Assembly (NCBI GenBank): GCA_016840465.1
Contig: JAEOSH010000003.1
Span: forward strand, 1 to 32,000
Length of the DNA: 32,000 nt
Direction: 5' to 3'
From: Candidatus Baldrarchaeum yapensis
Lineage (GTDB): Archaea; Asgardarchaeota; Baldrarchaeia; Baldrarchaeales; Baldrarchaeaceae
Shown: one piece after another, positions 1 to 32,000 of the stretch
Layout: every line of letters starts with the position of its first letter
Position numbering within the stretch: the first letter of the stretch is position 1
Notes under the pieces: model-generated
Told to the model about the DNA's origin: nothing
Database searches by the model: none
What the model saw: the letters and a program-made list of their open reading frames with translations, nothing else
Translations under genes and position numbers: made by a program

Positions 1-294
1 TTGGAGATCTGCATCCATTACTCCAAGCACTTTACCTCTAGCGATCTTGAATCCATCAACTACTGCGGATCCCAGCCCTCTTTTGTTAATTCGCCTGAGG
101 ACCCGGACGGGATATATTGAGGAGAGTTTTTCGGCTACTTCCCAGGTTCTGTCAGGGCTGTCATCGTCTACGATTATAACTTCGTAATCGATGGTGTGGA
201 GAGCGGAGTGGATCCTTGCTAGGAGTTTAGGGATGTTATCTCGCTCGTTATAGGTGGGTATTATGATCGAGAGAAGTGGAGGCTTGTCGTTCAT
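1..294 (-). CDS. Glycosyltransferase family 2, dolichol-phosphate mannosyltransferase (DPM1)-like; truncated by window edge
   Basis: Not in the ORF track. Manual translation from ATG at 294: MNDKPPLLSIIIPTYNERDNI...VIIVDDDSPDRTWEVAE...RGLGSAVVDGFKIARGKVLGVMDADLQ. Contains the PTYNE, VDDxSPD and DADLQ motifs typical of DPM1-like GT2. Confidence 0.9.
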   Translation of the reverse strand, partial: MNDKPPLLSIIIPTYNERDNIPKLLARIHSALHTIDYEVIIVDDDSPDRTWEVAEKLSSIYPVRVLRRINKRGLGSAVVDGFKIARGKVLGVMDADLQ

Positions 295-443
295 GTGATA
301 TCCTCTCACGCTGGAGTGTGAATATATGTGTTTTTTCTCTACAAAAAGTTTCTGGGAGGCGGATAGAGTATATTAGTAAGTTTTATTAATTGCGTGTGGT
401 CAGAGGAATTGCGACTAGGAGAACAGGTATTAGGGTGTTTTTT

Positions 444-551
444 ATGGGACACCTGTGGGGCGTAAAGGCGAAGCGACACGGGATGCGAAGGAAGTGGTTG
501 AAGAAACGTAGGAAGAGGTTGAAGAGGCAACTGAGAAGAAAACAACAATAA
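444..551 (+). CDS. rpl41e: Ribosomal protein eL41 (L41e / eS32)
   Basis: Manual translation MGHLWGVKAKRHGMRRKWLKKRRKRLKRQLRRKQQ*. The MRxKWxKKRxxRLKR core is the L41e signature. SD-like GGGTG lies 6 nt upstream of ATG 444. An alternative start at ATG 483 would give 22 aa. Confidence 0.82.
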   Translation: MGHLWGVKAKRHGMRRKWLKKRRKRLKRQLRRKQQ

Positions 552-859
552 CGGCACCAGTCGTTATTATCACGCGCGTGCTGAACAGCGGATGTGCGTC
601 TTCCATTTTCTACACGAGTTTGCGTATTTGATGCTACAATTACAGCGTATTAATTTTAATTTAGTGGTGTGCATAATTTAGATTGGGTGCATGTGGTTTC
701 CAGCAATCTACTGATTTCGCGGGTGCGGCCCTCAGTTGTGAGATCTGCGTTATGTGAGGTGATATAAAAGCGTTATCTTTAGAAGCGGATAATGATATTA
801 AAGAACTGTGGTTAAGGGGTGAGATACTTAGGAAGTTATGATATGCTTCGAGAGGGACG

Positions 860-3800
860 GTGCAACCATTGTCAAGTGCTATAAGACGGGTTTTCGAACT
901 TGCAAATGAGGTTTTAGACAAATTATCAGTTCCGGCGGGATTTGAGGAGAGCATGCAGCGTCTATTGGACACATCGGTGAGAATATCGAAACTCAGGGAG
1001 GAATTGAAAAGCACATCTGCGTTGCGTAGGCGGCGGAGGAAGGAACTTGAAAAAAATATAAGGGATTTCGAGGAAAACGCAGAGGATCTTGCAAGACACT
1101 TACTCGATGAGAGTGAGCGGATAATAATTTCAGAGGTAAATGAACTGAAGGCGTTTGCCGGGAAGTTTATTGATGTGTTGAGCGAGGGGTCAAAAAGGGC
1201 AATCCAAGAATTATCGGAAAGGCCGCCCATTGGAGATCTTGAAATGAGGGCGGAGCAGGATCTACGAAATCTAAGGGCACTGTATAATGCTTATAACCTT
1301 GTCAAGAATGATATTAAGACGTGGATATCGAAGAATAGGGATTTTCTCAGCGATGAGGTCCACCTTGTGAGGGAATTAAGTGAAATATTGTCGCTGGGGC
1401 ATGATGTTAGCGAGGAGGCCGTAAACCGCCTAAAGGGGTTAATCGAAGAATTGGACAAATCATCGAAAATAGATATTGCAACGTTGGAAAGCGTTGGGAG
1501 CGATGCGCGAAAAATAATAGATGAGTTAAAGAGGAGGATATCAAACTTCGCAAGAGCGATACGCCAAGAGTTGACTTCATGGAACGATAAAATAAGTGAG
1601 ATATCCTCTAAGATCGGTGCAGATGGATTAAGAGTCCCTCCTCATCCTCAACTTGTTGCGAATAGTCCAGATACGTATTCCGATATTGGCTCGTATCTCA
1701 GAGACGCGTTGTCTGACGCGAGAGCCCTAAGTAGGTACGAATCGGAGCTTAAGAGGATAATACTGGACAGAATATTATCGATACATAAGAGGAACAGAGT
1801 TCTCTACGAAACCTTCAGGAAGTATGTTGAAGTGGAGAGTCTAAAGCTATCGTACACCTTAAAGGAGCCTCCTGGGCCGGATTCGAGGCTAGATGAACTC
1901 TATGCGGTATTTGAGGGCTTAAGGGGTGAGGAGGAGTACCTTTCGAAGGTGGGTGCACGTGCCTTCAGTAGCCTGAAGAGCGAGTTGCAGTCGAAAATAT
2001 TAAGATTATCCACACAAATGAATCTCGCGCGTGAGCACGACGTGGAAATTCCTGATGAAATATCAACGAGACTGGAAACGCTATCAGCACATTTGGAAAG
2101 GGTGAAGGATGTAGAGGATATACTTACGCTTGAGAAGGAAATATCTCTCGTTGAAGGCGGTCTCAGAGATGCTGTTAGGAATTACGCTTTGGAGGAAAGA
2201 GGACGACTACTCTCGATGATATCAGGAATTCCGTCTCTTGCCGAACCTCCCGAGATAACGGGAACGACGGTCGAGGAATTCATAAGAGGACTTCACTCCC
2301 TGAGAAGGTGGGCTAGTGATGCAATTCATACGCTGAAAATGGAGATCGAGGGAATAATTGCTGAGATGAGGAGAGGTCTCGATACTCTGAAGGGAACAGA
2401 GTGGTACGACGAGGAGGTTGAGAGAGAGGTTAATTCTCTGACGGCGCATTTGGAGGAGATAAAGAGTTTCGAGGACGCCGTTGAAACGTATCGGAGGGCG
2501 CGTAGTTTATTGAAGAATGCAAGTGAGAAGCTTTTGATGATAATAGATTCGATGAGGAGGGACTTCCTTGAGGTTCTGAAGATAGCCGAAGAATTATCAG
2601 CGGAGATGCCGATAACGGTGGTGGTTCCTTCGATAACCGAGATAAAGGCGTCATATTCGGAAATTGCGAAAATGATAATAGATCTGAGCAAGAAGGTTGA
2701 GCAAAGGGACAAGGTTCTAAGGGATACTCTTATAGAGAACCTGAACAGGATTAGAGACAAAATAGAGGGGGTTCCACAAAGGTACTTTGAATTCTTCAAG
2801 CCATTACTTGAGGTAATTGACGATTGCATTAAGAAACTATCGCAGGCAAAGACGGTAATAGAAATCCGGGAGCTCTATACGAGAACGATAAAGGATCTTT
2901 CTCGTGCGTTGCAGGAAAGCTTTTCTGCAATGAAGTCGAACGTACTATTGAAAGTCAGAATGGTATGTTTGAAGTTGAGAAACCCGCCGGATCTCAGTGA
3001 AAGTTTCGAGGCGATTAATAGGACGTCCGTTGAGCAGTGGGAGTTGCCGTCAGCGGTTTACGAGATCGATACCATTTATAGGAAGAAAATACTGCCCGTG
3101 CTTAGGGATCGCGTGATATCCGAGGCCGAGAAGTATGTCAAAATGTTGGAAGGGCTCAAGGCTTACGGGATAGATGTTCACGAGTTTCTGGTATCGATAA
3201 ATGAAACTCTGAGGAGCGTTAAAGAAAAGGAGATGATAGATGCGCAAGATTTGAGCAAGGCATGCGAGAAAATAAATAAGATAGTCACTGATAAGAAACT
3301 CCGTTCGGTGATAACGGAGTGGGCGAAATCAATGGTATCCGCACTCGAGAGATCACATCCATACATTTCTGAGTATGAGGAGGTAAGCCCGGAGTTCGCA
3401 CACAGGTTTGCAGACGCCATATCTGAAATAAGGCATCAGGTTAACATGTTCGACTCGATGGACATGGAGAGGATATCGGAGGTCGTGTCAGAGATTAATG
3501 ATTTTTGGAACGTGACCCGTAGCTTCATATTAGAAATAGAGGAGCGCAAATCCAAAGAGTTGGAGGAAGAGTTACGTAAGATGCCGTATTATGACACAGT
3601 AACTGGAGTTTATAATGCCAATAGGAAGATATTTGATGAGAAGATTTTCCCGCTGTCAAAGATCCAGGAGATAAAGGAAAAGATAAGGGAAACACAGGGT
3701 CCCGAAGTTCTCGAGTTGATAAGGGAGAAGAGGGAATTAGAGGAGGAATGGGGCAAGAAGGTTCCGGAAATAATTACATGGCATAAGGCAGTGAGAGTTT

Positions 3801-3949
3801 TTCTTTCCGGTGTTGGCATACTCGATAGTGAGGAGGTAAAGGAGCGTCGCATGCAAGAAATATTTGAGAAGATAGATAGAATATTTAAGAGGGAGGATGT
3901 GCGGACGTATCTCAAGCTTGCGATCCGCACGCTCCTAGGAGGTAGATAA
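860..3949 (+). CDS. Large all-helical coiled-coil/helical-repeat protein (1029 aa), function unknown
   Basis: Long ORF with a GTG start. E/K/R/L/I-rich amphipathic helices broken by short Pro linkers. No P-loop, transmembrane segment or signal peptide seen. Stop is 2 nt before the tubulin-family gene. Confidence 0.85.
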   Translation: MQPLSSAIRRVFELANEVLDKLSVPAGFEESMQRLLDTSVRISKLREELKSTSALRRRRRKELEKNIRDFEENAEDLARHLLDESERIIISEVNELKAFAGKFIDVLSEGSKRAIQELSERPPIGDLEMRAEQDLRNLRALYNAYNLVKNDIKTWISKNRDFLSDEVHLVRELSEILSLGHDVSEEAVNRLKGLIEELDKSSKIDIATLESVGSDARKIIDELKRRISNFARAIRQELTSWNDKISEISSKIGADGLRVPPHPQLVANSPDTYSDIGSYLRDALSDARALSRYESELKRIILDRILSIHKRNRVLYETFRKYVEVESLKLSYTLKEPPGPDSRLDELYAVFEGLRGEEEYLSKVGARAFSSLKSELQSKILRLSTQMNLAREHDVEIPDEISTRLETLSAHLERVKDVEDILTLEKEISLVEGGLRDAVRNYALEERGRLLSMISGIPSLAEPPEITGTTVEEFIRGLHSLRRWASDAIHTLKMEIEGIIAEMRRGLDTLKGTEWYDEEVEREVNSLTAHLEEIKSFEDAVETYRRARSLLKNASEKLLMIIDSMRRDFLEVLKIAEELSAEMPITVVVPSITEIKASYSEIAKMIIDLSKKVEQRDKVLRDTLIENLNRIRDKIEGVPQRYFEFFKPLLEVIDDCIKKLSQAKTVIEIRELYTRTIKDLSRALQESFSAMKSNVLLKVRMVCLKLRNPPDLSESFEAINRTSVEQWELPSAVYEIDTIYRKKILPVLRDRVISEAEKYVKMLEGLKAYGIDVHEFLVSINETLRSVKEKEMIDAQDLSKACEKINKIVTDKKLRSVITEWAKSMVSALERSHPYISEYEEVSPEFAHRFADAISEIRHQVNMFDSMDMERISEVVSEINDFWNVTRSFILEIEERKSKELEEELRKMPYYDTVTGVYNANRKIFDEKIFPLSKIQEIKEKIRETQGPEVLELIREKRELEEEWGKKVPEIITWHKAVRVFLSGVGILDSEEVKERRMQEIFEKIDRIFKREDVRTYLKLAIRTLLGGR

Positions 3950-3951
3950 AG

Positions 3952-5331
3952 TTGGAGGAAATGGAAGAAAAGGTTCCGGCCTCTAGTGTTTTCCTGCTCG
4001 GAGTTGGAGAATGTGGGGGGAACCTCCTCGGTGAATATATAAACGCGGAGAGAGAAAGGGGGAGAATGACGCGGGTTTCTGGATACTTGTTGCTCAACAC
4101 GAACCAGATGGATGTCATCAAGGCACGGGAGCGGTATCACATCCCCCCGGAGAACACGTTGATATTCGGCGATACGCCGATGGGGGTCGGAGGAAGATTC
4201 ATGGAGGCGTATAGTCTCGTTGACACGTGGTGGGATACGATAGCAGATCAAATTTCGAGTTTGGGCGGTGATGTTGCAAACACGTTCATAATTCTCACCT
4301 CCACGGGAGGGGGGACCGGTTGCGGGGCGACACCAGCGCTCATCAGGCAGATCAAGGAGACGTTTGGGAAAACCCGTAGGGTATACGTTTATGTTGCCGC
4401 GGTTCTCCCATTCGAGGGACAGAGTAGTGAGGCTCTTAACACAACTTGGTTACTGTACAAACTCATGCAGGAGCCCACATCGTCCAAGGAGATTGCCGAT
4501 CTCGTAATTCTCCTCTCGAATAGAACTATGCTTAGAAGAAGGTTGCAACACGACCGAAGGCTCGTGATGGACATCATCGGAGCGAGTCTGGGAGTCGATA
4601 CGAGTGATTATCAGCAGATAGAGAAGGTGTTAAAGTACACCGGAGAGGTAAGTAGCAAGGCTCTCGAGAAAACTTTCATAGACATAGTGAATCCGCTCAT
4701 TGTGCAAACACTGATAAAAATGCTTGAACTCTCAACATATGCTCCTGACAAGAACATATTCCCGACAATAGACTTTGCAGATTTAGCAAACAGATTAGAC
4801 ATAATAACGGTTCCCGCTCTCTTTACAGATATTCCATATGAAGCCCTCAAGGACGAGCGTGGAAATGTCGACATGGATTCTCTATCGGCGTTCTTGGAGG
4901 AGGTGGTGAACGTCACCGTGAGGGCGTACAGTTTGGTCGACATTGGGGACGAGCCCTCGGCGTCCAGCGCCTTCTACATACTTAGTGGACCACAACAGTT
5001 TACGGACGTACACCTAGATATTCCAATAAAACGGGCATTAGGGTCTTACTTAGCAGAAGGTGCGTCGATAACTCCTGTTTTTGTACAGTACAAGCAAAGG
5101 AACATGCCTATGGATCTACTCATACTGCTAGGATTACCAAAGCTCGAGGAGATCAGAGAAATTATGCGTGAGGCCTACCAACTCATATCATTGCACAGCG
5201 GGAGTAAGGTCAAGGAACGGTGGTTCCTTAAGAGCAAGGGGGTCTCTAGGGAAGTCTTCATAGATGCTTTGAGAGAACTCATGGAGTTGTTCGACGTTGA
5301 GGAATCAGAGATCGAACTTTCAGGAACATGA
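3952..5331 (+). CDS. Divergent FtsZ/tubulin-superfamily GTPase
   Basis: T1 GVGECGGN, NTN, T3 GVGG, T4 signature GGGTGCG (4306-4326), VLPFE, T7 IDFADL (D at 4771). TTG start has GGAGGT 7 nt upstream; ATG 3961 is an alternative start. Confidence 0.92.
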   Translation: MEEMEEKVPASSVFLLGVGECGGNLLGEYINAERERGRMTRVSGYLLLNTNQMDVIKARERYHIPPENTLIFGDTPMGVGGRFMEAYSLVDTWWDTIADQISSLGGDVANTFIILTSTGGGTGCGATPALIRQIKETFGKTRRVYVYVAAVLPFEGQSSEALNTTWLLYKLMQEPTSSKEIADLVILLSNRTMLRRRLQHDRRLVMDIIGASLGVDTSDYQQIEKVLKYTGEVSSKALEKTFIDIVNPLIVQTLIKMLELSTYAPDKNIFPTIDFADLANRLDIITVPALFTDIPYEALKDERGNVDMDSLSAFLEEVVNVTVRAYSLVDIGDEPSASSAFYILSGPQQFTDVHLDIPIKRALGSYLAEGASITPVFVQYKQRNMPMDLLILLGLPKLEEIREIMREAYQLISLHSGSKVKERWFLKSKGVSREVFIDALRELMELFDVEESEIELSGT

Positions 5332-5368
5332 GCGGGAAAGGGAGATATTAACCCTTTTTATTAGCTAT

Positions 5369-6178
5369 ATGACTTCTATTCTTGAGTTACAGGAGCGAAT
5401 AGTGGCTTTGATATCCAGTATAGTGGAAAAGCCGGAGGAAAATGAACAAATAAAGGAACTTGCAAACTCGATTCTGAAGGAAATATCCGATTTGAGGGAG
5501 AAAGTAAGCAAAGAATTTGAGAGAATTAGACCATCAGAGAGAGAGGAAAGAGAAGAGATTGCAGAAGAAAAGGTCGTGGAAGAGGATCCTTGGGGCATTA
5601 TATTATCAACTGAGGCTCTGATTAGGAAAGTATCTAGCACCCATGATGTTCTCCTCCCAAAGGCCCTATTATGCGTGATAAAAGAGCTGCATGCTGCTCA
5701 AACACCGGAAGATTTGCGAAATAATGTCGTGAGGCATGTCTGTATAGAGTTAAGGGACATAATTCATGAAATGCTGACTCGTGAGCCATACGTCGGTTTG
5801 CTAAAGGCCATAAAGGGAAAAGATGAGGAGGAACTTCTGGAGGAGGATGTTTCGAATCTTAGAAGGTTGGTGGAAGGGTTCCTGAGGGGTATCAGTGACA
5901 GATTCAAGGATCCTGAAAGCGGATGGAAAAACAGTCTGCTTGCCGCGCGCTTTTCCTTAGATGTTTTTGATTGGGGTGGTCCTTCTGTAGAAAAACGCTT
6001 TTTGCATCTGTTTTATCAGCGTATGAAGAACCTATTGCAAAGGGTGGAAAAAACAGAAAACATAAGAGATAAGATTTTAAACGCCGAACTTGCGATTTTC
6101 TTAGGAAATCTTGTGAGATATTTTATTGATTCTAAGCGATTTAGGGAAAGGCTGGAGAGGATGAAGCGCGCCTTATAG
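5369..6178 (+). CDS. Hypothetical all-alpha protein (about 269 aa)
   Basis: The ORF track starts at TTG 5297, overlapping the upstream gene by 35 nt; ATG 5369 avoids the overlap. N-terminal helical hairpin, acidic/basic linker, helical C-terminal domain. No recognised motif. Confidence 0.72.
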   Translation: MTSILELQERIVALISSIVEKPEENEQIKELANSILKEISDLREKVSKEFERIRPSEREEREEIAEEKVVEEDPWGIILSTEALIRKVSSTHDVLLPKALLCVIKELHAAQTPEDLRNNVVRHVCIELRDIIHEMLTREPYVGLLKAIKGKDEEELLEEDVSNLRRLVEGFLRGISDRFKDPESGWKNSLLAARFSLDVFDWGGPSVEKRFLHLFYQRMKNLLQRVEKTENIRDKILNAELAIFLGNLVRYFIDSKRFRERLERMKRAL

Positions 6179-6180
6179 CG

Positions 6181-7464
6181 TTATAATTTCTCCAAATATC
6201 GTACTATGGATCCGTACGGTATTTCGACCTTATTGCCCCTTCTTGTGTAGGAAAATACTGGAACTCCGACCTTGTTGAACAAATCGGCGTACTTGTTGTT
6301 AACGAGTAAGATTATAGGAACTCCGTTCTTTCTTAGAAGGTCTATTTGAGCAGTTTTCTTTGAAAGATATTCCCTCCGCCAGAAGCCTATTATTTCGACG
6401 AAAACTCTTTTGTTGTCTCTTTGGAGGAGAAAGTCAGGCACTATCATCATACCTTCGAAAACGAGGGGCATCGGTTCACGTATGATCGTCCATCCCTTGG
6501 GTTTATTTGCGTGGAATGCCCAATAGAACTGTTTCTCTACTTGGCTGTCGAACATGCTTTCTTTCACCGCATACTTTTCAGGCACTTTGATGTAAGGAAG
6601 GGTTCTCCTATCTGCCTCATAGAAGTACTGCTTCTTGCCTATCACGAGATCCATGTGAAGTCTTAAGATATTAGCTTTCATCTTTTCACACACCGAAAAG
6701 GTGGAGAACAGCGCATAACTTAATGGCTTTCCAAATCGTGTGGCCCTTCCGAATAATTCTCGTGGACCGTAATACTTTATTTCGACCGCCTGACCACGCA
6801 CGAAGAGGTCACACAACACCGAGTACCTTTTTGCCAGCTTAATTGCAATTCTTGCAATTCTTCCCAACTCCTTAGATTCCACCGCTAGTGATATGCTTTT
6901 GGAATTTGACACCAAGGTCTCGATAGCTTCAAAATTATAAACACCAATGAGGTCGAGTACCGTCGGCTTTTTCTCATCTCGAGTAAGTACTAGGTTTGTA
7001 TCCTCATCTGCCCAGAGAATTTTCTCCAAGTCCTCAATAGGTATCCCCATTTCCTCGGAAAATTCTTTTAACGCGGTTGTACGCATGTGAGATGGCACGA
7101 ACCCCCCATACCGCTTGTTTATCCATTCAAATAACAACTGTCGTAGGTCTGCCGGACTATCGATTTTTTTGCTCTTAAGCACGGCTATCGTTTCTTGTCT
7201 TACATTTTTTAAAATATCAGGTTTTTCGAGTCTGTAAATTTTCAATAGCGCGTGAATGATCCCCCTCCCTATTCTCCTATCATCGAATAGATTCTCAATC
7301 AACTGAAGCGGGACCTCCTCTATTCTTTTTCCCAGATTTTCTTCGAATATCTGTATGGCGAGTGACAACTCGTTTTCAAAACTCATATCGAGGAAAAACG
7401 GAAATATTTGCTTCTTGAAGGTCTTATAACACAAATTCGAAAGTCCGAGCCCCATCTTATGCAT
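6181..7464 (-). CDS. bax1: Bax1 / DUF790 nuclease, partner of XPB
   Basis: C-terminal FDSQVEKQF...REP...VPDFLL...FVEIIGFW resembles the DUF790 PD-(D/E)xK-type nuclease motif. Overlaps the xpb stop by 8 nt. Confidence 0.85.
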   Translation of the reverse strand: MHKMGLGLSNLCYKTFKKQIFPFFLDMSFENELSLAIQIFEENLGKRIEEVPLQLIENLFDDRRIGRGIIHALLKIYRLEKPDILKNVRQETIAVLKSKKIDSPADLRQLLFEWINKRYGGFVPSHMRTTALKEFSEEMGIPIEDLEKILWADEDTNLVLTRDEKKPTVLDLIGVYNFEAIETLVSNSKSISLAVESKELGRIARIAIKLAKRYSVLCDLFVRGQAVEIKYYGPRELFGRATRFGKPLSYALFSTFSVCEKMKANILRLHMDLVIGKKQYFYEADRRTLPYIKVPEKYAVKESMFDSQVEKQFYWAFHANKPKGWTIIREPMPLVFEGMMIVPDFLLQRDNKRVFVEIIGFWRREYLSKKTAQIDLLRKNGVPIILLVNNKYADLFNKVGVPVFSYTRRGNKVEIPYGSIVRYLEKL

Positions 7465-9076
7465 CCTCTAACTCTGTCTTCCTTCTACGCGAGAGAGGGA
7501 CCTCTATAGTCCTTTTTGTGATAATTTCTATAAGAATGGCCTTCTCATCTTTTGGACGAAGTAATCTTCCAAGCCTTTGTATGTACTGCCGTTCGCTTCC
7601 GGTGCCGCTGACAATTATCCCAACGGAGGCGTCCGGAACATCTACGCCTTCATCTAGAACCTCTCCCGTGACTATCTTTGTTATCCTTCCCTCTCTGAAC
7701 GCTTCTAATATTTTCCTCCTCTCCTCGGCACTCGTCTTATGGGTTATCTTGGGGATGAGGAAAAGTTTTGAAATTTTATCGACAAAACCTGTATACCTCG
7801 AAAATATTATCACTTTCTTATCCTTATACCTGCTCAACAACTTTTCTAATACTCTTATCTTATTTTTGGCACCAAGCGCTATTTGTCGTGCCCTCTCACG
7901 TGCAATTAGGACATCATGGGCTATGGGGTCCGATCTGCTGAGTTTTACAACCTCCTTAAATGCCTCTTTCGGATCCTTATTTATACAATGAAGGTCGACA
8001 TACCTTCTATATTTCTCCATAAGGGTGTTGTACTCTATTGCCTCCTCAGGTGTAAGATCAACATATATTCTTCTTATTTCGTAATCTGCAAGATATCCGT
8101 CTTCAACAAGCTCTCTCGTATCCGATTTGTATACTGTTGGCCCTATCAGTATGTCTAAATCCTTGTGGAGTTCATCGGCTCTTTTTGGTGTCGCGGTAAG
8201 CCCCATTCTTGCCGTACATGGCATGCATTCGGCAATTAACCGGTAACTTGGTGATGCGAGATGGTGAACCTCATCAGCTATTAGAAGGCTGAACTTATCG
8301 GCGAGTGCATGAACGTTCAGGTACGCGCTATCATAAGTTATCACAGTAACGTCTTTGATCTCCTTCTTTCCGCCCCCGAAAATCCCGACCTCCTCATCGG
8401 GAACATCAAGCATTGTGCATATTTTATCTTTCCATTGCTGGAGTAAATCTATTGTGGGAACTACTATGAGCGACTTCAACTTCAGTTCGTGAATTGCCCA
8501 GAGTGCAATGTAAGTTTTTCCAGCTCCAGTTGGTAAAACTATCACACCTCGCTTATCGTTAGCCAGCCAGGCGTTATACGCTTCCTTTTGAAATGGTCTT
8601 AATTCAAAAAGAGGGGATGTTTCGAACGATATTTTCTGTTCGGTTTCAAAGGTGATGATGGGCTTGATGCCGTACTTCTCGAAAACTTTCACTATTTGAC
8701 TTAAGTACATAGGCTTTGCCCGGAAGAGTTTGTCCTGTCGATCCCAGACAACAAGATTCTCGGCTTCAGGAGGTACCGTTGAAATTCCGTCTATGACAAG
8801 ATCGGACCCCTTAAGGGAGATTACCGCCGCTGGCTTTTTCTCTCTAAGCAGATTTAATAAATCTGCGTTCAAACTTATGTTATGCTTGGAAAGAATCCTG
8901 ATAATTTCACTTGGCTTTTTCTCAAGGCACTTTTCTAGGTTAAGACGGTAAATTCCTCTTTTTCTTGAGGTATCAAACCTAATGTAATCTGCGATGGTGA
9001 GAAGTTCCTCGAAGTCCTCTCTAGACATCCACTTTACGATCTCAAACCGTAGATTCGATAGTGAGATGGCTCTCAT
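7457..9076 (-). CDS. xpb: XPB/Rad25 SF2 DNA helicase
   Basis: LRPFQ (Q motif), LPTGAGKT, DEVHH, GLTATP, LDEGVDVP, QRLGRLLR; adjacent to bax1. Confidence 0.9.
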   Translation of the reverse strand: MRAISLSNLRFEIVKWMSREDFEELLTIADYIRFDTSRKRGIYRLNLEKCLEKKPSEIIRILSKHNISLNADLLNLLREKKPAAVISLKGSDLVIDGISTVPPEAENLVVWDRQDKLFRAKPMYLSQIVKVFEKYGIKPIITFETEQKISFETSPLFELRPFQKEAYNAWLANDKRGVIVLPTGAGKTYIALWAIHELKLKSLIVVPTIDLLQQWKDKICTMLDVPDEEVGIFGGGKKEIKDVTVITYDSAYLNVHALADKFSLLIADEVHHLASPSYRLIAECMPCTARMGLTATPKRADELHKDLDILIGPTVYKSDTRELVEDGYLADYEIRRIYVDLTPEEAIEYNTLMEKYRRYVDLHCINKDPKEAFKEVVKLSRSDPIAHDVLIARERARQIALGAKNKIRVLEKLLSRYKDKKVIIFSRYTGFVDKISKLFLIPKITHKTSAEERRKILEAFREGRITKIVTGEVLDEGVDVPDASVGIIVSGTGSERQYIQRLGRLLRPKDEKAILIEIITKRTIEVPLSRRRKTELEDA

Positions 9077-9103
9077 CGCCGACCTTTCCGTTGCGATCGA
9101 TTA

Positions 9104-10786
9104 TCAATGCGATATCTTCATGATCTTGTCACGTATTTGCTCATCGGAAACTTTCTTAAAGAGGGGTACTGGCTCTCTTATTACGTGGCCTGGCTTTATG
9201 TCTATCTTTCCTGCATCATCCCATTTTCCTCTTTCGATGTTTAGCAGTTCAAGAATGCGCGTCGCAGATCTGGGGATGAACGGCCATAAGAGGATCCCAA
9301 GACATTTCACCAAGTGTACTGCGACGAATAGTACTGTTCCCGCGGATCTCTTATCTTTCTTTATTAGCTTCCATGGTTCCTTTGCGTTCAGATACCTGTT
9401 TCCGTCTCTTGCAAGATCTAGTATTTTCTCTAGCGCCGCTTTTAGTTCATAGCGCTCCATAAGGGAACCAATTTCCTGAGGCGAGGATTTTATCTTCTCC
9501 AAGAGTTCTTTATCGAGATTATTAAACTCTCCGGGCTCTGGCACTTTTCCGTCGAAGTAACGGTAGATGAGCATCAAAACTCTGTGTATGAAGTTCCCCA
9601 AGTTATCTACAAGTTCGCTATTTATTTTGTCTCGGAATTCTTCCCAATTCCAGTCCGTATCCTCAATTGAGTAAGGTGTGATGAGCGTTAGGTAAAATCT
9701 TGCATAATCGGCAGGGAAGCTCTCCAGAAACTCCTCTACACCTATGTATATTCCTCTGCTTTTGGAGAACTTCTTCTTATGTAATGTCAAGAAACCTCTA
9801 GTTGGTATTGCCGATGGAAGGTTGAAATTCATTTTGGTTCCATAGAGCATCGCCGGCCAGAAGAGGTAATGATGATACACGATATCCTTCCCGATGTGGT
9901 GGATTATTTTAGTCTCGGGGTCTTTCCACCATCTTTCCCAGTTGTCATTGTGGTCCTTACACCATTTAACGGTCGCTGCAATGTATCCAATTGGGGCATC
10001 GAACCACACGTAAACTTTCTTCCTTTTACCGCTCTCTGTGATCGCATCGTCGAATGGCATGTCAAAGCCCCAATAGTCCTCCTCCCTCGTGATATCCCAA
10101 TCCTTCAATCCCTCCTCTATCCAGTTCAGCACGTAATTCGTAACCTGAGGCTGGAATTCCTCATTGTTTTGAATCCATTCCTTTAAGAAGTCGGCAAAAG
10201 CCGAAAGTTTGAATATGAAGTGTTCACTTTCCTTTAATACTGGCATACTGCCACATATTGTGCATCTAGGATTCTTAAGATCGCCGGGTTCGAACGTCTT
10301 TCCGCAGCTATCACAATAATCGCTGTACTGATCCTTTGCTCCGCAGACGGGACATTCTCCCCTCACGTATCTATCGGGTAGGTACCTCTTACAGTTCTCA
10401 CAGTAGTACTGCTTTACAGTCTTCTTGTATATATATCCGTTTTCTCTCAAAGCTTTAAGGAACATGTGAGTGAGTTCCTCGTTTTCAGGGCTATGAGTCC
10501 TATGGAAAACATCGAACTCTATGTCGAGTGCGCGGAAAAGCTTCTTATCCAACTCATGGTATTTAAGTACAAAGTTCTCGGGGTCCATACCAGCCTTCTC
10601 GGCTTCCACTTGAATAGGAGTTCCATGTTCGTCAGTTGCGCAGACGTAGAGAGTTTCAACTCCCTTAGCTTTATAGTATCTTGCAAGGATGTCTGCAGGC
10701 AGATAAGTGCTCTTCATATGCCCGAGGTGAGGTTCTCCGTTTGCATATATCAGCGCCGCGGTTATTAATACGCGCTTAAACGCTAT
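9104..10786 (-). CDS. metG: Methionine--tRNA ligase, short form without C-terminal tRNA-binding domain
   Basis: The frame extends 23 codons upstream of the track start: (I)AFKRVLITAALIYANGEPHLGHMKSTY, containing the HIGH motif HLGH. Four CxxC knuckle pairs, YVWFDAPIGY, KFSKSRG. No ATG/GTG/TTG upstream of HLGH, so the start is placed at ATA 10786 or GCG 10783. Confidence 0.95.
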   Translation of the reverse strand: MAFKRVLITAALIYANGEPHLGHMKSTYLPADILARYYKAKGVETLYVCATDEHGTPIQVEAEKAGMDPENFVLKYHELDKKLFRALDIEFDVFHRTHSPENEELTHMFLKALRENGYIYKKTVKQYYCENCKRYLPDRYVRGECPVCGAKDQYSDYCDSCGKTFEPGDLKNPRCTICGSMPVLKESEHFIFKLSAFADFLKEWIQNNEEFQPQVTNYVLNWIEEGLKDWDITREEDYWGFDMPFDDAITESGKRKKVYVWFDAPIGYIAATVKWCKDHNDNWERWWKDPETKIIHHIGKDIVYHHYLFWPAMLYGTKMNFNLPSAIPTRGFLTLHKKKFSKSRGIYIGVEEFLESFPADYARFYLTLITPYSIEDTDWNWEEFRDKINSELVDNLGNFIHRVLMLIYRYFDGKVPEPGEFNNLDKELLEKIKSSPQEIGSLMERYELKAALEKILDLARDGNRYLNAKEPWKLIKKDKRSAGTVLFVAVHLVKCLGILLWPFIPRSATRILELLNIERGKWDDAGKIDIKPGHVIREPVPLFKKVSDEQIRDKIMKISH

Positions 10787-10822
10787 CCCCTCCGGTTTTT
10801 TATAAAAAACTTCACGGGGGAT
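10785..10822. promoter_or_regulatory. Palindromic element at the metG 5' end
   Basis: Perfect 16-bp palindrome GTTTTTTATAAAAAAC (10795-10810) with outer arms ATCCCC (10785-10790) and GGGGAT (10817-10822). Confidence 0.3.
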
Positions 10823-10916
10823 TTTAAAAGTTTAATTGCTCCGGTTTTCCACACATACTCTTCTTGGATGTGAAGATCTCATTTATTTATAATTTCTTTA
10901 GAGACGAAAATCTGTG

Positions 10917-10936
10917 TGATGCGCGCTTATGCATCA
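10917..10936. terminator. Short hairpin downstream of the HAD gene, possible terminator
   Basis: TGATGC-8 nt-GCATCA, 11 nt past the HAD stop. Confidence 0.25.
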
Positions 10937-10947
10937 TTTTGATGGAA

Positions 10948-11793
10948 TTAATCGATAAGAAAGCGAGGAAGATCCGCTATAGACTCTACAATAATATCCG
11001 GTCTTATTTTGGAGTTTTCTAGATGCTCACGCTTAGTCACACCAGTTAATACCAAAACGGACGTACATCTGCAGATCTTTGCAACTGCTATGTCAGTATC
11101 CAGTCTATCTCCTACAATTATGGCGTCAGAGGGATTTGCATTCCAAATTTTCAAGGCTAATTTAACTATTGCGGGATTTGGTTTTCCAATGACGATGTCC
11201 GGTTTCCTGCCAGAACACGTACTCAGCGCCATAACCATAGACCCAGCGCCCGGTATTTCTCCTTTTGGTGTCGGCAACGTTGGATCCATGTTAGTAGCAA
11301 TGAATTTAGCACCCCTTTTCAGAGCCTCCATGGCATACCTCAGTTTTCTATAATTAAAGCCTCGGTCGAGCCCTACCACAACGACCTCTACCTTCCCGGC
11401 AATGCAGTCCTTTTCAGAAGCAATACGGACACCTGCCTGTTTTAACTCGTTATAAAGACCCTTTTCCCCTATTACATAAGCATATACTCCCTCTCCAAAG
11501 TTTTCTCTTATATAGATCGACGCCGCGTATGCGCTTGTTATTATTTCCTTCTCAGAGGCCTCTATTCCGAATTTACGCATCTTTTTTACGTAATCTTTCC
11601 GCGTTTTCGTGGAATTGTTCGTGAGGAATACCACCTTCCTGTTAGCATCCCTAATTCTTCTAATGGCATCTGCGGCCCCCGGTATCGCTGTTTCTGCGCG
11701 CCATAACACTCCGTCGCAGTCCAATATTATGAGTTTCTTGTCCTTTAGCGTTGATGACAGTTTGATCACCATCCGAGTTTCGGCTGTTAACAT
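10948..11793 (-). CDS. HAD-superfamily class IIA hydrolase (NagD / phosphoglycolate-phosphatase-like)
   Basis: LDCDGVLW, FLTNNST, GKPNP, VGDRLDTDI, VLTGV. Alternative start ATG 11772. Confidence 0.9.
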   Translation of the reverse strand: MLTAETRMVIKLSSTLKDKKLIILDCDGVLWRAETAIPGAADAIRRIRDANRKVVFLTNNSTKTRKDYVKKMRKFGIEASEKEIITSAYAASIYIRENFGEGVYAYVIGEKGLYNELKQAGVRIASEKDCIAGKVEVVVVGLDRGFNYRKLRYAMEALKRGAKFIATNMDPTLPTPKGEIPGAGSMVMALSTCSGRKPDIVIGKPNPAIVKLALKIWNANPSDAIIVGDRLDTDIAVAKICRCTSVLVLTGVTKREHLENSKIRPDIIVESIADLPRFLID

Positions 11794-11901
11794 CGATAGA
11801 CAACGTTATATTTTCCTTTTCTAAAGATCTCGTTGATCACTTTTGGAGTAATGACGATCATTCATAATCACACAATTATAAGCCATCTGGGGGACAAGAG
11901 C

Positions 11902-13020
11902 ATGTCAGTTGTGCTTGCGCTGGACAGATTAGATGTTGAGGTTGCACGAAGGAGGCTGAAGAGCGAGATTACGCGATTGAAGAAGGTTAAGGGAAGGCAC
12001 TCGTCATTAACCACTGTATACATACCGGGTGACAAGAACTTTATGGATGTAATCTCGTTTCTGGAAAAGGAGTACGAGACCGCCAGCAACATCCAAGACA
12101 AGTCTAACAGGAAAATGGTGCAAGACAATCTTGCGAGCATGATCTTCGAGTTGCAGAGGCTAGGCGGTATTCCCAAAAACGGGTTAGCTATGTTCTTCGG
12201 GTTCCATGAGGTATCGCCCGGAAGGTTTGAGCAGATAAAGGAAATAATAATTCCTCCGCTTCCGATAAAGCAATTCATCTATGTTTGTGGCAAGGAGTTT
12301 GAGCTGCGCCCACTAGAAGAAATGACAACTCCGAAGAACGTAATAGCGGTAATTTTAATGGAGGCGGGCAATTACGCGATAGGACTGATTAGGGGGAAGG
12401 ATGTAGAGGTTCTTAAGGAGGGGGACTATTATATCATTGGGAAGACAAGAAAAGGAGGCCAGAGTGCACGAAGATATGAAAGAATAAGAGAGGAGCAGGT
12501 ACACAACTTCTATAAGCACCTAGCTAAGGAAATTAATGAGTTGCTCTTACCCATGCTCGATAACATTGATGCTATAGTCTTCGGCGGCAACACGATAAGG
12601 GTCGAGGAGTTTCTGGAGGAAGGACTCTTGGATTACAGATTACGGGAAAAAGTCGTAAATAAAATTATAAGTGTGCCGGAAATTTCGGCAGAGGGTCTGT
12701 ACGTTGCGGTAAAGGATGTAGCGGAAATAATAAGAGACTCAGAACTTTATCGTGAAAAGAAAGTTTGGGAGGAGTTCAAAACCAAACTTGTTAAGGGAGA
12801 CTCCGCGGTCGCCTATGGTCCGAACGACGTTATAGAATACCTGAAGCAGGGAAGAGTTGATGTTGTGATGGTATCGGAAGGCATTGATGATTCGTTAATG
12901 GATGAAATAATAGAACTTGCGCAATCAACAGGCGCACGCGTCGAGATCTTCGGTAAGAAGACGGAATGCGGCAGAGAACTCATGAGTTTCGGAGGTATTG
13001 CGGCGATATTGAGGTGGTAG
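11902..13020 (+). CDS. prf1: Peptide chain release factor aRF1, short C-domain form (372 aa)
   Basis: TASNIQD (NIKS position), YVCGKEF (YxCxxxF), KGGQSARR (GGQ at 12454-12462), C-terminal FGGIAAILR. ATG 11902 with upstream GGGGA is preferred over TTG 11833. Confidence 0.92.
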   Translation: MSVVLALDRLDVEVARRRLKSEITRLKKVKGRHSSLTTVYIPGDKNFMDVISFLEKEYETASNIQDKSNRKMVQDNLASMIFELQRLGGIPKNGLAMFFGFHEVSPGRFEQIKEIIIPPLPIKQFIYVCGKEFELRPLEEMTTPKNVIAVILMEAGNYAIGLIRGKDVEVLKEGDYYIIGKTRKGGQSARRYERIREEQVHNFYKHLAKEINELLLPMLDNIDAIVFGGNTIRVEEFLEEGLLDYRLREKVVNKIISVPEISAEGLYVAVKDVAEIIRDSELYREKKVWEEFKTKLVKGDSAVAYGPNDVIEYLKQGRVDVVMVSEGIDDSLMDEIIELAQSTGARVEIFGKKTECGRELMSFGGIAAILRW

Positions 13021-13046
13021 AACGAAGGAGAATTGTTGTGGCGGAA

Positions 13047-13298
13047 CTAGGCGAACTTCTTCTCTCTCTTCTTCTCATTAAGCACGTACAGGTACTGGCG
13101 TGCGTCCTCGAGGTTGGGAATTCTCCTTATGAGTCCCGCCTCGAGAAGCATCTTGAGGGCGTTTCTAACGGTCCTCGGGGAATATGTAGTCTCGTTTATT
13201 ATGTCCTTGGACGTTACTACCTTCTTCTCCTTGATTATCCTATAAACCTCCCACGTTGAGGGAGGGAAGTTAAATTTCTTCTCATTCATCTCTCTCAC
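13047..13298 (-). CDS. Small winged-helix DNA-binding protein
   Basis: PPSTWEVY...TSKDII.ET..SPRTVRNALKMLLEAGLI...DARQ.LY matches a widespread small archaeal wHTH (MarR-like) pattern. Confidence 0.8.
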   Translation of the reverse strand: MREMNEKKFNFPPSTWEVYRIIKEKKVVTSKDIINETTYSPRTVRNALKMLLEAGLIRRIPNLEDARQYLYVLNEKKREKKFA

Positions 13299-13348
13299 CC
13301 TTTATCGTTTTCACAGAAAATAAAAATCAGTTTGTATATAAAGTTATC

Positions 13349-13368
13349 TGTTGAAATGAAGGTCAACA
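13349..13368. promoter_or_regulatory. Candidate operator between two divergent wHTH genes
   Basis: TGTTGA-N8-TCAACA directly abuts TTTATAAA (13369-13376, + strand) and lies close to an opposite-strand TTTATATA (13335-13342). Confidence 0.4.
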
Positions 13369-13419
13369 TTTATAAAATATGATATGTGTAATATACAATA
13401 ACCATGGAGGCATTGTGTT

Positions 13420-14088
13420 ATGTCCAGTGACAACTTGGGAAAAAATGCTCTTGACATAGTTGTCATCAATGAGCCTGAGAAGATCAGGGCGGTAATGGAC
13501 CCACTGCGTTGCCGCATCCTCAGTCTTCTGAGAAAGCGGGAGATGTCGATAAAAGAACTAACGGACGAGTTAAAAAAGATGTTGCCAAAGGAAGAAGCAG
13601 AAAAGGTAACGCCTCAGAAAGTAAATTACCATGTGAAGGCATTGGAGCGCCTAGGATTAATAACGGTCGCTTATGAGCGAAATGTTGAAGGGAGACCGCA
13701 CATGATGGTAAAGTTCTACAAGCGATGTGCCTCTAAGATTCTAATAACGTATTCTCCTGACAATGATGAAGAGGACCAACAGGATTACTACACGCTTCTG
13801 GAAATGGCCCGACGAATGGGAATATTGATTCCGGATACCAGTGAGAAAGAGGGAGTCATGGATGTACTAATGAAGGGCCTATCGCTTTTAAAGGGAGCTT
13901 ACAGGGACGTTCTGAGGTTCTTCGAACAAAATGGTTGTGCAAAGAATGATGCTTTTGAACCACTGAATGTCTATTTGCTGTTCTTTACGTTCTTACAGCT
14001 GTTAAAGAGAAAAGAATTTGGAGAACTTATCGAAAAGATTTCTAAACTGCTAAACTACGGCGAAAGGCCTCCTATTCTTTCTCCCTAA
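13420..14088 (+). CDS. ArsR-family (HTH_20-like) transcription regulator with C-terminal helical domain
   Basis: DPLRCRILSLL...MSIKEL...QKVNYHVKALERLGLI...KFY. Confidence 0.8.
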   Translation: MSSDNLGKNALDIVVINEPEKIRAVMDPLRCRILSLLRKREMSIKELTDELKKMLPKEEAEKVTPQKVNYHVKALERLGLITVAYERNVEGRPHMMVKFYKRCASKILITYSPDNDEEDQQDYYTLLEMARRMGILIPDTSEKEGVMDVLMKGLSLLKGAYRDVLRFFEQNGCAKNDAFEPLNVYLLFFTFLQLLKRKEFGELIEKISKLLNYGERPPILSP

Positions 14089-14500
14089 AAACAATGTATA
14101 TCTTTTTTTCTTCCTCCTTAAACTCTATGTGAAGCCAAAAGGTGCCGCTACCCTGTGGCGGCACTAGAGATATTACACATGGATACGTCTTTTTGAAAAT
14201 CCTCAGTCCCTCGCTTGAGTTCTCTAAAACAAAAAGTGTAGACTCATTCACCCTCACATTCACATTAGATGGTACATAAACCTCCGAGTCGTAGGGCCTC
14301 CCTGTCAGTAGAACATATTGTATTCCTTCATCTAGTCTTCTAAATAAGCCCTCGCCGCTACTATTACCAGCGCTTGTACCCTCATCTGTAATCAGGTTAC
14401 TAAGAACCGAAATTGTACTTTTAAAAATAGGCATGCAGAGCATTGATACGAGCGATAAACTTATGATCATGAGGATAGCTTTTTCCACCGTCAGTTGCAT
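14072..14500 (-). CDS. Small N-terminally anchored protein, type IV (minor) pilin-like
   Basis: MQLTVEKAILMIISLSLVSMLCMPIF gives Q+1/E+5 followed by a hydrophobic helix, then a second helix and a beta-rich C-terminal part. In-frame stop 7 codons upstream. Confidence 0.5.
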   Translation of the reverse strand: MQLTVEKAILMIISLSLVSMLCMPIFKSTISVLSNLITDEGTSAGNSSGEGLFRRLDEGIQYVLLTGRPYDSEVYVPSNVNVRVNESTLFVLENSSEGLRIFKKTYPCVISLVPPQGSGTFWLHIEFKEEEKKIYIVFREKE

Positions 14501-14554
14501 TTTATCCCCAAAATACTTTTACTCGGATCGGTATTTAAGCCCCGAAGAAGTCGG

Positions 14555-16612
14555 GTGAACGCGTTGTCACTAATACGGCAAATAATCTCGAGCCTTGAGG
14601 ATCGCATAGCAAGATGGATCAAGGAGAAGGGAATTGAGAAGAAAATAGATCTTCAGAGACCTCCGTTAATGAAATATGGGGATATTGCATGTCCAGTATT
14701 CAAAATTGCAAAATCGATTGGTGCAAATCCCGTATATCTTGCAGAAGAATTGGCTGAGTATTTAAGGAAGGAAAAATTCGATTTTGTGGAGAAAATAGAG
14801 GTATACGGCGGATACGTTAACATATTTCTCGACAGGGAGAAGGTGACTGCAAAAGTGTTGTCCGAAGTTTTAACGAAGGACCAATTATATGGCTGTATGG
14901 AGCAAAAACTCGACGAACTGATAATAGTTGAGCACACCTCCACGAACCCCAACGCTCCCATACATATTGGAAACCTTAGAAACTCTCTGCTGGGAGACGC
15001 ATTTGCTAATATCCTCTCGGCATTGGGCTATCGCGTAAGGAGGCATTTTTATGTAAATGACATGGGACGCCAAGTGATCATGACTGCAATAGGGTACTTC
15101 TTACTTAAGGAACGAAATGTGAAGTCTGCCCTTAAACATGACCTCTGGACCGGAATCATATACGCAATCATGAACAATTTCATCTCTGCGGAGGAATTTA
15201 AGGAAAAAATATGGAAGATACGCCCCGATCTTAAGGAACTATCGCAAACAAAGTACCAAATATCTGACGATGAAGAGAAAGTATTTAACGAGGTATTGGA
15301 GCGCGAACACAAGAGAGTCGAAGACATACTGGGAGAAGATGTTGAATCACTTAAGAGAACCCTTAAAGACATCGTTGAAGTATCGCGTGACCTGAAGAAG
15401 CGGTTCCCTGAAATATTTAATATCCTGCTCGAAGAGGCATCGAAAATAGAATCGCTATCGAAGTACCTAGAAGAGCAAATCAGAGCCTACGAGCGAGGAG
15501 AGAATCCCATTAAGATGGTCGTTAGGGATATGTGCTCTAACGTTATTAAGGAGGTCAAGAAGACTCTATCACGATACGGCATATACTTTGACTCCTTTGA
15601 CTGGGAGTCTGACCTTGCCTGGTCGGGCTTCGTCGAGGAAATCCTGAAAAAACTCGAAGAATCAGGCTTCGTCATTTCTAAGAAGTCTAATGGAGGAGAG
15701 GTAAAGATTCTCGACATAGAGGGATATCTTAGGAGCAGGAATTTAAAAAGCAAGCTGGGAATAAAGGAGGAATTCGAAGTCCCACCACTTGTACTTACGC
15801 GATCCGACGGGACTACTCTCTACACGACGCGTGATATAGCATACACGGTGTGGAAGTTTGACAAGATGGGGGCAAAGAAGGTCTATAACGTCATCGCGAC
15901 CGAGCAGAATCTTCCTCAGCTTCAATTAAATGTTGCACTCAGAATCCTCGGATACGACGAATGGGCAGACAACCTGATACACTTCAAATATGAACTCGTA
16001 CACCTGACGGGAATGAAAATGAGTGGCCGTCGAGCAAGGTATATAACGGCAGATGAGGTCCTCGATACAACCATAAATGAAGTTTTGAAGATCTTGGAAA
16101 AGTCAAACTACTCAGAGGAAGAAAAAAGAAAGATCGCCCAAAAAGTTGCAATCGGAGCAATAAAATTTGCACTTCTTAATGTTAGTCCGCTAAAGGTGGT
16201 CACATTTGACATCAAAAAGGCGCTGGACCTCAAAGAAAACACGGGCCCCTTCGTGCAATACAACTATGCAAGAATTTGCAGTATTCTCAGAAAGGCGGGA
16301 ACTTATCGTCTAGATCCTTCCGCCGTTCAAGCGAAATGGATCACAGGCGACCTCGAGTGGGACCTCATAAGAAGGATAGACGAGTTCCCTGAGGTGCTGA
16401 AAAAGGTAGTACAGAATTTAAAACCCGAATTACTAACTAACTACCTGAATGAACTTGCAGTGGCCTTCAGCAAATTCTACGAAAAAGTACCTGTGTTACG
16501 GGCAGAAAACGACGACCAGAAGGTTGCGAGGCTCGCACTAGTAAAAGCCGTAGGGATCGTACTAAGAAATGGACTGAAGCTGCTGGGAATAGAAGCGCCA
16601 GAAAAAATGTAA
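14555..16612 (+). CDS. argS: Arginine--tRNA ligase
   Basis: YGD...GYVN, EHTSTNPNAPIHIGN (HIGH), RSDGT.LY.TRDIAY, KMSGRR, GPFVQYNYARICSIL, FYEKVPVL. Likely start GTG 14555 or TTG 14564; the track start 14495 overlaps the divergent gene. Confidence 0.96.
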   Translation: MNALSLIRQIISSLEDRIARWIKEKGIEKKIDLQRPPLMKYGDIACPVFKIAKSIGANPVYLAEELAEYLRKEKFDFVEKIEVYGGYVNIFLDREKVTAKVLSEVLTKDQLYGCMEQKLDELIIVEHTSTNPNAPIHIGNLRNSLLGDAFANILSALGYRVRRHFYVNDMGRQVIMTAIGYFLLKERNVKSALKHDLWTGIIYAIMNNFISAEEFKEKIWKIRPDLKELSQTKYQISDDEEKVFNEVLEREHKRVEDILGEDVESLKRTLKDIVEVSRDLKKRFPEIFNILLEEASKIESLSKYLEEQIRAYERGENPIKMVVRDMCSNVIKEVKKTLSRYGIYFDSFDWESDLAWSGFVEEILKKLEESGFVISKKSNGGEVKILDIEGYLRSRNLKSKLGIKEEFEVPPLVLTRSDGTTLYTTRDIAYTVWKFDKMGAKKVYNVIATEQNLPQLQLNVALRILGYDEWADNLIHFKYELVHLTGMKMSGRRARYITADEVLDTTINEVLKILEKSNYSEEEKRKIAQKVAIGAIKFALLNVSPLKVVTFDIKKALDLKENTGPFVQYNYARICSILRKAGTYRLDPSAVQAKWITGDLEWDLIRRIDEFPEVLKKVVQNLKPELLTNYLNELAVAFSKFYEKVPVLRAENDDQKVARLALVKAVGIVLRNGLKLLGIEAPEKM

Positions 16613-16616
16613 ATGG

Positions 16617-17582
16617 TTAGGAAAGTTGGCACATTTTTAGTAGCCAGTTCCATTCTTCATCCACTATCTTTTGTATCTCATCTACCAAATGTCGGTTCTC
16701 CGGCGTAAACAGATGCCTGAATCTTCCCTGACGTTTAAGATACTCCTCAACCGGCTTTTTCATCTTGGGATTCCTAGCTATACTCCGGCTCACACCAGTA
16801 AGTTTGTACTTCCCATTTTCCGCCTCCCACAACGGAAATACACATGTTTGAACTGCCAATCGCGCCATCTCAATTGTATACCTAGGATCAAATCTCCACC
16901 CACGTGGGCAAGGAGCAAGTATGTGGATAAATGCAGGTCCCTCTACCTCGAGCCCCCTCCTAACCTTCCTCATCAAATCAAGGGGATAAGCCGGGCTGGC
17001 CGTCGCAACGTATGGGATCCTATGCGCCACCATTATATGCGAAATGGGCTTTTTCAGCTCGAGTTTTCCAGGTATCACCTTACCAGCGGGCGAAGTCGTC
17101 GTTGACGCATACTTAGGGGTACCTCCGCTCCTCTGAATTCCCGTGTTCATATAAGCTTCGTTGTCATAGAGTACATAAAGAATGTCATGACCACGTTCAA
17201 AAGCGCCACTTATCGCCTGGAACCCTATGTCATATGTTGCACCATCTCCTCCAAACGCTATGACATCAACATGATCGTACTTAAGTTTCCCGGCGCGTTT
17301 CAATGCCTTTAACCCGGCCTCTATGCCACTCGCGGTGGATGCGACGTTTTCGAACGCAGAGTGAATCCATGGAACTCTCCATGCCGTATATGGAAATATC
17401 GTGGTTGCAACTTCTAAGCAACCGGTTGCGCACGCGACTATTGTAGGCCCCCTTGTGGCCTTCATCACAAGTCTTGCAACTATTGCGGCACCACATCCTG
17501 CGCATAACCTATGTCCTGGGGCCAGCAGGTCTCTCTTTCTTGCAAGATCCTTCAATGACAACTTCTCCCCCGACATAATCAC
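16617..17582 (-). CDS. porB: Pyruvate/2-oxoacid:ferredoxin oxidoreductase beta subunit
   Basis: PGHRLCAGCG, ATGCLEV, GGDG...DIG, DNEAYMNTGIQRS (TPP-binding). Confidence 0.93.
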   Translation of the reverse strand: MIMSGEKLSLKDLARKRDLLAPGHRLCAGCGAAIVARLVMKATRGPTIVACATGCLEVATTIFPYTAWRVPWIHSAFENVASTASGIEAGLKALKRAGKLKYDHVDVIAFGGDGATYDIGFQAISGAFERGHDILYVLYDNEAYMNTGIQRSGGTPKYASTTTSPAGKVIPGKLELKKPISHIMVAHRIPYVATASPAYPLDLMRKVRRGLEVEGPAFIHILAPCPRGWRFDPRYTIEMARLAVQTCVFPLWEAENGKYKLTGVSRSIARNPKMKKPVEEYLKRQGRFRHLFTPENRHLVDEIQKIVDEEWNWLLKMCQLS

Positions 17583-18805
17583 TCCCTCAACCCTATAAAT
17601 TTCAATAACACATCGACCCTTCCTTTCTCCTTTATCTTCTCAAGGTCGTCGAAAATCTGCATTATCAAGTCCGGTGGCATATCTCTTCCTCCCAGACCAT
17701 AAACATAATTGCTAATTAGAGGTCGCCGCTCGAAGTCGTAGAATGCAGATCTTATCTCTAAAAACAATGGTCCACCCTGAGCACCAAAGCTTAAAGATCT
17801 GTCCAGAACACCTATCACTTCGACATGCTCCAACTCCTTGATTACCTCTTCATAGGGGAATGGCCTAAATGCACGAATCTTAAGAAGTCCTACCTTTCTT
17901 CCCTTTTCCCTTAACTTGTCCACCACTACCTTCGCAGTTCCCATGGTGCTTCCTAAACCGACAATCGCAACTTCCGCGCTCTCCAATTTGTACGGCTCCA
18001 AAAGGCCATACTCTCTGCCGCTGATCTTTCCATACTCCCTTCCAACATCGACAATTACCTTCTTTGCGTTCTTCATAGCCTCAACTTGCTGTCTTTTATG
18101 TTCAAAGTAGAAATCATAAAGATCGAGCGGGCCTATCGTTATTGGATTCTCGGGATCAAGAACGAACGGTACCTCCCTTCCCTCATGGCTTCTGACCTTT
18201 ACAAATTTCCTTTCGCCAATGAATTCCTTAACATCCTCATCGGGCAATGTGTGAACATTCTCCAAAGTATGGCTCAGCACAAAACCGTCTAAACAGAACA
18301 TTACCGGTAAAAGCACATCAGGATGCTCGGCTATCTTCCATGCTTGAATTGCCGCATCGTAGGCCTCCTGACTGTTCTCACAGTAGATCTGAATCCACCC
18401 GCTATCGCGGGCACCCATACTATCACTATGATCGCAGTGGATGTTTATCGGAGCACTCAGCGCTCGGTTCACTATAGCCATAACTATCGGTAACCGGCAA
18501 CTTGCAGCTATATAAAGGGTTTCCCACATAAAAGCAAGACCCGCCGACGCCGTCGCCGTAAATGCTCTTGCACCAACTGCAGCAGCGCCTATACACGCAC
18601 TCATTGCACTATGCTCACTCTCAACTGCTATATATTCAGTTTTTATCTCTCCGTTAGCGACATATTCGGAAATTCTTTCCACTATTATTGTCTGAGGGGT
18701 AATCGGATATGCCGCGACAACATCAGGCTCCACTTGCTTAATTGCATATGCTACGGCCTCGTCTCCCGTTAATCCCAAAACTTTTCCTCGCATACCCATT
18801 TTCAT
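17579..18805 (-). CDS. porA: Pyruvate/2-oxoacid:ferredoxin oxidoreductase alpha subunit
   Basis: AYPITPQT, VESEHSAMS, RALSAPINIHCDHSD, FRPFP, YGLGGRD. Start ATG 18805 is coupled to the delta stop (TGATG). Confidence 0.93.
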   Translation of the reverse strand: MKMGMRGKVLGLTGDEAVAYAIKQVEPDVVAAYPITPQTIIVERISEYVANGEIKTEYIAVESEHSAMSACIGAAAVGARAFTATASAGLAFMWETLYIAASCRLPIVMAIVNRALSAPINIHCDHSDSMGARDSGWIQIYCENSQEAYDAAIQAWKIAEHPDVLLPVMFCLDGFVLSHTLENVHTLPDEDVKEFIGERKFVKVRSHEGREVPFVLDPENPITIGPLDLYDFYFEHKRQQVEAMKNAKKVIVDVGREYGKISGREYGLLEPYKLESAEVAIVGLGSTMGTAKVVVDKLREKGRKVGLLKIRAFRPFPYEEVIKELEHVEVIGVLDRSLSFGAQGGPLFLEIRSAFYDFERRPLISNYVYGLGGRDMPPDLIMQIFDDLEKIKEKGRVDVLLKFIGLRE

Positions 18806-19080
18806 CACTCCTGAACCGATTCTAAAGCCCCCCTCGGACACTCATTCACACATATTAAACAGCCCTTACAATAGTCGTAATCTATTTCGATATCCCCCGT
18901 ATCGAGCACCTTGATCGCCCCTTCGGGACAATAGAAATGACAGAGGTAGCATCTGTTGCATTTCTCCTTGTTAAGAACTGGTCTGAAAACTCTCCAGTCG
19001 CCGGTCTTGTACTCCTCACTCGGTTTAAATGCAACTCCGCCGATCGGAATGTCACGCCAGCCCGGAAGACGTTCCGTCAT
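18805..19080 (-). CDS. porD: Pyruvate/2-oxoacid:ferredoxin oxidoreductase delta subunit (2x[4Fe-4S])
   Basis: KTGDWR..RP, CxxCxxCxxxCP twice, YDYCKGC. Confidence 0.93.
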   Translation of the reverse strand: MTERLPGWRDIPIGGVAFKPSEEYKTGDWRVFRPVLNKEKCNRCYLCHFYCPEGAIKVLDTGDIEIDYDYCKGCLICVNECPRGALESVQE

Positions 19081-19634
19081 TCGGAAACTACCTCCTCATA
19101 CGCCTTTTTTATAAGTTCCACATTTTTCTCGACAATACTCTCTTCAAACGTTTCCTTTATTACGTCTAATACCGACTGAAGTGAAACTATCTGTGTGGCC
19201 CTGACCGCCGCACCAACCATGGCAGTATTCGTAATCCCCCTTCCCAATATGCGCACTGCAAGACTTGTTGCATCAATAGACCATATCTTCCCATCTGTAA
19301 CCTTCAACTTCTCGCGTATCTCCTTTGGTTTATCCTTAGAATTGACTACGAGTATAGAACTGGGCTTCATACCCCTCAATACTTGAGATCCTAAAAGTGT
19401 CGGATCTAAAACTACAATGACGTCGGGATTGTAAATTCCACAGTGAAGATTGATAGGCTCGTCGCTTATGCGCGTATACGCCTCTATCGGCGCGCCCATT
19501 CTTTCAGGGCCAAATGTTGGAAAACTCTGCACATATTTTCCTTCCTTTAATGCAGCAAGTGCGAGAATTTGGGATGCAGTCCATGCTCCCTGACCGCCAC
19601 GTCCGTGAAACCTTATTTCCAGCAAGTGTGCCAT
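19077..19634 (-). CDS. porG: Pyruvate/2-oxoacid:ferredoxin oxidoreductase gamma subunit
   Basis: EIRFHGRGGQG, FGPERMGAP, NTAMVGA. Confidence 0.93.
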   Translation of the reverse strand: MAHLLEIRFHGRGGQGAWTASQILALAALKEGKYVQSFPTFGPERMGAPIEAYTRISDEPINLHCGIYNPDVIVVLDPTLLGSQVLRGMKPSSILVVNSKDKPKEIREKLKVTDGKIWSIDATSLAVRILGRGITNTAMVGAAVRATQIVSLQSVLDVIKETFEESIVEKNVELIKKAYEEVVSE

Positions 19635-19734
19635 ATGTCAACACTCCCAAAACTTTCTTACTAATACTATCCTTTTAGAGGTTTGGTAATTTCCTTTCCG
19701 CGAAACTATATATGATTTCTAAATAAAACAAGTT

Positions 19735-20298
19735 ATGGAGATGGAACAAATGGGCAAAATAAATATTATAGTAACTGGACCACCACGAAGCGGAAAAAGC
19801 ACCTTAATCTCAAAAATAATTGAAGAACTTCACAAAAAAGGGCTTAAAACAGGAGGAATATCAACACCCGAAGTGAGAGAACGAGGAGTGAGGATAGGAT
19901 TCAAGATAATAGACATAGCATCGGGAAATGAAGCATGGATGGCGCATGTTAACATAAAGAGCCCCTATCGGGTATCAAAATACGGAGTTGACCTGAATGC
20001 TATCGAAAGCGTGGGTGTTAATGCCATACTAAATGCGATAGAATCCGCCGACGTAATCATAATAGATGAAATAGGAAAGATGGAACTATTCTCAAAAGAA
20101 TTCCAAAATGCGGTGTCCAGAGCACTTGATTCCAGCAAGCTAGTGATCGGAACCATGGGATTAAAAATCAAACACCCCTTCATAGAGTTTATCAAAAAGA
20201 GAAAAGATGTTCTGATATACTACTTGGAAAGAGGTCGATTGAATCAGGTGTATACCGAAATAAGGAAAAAAGTGTTTGAAGCGCTAAACGTGGTATGA
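19735..20298 (+). CDS. THEP1-family nucleoside triphosphatase
   Basis: TGPPRSGKST, T.EVRE.G.RIGF, KYGV, IIDEIGKMEL.S. Confidence 0.9.
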   Translation: MEMEQMGKINIIVTGPPRSGKSTLISKIIEELHKKGLKTGGISTPEVRERGVRIGFKIIDIASGNEAWMAHVNIKSPYRVSKYGVDLNAIESVGVNAILNAIESADVIIIDEIGKMELFSKEFQNAVSRALDSSKLVIGTMGLKIKHPFIEFIKKRKDVLIYYLERGRLNQVYTEIRKKVFEALNVV

Positions 20299-23200
20299 GG
20301 TATCCTCGCCACTCCTCTCTTCCTCTCCGGTGACGAGCTTCCTACCGCAATATGGACAATAACGTGCACCCGGCGCCAATCTCATCCCACAGTACGGGCA
20401 ATAATTGAAGTATTGAACCGGTGGTGCTGGAACTGTAGGCGGATAGTAATAAGGAACTCTAGGCGGCAATCTTGCCAGCAGTTTCTTTCTCCGATAGATT
20501 ACGAATACCGCTACCAGCGCTACTGCAACAATCCCCACCATCATCAGTGCCATGTGGATGAATTCTCGAGGTACGACCTCCACTAACATCACTATGTAGT
20601 TCGTGTCTCCGTCCACATCTCTCGAAGCTAATATCAGTGCATATGCTCCTTTGAGCTCTATACTTATCTTTCTCTCCTCATAAATTCCCATGAGCAACGG
20701 AATCTCGATCTTGCCATCCTTAGGAACTCTCAGAGGGTTAGGATATTTTGCTGCATAGAGAGGCAGCTCGAAGACTATTAGAATATCGAGATCAATAAGA
20801 ATTGCGAATTGCTCTAATTCCGATTTCGTGTCCTGTAAATCCTCAGAAGATATTGAAAATGACGCTGATGCTCCCCAAACGAGTTTGTACATGGAACCTT
20901 GCTGCACGACCTCTCCGGCAAATTGGCACTTTGATATCTTAGGAATTGTGTTAAACACGAATATATCCTTTTCGAGTGGAATCGCATAACTGATGTGATT
21001 TTCCGTTAGGTTAAATACCAGGATGCTTTTGTATAAATCTGAAAAGTCCTCCGATGAGAATATTACGTTTTCGGAGGTATAAATACCATTTTTCATCGGT
21101 AGGTCAACGAATTTCGTGGTCAAGTTTCTTTTCGACAACGTTGACATTGTCAGAACGGACTCCATCAATATATGGACGTTTTGTATCTCCGCTTGGACAT
21201 AATTGCTGGTAACATTTACCCTAAACTGCAAAGCTTGGTAACCCTTACAAACATTCAGTGGGAATTGTACGAATTCGCTCCATAATGGAAGTTTCTCCTC
21301 CTCAGGCAAACTCTTAAGATCCACCACCTCGATATCTACCGAAAAGTCGTTAGGCGAAGGAACATAAGGTATTGTTAGAAAACCCCCCTCGCCAACCGAA
21401 TTATTCAAGTACACTTGAATAATGTGAGCAACCTCTGATGTGTTAACCTCAATGGTCACATACCCTGGAACGTGCACAACCTTTTTCTCTTCATCAATTT
21501 TAACTGTTACATTCATGCTTGAAGTGGAGTACAGCCCTATCGTCACATTTACGCTTTTAGAACCGCCAGTTTCAATTATAACGTCTTCAGGACATACAAC
21601 AACCTTATTGTTGTCTATTCCGCTTAGTATCCAGTTTATGGTATTATTAAGGAGTAAGAGGTGATCTCCCTCAAGTATCAGATCATCGTAAAACAGCCTC
21701 TCAGAACCAATAGCAAAAATCTTTCCGCTCCCATCGCTTTCAAAAACAGCAAGAACACACGAATTACCTATGAATCCCAAGGGTCTAGCTCCCATTGTCG
21801 TATCCACAGCAAGCGCAACGCCAGTTAGCCACAGCACCTTCTGGCTATCAACGTTCTTTGTAATGGGGTGGGTTCTATCCAATTTCTCTAACGTCAAAAT
21901 TCCGGTTATGCTTTTTAAAATGCCAAGATCTCGAGATAGTTCAATGTTTTCCTTCGTAAACGATAGTCCAAATTCTTTCAAAACTTCGGAGACAGCATCA
22001 GCATCAAAGCCGGGATAAAAGCTACCTAAAACTATCAATGTACCACCATTTTTGACAAACTCTCTAATTGCGGAGATCTCTTCGGTTAAAAACTCAATCT
22101 CGACATCTGTAAGTATCAGTATGTCGTAATTTCTCAAAATGTCATATGTCAGGAGATTCTGCCATACATCAACATCTATAGAATTATTTGCAAAAAGCTC
22201 CGCAAATTTGTAGAAATTGTGATGAGGAGAGTCGTCTGCATCAATATTATGCAATTTATCAAATAACGCCTTTGCTCTCGGGAATTTAACCACAAAGCTT
22301 ATTGTAACGTTATCGAGGGGCTTTCCATTTGTATCTTTAAAGATCATATATCCATGATACTTTCCGGCACTCGCGTTTAGCGGAATTTTCATCCGAATGG
22401 TCATTGCGTATACTCCGGAGACGTTACTTATCGTCGCTGGCACCTCAAAGAACTGTCTAAGTGTAGAATTGACAAGTTCCACGGAAATCGTATCGAATTT
22501 TTGAGGCGTTATTAAAATCAACGTCAAATTATATTCATCTCCCGGAAACATGAAAATCTGTGGTTTTTGTGGAAGTTTATTGGGGCAAACCTCCAAATAT
22601 GCTCCAGAGCTGTTAAGAATATTTCCTATGTTTTTTTCTAAGAATTCACATGCCGCGCTGACATTAATTAGACCTGCACCGTAACCGTTGAACTCATAAC
22701 CCGGTAGATTTCTTCGTGCGGTAACCATTAGTGCGTATCTCACCAAATATGGAAGAAGATGCTTTACCTCCGGACGCTGTAAATCAACGTGCAATTTATC
22801 TCTTAAATATTGGAGAATAATTGCGCATGCGCCCGAAACCACTGGTGTTGCCATGCTTGTACCGCTTAATGCAACATACCACTCGTTAATCAACTGTTTT
22901 GCGTTTAACTTCTTGAACGCCCCCTCTAGGTGGCTTCCTCGCGCTAAGGGTCCGATGACCAAATAGCCGGGTGCAACAACATCCGGTTCGGCAGACCAGT
23001 TTGCACTGAATCCTTTACTGCTAAAATCTGTTAGGCGGCCATTCCAGTCAACGGCTCCGACAGTTATAACTAATGGATCTCCTCCAGGATAAGATACTGA
23101 ATTGTAAAACGGTCCCTCATTTCCAGCAGCGGCGACTACAATTATTCCATTATTAACAAGTTTTCTAATAACCTCAGCTAACGCCCTCTCATACGTTGGA

Positions 23201-24057
23201 GCACCTAGACTTAGGTTTACGATCACGTTTTTATTTTCATTCATAGCTTTTTCGTATACCACTTCAAGGGCCTTAATGAGGGCCCAGAGGGTTCCTTGAC
23301 CGTATCTGCTTAAGCACTTGATGTTCCAAATTTGTGCGCCCGGCGCCACACCCATGTACTTTTTATTCGACGCGTAGCCGGTACCTGCTGCTATTCCGGC
23401 AACGTGAGTCCCATGACCAAAATAGTCTCGTTCTGATTCATTATAATTCTCCGGAAAACCGTAAGTTTCGTTTACAAGCGAAATTTCGTATTTTACCTTG
23501 CCGCGCAAATCCGGATGAGCATCATAAATACCAGTGTCAATCACGGCTATTACTATCCCGGATCCATTAATACCCTCCTCTATAAGATCCTCTGCTGATA
23601 CAAATCTAGGCAAGGACTGATTCAAAATTTTACTTAAATATGACTGCGAAACATAATCAAACAATGGATCGGTGATTGCCTTGAAAATCCTATTGCGGCT
23701 ATAGCACTTAACAACATGCGACCTTATGAGCAGATACAGACTTCTGGCATCCCCTTCTATTAATGCAACTCTAAGTGATTTAGAGGAGTCCAATACCTTT
23801 ACGTTTAACCTTCTGCACATGCTCGTTAAGGCATTTAAATCGTCATAACAGACAATTAACTGAACTCTTCCATCAATTTTGCCATTAAGGCCAAATAAGT
23901 TAACTAATGCATTGAGATCTTTAATCCGGTTGGCAGGGGTCGTTACGTGTGAATTCAATGGGGATAGAGAGAGCGGAAACAACATCAGAAATATTAGAAA
24001 AATTGCTGTTGATGCCCTAGGATGATGATTGTCATTTCTTATACATTTGTTGTTCAT
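20284..24057 (-). CDS. Membrane-anchored S8 subtilase (Site-1-protease-like architecture) with cytoplasmic zinc ribbon
   Basis: Signal peptide, prodomain, D174 (IDTG), H215 (HGTHVAG), N313 (AGNEG), S401 (GTSMA). Then an Ig-like region, a DUF4350/GldG-like domain, a C-terminal TM helix, a Pro-rich linker and CPYCG-x-CPYCG. Confidence 0.9.
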   Translation of the reverse strand: MNNKCIRNDNHHPRASTAIFLIFLMLFPLSLSPLNSHVTTPANRIKDLNALVNLFGLNGKIDGRVQLIVCYDDLNALTSMCRRLNVKVLDSSKSLRVALIEGDARSLYLLIRSHVVKCYSRNRIFKAITDPLFDYVSQSYLSKILNQSLPRFVSAEDLIEEGINGSGIVIAVIDTGIYDAHPDLRGKVKYEISLVNETYGFPENYNESERDYFGHGTHVAGIAAGTGYASNKKYMGVAPGAQIWNIKCLSRYGQGTLWALIKALEVVYEKAMNENKNVIVNLSLGAPTYERALAEVIRKLVNNGIIVVAAAGNEGPFYNSVSYPGGDPLVITVGAVDWNGRLTDFSSKGFSANWSAEPDVVAPGYLVIGPLARGSHLEGAFKKLNAKQLINEWYVALSGTSMATPVVSGACAIILQYLRDKLHVDLQRPEVKHLLPYLVRYALMVTARRNLPGYEFNGYGAGLINVSAACEFLEKNIGNILNSSGAYLEVCPNKLPQKPQIFMFPGDEYNLTLILITPQKFDTISVELVNSTLRQFFEVPATISNVSGVYAMTIRMKIPLNASAGKYHGYMIFKDTNGKPLDNVTISFVVKFPRAKALFDKLHNIDADDSPHHNFYKFAELFANNSIDVDVWQNLLTYDILRNYDILILTDVEIEFLTEEISAIREFVKNGGTLIVLGSFYPGFDADAVSEVLKEFGLSFTKENIELSRDLGILKSITGILTLEKLDRTHPITKNVDSQKVLWLTGVALAVDTTMGARPLGFIGNSCVLAVFESDGSGKIFAIGSERLFYDDLILEGDHLLLLNNTINWILSGIDNNKVVVCPEDVIIETGGSKSVNVTIGLYSTSSMNVTVKIDEEKKVVHVPGYVTIEVNTSEVAHIIQVYLNNSVGEGGFLTIPYVPSPNDFSVDIEVVDLKSLPEEEKLPLWSEFVQFPLNVCKGYQALQFRVNVTSNYVQAEIQNVHILMESVLTMSTLSKRNLTTKFVDLPMKNGIYTSENVIFSSEDFSDLYKSILVFNLTENHISYAIPLEKDIFVFNTIPKISKCQFAGEVVQQGSMYKLVWGASASFSISSEDLQDTKSELEQFAILIDLDILIVFELPLYAAKYPNPLRVPKDGKIEIPLLMGIYEERKISIELKGAYALILASRDVDGDTNYIVMLVEVVPREFIHMALMMVGIVAVALVAVFVIYRRKKLLARLPPRVPYYYPPTVPAPPVQYFNYCPYCGMRLAPGARYCPYCGRKLVTGEEERSGEDTSYHV

Positions 24058-24075
24058 GAAACCACCAATTTCGTG

Positions 24076-24780
24076 TTATGTTCGTCCTCCTGATACCCTC
24101 ACCAATTTTCCATTTTTCAACTCAAAAACCTTGTCCGTGGAGGACGCTAAAGCCCTGTTATGAGTTGCTAGAATAATCGTAGTTCGACGCTTTCTATTTA
24201 TTTCTCTCAATAACCATATTACTTCCTTCTCAGATTGTGGATCAAGTGCCGCTGTGGGCTCGTCCGCAAATATGACTACAGGGTTCGTTATTAACGCCCT
24301 CGCTATTGCTATTTTCTGTTTCTCACCGCCTGACAATTCATCTGGATAGTGATTGACACGATGTGTCATTCCCACAAGTTCGAGGACCTTTAAAGCTCTT
24401 GTCCTTATTTCCCTGTCCGATAGTTTGGTTGGATATAAAGGAGATTCGACGTTTTCAAGCGCTGTAAACTCGGGAATGAGGTTGAAATGCTGGAAAACAA
24501 ACCCCATATTCTCTCTTCGAAGATCGGCTAACTCCTCCTCGCTCATCCTTGTCATGTCCTCCCCCTCAAAGTAGACTTTACCGCTATCGGGTTTGTCAAG
24601 TCCGCTGAGGATATTAATGAGAGTGGTCTTCCCACTCCCGGTTGCCCCAACTATCACCACAAAATCCCCTAACCCTATCGAAAGGTTCACTTTGTCGAGT
24701 ACTGTAATCTCTCGCCCCTCTTTTTCATATCTCTTCACAACATCTCGTACCTCAAATAGTGGCTCTGACAATAGTCTCAC
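24076..24780 (-). CDS. ABC transporter ATP-binding protein, LolD/MacB type
   Basis: GATGSGKTT, GFVFQHFNL, LSGGEKQ, FADEPT, ATHN. Confidence 0.92.
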   Translation of the reverse strand: MRLLSEPLFEVRDVVKRYEKEGREITVLDKVNLSIGLGDFVVIVGATGSGKTTLINILSGLDKPDSGKVYFEGEDMTRMSEEELADLRRENMGFVFQHFNLIPEFTALENVESPLYPTKLSDREIRTRALKVLELVGMTHRVNHYPDELSGGEKQKIAIARALITNPVVIFADEPTAALDPQSEKEVIWLLREINRKRRTTIILATHNRALASSTDKVFELKNGKLVRVSGGRT

Positions 24781-25940
24781 CTCTCTATCAGCCGCAATGC
24801 GTCTACTGGTTTAACCTTAGTTATGCTACGCTGATATAGGTATCCACCTGGGACCTGTGTACTCACCATTATAACAACAAATGAAATCAGCACTGTGTAT
24901 ACGGATAACGGTACGTAGATTTGTGCGGTGAACAACCTGTAGATCGCTAGTGCCAGAAGACCGAAGAAGAACCCGAGAATCGTGACAAATAGGAGTTCCG
25001 CTAGTGTTAATAGCCTCAGGTTCCCTGTACTCCACCCAAGAGATCTTAAAATTGCCAGACTTCTTTTTCTTAACCTAATATCCAAGTAAGAGAAGAGTGC
25101 TCCGACAATTAAGCACCCAAATACCGAAAACGCGAATAAAACTATCATTGGCGAAAACAGCCTATAGTTATCATTTGCACTAGCATAAATTACCTCGAAG
25201 TCCTTATATTCGTTCTTCAGTAGTATTCCGACTCTCTCAACGTTGTCCCACCCGCTAAACAGCCACCCCTCAACTATCACTATATACCCGAACACATACT
25301 TTTGAAGGCCATATTTCTCACAAATGCGCTTCACGTCACTCTCATGCGCAATTATCCAGTTCATTCCCCCATTAGGCAGTTTATCCTCAGAAAGCATCCC
25401 AACTACGTGAAAGCTATATTTTCCTATTTTCAGAATACTGGATGGCCTTAACGATACCGTAGCGTTTTTACTGATATTCAAGACGTTAGCTGAAGACAGC
25501 ATAATTTCCCCCTCCCTCGCTATGTAGTCTCCCTCTCTCAGTGATGAAGGGGAAAGGTCGAAACTCTCAGAAAGTACGTAACACCACTTGTTGTCGGGAT
25601 TTACGGCTACCATTATTGCATTTACGCCCAGATCTTCGAGTTCGCTCAAATTCACAAACCATACGGCTACGACTTTCTCGACATCATCGTATCTTGCAAG
25701 CTTTTCTTCCAAATTTTCATCGTAACTCACATAAGTAAATCCCTTGGGCCTTAGAATGATGCCCTTTGATTGTACTAAAAGAGTTGTCGAATGAGCGTCC
25801 CAGACAAAATTCAAGGAAAATAACATTAACCCCGAGATGAATGTAAACAGGATCACAAACACAATAGCTCTTCGCTTTGCTCTTGTTATGATGCGGATTC
25901 CCGTCAGTAAAATTCTGCGTCGCACGTCCCACTCCCTCAT
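24777..25940 (-). CDS. FtsX/MacB/LolE-like ABC permease
   Basis: One N-terminal TM, a large soluble loop and three C-terminal TMs; R...AILRSLGW motif; overlaps the ATPase start by 4 nt. Confidence 0.85.
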   Translation of the reverse strand: MREWDVRRRILLTGIRIITRAKRRAIVFVILFTFISGLMLFSLNFVWDAHSTTLLVQSKGIILRPKGFTYVSYDENLEEKLARYDDVEKVVAVWFVNLSELEDLGVNAIMVAVNPDNKWCYVLSESFDLSPSSLREGDYIAREGEIMLSSANVLNISKNATVSLRPSSILKIGKYSFHVVGMLSEDKLPNGGMNWIIAHESDVKRICEKYGLQKYVFGYIVIVEGWLFSGWDNVERVGILLKNEYKDFEVIYASANDNYRLFSPMIVLFAFSVFGCLIVGALFSYLDIRLRKRSLAILRSLGWSTGNLRLLTLAELLFVTILGFFFGLLALAIYRLFTAQIYVPLSVYTVLISFVVIMVSTQVPGGYLYQRSITKVKPVDALRLIER

Positions 25941-26029
25941 ACTTGTTATATCAACTAACTTTGGGGTTATGTCTCATCAAGGCACTTTATAAGTAAAAGT
26001 CTTTTGGGTTCTCGCCACATAATATGGAT

Positions 26030-26398
26030 CTAACCACTTCTCTCTATCGCTATTAACCCTATGAGCGCCAAAAAGCACGCTGCAATGGTATACCCATAGG
26101 CATTCTTAATGATATCAGTCTCTAACGGCAAATACATGTACTCATATATCAGTACTCCGATAGTTATGCTAAGAAAGAATCCTCCTAACGCTAGAAGCTC
26201 AGTCTCACGAGGCTTTGCTCCCCCGAGAGCAACGCCTGCTATGAACGTTGTGACGAAGGGTGCTACAAACCAGACCCAGTACTGAAAACCCGTGATTATA
26301 CAAGCAAAGGAAAGGAGCACAACTCCAAACCCGAATATCAATCCTCCGAATAACGCTGCAATTCCGCGCGTCATGACATTCACCCGTGCGGTAGTCAC
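26030..26398 (-). CDS. Small membrane protein (about 4 TM helices), unknown function
   Basis: Hydrophobic 122-aa ORF; GTGA overlap with the mtnA stop. Confidence 0.7.
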   Translation of the reverse strand: MTTARVNVMTRGIAALFGGLIFGFGVVLLSFACIITGFQYWVWFVAPFVTTFIAGVALGGAKPRETELLALGGFFLSITIGVLIYEYMYLPLETDIIKNAYGYTIAACFLALIGLIAIERSG

Positions 26399-27510
26399 TT
26401 CTTATGTGAGCCTCCTCTTATTAAAAGTTGTATGTTCTCCTTAAAGGGTGGCTTCACGAGCCCTTTTTCGGTTATAAACAAAGTTACGTACTCGTGAGGC
26501 GTTACATCGAAAACGGGATTATGCGCCCGTGAGCCAAAGGGCGCTATCCGGACTCGGCGCCATGCTCCCTCATCATCCAATCCCCACACGTAAAATATCT
26601 CATCCTCACTTCTTTCTTCTATTGGTATATTGTCACCGTTGGGACAGTTTAAATCGAATGTTTCGAGAGGAGCTGCAACATAAAAGTTAACGTTATTTGT
26701 TTTTGCAAGTATTGCCAAGGAGTACGTGCCTATCTTATTAGCTACATCGCCATTTGCTGCTATTCTGTCCGCACCAACAAATACGCTTCTTATGAACCCT
26801 TTTCTCATAAAATATCCTGCCGCGCCATCTGATATTATGTAATGTTCTATTCCCTCCATTTCAAGTTCCCATGCAGTCAGTCTCGCGCCCTGGAGCCAAG
26901 GTCTCGTTTCATCGACAAGAACCTTTATTTCTTTACCCTGATAATGCGCCATACGTATGGGCGCCAATGCGGTTCCCCAATCAACAAAAGCCAATGCCCC
27001 AGCATTGCAATGCGTGAGTACAGTATCCCCATCGTTTATGAGTTCGGCTCCAAATTCTCCAATTTTCCTACATATTTCTACACTTTCCTCTGCAATTCTC
27101 TGCGCCTCGTCATACGCGACATCTTTCGCCTCATCTACATTTCCACACTTTCTAACAGCACTCAAGACCCTATTTATATTGTAGAAGAGACTAACGGCTG
27201 TTGGCCTTGATGCGCGGACAACATCTAGCCTATTGTTCAACTCCTTCATGAATTCTTCAAAATTTGAAGTTCTTATCGTATTGGCTGCTTGTGCAACTGC
27301 AAATGCCGCGACAACACCTATCGCACCAGCACCTCTGACTATCATCTCCTTTATCGCGAACGCTGTGGTCTTGTGATCAGGACTTTCGAAAATTTCGAAC
27401 CTGTGGGGAAGTTTCCTCTGATCTATCATTTTAACAACTCTGTTTTCCTCCATCCACACGGTTCTTATTTCCATCTCATTTCCATCGATTTTCACACGCA
27501 CATGCATCAC
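26395..27510 (-). CDS. mtnA: S-methyl-5-thioribose-1-phosphate isomerase (eIF-2B alpha-like family)
   Basis: VRGAGAIG, SRPTAV, LTHCNAGALA, DETRPWLQGARLTAWEL, GADRIAANGDVANKIGTY, FDVTP. THCNAG and QGARLT favour MtnA over ribose-1,5-bisphosphate isomerase. Confidence 0.85.
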   Translation of the reverse strand: MMHVRVKIDGNEMEIRTVWMEENRVVKMIDQRKLPHRFEIFESPDHKTTAFAIKEMIVRGAGAIGVVAAFAVAQAANTIRTSNFEEFMKELNNRLDVVRASRPTAVSLFYNINRVLSAVRKCGNVDEAKDVAYDEAQRIAEESVEICRKIGEFGAELINDGDTVLTHCNAGALAFVDWGTALAPIRMAHYQGKEIKVLVDETRPWLQGARLTAWELEMEGIEHYIISDGAAGYFMRKGFIRSVFVGADRIAANGDVANKIGTYSLAILAKTNNVNFYVAAPLETFDLNCPNGDNIPIEERSEDEIFYVWGLDDEGAWRRVRIAPFGSRAHNPVFDVTPHEYVTLFITEKGLVKPPFKENIQLLIRGGSHKK

Positions 27511-27516
27511 CCTTGT

Positions 27517-27580
27517 CCCCGCTCAGCTACCCCAGGGTTCTCGTCACCCATCCTTTGAGGTGACTCACATCATCGCGGGG
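27517..27580 (-). ncRNA. Box C/D methylation-guide sRNA
   Basis: Minus strand reads CCCCGC-g-ATGATGT(C)-GAGTCACCTCAA-AGGA(D')-TGG-GTGACGA(C')-GAACCCTGGGGTAG-CTGA(D)-GCGGGG. Perfect 6-bp terminal stem, 64 nt, intergenic. Confidence 0.78.
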
Positions 27581-27770
27581 CTAGTTATTAACTGTGTTAC
27601 ATGGACCTATTAAGGAGAGTGGCAATAACAAATGATATGTTACTAAGGGCGTATGACACGAGCTGGTGAAGTAGAGTTACCCTCAGGTTTACTTTGTAAA
27701 GTTTTGCTTATCGAAGGTTTTATGTTTTCAGAAGGCATGTGTTATCTAGTGCACGCAAAAGGTGTAATTT

Positions 27771-28871
27771 ATGGGTTGGTACCTAAGGAGACGTATATAC
27801 ACATTCTCGGAAGGAAAGGCATTCCACGCAATGATTAATGAAAATACATCTCTAATGGTGATGAAACGATCCTCTAAAACGATTTTCATCCTAAAAAAGG
27901 ATCTCCTCAAGTACAAGTTCGATGTTTTCGCAACCGAAGCCCCTATAGTCAATCTGATGGGGGGAGAAGAGCCCTGGGAAAGCATGATCATAAGTTCAGA
28001 AGTTCTTGAGAAGGAAATATTTCCTATAAGCGATAACCTCGTCGAACTCACAAACCACAAGGGTATCCAACTCAAGTTCATAAGGCTCTGCATAGGCGCG
28101 AATATGAGGGACTTCGTAACAATTGACGAAAGCGACCTCGTTGATCAGGGTGTAAGCCCAACATTAGAGGGTCTTAAAGAATTCTTCGTATCGCATAAAG
28201 ATATGATAGTTGGGCTAACAGTGAGAAGGTACGATGGCAGACAGGGAAACTTAATATTCCTCGAGGCAGAAGCAAAATTTCCAGTGAAGGAAATTTCAAC
28301 ATTCAAGGTGTTAATACTCTCGAGCCTCGCTCAGCGTGGAATATACTCGATGAAGCACCATGTGCCGTTCGGCGTCCACGCCTATGTGATCATCGACTGC
28401 ACAGAGATAACCGGATTAGTGATAAAACTTTTGTCAAAACTCGGAGTTGACTGGAGCACCTTGATATTGAGAAGGTCACAAGCAATAGGCGATTGGATCA
28501 AAGTGGAATGTACACTCAATAAAAATAATTTGAGAAGCTTTCTCCATCGCAAGTACACGAGCCTCACTGATATCGATATAAAGGAAATTGTACGCTTTGC
28601 CACTAAAAACGGGGGATCAATCGAAGCAGCATTAATAATGGCGGAAATAATCAATAGGCAGAGAAGAAGGGAGTATAGTCGCGGAGAGTTGCTGGTAGAC
28701 AGAAGAGTACTCGTGGATATAGCTGCAGCTGCAAGTTTAGCCGCGGATCTCTGCGGAGTTGAAGAAGTAGACACATCAATATGGCAAGTAGATCAAGAAG
28801 AAGTTGAGAGAAGAAAGAAAGAATTCCTAAGAGATTTTGGAAGGCTTCTTGGCCTTGAAGCTGAACAATGA
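27771..28871 (+). CDS. Hypothetical protein (366 aa)
   Basis: Long ORF with SD-like GGTG upstream; no confidently recognised family. Confidence 0.7.
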   Translation: MGWYLRRRIYTFSEGKAFHAMINENTSLMVMKRSSKTIFILKKDLLKYKFDVFATEAPIVNLMGGEEPWESMIISSEVLEKEIFPISDNLVELTNHKGIQLKFIRLCIGANMRDFVTIDESDLVDQGVSPTLEGLKEFFVSHKDMIVGLTVRRYDGRQGNLIFLEAEAKFPVKEISTFKVLILSSLAQRGIYSMKHHVPFGVHAYVIIDCTEITGLVIKLLSKLGVDWSTLILRRSQAIGDWIKVECTLNKNNLRSFLHRKYTSLTDIDIKEIVRFATKNGGSIEAALIMAEIINRQRRREYSRGELLVDRRVLVDIAAAASLAADLCGVEEVDTSIWQVDQEEVERRKKEFLRDFGRLLGLEAEQ

Positions 28872-28883
28872 CTTCGCCTGTTC

Positions 28884-29150
28884 TCAATAAAGTTTTCTTA
28901 TATCAAACTTTAATTGTATCTCTCTCGCAGCCCTCCTTAGCAAACTCATAATCCTCGAAATCAAAGTCTCGCCGTACCTTGTTAGGAATATCGTAACCTG
29001 ACCCCATTGGGGAAAGAACACAACGACGAATAAGAACTTCTCTCCATTCCCGATGTAAAACTCATATCCGTGCCTTCTGTACTTAAATCCGAGATCTCGC
29101 ACTCCATGTTCGAAGGCGTCCATTATCGATCTCATAAGGTGACTCCTCAT
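28884..29150 (-). CDS. Small hypothetical alpha/beta protein (88 aa)
   Basis: Starts 2 nt after the stop of the upstream gene, consistent with an operon. Confidence 0.65.
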   Translation of the reverse strand: MRSHLMRSIMDAFEHGVRDLGFKYRRHGYEFYIGNGEKFLFVVVFFPQWGQVTIFLTRYGETLISRIMSLLRRAAREIQLKFDIRKLY

Positions 29151-29152
29151 CG

Positions 29153-30154
29153 TTAATAAGTAACTTGTTCTCTAATTCTATCCTTCCAATCAGCAAGCTT
29201 TTCTATGAGAGAGTTTATACTTCCATGGCCACTCCTCCAAGCCTTAATTTCACGTCCAATTTCGTATCTTATCCTACCGCCGAAAGTCTTGAGCCTAGAC
29301 TCGAGAATCTCGGATAATACCTCAAGCATCATTGCAATATCCGCTGGATTCTGATTTGTCTGCACAATCTTTGCAATCTCATTCAATATGTCGACAGTTC
29401 TCATGTCCCTCCATTTCTCGCTCAATTCGTTTCGAGATAAGGTGACGGCTGATGGCCTCATAGGAGGCGGAGGGGGCGATGGAGGAGCCATAGGAGGGGT
29501 TTTTGGTTCCTCCATAACTTTAGTTATAGTCGTGGGAGGAGCTACCTGAACTTCTACTCCCTTGGTCATGTATGGTAGAAACACACTACGTCCTTCCACT
29601 TTTACGCATCCCATTGACATTAATTCTTTTAAATGGTCTAAAAGGGAATCTTCATTCAGTTTTAACGACGAAGCAAGTTGATCGATGGACTTTGAACCCT
29701 CAGAGAGTAATAAAAGAACCTTCACTTTGACATTTTCTGAATTTAAAAGCCTCTCCTCTAGGGTCTTTCTCACATTCTTGTCGCCAGTTAGGTATCTCGC
29801 AACCAGCAACATTAACTCCTCGACATCTCCTTTTGCTTTTTCGGAGGGGGCCTCTGAAGAAACAACTTGGCCTCTTTCCGAACCCAATTCAACAACTTCT
29901 GGTATCTTTTCAGAAAGTATCCGTTTAAGACTCGCCTGCATGCGTAATTTTGCAATCTCTCTTTCCAAGCTTTTTACTTTTTCTTCAAGTTTTTCTCTCT
30001 CCTCCTCTAAAAGCTTTATTTTATTATTTGTCTCCTCGAGTCTCTGCTTTAACTTTGAGATCTCTAATTTCTGTTCCTCTATTATCCTATTTTTCTCCTC
30101 TAGTAGACGCTTCACCTTTTGTAAGAGAGAAGCGCTGGTGCTCATCTCAATCAC
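29153..30154 (-). CDS. Coiled-coil + winged helix + polyproline + C-terminal helical domain protein
   Basis: Residues ~10-80 heptad-rich; ~141-193 wHTH-like; 217-234 PKTPPMAPPSPPPPPMRP; 240-333 helical. GTGA overlap with the Nudix stop; alternative start ATG 30145. Confidence 0.78.
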   Translation of the reverse strand: MIEMSTSASLLQKVKRLLEEKNRIIEEQKLEISKLKQRLEETNNKIKLLEEEREKLEEKVKSLEREIAKLRMQASLKRILSEKIPEVVELGSERGQVVSSEAPSEKAKGDVEELMLLVARYLTGDKNVRKTLEERLLNSENVKVKVLLLLSEGSKSIDQLASSLKLNEDSLLDHLKELMSMGCVKVEGRSVFLPYMTKGVEVQVAPPTTITKVMEEPKTPPMAPPSPPPPPMRPSAVTLSRNELSEKWRDMRTVDILNEIAKIVQTNQNPADIAMMLEVLSEILESRLKTFGGRIRYEIGREIKAWRSGHGSINSLIEKLADWKDRIREQVTY

Positions 30155-30588
30155 TCACTCCTTAAAAGATGTAGCTTCTTAAATAATTTTTCGCAGGAAC
30201 TTGTCAGGGCGTAATTTCTTAACTCCTTAATATCGACCCATCTTGCATCATCTGCATCTGTGGACGGTGATAATTCCCCACCTTTATAGTCGGCGAGGAA
30301 GTCTATTATGACATAATGATACTTCACGTTGCCATCCTTATCGCGTATAATAACATCTATGGCATCGATAACTTCTCTCGGCTCTATAAAAATTCCCGTT
30401 TCCTCAAATATCTCGCGCCTCACGGCATCCCTTAATGTCTCACCGAGTTCAACAACCCCGCCCGGAACACTCCACTTCCCCTTTCCCGGATCGTATTTCC
30501 TCTTTATCAGTAGGACCTTGTTATCTTTAAACACTACAGCTGCAACGCTCACTATGGGCATTCTCGGGTACTCGCGCCTCTCGGTCAT
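30151..30588 (-). CDS. Nudix hydrolase (ADP-ribose pyrophosphatase-like)
   Basis: Nudix box PGGVVELGETLRDAVRREIFEETG; HYVIIDF; DADDARW. ATG 30588 preferred; the track start is GTG 30615. Confidence 0.9.
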   Translation of the reverse strand: MTERREYPRMPIVSVAAVVFKDNKVLLIKRKYDPGKGKWSVPGGVVELGETLRDAVRREIFEETGIFIEPREVIDAIDVIIRDKDGNVKYHYVIIDFLADYKGGELSPSTDADDARWVDIKELRNYALTSSCEKLFKKLHLLRSE

Positions 30589-30812
30589 TGGTAGTACCCT
30601 AACAGTAATTTTCACCGTAAACCTACATCTAGAACGCTTTAAAAGTTTAGATGGCGTTCATAACCTACAATCCCCCTCGTTAGTATTGAAATCCCAAAAC
30701 CTCTGATGAAATCTCTACAGAATCGCTGGAGAACGCATAATTAGATGTTGAAAATCACACTAAGACCCACACTTATATGAACATTTGTTACAATCTTATG
30801 TAATTATGTAGT

Positions 30813-31322
30813 TTGAGGAATCAAGTGGGGTGTGTTGAGATATTCAAGGTTACTGTACGTGGAACTGATTTAAAATTCTCAGCGGCGCACTTCCTAATAG
30901 GGGAAAACGTGAAAGAGGGAATACACGGCCACAATTATGAGGTCGAGGTCTCAGTATGGGGGGCATTAAACGCTGATTACATGGTTGTAGATTTTAGGAA
31001 ACTAAGGGATCTCGTTAAAGAGATTTGCAAATCCATCGATCATAAGGTAATAATCCCAAAAAATAATGGCTGTCTGAAAGTAAGTACAAATGGCGATAAG
31101 GTCGAGGTGAGGACAGAAACTTCCACATATGTCTTTCCGAGGGACGACGTGGCGTTTCTCCCAATAGAGGCGAGCACCGCCGAACTTCTTGCAAAATACT
31201 TATGCGACAAAATAATCGAGAATCTGCTGGAACATCATGACAACATCTATGGAGTTGAGGTCAAAATATACGAGCATGCCGGTAGCTGTGCAACATATAC
31301 ACGGAAAATCCGTGGTGAGTAA
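30813..31322 (+). CDS. 6-pyruvoyl-tetrahydropterin synthase family (COG0720), ExxHGH type
   Basis: FSAAHF, EGIHGHNY, VDF, DH, STAELLA, V.V.IYE. Start is uncertain (TTG 30813). Confidence 0.88.
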   Translation: MRNQVGCVEIFKVTVRGTDLKFSAAHFLIGENVKEGIHGHNYEVEVSVWGALNADYMVVDFRKLRDLVKEICKSIDHKVIIPKNNGCLKVSTNGDKVEVRTETSTYVFPRDDVAFLPIEASTAELLAKYLCDKIIENLLEHHDNIYGVEVKIYEHAGSCATYTRKIRGE

Positions 31323-31809
31323 GCTGGGACGTGGAGTTTACACTTTAGTTATCAGGGTTAAACGTCAATTAAGGAAGAAAATAGGAAAATTTGGCGAGTA
31401 TGTATTCCCACCAGGCCTGTACGTCTACATCGGATCTGCAATGGGGGAGGGGTCTACAAGTCTAGAAAACCGGTTAAAAAGACATTTTTCGAGAAATAAG
31501 AGGTTAAAATGGCATATAGACTACTTATTGTGCGATCCGAGCGTTGAACTTGTAGGAGCAATCTATGCGTTATCGGAGCGAAGACTGGAATGCGAATTAT
31601 CAAAAACAATTGCACAACATCCCGCATCGAGAGTTATTGTCAGGGGATTTGGCTCGTCGGATTGTACAAGCGGATGCCCCTCTCATTTGTATAAAATCGA
31701 ATTGGAGATACACGATCTCCTTAAGATGTTATTTAAGTGTTTCACAAGTGTCGATGTAGAGCCTCATTGGATTGGCGCTAAAAACCATAAAACCTTCGTA
31801 AAGGAGTGA
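31315..31809 (+). CDS. GIY-YIG (Uri/DUF123) family endonuclease
   Basis: GVYTLVI, YVYIGSAMG, RLKRH, WHIDYL, EC.L, GFGSSDC..GCPSHL. Likely start GTG 31312 or 31315. Confidence 0.85.
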   Translation: MSKLGRGVYTLVIRVKRQLRKKIGKFGEYVFPPGLYVYIGSAMGEGSTSLENRLKRHFSRNKRLKWHIDYLLCDPSVELVGAIYALSERRLECELSKTIAQHPASRVIVRGFGSSDCTSGCPSHLYKIELEIHDLLKMLFKCFTSVDVEPHWIGAKNHKTFVKE

Positions 31810-31875
31810 AACAAATTTATATCACAAATACGTGTTCATCTCTCTACTCAAGAACTTCAGGATCGGTGCTGGATT

Positions 31876-32000
31876 TTGAATAGGGTTTACATAATAGGCG
31901 TCGGAATGACAAGAGTCGGAAGACATTATGATAAAACGCTAAAGGTCTTAATATCCGATGCGGCTCTTGAAGCACTGAAGGACGCGGGCTTCCCAAAAAT
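31876..32000 (+). CDS. Thiolase-family protein (acetyl-CoA acetyltransferase-like); truncated by window edge
   Basis: Manual translation from TTG 31876: MNRVYIIGVGMTRVGRHYDKTLKVLISDAALEALKDAG. TATA-like TTTATAT at 31816-31822. Confidence 0.85.
   Translation, partial: MNRVYIIGVGMTRVGRHYDKTLKVLISDAALEALKDAGFPK

Follow-up and report, generated by a model that had tools for sequence, protein, structure and literature searches.

A conserved three-gene operon of Asgard archaea that probably encodes a tubulin-superfamily filament system

What does an Asgard archaeon make with a tubulin-like GTPase whose gene stands between the genes of two helical proteins, and is the GTPase itself new? Work on the Asgard cytoskeleton has so far concerned actin, FtsZ1/2 and the rare true tubulins (OdinTubulin, AtubAB). 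The locus that raises the question lies in a stretch of 32,000 nucleotides from Candidatus Baldrarchaeum yapensis (GCA_016840465.1 JAEOSH010000003.1:1-32000), here called the window. The answer we favour, and hold to be somewhat better than an even chance, is that of a chromosomal, Asgard-specific three-gene operon encoding a self-contained tubulin-superfamily filament system.

The locus and its conservation

ORF calling placed three genes on the same strand at 860-6178 (+), in the order rod protein (partA), GTPase and partC, and direct reading of the sequence added a putative ribosome-binding hexamer:

860..3949, + strand: partA (P0001), a 1029-aa all-helical rod protein; ORF with a GTG start
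3938..3943, + strand: GGAGGT, a Shine-Dalgarno-like hexamer within the final partA codons, ending 8 nt ahead of the TTG at 3952
3952..5331, + strand: the Asg.Tub GTPase (P0002), 459 aa, CetZ-like, tubulin superfamily; ORF with a TTG start
5297..6178, + strand: partC (P0003), a 293-aa helical partner; ORF with a TTG start

The stop codon of partA (TAA, 3947-3949) is followed 2 nt later by the TTG of the GTPase gene, which has an alternative in-frame ATG start at 3961. The partC start at TTG 5297 would give a 35-nt overlap with the end of the GTPase gene (TGA 5329-5331), and the following in-frame ATG is at 5369. Upstream lies an eL41-like ORF (483-551, + strand), and downstream, in convergent orientation, are DUF790/Bax1 (6181-7464), XPB (7457-9076) and MetRS (9104-10717); no tRNAs were found. 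The three co-oriented genes, the 2-nt gap, the Shine-Dalgarno-like sequence and the housekeeping flanks are all where the preliminary description had put them, and its observation of a three-gene locus is confirmed.

In 26 of the 29 loci examined the three genes stood on one strand in the order partA-GTPase-partC, with partA orthologues directly upstream of the GTPase gene (26/29) and those of partC directly downstream, the gaps or overlaps being a few bases and up to about 70 nt (377 nt ahead of partC in one locus). A Hodarchaeales-like locus (L011) had no partA beside the GTPase gene, and second, paralogous partA-GTPase pairs (L048, L050) were without partC. Among 400 Asgard genomes, partA was found in 129, the GTPase in 126 and partC in 123, about a third in each case, and all three were limited to the same eight genome families and the source genome's own. 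They were near-universal in carrier families (21-22/22, 74-77/86, 15-16/19, 5/5 and 4/4 genomes), which include a Thorarchaeota-labelled family and one grouping with a Hodarchaeales-labelled locus, and none of them was found in the other 23 Asgard families (0/135 and 0/31 genomes in the two largest of these). partC is single-copy and follows the same families as the GTPase; the operon as a whole is mostly single-copy and chromosomal, in varying housekeeping contexts. Since roughly one Asgard genome in three keeps the three genes together, the locus probably encodes a dedicated cytoskeletal filament system. A dedicated, conserved module had been proposed earlier, and the shared order and strand together with the single phyletic pattern bear this out: the gene pair of rod protein and GTPase is conserved together in both synteny and profile searches. 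The operon is also far commoner than true tubulins (about 126 versus 8 of the 400 genomes), and every one of those 8 belongs to a family without the operon.

The GTPase and its clade

The GTPase matches PF00091 (49.3 bits, against a gathering score of 33), as do 22/22 members of its family. Two of its motifs are:

4306..4326, + strand: T4 tubulin signature GGGTGCG, residues 119-125; invariant in 22/22 members
4762..4782, + strand: T7 loop PTIDFAD, residues 271-277, with the acidic catalytic D274 and D277; P271, D274 and D277 invariant in 22/22 members

Across the 22 members T1 is likewise kept as GxGE(C)GxN, its Cys occurring in at least 90% of them. We take PTIDFAD to be the counterpart of FtsZ NxDFAD, on motif and family knowledge rather than a solved structure. 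Judged by its sequence, the GTPase thus retains all nucleotide-binding and T7 catalytic motifs, and these motifs suggest GTP-dependent, head-to-tail polymerisation as its most likely behaviour. In a profile search of the PDB the top-ranked entry was CetZ2 (4b46, 2.4e-12). The ESM Atlas model (pTM 0.84) has a two-domain fold with a GTPase domain, core helix H7 and a C-terminal activating domain, and it is nearest to CetZ clusters (TM 0.70 by query and 0.81 by target, residues 11-423), while it also aligns to TubZ-like and FtsZ clusters (TM 0.61-0.70 by query overall, CetZ included). Compared to CetZ there are about 30 additional residues between H6 and H7, and the C-terminus is family-specific.

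The preliminary description regarded the GTPase as undescribed, which does not hold: it is a member of Asg.Tub, a CetZ-like Asgard clade already named in 2023 (PMC9871819). Compared by eye with the Asg.Tub-C alignment of that study, its C-terminal half agrees block for block (VNPL, FPT.D.AD, LD..VP, SGP, LLGLPK..E, LHSG, WF.(R/K)SKG). Santana-Molina, Saz-Navarro and Devos studied the clade by phylogeny only, with four sequences, their alignment consisting of Thorarchaeales and Heimdallarchaeia (LC-3, B3-JM-08) sequences; they reported unknown coiled-coil genes as neighbours, termed the context 'unknown and unrelated genes', and put forward neither partners nor a function (PMC9871819). Since then Asg.Tub has been employed just as a phylogenetic outgroup, and we found no functional studies of it in the literature. 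In published trees the clade also falls outside canonical CetZ.

Our homologue search recovered Thorarchaeota- and Hodarchaeales-labelled members, and in a quick tree, built without the four accessions of PMC9871819, 29 Asg.Tub sequences including those from such loci formed one clade (SH-aLRT 99). The GTPase therefore falls in a clade of its own in this tree. Branching inside the clade tracks the genome families, and on this comparison Asg.Tub descent is vertical. The nearest relatives outside Asg.Tub carry CetZ_C and form a separate clade (SH-aLRT 96), and no CetZ_C (PF21011) signal was obtained for any of 22 GTPase members at E<=1; CetZ proper was therefore rejected. A bona fide tubulin (alpha/beta, BtubAB, OdinTubulin, AtubAB) was rejected because Tubulin_C (PF03953) had no match in the source genome or in any GTPase member and the tubulins of Asgard archaea were resolved as a clade of their own (SH-aLRT 100). 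FtsZ was rejected on a TIGR00065 score of 14.2 bits, where 295.2 is the cut-off, and on the absence of an FtsZ_C signal, and FtsZl1/FtsZl2 (the Tubulin_2 families) on a PF13809 score of 17.6 bits, below the cut-off of 27. With TubZRC, considered below, these profile scores and the tree set the module apart from each of the known groups, as the preliminary description had maintained.

Could the filament instead move chromosomal DNA via adaptors, as a TubZRC-type (type III partition) segregation machine? We consider this very improbable. It would fit with the TubZ-like phage and plasmid proteins among the structural neighbours of the GTPase (TM 0.61-0.63) and with a distant relative (P0046, locus L012) encoded about 2.8 kb downstream of smc-scpA, from which four other genes separate it. 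However, TubZ_C and TubZ-like_C were detected in no GTPase member, no DNA-binding family matched partA or partC, and neither iteron arrays nor centromere-like iterons were found beside the operon (1-1000 and 5300-6400), on which grounds TubZRC was rejected; the locus is, moreover, chromosomal, mostly single-copy and vertically inherited in varied housekeeping contexts.

The two partner families

Neither partA nor partC had a Pfam or NCBIfam family above cut-off, and together they add two protein families that are new and match no known fold. The AlphaFold2 model of partC (pLDDT 83.5) begins with a helical hairpin at the N-terminus, which an acidic linker connects to a globular C-terminal domain, and a complex with the GTPase was predicted through two regions:

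5579..6175, + strand: partC residues 95-293, conserved helical domain predicted to dock on the GTPase (pLDDT >90)
4105..4263, + strand: GTPase residues 52-104 (H2, H2-S3 loop, S3, H3), the docking face for partC in the predicted complex

Co-folding of the gene products in pairs had been suggested before, and the prediction supports a contact between the GTPase and partC, with an ipSAE of 0.70 (runs 0.70, 0.73 and 0.68) against 0.01 for the best control, at least 90% of contacts common to the three runs and a partner pLDDT of at least 78. Of 80 solved complexes 58 attained the mark of 0.70, as did 2 of 110 mismatched pairs; these counts calibrate this pair only roughly because our own alignments were used, and ipSAE is the model's own confidence. 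No PDB match was found for partC residues 95-293, nor any solved complex resembling the predicted one. On the GTPase the predicted interface comprises residues 52, 56, 66-76 and 92-104, the secondary-structure labels being taken from the CetZ2 alignment, and on partC residues 163-167, 224-241 and 290-293. Of the latter, P164, R234 and K290 show no variation across 22 sequences, and F224 is kept in 86%. Conservation of the partC interface was 0.57 versus 0.40 for the remainder (equalled by 31 of 20,000 random sets, or by 229 of 20,000 when compared to its own C-domain alone); the GTPase side was not above the remainder of its domain (0.62 versus 0.73). Thus, partC is predicted to bind directly, by way of its best-conserved residues, to the H2/H3 side face of the GTPase. 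The preliminary description had emphasised the giant protein as the partner of the GTPase, whereas the best-supported predicted contact is that of partC, not partA.

In tubulin, the H2/H2-S3/H3 face makes the lateral contacts between protofilaments. Because the predicted site is on this face, partC would decorate the filament and control or bridge its lateral association, its C-terminal helical domain docking about 1:1 on the GTPase domain and its N-terminal helical hairpin projecting outward. The model thereby offers a confident predicted site with specific residues to mutate. The same site bears on a quite unlikely alternative, in which the GTPase is non-filamentous and acts as the switch subunit of a stable heterotrimer with partA and partC, a tubulin-fold regulator or assembly factor. 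The site extends to GTPase residues 73-76, beside the T3 loop, and partC could therefore cap or sequester monomers; the tight 1:1:1 gene linkage also suits a stoichiometric complex. Against this, both T7 acidic residues are invariant in 22/22 members, and the nearest structural relatives are all filament formers. T7 acidic residues work only across the longitudinal polymer interface and tend to decay in non-polymerising relatives.

For partA, the label of a helical-repeat protein given earlier is sustained by an all-helix AlphaFold2 model (mean pLDDT 82) with repeats in register:

1889..3388, + strand: partA residues 344-843, about four tandem repeats of ~128 aa with long-short-long helices (model and segment profiles)
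3389..3946, + strand: partA residues 844-1029, conserved C-terminal helical domain, the best-conserved part of the family

The helix pattern recurs at about residues 344, 471, 599 and 729, and the segments 344-470, 471-598, 599-728 and 729-843 were aligned in register by hhalign, four of the six pairs with a probability of 76-77% at E 2e-5 and two more weakly (26% and 5%). Residues W964, W974, H975, I1005, D1013 and Y1017 are invariant in a 7-sequence alignment, and 844-1029 was the sole region aligned by BLAST to the Hodarchaeales orthologue (E 1e-9). Orthologues range from 865 to 1393 aa, the length differing between lineages. From its synteny and co-occurrence, partA would most likely be a scaffold, spacer or cross-linker of the polymer. 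Foldseek gave partA a weak resemblance to the PRC1 rod (probability 0.75, E 0.11) that was not significant. No spectrin or EzrA match to partA was obtained by Pfam, Foldseek or VIA, the model being too long for a domain-level fold search.

The source genome has two other, canonical FtsZ genes, FtsZ1 and FtsZ2 (170.7 and 151.1 bits), beside which the Asg.Tub GTPase is a third paralogue. EzrA is a bacterial spectrin-like regulator of the tubulin homologue FtsZ. As partA and EzrA are both rods of helical repeats, the operon might serve division in an accessory role, its polymer joining FtsZ1/FtsZ2 or regulating them, with partA as an EzrA-like regulator of spectrin type. This we regard as highly improbable: the operon is missing from most Asgard families, neither ftsZ nor sepF was linked to it in any sampled locus, EzrA was not among the fold matches of partA, and partA has no transmembrane anchor.

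Cellular role and known systems

The tubulin-like, probably filament-forming module is real and conserved, and its cellular role would probably lie in cell shape, protrusions or internal organisation, not division. A different, unlikely role is membrane remodelling or trafficking, with a CetZ-like GTPase and adaptor-like partners in vesicle or protrusion formation rather than in a shape-determining cytoskeleton. Makarova et al. 2024 associate loci that encode WD40- and Ig-domain proteins with a CetZ-like protein of non-canonical type, and a similar membrane role has been proposed for that of the haloarchaeal 'Halo_adaptin' ESCRT-like loci (PMC10936438). In Thorarchaeal loci a divergently transcribed gene for a 626-656-aa WD40 propeller lies directly upstream of partA, and in AFDB the partC C-domain model has weak matches (E 2e-3 to 0.1) at the C-termini of bigger proteins that are themselves uncharacterised, among them one with a PKD domain. 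Yet the WD40 neighbour is restricted to one genome family and absent from the window, the structural matches of partC are weak and unnamed, no ESCRT, Vps4 or membrane-protein gene was linked to the operon in the sampled loci, and none of the three proteins showed an anchor or a membrane-binding, hydrophobic or transmembrane-like segment (19-residue Kyte-Doolittle means peaking at 1.05-1.37).

With two dedicated, co-inherited partner families, the favoured filament system is a defined three-protein one that can be expressed and reconstituted. We further suggest, tentatively and at less than even confidence, that Thor-, Hod-, Baldr- and some Heimdall-type Asgards share an ancient third tubulin-superfamily cytoskeleton with MAP-like proteins of its own, a lateral-face binder and a spectrin-like rod of variable length. 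If this is true, a logic of filament plus accessory proteins would have been present in the Asgard lineages closest to eukaryotes, independent of true tubulin, and the system may underlie the unusual architecture of the cells of these lineages (protrusions, internal organisation).

TubZRC similarly places a tubulin-superfamily GTPase in a small operon with dedicated partners, but no TubR-like DNA-binding protein or centromere repeats accompany the chromosomal, vertically inherited locus here. In EzrA-FtsZ, too, a long rod of repeated helical bundles is tied to a tubulin-family polymer; partA differs in lacking any sequence or fold match to EzrA, in being anchor-free and in its ~128-aa repeat of long-short-long helices. 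With tubulin and its associated proteins (BtubAB-BtubC, MAPs such as PRC1, Asgard AtubAB) the operon shares a tubulin-fold polymer with helical accessory proteins, and the predicted partC site is on the H2-S3/H3 face of microtubule lateral contacts, whereas the GTPase is without Tubulin_C and Asgard tubulins form a separate clade in families without the operon. CetZ proteins (PDB 4b46, 4b45, 3zid) are said, after Duggin et al. 2015, to be archaeal tubulin-like proteins of cell shape. They are closest to the GTPase by profile (2.4e-12) and predicted fold, with like motifs, and a non-division role is presumed for both; Asg.Tub in contrast has no CetZ_C, a separate clade (SH-aLRT 96 and 99), the ~30-residue H6-H7 extra and its own C-terminus, and in the literature no CetZ genes are known to be coupled to partners of partA or partC type. 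The Asg.Tub of PMC9871819 is the same protein family as the GTPase, in both cases with unknown coiled-coil gene neighbours. What differs here is that the flanking genes are two conserved families that strictly co-occur with the GTPase, one of which, partC, is predicted to bind it.

Gene order and co-inheritance

The three genes had been described as co-oriented and set between housekeeping genes, and the ORF list of the window agrees with this at the following positions:

1-309, - strand: GT2 fragment
483-551, + strand: eL41-like ORF of 22 codons, strongly basic (MRRKWLKKRRKRLKRQLRRKQQ), by resemblance to ribosomal protein eL41
661-1230, - strand: 189-aa ORF overlapping the partA start, no family match
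860-3949, + strand: partA (P0001), rod protein, 1029 aa
3938-3943, + strand: GGAGGT in the last partA codons (sequence)
3947-3949, + strand: partA stop TAA (sequence)
3952-5331, + strand: Asg.Tub GTPase (P0002), 459 aa
5297-6178, + strand: partC (P0003), small helical protein, 293 aa

The eL41-like ORF lies upstream, and DUF790/Bax1, XPB and MetRS are convergent downstream; metG (- strand) is called from ATG 10717 with 537 aa, and its Pfam match begins at profile position 21. Reading of the sequence also upheld the close junction reported earlier, with 2 nt from the partA stop to the GTPase start and the GGAGGT within the final partA codons. The GTPase may start at TTG 3952 or at ATG 3961, and a partC start at TTG 5297 would give a 35-nt overlap with the GTPase stop, the next in-frame ATG being 5369. 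The operon promoter is presumably within the non-coding stretch of about 300 nt between the eL41-like ORF and partA. The opposite-strand ORF at 661-1230 is probably not a gene. A promoter and terminator scan with bacterial models gave nothing above chance. A tRNA search found no tRNAs in the window. The genome comprises 2.27 Mb in 100 contigs and is 96% complete.

In Thorarchaeal, Hodarchaeales, Baldrarchaeal and other Asgard contigs the GTPase has an upstream neighbour of 865-1393 aa and a downstream neighbour of 277-388 aa, both without a Pfam match. Judged by sequence similarity, these neighbours are true homologues of partA and partC: partA matches the Thorarchaeal protein across 760 residues (BLASTP 3e-28) and the Hodarchaeales protein across the C-terminal 190 residues (1e-9), with another orthologue matching the partA profile at 5.7e-50, and partC matches the corresponding proteins at 5e-22 and 2e-6, with a profile match of 3.9e-25. 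An HMM scan for the three families, run on every ORF of a synteny sample (20 regions, eight Asgard genome families), found partA, GTPase and partC in this order and on the same strand in 26/29 loci. Neighbouring genes overlap or are separated by a few bases, at most about 70 nt, apart from a single 377-nt gap before partC. The exceptions were two second copies (L048 and L050, partA-GTPase without partC), L011, which has GTPase-partC without partA, and the distant relative L012. Whole-genome searches for all three genes in 400 Asgard genomes showed that they occur together in the same families.

Genomes carrying each gene, by Asgard genome family; the window's own genome, a ninth family (f1), is counted in the totals
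f2: GTPase 4/4, partA 4/4, partC 4/4
f3: GTPase 1/1, partA 1/1, partC 1/1
f9: GTPase 21/22, partA 22/22, partC 20/22
f10: GTPase 2/2, partA 2/2, partC 1/2
f12: GTPase 15/19, partA 16/19, partC 16/19
f28: GTPase 5/5, partA 5/5, partC 5/5
f30: GTPase 1/1, partA 1/1, partC 1/1
f31: GTPase 76/86, partA 77/86, partC 74/86
All 400 genomes: GTPase 126, partA 129, partC 123

None of the three genes was found in the other 23 genome families (including 0/135, 0/31, 0/14 and 0/12). In the tree, f9 groups with a Hodarchaeales-labelled locus and f31 with Thorarchaeota-labelled loci. Outside the three genes the context is not kept between classes. A divergent gene for a WD40 beta-propeller of 626-656 aa lies just upstream of partA in Thorarchaeal loci (L004:3185-5065, L006:3080-5050 and L010:3067-4986, all - strand); it is confined to the Thorarchaeal family and missing from the other families and the window. 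A second, paralogous GTPase copy is present in 8/22 genomes of the Hodarchaeales-like f9, where partC is single-copy, and the copies examined are partA-GTPase pairs without partC (L048:6989-11749, L050:3555-8326).

The rod protein and the small partner

No Pfam or NCBIfam family matched partA above cut-off. Its AlphaFold2 model, built on a 7-sequence alignment, is all-helical (pLDDT 82), with a pTM of 0.38, a value that its elongated shape would lead one to expect. The preliminary description called it a helical-repeat protein, and the analysis supports about four tandem repeats of 128 aa, as a long-short-long unit of helices is repeated at about 344, 471, 599 and 729 and the four segments align in register in a 28-sequence alignment (4/6 pairs with probability 76-77%, E 2e-5; two weaker). 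Orthologues, gathered through synteny, are 865-1393 aa long; the surplus of a 1140-aa orthologue is one block of about 250 residues in the repeat region, and thus repeat number may vary. An insertion at residues 76-225 occurs only in the Baldr lineage, and the best-conserved part is the C-terminal domain (about 900-1029). Structure searches with partA returned nothing significant in the PDB by Foldseek (PRC1 at E 0.11), only generic helical-repeat rods, e.g. Ebh GA-module proteins, in the AlphaFold database, and a generic match to the first 123 residues by VIA-align. A word-index search with residues 300-1029 retrieved no protein but partA, as words from charged helices saturate the index. From synteny and co-occurrence, partA could serve as a scaffold, spacer or cross-linker.

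In Pfam and NCBIfam, partC likewise had no match above cut-off. Its AlphaFold2 model (8-sequence alignment, pLDDT 83.5) consists of an N-terminal helical hairpin (1-77), a disordered acidic linker and a globular helical domain at about 95-293 with pLDDT above 90. Foldseek found nothing in the PDB at E<=0.001, VIA-align gave only the generic N-terminal hairpin (Z up to 10.5) and barely tested the C-domain, the Atlas shape search returned generic helices only, and Atlas feature searches were empty for both partC and the C-domain of partA. In the AlphaFold database the C-domain matched its own family and, weakly, the C-termini of larger unnamed proteins (U1PAW8 889-1092, A0A849PIB6 420-615, A0A2H9NDX8 280-460; one annotated as PKD-domain-containing), so judging from these models it might also occur fused to other architectures. 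The partC and partA C-domain show no detectable homology (hhalign E 0.25).

Complex prediction with genome-matched 22-row alignments supports binding of partC to the Asg.Tub GTPase, at the level of a model: the pair reached an ipSAE of 0.70 (runs 0.70, 0.73 and 0.68), the best control 0.01, and in calibration the ipSAE mark was attained by 58/80 solved complexes and 2/110 mismatched pairs. The runs had at least 90% of contacts in common, with partner pLDDT of at least 78. On partC the predicted interface covers residues 163-167, 224-241 and 290-293. Within it, P164, R234 and K290 do not vary across 22 sequences and F224 is kept in 86%; the interface is conserved above the rest of the protein, a level matched by 31/20,000 random sets, or 229/20,000 within the C-domain. 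On the GTPase it covers residues 52, 56, 66-76 and 92-104, which by alignment with CetZ2 are H2, the H2-S3 loop, S3 and H3, and here conservation is not above the rest of the domain. The M-loop of one tubulin protofilament docks onto the H2-S3 loop and H3 of its neighbour. Since the predicted site corresponds to this face, partC may be a modulator of lateral association, which would decorate the side of the filament and modulate or bridge its lateral contacts.

The GTPase and the case for a filament

The active-site motifs of the GTPase are well kept among the 22 family members. T4 (GGGTGCG), N49-T50 of T2, G78, G80, G81 and F83 of T3, the PF..Q core of T5 and D274 and D277 of T7 (in PTIDFAD) are invariant, and T1 is kept as GxGE(C)GxN, its Cys being present in 90% or more of the proteins. 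The H6 region (LSNRTML) is followed by about 30 additional residues of variable sequence before helix H7 (FIDIVNPL...). In FtsZ and tubulin the two acidic T7 residues work only across the longitudinal polymer interface, and the invariance of D274 and D277 is therefore the main argument from sequence that Asg.Tub polymerises. A GTPase complex that does not polymerise would fit the predicted partC contact, and is rather unlikely in view of these two residues.

P0002 matches PF00091, the tubulin/FtsZ GTPase domain (49.3 bits against a cut-off of 33), and no other family above threshold. As another contig of the same genome carries two more strong PF00091 genes (170.7 and 151.1 bits), it is, after FtsZ1 and FtsZ2, a third paralogue. 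An accessory role in division would tie this paralogue to the FtsZ pair, and we regard it as very unlikely. We think it reasonably likely that the operon encodes a dedicated, Asgard-specific filament system of the tubulin superfamily, separate from division, with two co-inherited accessory proteins; none of partA, the GTPase and partC has a transmembrane-like segment.

Position within the tubulin superfamily

The module had been put forward as undescribed, which holds, in the literature searched, for the three-gene system and not for its GTPase, as the clade is already published. Santana-Molina et al. 2023 reported a CetZ-like Asgard group, "Asg.Tub", of unstable position between CetZ and tubulins, and described its neighbours only as unknown genes, mostly with coiled-coil regions (PMC9871819). 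P0002 is a member, since its C-terminal half agrees block for block with the supplementary C-terminal alignment of two Heimdallarchaeia and two Thorarchaeales sequences (PMC9871819). Our literature searches turned up no work on the function or structure of Asg.Tub and no partner analysis; they likewise met no mention of a three-gene system or its strict co-inheritance, of the families of partA and partC, or of the contact predicted here at the lateral face.

P0002 has close relatives only among Asgard proteins, all annotated as "hypothetical": Baldrarchaeota-labelled (65% identity, from an assembly of the order to which the window's genome belongs), Thorarchaeota (about 43%) and Hodarchaeales (about 40%). 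A search of 1.84 billion representative proteins shows a very small, isolated family: apart from two full-length clusters there is a single distant relative, P0046 (28% identity, E 3e-22), beyond which matches are E 1e-9 or weaker and confined to the N-terminal domain, many carrying CetZ_C. In a quick maximum-likelihood tree (68 sequences, LG+C20, SH-aLRT), 29 Asg.Tub sequences form a single clade (99), which is joined (99) by three orphans: P0046, P0054 and a Bathyarchaeia-type protein of about 610-612 aa. The branching inside the clade tracks genome families and suggests mainly vertical descent. The clade joins the tubulin side, and as the support is only 90 and the branches are long, this join is not relied on.

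Beside the orphans lie further genes. In the stretch L076:7001-10536, a 566-aa gene that belongs to no known family starts 2 nt after the Bathyarchaeia-type gene; in the stretch L012:954-10149, P0046 is found about 2.8 kb downstream of smc-scpA and is followed by an overlapping 262-aa gene. Neither was accepted as partC, as the resemblance is weak (E 7e-3, probability 6%, and, to the partC interface region, E 6e-4, probability 28%, respectively).

CetZ_C, Tubulin_C and FtsZ_C matched 0/22 GTPase family members, even at E<=1. P0002 was thus rejected as FtsZ, as CetZ proper, the CetZ_C-positive group (SH-aLRT 96) being apart from the Asg.Tub clade, and as a true tubulin, the Asgard tubulins forming a separate clade (100); membership tests also rejected TubZ and FtsZl1/2. 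True tubulins (Tubulin_C, PF03953) occur in 8/400 Asgard genomes (loci L064-L075; genomes G046, G137 and G297-G303), all in families lacking the operon, numbers too small to test exclusion.

In the ESM Atlas model of P0002 (pTM 0.84), the nearest structures are CetZ clusters (TM 0.70 by query, 0.81-0.82 by target, residues 11-423), and TubZ-like and FtsZ clusters rank after them. A TubZRC-like system for DNA segregation would fit a place among these neighbours and is very unlikely; an iteron search found no iteron-like repeats at the operon. A PDB search with the family profile gave CetZ2 4b46 at the top (2.4e-12), then CetZ 3zid (1.8e-8) and beta-tubulin (2e-7), with gamma-tubulin and OdinTubulin below beta-tubulin and no FtsZ among the top 60. 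By analogy with the CetZ-like protein that Halo_adaptin loci of haloarchaea contain (PMC10936438), a role in membrane remodelling or trafficking would be a minor possibility beside the favoured dedicated filament system. The closest known relative of Asg.Tub in both PDB profile and fold is CetZ, from which it differs in lacking CetZ_C.

Follow-up and report, generated by a model that had tools for sequence, protein, structure and literature searches.

A CetZ-related GTPase of Asgard archaea, encoded in a conserved three-gene cassette and predicted to end in a tubulin-like helix pair

The GTPase gene and its neighbors

The window, by which we mean the whole stretch of 32,000 nt of Baldrarchaeum DNA that was analyzed, has no tRNA or Rfam match. 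Near its beginning lie three genes on the same strand, in the order large helical protein, GTPase, small helical protein (Table 1). The reading frame of the GTPase is open throughout and starts with TTG; a GGAGG sequence precedes the start by 9 nt, and an ATG is found at codon 4.

Table 1. Genes of the cassette and features of the GTPase, with positions in the window and residues of the GTPase.
Feature	Position	Strand	Residues	Remarks
Upstream cassette gene, 1029-aa all-helical protein	860..3949	+		stop 2 nt before the GTPase start
Tubulin-superfamily GTPase, Asg.Tub clade by its sequence	3952..5331	+	459 aa	
N-terminal GTPase domain, S1-H6	3988..4536	+	13-195	PF00091
T1 loop GVGECGGN	4000..4023	+	17-24	aligned with the CetZ GxGQcGG loop (hhalign)
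T4 signature GGGTGCG	4306..4326	+	119-125	invariant in 29/29 members
Family-specific insertion H6-H7, ~35-40 aa	4537..4656	+	196-235	
Core helix H7 with VNPLIV (246-251)	4654..4725	+	235-258	predicted helix 235-258
T7 loop TIDFADL	4765..4785	+	272-278	putative catalytic acidic pair D274 and D277
C-terminal (activation) domain, S7-H9-S8-H10-S9-S10	4804..5133	+	285-394	AF2 secondary structure
H11 helix, CetZ-like	5134..5196	+	395-415	predicted helix 399-414, pLDDT ~90
H11'-like helix and loop	5197..5247	+	416-432	predicted helix 419-429
H12-like helix	5248..5292	+	433-447	predicted helix 433-446, pLDDT ~88-93
Variable C-terminal tail, locally acidic	5293..5328	+	448-459	
Downstream cassette gene, 293-aa all-helical protein	5297..6178	+		35-nt overlap with the GTPase 3' end

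The three genes form a conserved cassette. In all 17 loci compared, which come from seven Asgard families, the GTPase gene is directly preceded by a large ORF of 873-1393 aa homologous to the upstream gene, and in 16 of them it is directly followed by a homolog of the 293-aa protein, the small protein measuring about 300-390 aa across loci. Since word-indexed homolog searches with both neighbor proteins returned only the proteins themselves, their relatives were gathered by synteny and with jackhmmer. The 1029-aa protein matches no Pfam or NCBIfam family at cut-off. The 293-aa protein is modeled by AF2 with a pLDDT of 86 (94-98 in its C-terminal domain) and has no fold match in the PDB at E<=1e-3; in the AFDB clusters it belongs to an uncharacterised family of its own, and the C-terminus of one protein of 1096 aa matched it weakly.

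The N-terminal domain of the GTPase was recognized by Pfam (PF00091, E 9.5e-13, 49.3 bits against a cut-off of 33), and 50 of its 183 columns are invariant in the family alignment. The original prediction for this gene described a GTPase that mixes FtsZ, CetZ and tubulin features. All the motifs it quoted are in place, and most of their residues are invariant in the 29 family members analyzed: G17, G19, E20, G22 and N24 of the T1 loop, in which C21 is nearly invariant; G119-G125 of T4, which hhalign aligned with the GGGTGSG of CetZ and tubulin; N247 and P248 of H7, the former aligned with the H7 Asn of CetZ; and D274, A276 and D277 of T7, aligned with the CetZ DxxD. The T2 loop of the family reads L-N-T-N/D, as in CetZ and FtsZ. 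Tubulin-type motifs are NxDxxE/K in T7 and D-L-E in T2, both from established knowledge and from an alignment; they are absent here, T7 being T-I-D-F-A-D with an invariant second Asp. To judge from these alignments, the nucleotide-binding site is complete and strongly conserved (loops T1-T6 and the H7 Asn) and is paired with a T7 loop of the FtsZ/CetZ type carrying two invariant Asp, and the proposed mix of FtsZ/CetZ-type and tubulin-type motifs in one protein is supported.

The AF2 model of the GTPase (pLDDT 84.7, pTM 0.87) has two domains joined by H7, with the T7 loop present. Foldseek matched it to CetZ1/2, OdinTubulin and gamma/beta-tubulin with E values from 1e-17 to 4e-19, and VIA structure alignment with CetZ and tubulins gave Z scores of 36-37.5. 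The insertion between H6 and H7 is modeled as two short helices at a pLDDT of 49-55, is poorly conserved and has no match in CetZ in the hhalign alignment. A rival reading is that the GTPase forms no filament and instead works as a switch, monomeric or dimeric, or regulates the large helical protein; in its favor, the insertion could disturb a longitudinal interface, and polymers have yet to be seen with any member of the family. We consider this very improbable, however: the T7 DxxD pair, which is useful only inside the active site of a neighboring subunit, is invariant, and to our knowledge every characterized relative with an intact T7 loop polymerizes (FtsZ, CetZ, TubZ, tubulin).

An Asgard family related to CetZ

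In the searches run, the family was limited to Asgard archaea; its homologs from the Thor, Hod and Loki lineages are 40-47% identical to the GTPase over 97% of the length. The C-terminal signature LLGLPKIPE...HSG..LK..WF.RSKG is shared by the family with the published C-termini of 'Asg.Tub' sequences (Thorarchaeales, Heimdallarchaeia), and by this signature the GTPase is a member of that Asgard-specific clade. Asg.Tub was described by Santana-Molina, del Saz-Navarro & Devos in 2023 from four sequences (PMC9871819). The authors found that its C-terminus matched no other family and judged it to have 'limited similarity to CetZ'; its position between CetZ and tubulins was unstable, with some trees placing it basal to tubulins, its gene neighbors had coiled-coil regions, and the final verdict, from shared indels, was that it is CetZ-like (PMC9871819). 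The 'CetZ-related Asgard archaeal clade' that serves as outgroup in bioRxiv 10.64898/2026.02.15.705738 is probably the same clade. The clade and its unstable position are therefore already known (PMC9871819). New with respect to that study are a Baldrarchaeota-like member, the count of 76 among 201 Asgard genomes with the family (mostly as a single copy), evidence from 17 loci that the genes on both sides are homologous, and the prediction, tested against controls, of an H11'-H12-like tail.

True tubulin and the GTPase family occur together in none of the 201 Asgard genomes. Searching whole genomes with PF03953 identified seven real Asgard tubulin loci, none of them in the Baldrarchaeum genome; in the latter, two FtsZ genes lie apart from the GTPase, on another contig.

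Comparison of profiles with hhalign placed the family nearest CetZ. The match to CetZ spans the full length (E 5.6e-31, probability 99.9%, 364 columns), with the C-terminal half of the protein by itself matching at E 2.8e-6, whereas the match to real Asgard tubulins covers the GTPase domain only (E 3e-9); tubulin is more closely matched by canonical CetZ (E 4.6e-18) than by the family. Among the 39 nearest outsiders of the family, 23 carry CetZ_C (PF21011). Within residues 195-459 of the GTPase, Pfam gave no match at E<=10 to CetZ_C, to FtsZ_C or to Tubulin_C (PF03953); searches with residues 195-459, 240-400 and 380-459 found no relevant Pfam family. The FtsZ equivalog TIGR00065 scored 14.2 bits against a cut-off of 295.2.

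In the trees, Asg.Tub, CetZ and tubulins met in a polytomy, Asg.Tub being a clade of its own (SH-aLRT 100), and another clade was formed by FtsZ (SH-aLRT 96). Quick trees grouped Asg.Tub with tubulins with an SH-aLRT of 60 for the full length and 84 for the GTPase domain. The phylogeny of the GTPase domain alone, which had been proposed as a check, does not fix the position any more than the full-length one: constraining Asg.Tub to CetZ was not rejected (p-AU 0.60 for the full length, 0.73 for the GTPase domain).

These trees bear on the possibility that Asg.Tub is sister to the tubulins and split off after CetZ, its H11'-H12 being a shared derived feature and the family a surviving intermediate from CetZ/FtsZ to tubulin. 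That Asg.Tub and tubulins fall on the same side of a branch in both data sets agrees with it, as do some of the published trees (PMC9871819) and the GECG of the T1 loop, which resembles the GQCG of beta-tubulin. We nevertheless regard such a descent as unlikely. The profile is nearer CetZ and farther from tubulin than CetZ itself is, the constrained trees joining Asg.Tub to CetZ are equal or higher in likelihood, T2, T7 and H11 are of the CetZ type, the tubulin branch is long (2.46) and invites long-branch artefacts, and the shared indels led the authors of PMC9871819 to CetZ. The 'evolutionary intermediate' between CetZ/FtsZ and tubulin that the original prediction proposed is left unproven, with the profiles nearer CetZ and the trees leaving the position open. 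Taken as a whole, the explanation that we prefer, and hold to be somewhat on the probable side of even, is that the GTPase belongs to the tubulin/FtsZ superfamily as a relative of CetZ; it is not a tubulin, nor can it be shown to be an intermediate.

The C-terminal segment after H11

CetZ proteins end with H11 and a tail, as seen from alignment ranges, the CetZ1 preprint and general knowledge. In the GTPase, H11 begins with LPKLEEIREIMREA (residues 395-408) and was aligned by hhalign with H11 of CetZ. It is followed by the H11'-like segment, aligned by the same program with the W-Y...G segment of tubulin, and by the H12-like helix; the RWF...EIE stretch on which the proposal of a tubulin-like C-terminus was based corresponds to residues 423-455, W424 being encoded by the TGG at 5221-5223. 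In this part of the protein P396, E400, A408, L411, H415, S418, W424, F425, K429, G430 and L446 are invariant in the 29 members. Conservation is high in H11 and H11', the H11'-like segment having 5 invariant columns out of 17, and moderate only in the H12-like helix (1 of 15). The last residues, 448-459, are the least conserved part (top-residue frequency 0.38 on average, none of the 12 columns invariant), residues 451-459 are modeled at a pLDDT of ~62, and most members end in SYYM..G rather than in an acidic tail. The acidic tail that had been lined up with that of tubulin is accordingly not a feature of the family.

VIA aligned the model up to the end of H12 (residue 449-450) with OdinTubulin, beta-tubulin, BtubA/B and AtubB, the last structurally aligned pair being V449 on I417 of the Odin protein or on E431 of beta-tubulin. 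With CetZ 3zid, the one solved CetZ shown, the alignment ended at residue 423. The packing of H11' and H12 was judged from these alignment ranges alone, and the structure of the tail is the prediction of a network that has seen tubulin. At that level, the tubulin-like H11-H12 C-terminus of the original prediction holds, with a pLDDT of 88-93.

A profile of the tail was also compared by hhalign with eight real Asgard tubulins. Its best match was to H11'-H12 (score 29.1, pairwise E 7e-4), with G430 on tubulin G412 and A439 on A421, a register that is the same as that at the end of the VIA alignment and as that proposed by eye; the hhalign probability of the match was low (12-26%). Several controls scored below it. 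None of 300 column shuffles reached 29.1 (mean 13.5, maximum 22.9). With reversed profiles the scores were 12.6 and 13.7, the highest among 26 windows of real helical profiles taken from the two neighbor families was 17.4, and the CetZ tail, compared with tubulin, scored 12.3. The W/F/A matches noticed in the tail are thus more than chance. Searches of all PDB sequences with HMMs of the C-terminal half and of the tail did not find tubulin, CetZ or FtsZ, and returned chance matches only (Kelch/BTB, RuvB, hydrogenase small subunit). The tail of another CetZ-like protein, P0057, looked tubulin-like by eye and was rejected as evidence (hhalign E 0.33).

Could the GTPase nonetheless be an ordinary divergent CetZ, whose last 45 residues are a family-specific elaboration of the CetZ tail, which in CetZ1 ends in a hydrophobic LESLF-type motif docking on the outer surface? 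The likeness to tubulin would then come from the convergence of amphipathic helices, made stronger by AlphaFold having learned from tubulin. The full-length profile match to CetZ is consistent with this, hhalign aligned the ...ELF end of the family with the end of the CetZ tail, the tail reached tubulin with the low probability given above, and no tubulin appeared among the HMM matches. However, the tail match lies ~6-7 SD above the shuffled, reversed and real-helix controls, is collinear, and agrees in register with the structural alignment; the CetZ tail profile has no such match to tubulin, and nothing in the CetZ profile corresponds to the invariant W-F...K-G block. We therefore think this account doubtful. 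That the match is missing from the CetZ tail, and that the model follows tubulins to the end of H12, are also points in favor of a stem position next to tubulins, the reading found unlikely above. On the preferred reading, of a CetZ-related GTPase, the chain is predicted to continue past a CetZ-like H11 into an H11'-H12 pair placed as in tubulin, and the H11'-H12 of tubulin is its probable homolog.

Proposed function and comparison with known systems

The GTPase is most likely a GTP-driven filament former. It would polymerize head to tail in a GTP-dependent manner, each subunit using its T7 loop to complete the GTPase site of its neighbor. Beyond the CetZ-like H11, the chain would fold as H11'-H12 on the face that in tubulin is the outer, partner-binding surface, and the conserved surface there (W424, F425, K429, G430) may dock one or both of the cassette partners or a neighboring subunit; we infer partner binding at this outer surface. 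The module might be a cytoskeleton that acts on cell shape or on membranes, apart from FtsZ-based division; for the latter the genome has separate genes, the two FtsZ genes found elsewhere in it.

In eukaryotes the outer surface of tubulin (H11-H12) carries all motor and MAP traffic, and the family bears on how that surface arose from FtsZ/CetZ-like ancestors. A bolder view, to which we give little credence as yet, is that H11'-H12 is older than the split of CetZ and tubulin, or a mark of stem tubulins, and that Asg.Tub and its two helical partners constitute a third Asgard cytoskeletal system, whose filaments are decorated on a tubulin-like outer surface by 'MAP-like' proteins of their own, in lineages that have no true tubulin. 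The family is widespread in Asgard archaea and combines a core like that of CetZ with an outer surface predicted to resemble that of tubulin, alongside two partners inherited together with it. As a concrete system that can be expressed, it would allow one to ask whether H12 predates tubulin, which partners such a surface had before there were motors, and what takes the place of tubulin in Asgard lineages that lack it. Since the clade has been published before, the gain in practice stays modest until its structure is solved or its assembly assayed.

Among known systems, the best overall profile match is to CetZ, the archaeal cell-shape proteins (PDB 4b45, 4b46, 3zid), which also gave the top Foldseek matches of the model (TM 0.82-0.83 by target). 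The two have in common the NT of T2, the GVG of T3, the DxxD of T7, the H7 Asn and the H11 helix. The GTPase differs in its 35-40-aa insertion before H7, in the lack of a Pfam CetZ_C domain, in the predicted, structured and conserved H11'-H12 of its family, and in a fixed gene neighborhood of its own. With tubulins (alpha/beta/gamma, OdinTubulin, AtubA/B, BtubA/B) the fold of the predicted model aligns end to end, H11-H12 included, at an rmsd of 2.5-3.0 A over ~360 residues; T1 is GxCG-like, and the tail matches tubulin H11'-H12 in profile, whereas the family has neither tubulin-type T2 and T7 loops nor a conserved acidic tail. FtsZ has the GTPase domain and a DFAD-like T7 loop in common with the protein, but forms a separate clade, and its FtsZ_C domain is missing from the GTPase.

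The gene and its family

The GTPase gene starts with TTG, with a GGAGG 9 nt before it and the stop codon of the preceding gene 2 nt before it; an ATG is found at codon 4. Each of the motifs for which the original prediction had proposed a mixture of FtsZ, CetZ and tubulin features was found in the translation at the residue named, and W424 is encoded by the TGG at 5221-5223. The window looks like ordinary chromosome: its genes include Bax1/XPB, MetRS, ArgRS, an eRF1-like factor and pyruvate:ferredoxin oxidoreductase, and no RNA genes were detected in it. The Bax1 endonuclease gene (DUF790, E 4.7e-47) overlaps that of an XPB/RAD25-type helicase, and this pair, usual in archaea, is convergent with the GTPase cassette.

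The GTPase cassette and the adjacent gene pair
Feature	Coordinates	Strand	Remark
Upstream helical protein	860..3949	+	
GTPase gene	3952..5331	+	open ORF, 459 aa
Downstream helical protein	5297..6178	+	
XPB-Bax1 gene pair	6181-9076	-	

The sole Pfam match in the GTPase is PF00091, the GTPase domain of the Tubulin/FtsZ family (E 9.5e-13), and with the FtsZ equivalog model it reaches 14 bits where 295 are required. Among solved structures, the sequence matches are weak and do not extend beyond the N-terminal domain (CetZ1, 1.9e-6; beta-tubulins, ~1e-3). Among 5.8 billion proteins we found 41 relatives; those with a named source all come from Asgard MAGs and are all annotated as hypothetical, with identities of 65% in Baldrarchaeota and 40-47% in Thor-, Loki-, Hod- and 'Asgardarchaeia'. 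When 1.8 billion cluster representatives were searched exhaustively with HMMER, a single distant relative of full length, P0043 (28%), was added, beyond which the matches cover just the GTPase domain. CetZ_C is present in 23 of the 39 nearest proteins outside the family. P0043 has the same GxGEGGGN, GGTGCG and LGAPKI (H11) motifs with a different tail (L015:7001-9149); its locus carries pyrimidine-synthesis-like genes in place of the large upstream gene, and an overlapping 262-aa ORF of unknown kind downstream.

The family has been published as 'Asg.Tub' (Santana-Molina et al. 2023, PMC9871819). In that study its placement was unstable, shifting between the base of the tubulins and CetZ; it was judged CetZ-like on indels, its C-terminal HMM matched no other family, and coiled-coil genes were reported near its genes. 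The conserved blocks of the supplementary C-terminal alignment of that work are those in the family alignment made here. Non-canonical superfamily members in Asgard archaea were also mentioned by Brown & Duggin 2023, and our literature search found no paper on the structure or function of Asg.Tub.

Distribution and cassette partners

Two FtsZ genes lie on another contig of the genome (2.27 Mb, 96% complete), in which a profile search gave no match to Tubulin_C. Of 201 Asgard genomes searched with the family-specific C-terminal half, 76 have the family, with a strong tie to lineage: five GTDB families have it in 4/4, 38/43, 16/19, 5/5 and 10/10 genomes, others in 0/41, 0/21 and 0/4. It is absent from all 7 of the 201 genomes with true tubulin, a non-overlap to be read as a pattern rather than a test, since few independent lineages are involved.

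A homologous helical protein of 873-1393 aa precedes the GTPase in 17 of 17 loci (seven families), and one of 293-392 aa follows it in 16; the remaining locus is that of a second, paralogous copy. The genes either overlap or lie close together. Neither of the two flanking proteins belongs to a Pfam family. Between the upstream protein and its counterpart in Thorarchaeota, 733 residues align (20% identity, E 8e-32); with the Hodarchaeales one the alignment is best over the last 190 residues, so that conservation is highest at its C-terminal end. The downstream protein is modelled as a coiled-coil hairpin and then a very confident, all-helical C-terminal domain (residues 100-293, pLDDT 94-98). 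A fold search with this model found no solved-structure relative, and the AFDB clusters outside its own family gave weak matches to C-terminal parts of uncharacterised proteins (best, U1PAW8, 1096 aa, E 3.6e-3).

Within one Asgard family, some genomes (G135, G138, G183) have an additional Asg.Tub paralogue that is more divergent. In the single paralogue locus examined, L033 (G138:C10:7000-18500), the large gene is still present upstream of the tubulin-like ORF (5997-7331), and within 400 nt on the other side no homologue of the downstream gene was found. At OdinTubulin-type loci (L008-L013) a conserved ~445-aa ORF directly follows each tubulin gene (for example L012:2009-3355 and L010:1-1339), and true Asgard tubulins, too, may have a fixed partner gene.

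The predicted C-terminal helices

AlphaFold2, run on the family alignment alone and without templates, gave a model (pLDDT 84.7, pTM 0.87) in which the last strand (387-394) is followed by helices 399-414, 419-429 and 433-446 (pLDDT 88-93). The top Foldseek matches were CetZ2 and CetZ1 (E 4e-19, TM 0.83 by target), followed closely by gamma-tubulin, OdinTubulin and beta-tubulin. In VIA, OdinTubulin, BtubA/B, beta-tubulins and AtubB aligned over ~355-367 residues (Z 36-37.5, rmsd 2.5-3.1 Å). These tubulin alignments stop at model residue 449-450, which on the tubulin side is where H12 ends (Odin 417-420; beta-tubulin 421 sequentially or 431 in alpha-based numbering), whereas the Methanosaeta CetZ structure 3zid aligns no further than residue 423. 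The H11'-H12 fold is a prediction from a network trained on tubulin.

With profiles of the tail (A2) or of the C-terminal half (A3) as query, the best local hhalign match to tubulin was exactly the segment originally proposed (score 29.1, pairwise E 7e-4, probability 26%). It pairs W424-F425 with the two aromatic residues that precede H11', G430 with tubulin G412, A439 with tubulin A421, L446-F447 with the end of H12, and V449 with Odin I417 / beta E431, the last pair in the structural alignments. Column shuffling gave a mean score of 13.5 (300 shuffles, SD 2.4, maximum 22.9), and 12.6 and 13.7 were obtained when the query or the target was reversed. Genuine helical profiles of the two neighbour families scored at most 17.4 in 26 windows, and the CetZ tail against tubulin scored 12.3; since 29.1 exceeds every control score, the resemblance is not chance. 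It is weak by HMM standards, as HMM searches with the C-terminal half and the tail found no tubulin match; Pfam Tubulin_C spans only ~Odin residues 261-378, so H11-H12 falls outside its test. The tail of another protein, the CetZ-like P0057 (...FAEGISESEF...), resembles tubulin GEGMEEGEF by eye, and its hhalign match to Asgard tubulins was not significant (E 0.33).

Conservation of H11 and H11' equals that of the H7-T7 region, with P396, E400, A408, L411, H415, S418, W424, F425, K429 and G430 invariant, and is moderate in H12. The acidic tail, which had been counted as tubulin-like, shows no conservation at all in the family, so an 'E-hook' does not characterise the family. What holds of the initial interpretation, at the level of prediction by model, VIA and hhalign, is the tubulin-like outer helices; its evolutionary half is left undecided by the trees.

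Phylogeny, proposed mechanism and comparison with CetZ and tubulin

In a tree of 74 sequences (15 Asgard FtsZ, 23 CetZ, 13 Asg.Tub, 8 Asgard tubulins and 15 other matches) each group was recovered, Asg.Tub with an SH-aLRT of 100 and with P0043, P0051, P0079 and P0054 as loose sisters. CetZ, Asg.Tub and tubulins share one unresolved node, with a tubulin stem of 2.46 substitutions per site. The grouping of Asg.Tub with tubulins had SH-aLRT values of 60 (full length) and 84 (GTPase domain only), and trees constrained to Asg.Tub + CetZ were no less likely (p-AU 0.60 and 0.73), so an 'intermediate' is neither shown nor excluded by these data. This open placement is in line with the literature, in which the idea of an intermediate position is already raised.

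The nucleotide site is intact and invariant in the 29 family members, as is the T7 acidic pair. By analogy with FtsZ, CetZ and tubulin, the protein would assemble head to tail in a GTP-dependent manner, T7 completing the active site of the neighbour, and may have a role outside division. The conserved H11/H11'/H12 face might be where the cassette partners or the next subunit dock; a preprint on CetZ1 reports the tail of that protein on the matching face.

Judged by its sequence, the GTPase core is CetZ-like. By hhalign, the profile of the 29 members aligned from T1 to the C-terminus (probability 99.9%, E 5.6e-31, 364 columns) with that of 23 CetZ sequences, each a full-length relative of P0042, which carries CetZ_C. 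Paired in this alignment are T2 (NT), T3, T4, T5, the H7 Asn, T7 DxxD and H11; the C-terminal half alone matched CetZ with E 2.8e-6, and in Pfam it did not reach CetZ_C, Tubulin_C or FtsZ_C. The family differs from CetZ in a specific, poorly predicted insertion of 35-40 residues before H7. With 8 real Asgard tubulins (Odin type and an AtubA/B-like pair, recovered by Pfam Tubulin_C from Asgard genomes), the family profile aligns over the GTPase domain only (121 columns, E 3e-9). The CetZ profile is nearer those tubulins (E 4.6e-18), in a comparison that somewhat favours CetZ because its profile is more diverse.

What the first reader, a model, noticed from the sequence alone, without database searches (positions are those of the whole stretch)
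27517..27580. Unannotated box C/D sRNA whose D guide targets the 23S rRNA peptidyl-transferase region
Seen: C, D', C' and D boxes plus a perfect 6-bp terminal stem. The C'/D' pair covaries (C in GUGACGA opposite G in AGGA, replacing the usual U-U). The D guide CCCUGGGGUAG is complementary to CUACCCCAGGG. Known (recalled): archaeal 23S helix 74 reads about GCUACCC(C/U)(A/G)GGGAUAAC just before the A2451 loop. The N+5 rule predicts 2'-O-methylation of the second C, roughly E. coli position 2441. The sRNA ends 6 nt before the mtnA start and its 3' stem provides the GGGGA SD-like sequence, so it may be processed from, or gate, the mtnA transcript.
Basis: partly seen in the sequence, partly recalled or inferred. 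Interest (0 to 1): 0.6.

Follow-up and report, generated by a model that had tools for sequence, protein, structure and literature searches.

The report
Asgard ribosome-methylation guide RNA
This 64-base stretch is a real but ordinary archaeal box C/D guide RNA, the Asgard counterpart of a guide already described in Sulfolobus, Ignicoccus and Pyrobaculum. Both of its arms pair with the organism's own 23S rRNA next to the catalytic centre.

Summary
On the minus strand (27580 to 27517) there is a 6-bp terminal stem, C box AUGAUGU, a 12-nt D' guide, D' AGGA, C' GUGACGA, a 14-nt D guide and D box CUGA.

The D guide pairs over 11 contiguous bp (9 Watson-Crick, 2 G-U) with the genome's own 23S.

It pairs over 8 Watson-Crick bp only 17 nt upstream (own G2647). 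That pairing is kept by three compensatory changes between Asgard sequences (guide GUCACCUC, rRNA GAGGUGAC) and crenarchaeal ones (GUCAUGCC, GGCAUGAC).

The RNA is an orthologue of Sac-sR128, IHOsR425 and PCAsR16. Dennis et al. 2015 predicted that the first two target the same two alignment sites (C2715; 2697/2698). Sac-sR128 is expressed and enriched with L7Ae.

The genome encodes fibrillarin, Nop5 and L7Ae, and has about 20 similar sRNAs.

The link to mtnA is not conserved; the conserved neighbour is the divergent upstream gene. Co-transcription with mtnA is plausible but untested.

Earlier agents of this scan judged other C/D sRNAs of this genome ordinary as well. Verdict: new member of a known kind, low to moderate interest.

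The parts
27605..27614 (-). Candidate TATA box (CTTAATAGG). It would put the transcription start about 1-4 nt before the terminal stem (about 27581-27584).
   Evidence: Read from the sequence with the usual archaeal spacing of about 26 nt from TATA centre to start; inference, not tested. A second TATA-like TTAATAA lies at 27591-27585.
27575..27580 (-). 5' strand of the terminal stem (CCCCGC)
   Evidence: Perfect 6-bp complement of 27522-27517.
27567..27573 (-). C box AUGAUGU
   Evidence: TGATG is invariant in 12 homologues. U at position 7 is shared with Sac-sR128 and L044.
27555..27566 (-). D' guide GAGUCACCUCAA (12 nt)
   Evidence: 8 contiguous Watson-Crick pairs with own 23S 2645-2652 (GAGGUGAC), N+5 = G2647. 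The guide covaries with the rRNA between Asgard and Thermoproteota.
27551..27554 (-). D' box AGGA
   Evidence: GA at positions 3-4. G at position 2 pairs with C5 of the C' box. NGGA + UGAC recurs in G003, G004 and L062 and in two other sRNAs of this genome.
27541..27547 (-). C' box GUGACGA, preceded by the 3-nt loop UGG (27548-27550)
27527..27540 (-). D guide GAACCCUGGGGUAG (14-nt spacer)
   Evidence: 11 contiguous pairs (9 Watson-Crick + 2 G-U) with own 23S 2660-2670 (UUACCCCGGGG), N+5 = C2664 = E. coli 2441. ACCCUGGGGUAG is identical in the 12 aligned homologues, but that identity was required by the search pattern.
27523..27526 (-). D box CUGA
27517..27522 (-). 3' strand of the terminal stem (GCGGGG), 6 nt upstream of the mtnA GTG
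26395..27510 (-). Downstream gene mtnA (S-methyl-5-thioribose-1-phosphate isomerase family). Probably read through from the sRNA promoter; not part of the guide RNA.
   Evidence: NF004326, 424 bits. No T-run terminator and no A/T-rich promoter element between the sRNA and the start codon.
27771..28871 (+). Divergent 366-aa gene of unknown function. It is the conserved neighbour of this sRNA within the order.
   Evidence: 48-49% identical orthologues lie divergently upstream of the sRNA in G003 and G004.

Best explanation
A dual-guide archaeal box C/D sRNA of an Asgard archaeon (same order as 'Ca. Baldrarchaeota' MAGs). Inferred mechanism, from established box C/D biology: L7Ae binds the terminal C/D k-turn and the internal C'/D' k-loop, and a Nop5 dimer brings two fibrillarins. 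The D guide pairs with nascent 23S at UUACCCCGGGG (3' strand of helix 74, next to the peptidyl-transferase ring), so fibrillarin 2'-O-methylates own C2664 (E. coli 2441; C2715 of the pan-archaeal alignment). The D' guide pairs with GAGGUGAC 17 nt upstream and places own G2647 (alignment position 2698, about E. coli 2421-2424) in the methylation register. Holding two neighbouring segments may also help domain V fold. The gene probably has its own TATA promoter, and transcription likely runs on into mtnA. Shown here: boxes, stem, both complementarities, guide-target covariation, orthology to published sRNAs, and presence of the RNP proteins. Inferred: expression, RNP assembly, the methylations themselves, the promoter and the read-through.
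For: Anatomy.
Full-length though sub-threshold match to Rfam snoPyro_CD.
D guide: its best site in the own 23S is 2660-2670 (11 bp). The same site is present in the 23S of the same-order genome G001. Only 4% of shuffled guides do as well.
D' guide: 8 Watson-Crick bp at 2645-2652. Only 0.2% of shuffled guides give such a hit within 60 nt of the D site.
Covariation: in the three genomes with both an sRNA copy and an assembled 23S, crenarchaeal copies carry GUCAUGCC (GUCUUGCC in L035, i.e. one G-U pair) and their 23S reads GGCAUGAC; Asgard copies carry GUCACCUC, and the own and G001 23S read GAGGUGAC. That is three compensatory changes.
No perfect complement of the D guide exists elsewhere in six genomes, apart from the sRNA gene itself and one extra copy in each of two genomes.
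Published orthologues: Sac-sR128 (D to 23S C2715, D' to G2697; 5613 reads), IHOsR425 (C2715 and C2698) and PCAsR16, in the supplement of PMC4644070. Sac-sR128 is enriched in L7Ae RIP-seq, supplement of PMC5539422.
RNP proteins in the genome: fibrillarin 349 bits, Nop5 259 bits, L7Ae 109 bits.
About 20 sister sRNAs in the genome.
Against: The D duplex contains two G-U pairs, one of them next to the D box. A match this good arises for 4% of shuffled guides, so on its own it is only suggestive.
The D' duplex is only 8 bp, with guide positions 1-2 unpaired, which may be marginal for methylation at high temperature.
The D spacer is 14 nt, not the canonical 12.
The locus scores 18.8 bits against a gathering score of 45 for Rfam RF00095.
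The rRNA contig (C59) belongs to a binned draft genome, although G001 of the same order has the same target sequences.
Confidence: 0.9

Rival explanations
1. Besides, or instead of, guiding methylation, the element is a cis-acting leader of mtnA. While it stays in the mRNA, the L7Ae-bound k-turn and the terminal stem sit 6 nt before the start codon. They hold the G-rich SD-like stretch and so gate translation; alternatively, excision of the sRNA leaves a nearly leaderless mtnA mRNA.
For: There is a 6-nt gap to the GTG, no oligo-T terminator and no A/T-rich promoter element between the sRNA and mtnA, so read-through is likely. Precedents exist: L7Ae represses translation through k-turns in 5' UTRs (PMC5539422), and sRNA genes overlapping 5' ends lower expression of the downstream gene (Tripp et al. 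2017 as reviewed in PMC7994747).
Against: The downstream gene differs in every relative examined: a methylpurine-DNA glycosylase 115 nt away in G003, an unknown ORF in G008, and no co-directional downstream ORF in G004 (the adjacent 391-aa ORF is on the other strand). What is conserved is both guides and their rRNA targets, which points to selection on guide function. A second TATA-like element (27591-27585) could start an mtnA transcript inside the sRNA. Archaeal sRNA genes are known to sit anywhere that is transcribed.
Confidence: 0.12
2. It is a single-guide sRNA in practice. Only the D arm methylates; the 8-bp D' arm is too short to direct methylation and serves only as an anchor or chaperone, or is decaying.
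For: The D' duplex is 8 bp with guide positions 1-2 unpaired. Relatives L062 and G008 can form 10 and 9 bp if their 23S reads as the own one does (neither 23S is assembled), which shows the own version is the weakest. The review in PMC7994747 describes chaperone roles for guide pairs.
Against: The D' guide is identical in three genomes of two families, and it changed in step with the rRNA between phyla; that is hard to explain without pairing. The N+5 position is paired (C-G). Dennis et al. predicted methylation at the same or an adjacent site for IHOsR425, Sac-sR128, Mka sR126 and Mma sR103.
Confidence: 0.25
3. It is a chance assembly of short motifs in an intergenic region, with no RNA function.
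For: The box motifs are short and the D' and C' boxes are degenerate. The Rfam score is below threshold.
Against: The pattern control gives 20 hits against 1. Homologues with both guides intact occur in AT-rich genomes whose flanks are unrelated. Guide and target covary.
Confidence: 0.01

Closest known systems
Sac-sR128 (Sulfolobus acidocaldarius) and IHOsR425 (Ignicoccus hospitalis), Dennis et al. 2015, PMC4644070
   Same: Same architecture and the same two targets. The D guide ..CC(U/C)GGGGUA(G/A) is predicted to methylate 23S C2715 of the pan-archaeal alignment (E. coli 2441). The D' guide GAGUC.. targets 2697 or 2698, which is 17-18 nt upstream. Sac-sR128 even shares the AUGAUGU C box. Sac-sR128 is expressed and L7Ae-bound.
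   Different: The D' guide core is GUCACCUC instead of GUCAUGCC / GUCGUGCU, matching the Asgard 23S (GAGGUGAC instead of GGCAUGAC). The D'/C' boxes are AGGA/GUGACGA (a G-C pair) instead of UUGA/UGAUGA (U-U). The own copy has a strong 6-bp G+C terminal stem, and its host phylum is Asgard rather than Thermoproteota.
Pyrobaculum sR16 family (PCAsR16; Lui et al. 2018, PMC6009581; Dennis et al. 2015)
   Same: GUGAUGU C box, D' guide GAGUCAUGCC and D guide ..CCAGGGGUAG-CUGA: recognisably the same gene family.
   Different: The Pyrobaculum D guide has A where the others have U or C, opposite an A in the Pca/Tte 23S. If I read the flattened table correctly, Dennis et al. gave no robust target for it.
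MKAsR16 (Methanopyrus kandleri), Dennis et al. 2015
   Same: Its D guide CCCCUGGGGUA is predicted to target the same 23S C2715 and has the same U opposite G.
   Different: The other guide targets a different site (C2772), so only one arm is shared. This could be convergence or guide shuffling.
Rfam RF00095 snoPyro_CD (Pyrococcus C/D sRNAs)
   Same: Overall box layout and length; the alignment is end to end.
   Different: It scores 18.8 bits against a gathering score of 45. It is not a member of that Rfam family, which models Pyrococcus sequences.

Membership tests
Archaeal box C/D sRNA (methylation guide) | C box (RUGAUGA) near the 5' end and D box (CUGA) near the 3' end | tested here: met
   AUGAUGU (6 of 7; position 7 is U, which can pair with the G before the D box) and CUGA.
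Archaeal box C/D sRNA (methylation guide) | Internal D' and C' boxes able to form a k-loop (GA dinucleotides on both strands) | tested here: met
   AGGA and GUGACGA with a 3-nt loop. Position D'2 / C'5 is G-C here and in G003, G004 and L062; A-U in L042, L043 and L045; U-U in G008, L044 and Sac-sR128; and U-A, U-G or C-U in L040, L039/L035/L037 and L036.
Archaeal box C/D sRNA (methylation guide) | Guide spacers of about 12 nt between boxes | tested here: inconclusive
   The D' spacer is 12 nt. The D spacer is 14 nt, and roughly 13-17 nt in family members depending on where the C' box is placed. This lies within natural variation but is not canonical.
Archaeal box C/D sRNA (methylation guide) | K-turn geometry: helix, 3-nt bulge, tandem G-A pairs | tested here: met
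   At the sequence level only: 6-bp stem, bulge G-A-U, then G-A / A-G, U-U and G-C between AUGAUGU and CUGA. The 3D structure was not tested.
Archaeal box C/D sRNA (methylation guide) | Guide complementary to rRNA or tRNA, with the N+5 nucleotide paired | tested here: met
   D guide: 11 bp (2 G-U), N+5 is G-C at own 23S C2664. D' guide: 8 bp, N+5 is C-G at G2647.
Archaeal box C/D sRNA (methylation guide) | The genome encodes L7Ae, Nop5 and fibrillarin | tested here: met
   C64:1307-1987 fibrillarin (349 bits), C64:2098-2775 Nop (259 bits), C67:55831-56109 L7Ae (109 bits).
Archaeal box C/D sRNA (methylation guide) | Expressed as a stable RNA of about 50-70 nt bound by L7Ae; target nucleotide 2'-O-methylated | not testable with these tools
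Only the orthologue Sac-sR128 has RNA-seq and L7Ae RIP-seq support.
Sac-sR128 / IHOsR425 / PCAsR16 orthologous guide family | D guide ..CCNGGGGUA(G/A) directed at alignment position C2715, together with a D' guide GAGUC.. directed at 2697/2698 | tested here: met
Rfam RF00095 snoPyro_CD | Score at or above the gathering threshold (45 bits) | tested here: not met
   18.8 bits, E = 0.2. Not filed as a member.

The most novel reading that the evidence does not exclude
The sRNA doubles as the 5' leader of mtnA. One promoter drives both, and assembly of the L7Ae/Nop5/fibrillarin particle on the leader (whose 3' stem strand carries the G-rich SD-like stretch 6 nt before the start codon) either blocks translation or triggers excision that leaves a nearly leaderless mRNA. 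Output of a methionine-salvage enzyme would then be tied to the pool of free C/D RNP proteins. Separately, sharing of both guides between Asgard and Thermoproteota, and of one guide with Methanopyrus, would make this one of the oldest traceable guide RNAs, if it was inherited vertically.
Probability: 0.1. Interest if true: 0.5.

Novelty: new member of a known kind. Interest (0 to 1): 0.27.

Why it matters
It adds an Asgard orthologue to a dual-guide family so far described in Thermoproteota. The three compensatory guide/rRNA changes are clean comparative evidence that the D' arm really pairs with its 23S site. It also helps annotate C/D sRNAs in Asgard genomes, where Rfam finds none in this window, and it marks two predicted 2'-O-methylation sites beside the peptidyl-transferase ring of an Asgard ribosome. 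It does not change what is known about how C/D sRNAs work.

Tried and rejected
- Rfam at gathering thresholds finds nothing in the window or in 11 homologous loci. Only a sub-threshold snoPyro_CD match appears in E-value mode.
- I looked for a perfect complement of the D guide (CTACCCCAGGG) as a better target. In six genomes it occurs only as the antisense of the sRNA gene itself, plus one extra copy in each of two genomes. The wobble-containing 23S site is therefore the target.
- No convincing D' or D site was found in the assembled part of the 16S (positions about 706-1467 only). The missing 5' half of the 16S and the tRNAs were not scanned.
- The 23S of G003, G004 and G008 is not assembled, so the guide-target match could be checked only in the own genome and G001 among Asgards.
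- The bacterial-type promoter/terminator scan is uninformative for an archaeon.
- The naked-RNA minimum-free-energy fold pairs the two guides with each other (z = -2.1). I rejected this as the functional structure because the RNP keeps guides single-stranded and the pairing is not needed to explain conservation.
- mtnA-specific riboswitch or leader idea: rejected as the primary function because the downstream gene is not conserved.
- The MCM_bind lead for the neighbouring protein has no Pfam support.

Full report
1. WHAT IS THERE

The feature lies on the minus strand. Window 27580->27517 reads:
- CCCCGC (5' stem)
- G
- AUGAUGU (C box)
- GAGUCACCUCAA (D' guide, 12 nt)
- AGGA (D' box)
- UGG (loop)
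- GUGACGA (C' box)
- GAACCCUGGGGUAG (D guide, 14 nt)
- CUGA (D box)
- GCGGGG (3' stem)

The two ends form a perfect 6-bp helix. The layout fits a k-turn:
- stem;
- 3-nt bulge G-A-U;
- G-A / A-G pairs;
- U-U;
- G-C.

The RNA ends 6 nt before GTG 27510, the first possible start of a 371-aa ORF. That ORF is an mtnA-family isomerase (NF004326, 424 bits).

Rfam at gathering thresholds reports nothing in the window. In E-value mode the locus aligns end to end with snoPyro_CD at 18.8 bits, well below the 45-bit cut-off.

2. MORE THAN CHANCE

A strict four-box pattern gives 20 hits in the 2.27-Mb genome and 1 in the reversed genome. Thirteen of the real hits, and none of the control hits, also show good rRNA complementarity; this locus is one of the thirteen.

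The genome encodes fibrillarin, Nop5 (adjacent genes on C64) and L7Ae.

3. ORGANISM

The window is contig C84 of a 100-contig draft genome (45.9% G+C). No genome of its own family or genus was among the relatives searched. Its order-level relatives include a MAG titled 'Candidatus Baldrarchaeota', which belongs to the Asgard lineage (kingdom Promethearchaeati).

The 23S rRNA is on C59:1031-4195. Only the 3' half of the 16S is assembled.

4. TARGETS

D guide:
- Its best site in the own 23S is 2660-2670, UUACCCCGGGG.
- It forms 11 contiguous pairs, 9 Watson-Crick plus 2 G-U (guide positions 1 and 8).
- The nucleotide opposite the fifth guide position is C2664, the second C.
- A pairwise alignment with an E. 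coli 23S, corrected by the A2451 anchor, places it at E. coli 2441. The anchor is from established numbering.
- The supplementary alignment of Dennis et al. 2015 places the same C at column 2715.
- Only 4% of shuffled D guides find a site this good, so alone it is only suggestive.

- It forms 8 contiguous Watson-Crick pairs with 2645-2652 (GAGGUGAC), 17 nt upstream, with G2647 in the N+5 register.
- Only 0.2% of shuffled D' guides give such a hit within 60 nt of the D site.
- G2647 corresponds to alignment column 2698. That is about E. coli 2421 by gapped alignment (after the 2-nt numbering correction) and 2424 by ungapped alignment.

5. COMPARATIVE EVIDENCE

- Two same-order genomes with about 35% G+C carry a homologue in which both guides are identical while the flanks are unrelated.
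- An exact-pattern scan of species-representative genomes found the same D guide and D box in Desulfurococcaceae, Thermosphaera, Sulfolobaceae and other Thermoproteota.
- A profile search of 151 Asgard genomes added one more family, G008.
- A metagenome scan added further Baldr-like and G008-like copies and one new variant, L062.
- The crenarchaeal copies carry GUCAUGCC-type D' cores (GUCUUGCC, GUCGUGCC or GUUAUGCC in four copies). The three crenarchaeal 23S that could be recovered read GGCAUGAC.
- The Asgard copies carry GUCACCUC, and the own and G001 23S read GAGGUGAC.
- These are three compensatory changes, and I take them as the strongest evidence that the D' arm pairs with this site.
- The D target UUACCCCGGGG is unchanged in all these rRNAs.
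- The perfect complement of the D guide occurs nowhere else in six genomes, apart from the antisense of the sRNA gene and one extra copy in each of two genomes.

D' position 2 and C' position 5 are:
- G and C in the own copy (AGGA/GUGACGA), in G003/G004 (GGGA/AUGACUU) and in L062 (CGGA/AUGACUU);
- A and U in three Desulfurococcaceae copies (GAGA/AUGAUCU);
- U and U in G008, L044, Sac-sR128 and PCAsR16;
- U-A, U-G or C-U in the remaining crenarchaeal copies
.

Two other sRNAs of this genome also combine AGGA with AUGACUG. The remark is supported.

7. ALREADY KNOWN

The supplement of Dennis et al. 2015 (PMC4644070) lists these relatives:
- Sac-sR128, with 5613 reads. It has the same AUGAUGU C box, D' guide GAGUCAUGCC and D guide AACCCUGGGGUAA. 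Predicted targets are 23S C2715 (D) and G2697 (D').
- IHOsR425, with predicted targets C2715 and C2698. These are exactly the two columns derived here.
- PCAsR16, of the Pyrobaculum sR16 family.
- MKAsR16, which shares only the D arm (C2715).

Sac-sR128 is enriched in L7Ae RIP-seq (PMC5539422 supplement).

The window's RNA is therefore an Asgard orthologue of a published dual-guide family. I found no paper describing C/D sRNAs of Asgard archaea in the held library (neither PMC7994747 nor PMC8339473 discusses them). Earlier agents of this scan have already judged several other C/D sRNAs of this same genome real but ordinary.

8. CONTEXT AND THE mtnA IDEA

- The divergent upstream gene (27771-28871, 366 aa, no family hit) has 48-49% identical orthologues. 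They sit in the same divergent position next to the sRNA in G003 and G004.
- The downstream gene is not conserved. It is mtnA here, a methylpurine-DNA glycosylase 115 nt away in G003 and an unknown ORF in G008; G004 has no co-directional downstream ORF, the adjacent one being on the other strand.
- A TATA-like CTTAATAGG at 27614-27606 would start transcription 1-4 nt before the stem. This is inference from the usual archaeal spacing.
- No oligo-T stretch and no A/T-rich element lies between the sRNA and the mtnA start, so read-through into mtnA is likely.
- This arrangement is common. Most archaeal sRNA genes lie in or next to other transcripts, and they mature because the RNP protects them. 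sRNA genes that overlap the 5' end of an ORF lower expression of the downstream gene (PMC7994747). L7Ae can repress translation through k-turns in leaders (PMC5539422).
- A gating effect on mtnA is therefore possible as a side effect. Nothing indicates it is the selected function.

9. VERDICT

This is a real, functional-looking dual-guide box C/D sRNA, with confidence 0.9. It is a new (Asgard) member of a known guide family. Interest is low to moderate.

Noticed in passing
window 27771-28871 (+); L038 3032-4135 (-); L041 1754-3016 (+): A conserved 366-aa protein with no Pfam or NCBIfam family keeps its divergent position next to this sRNA in three genomes of the order (48-49% identity). The ESM Atlas feature search puts eukaryotic MCM-binding-protein (PF09739) clusters nearest, at 0.83, which is below the tool's own line for a lead. 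Pfam at E<=10 does not support it.
   Followed up: partly
L001 (G000:C59) 23S position 2671; L034 (G001): The peptidyl-transferase ring reads GGGGGUAAC (G at the position of E. coli A2448) in this genome and in G001. The three crenarchaeal 23S examined read GGGGAUAAC. Nanoarchaeum has the same G in the alignment of Dennis et al. 2015.
   Followed up: no
family-wide (L035-L045, L057-L063, Sac-sR128, MKAsR16): The D guide keeps a U opposite a G of the rRNA (CCCUGGGG against CCCCGGGG) from Methanopyrus through Sulfolobus to Asgard; only IHOsR425 has the Watson-Crick C. A fully complementary guide would contain the self-complementary CCCCGGGG, so the wobble may avoid guide dimerisation. This is speculation.
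   Followed up: no
G000 contigs C9, C30, C56, C74, C69, C1, C60, C32, C23, C12 (coordinates): At least a dozen further dual-guide C/D sRNA candidates have 10-13 bp rRNA complementarity. Several use AGGA or GAGA D' boxes with AUGACUG C' boxes.
   Followed up: partly
L001 (own 23S, 3165 nt) and L034 (G001 23S, 3632 nt): Both 23S genes are longer than the 2987-position archaeal model, which suggests expansion segments or introns.
   Followed up: no
window 27585-27591 (-): A second TATA-like element (TTAATAA) lies just upstream of the sRNA. It would start transcription inside the D' guide, which is a possible way to make an mtnA mRNA without a functional sRNA.
   Followed up: no
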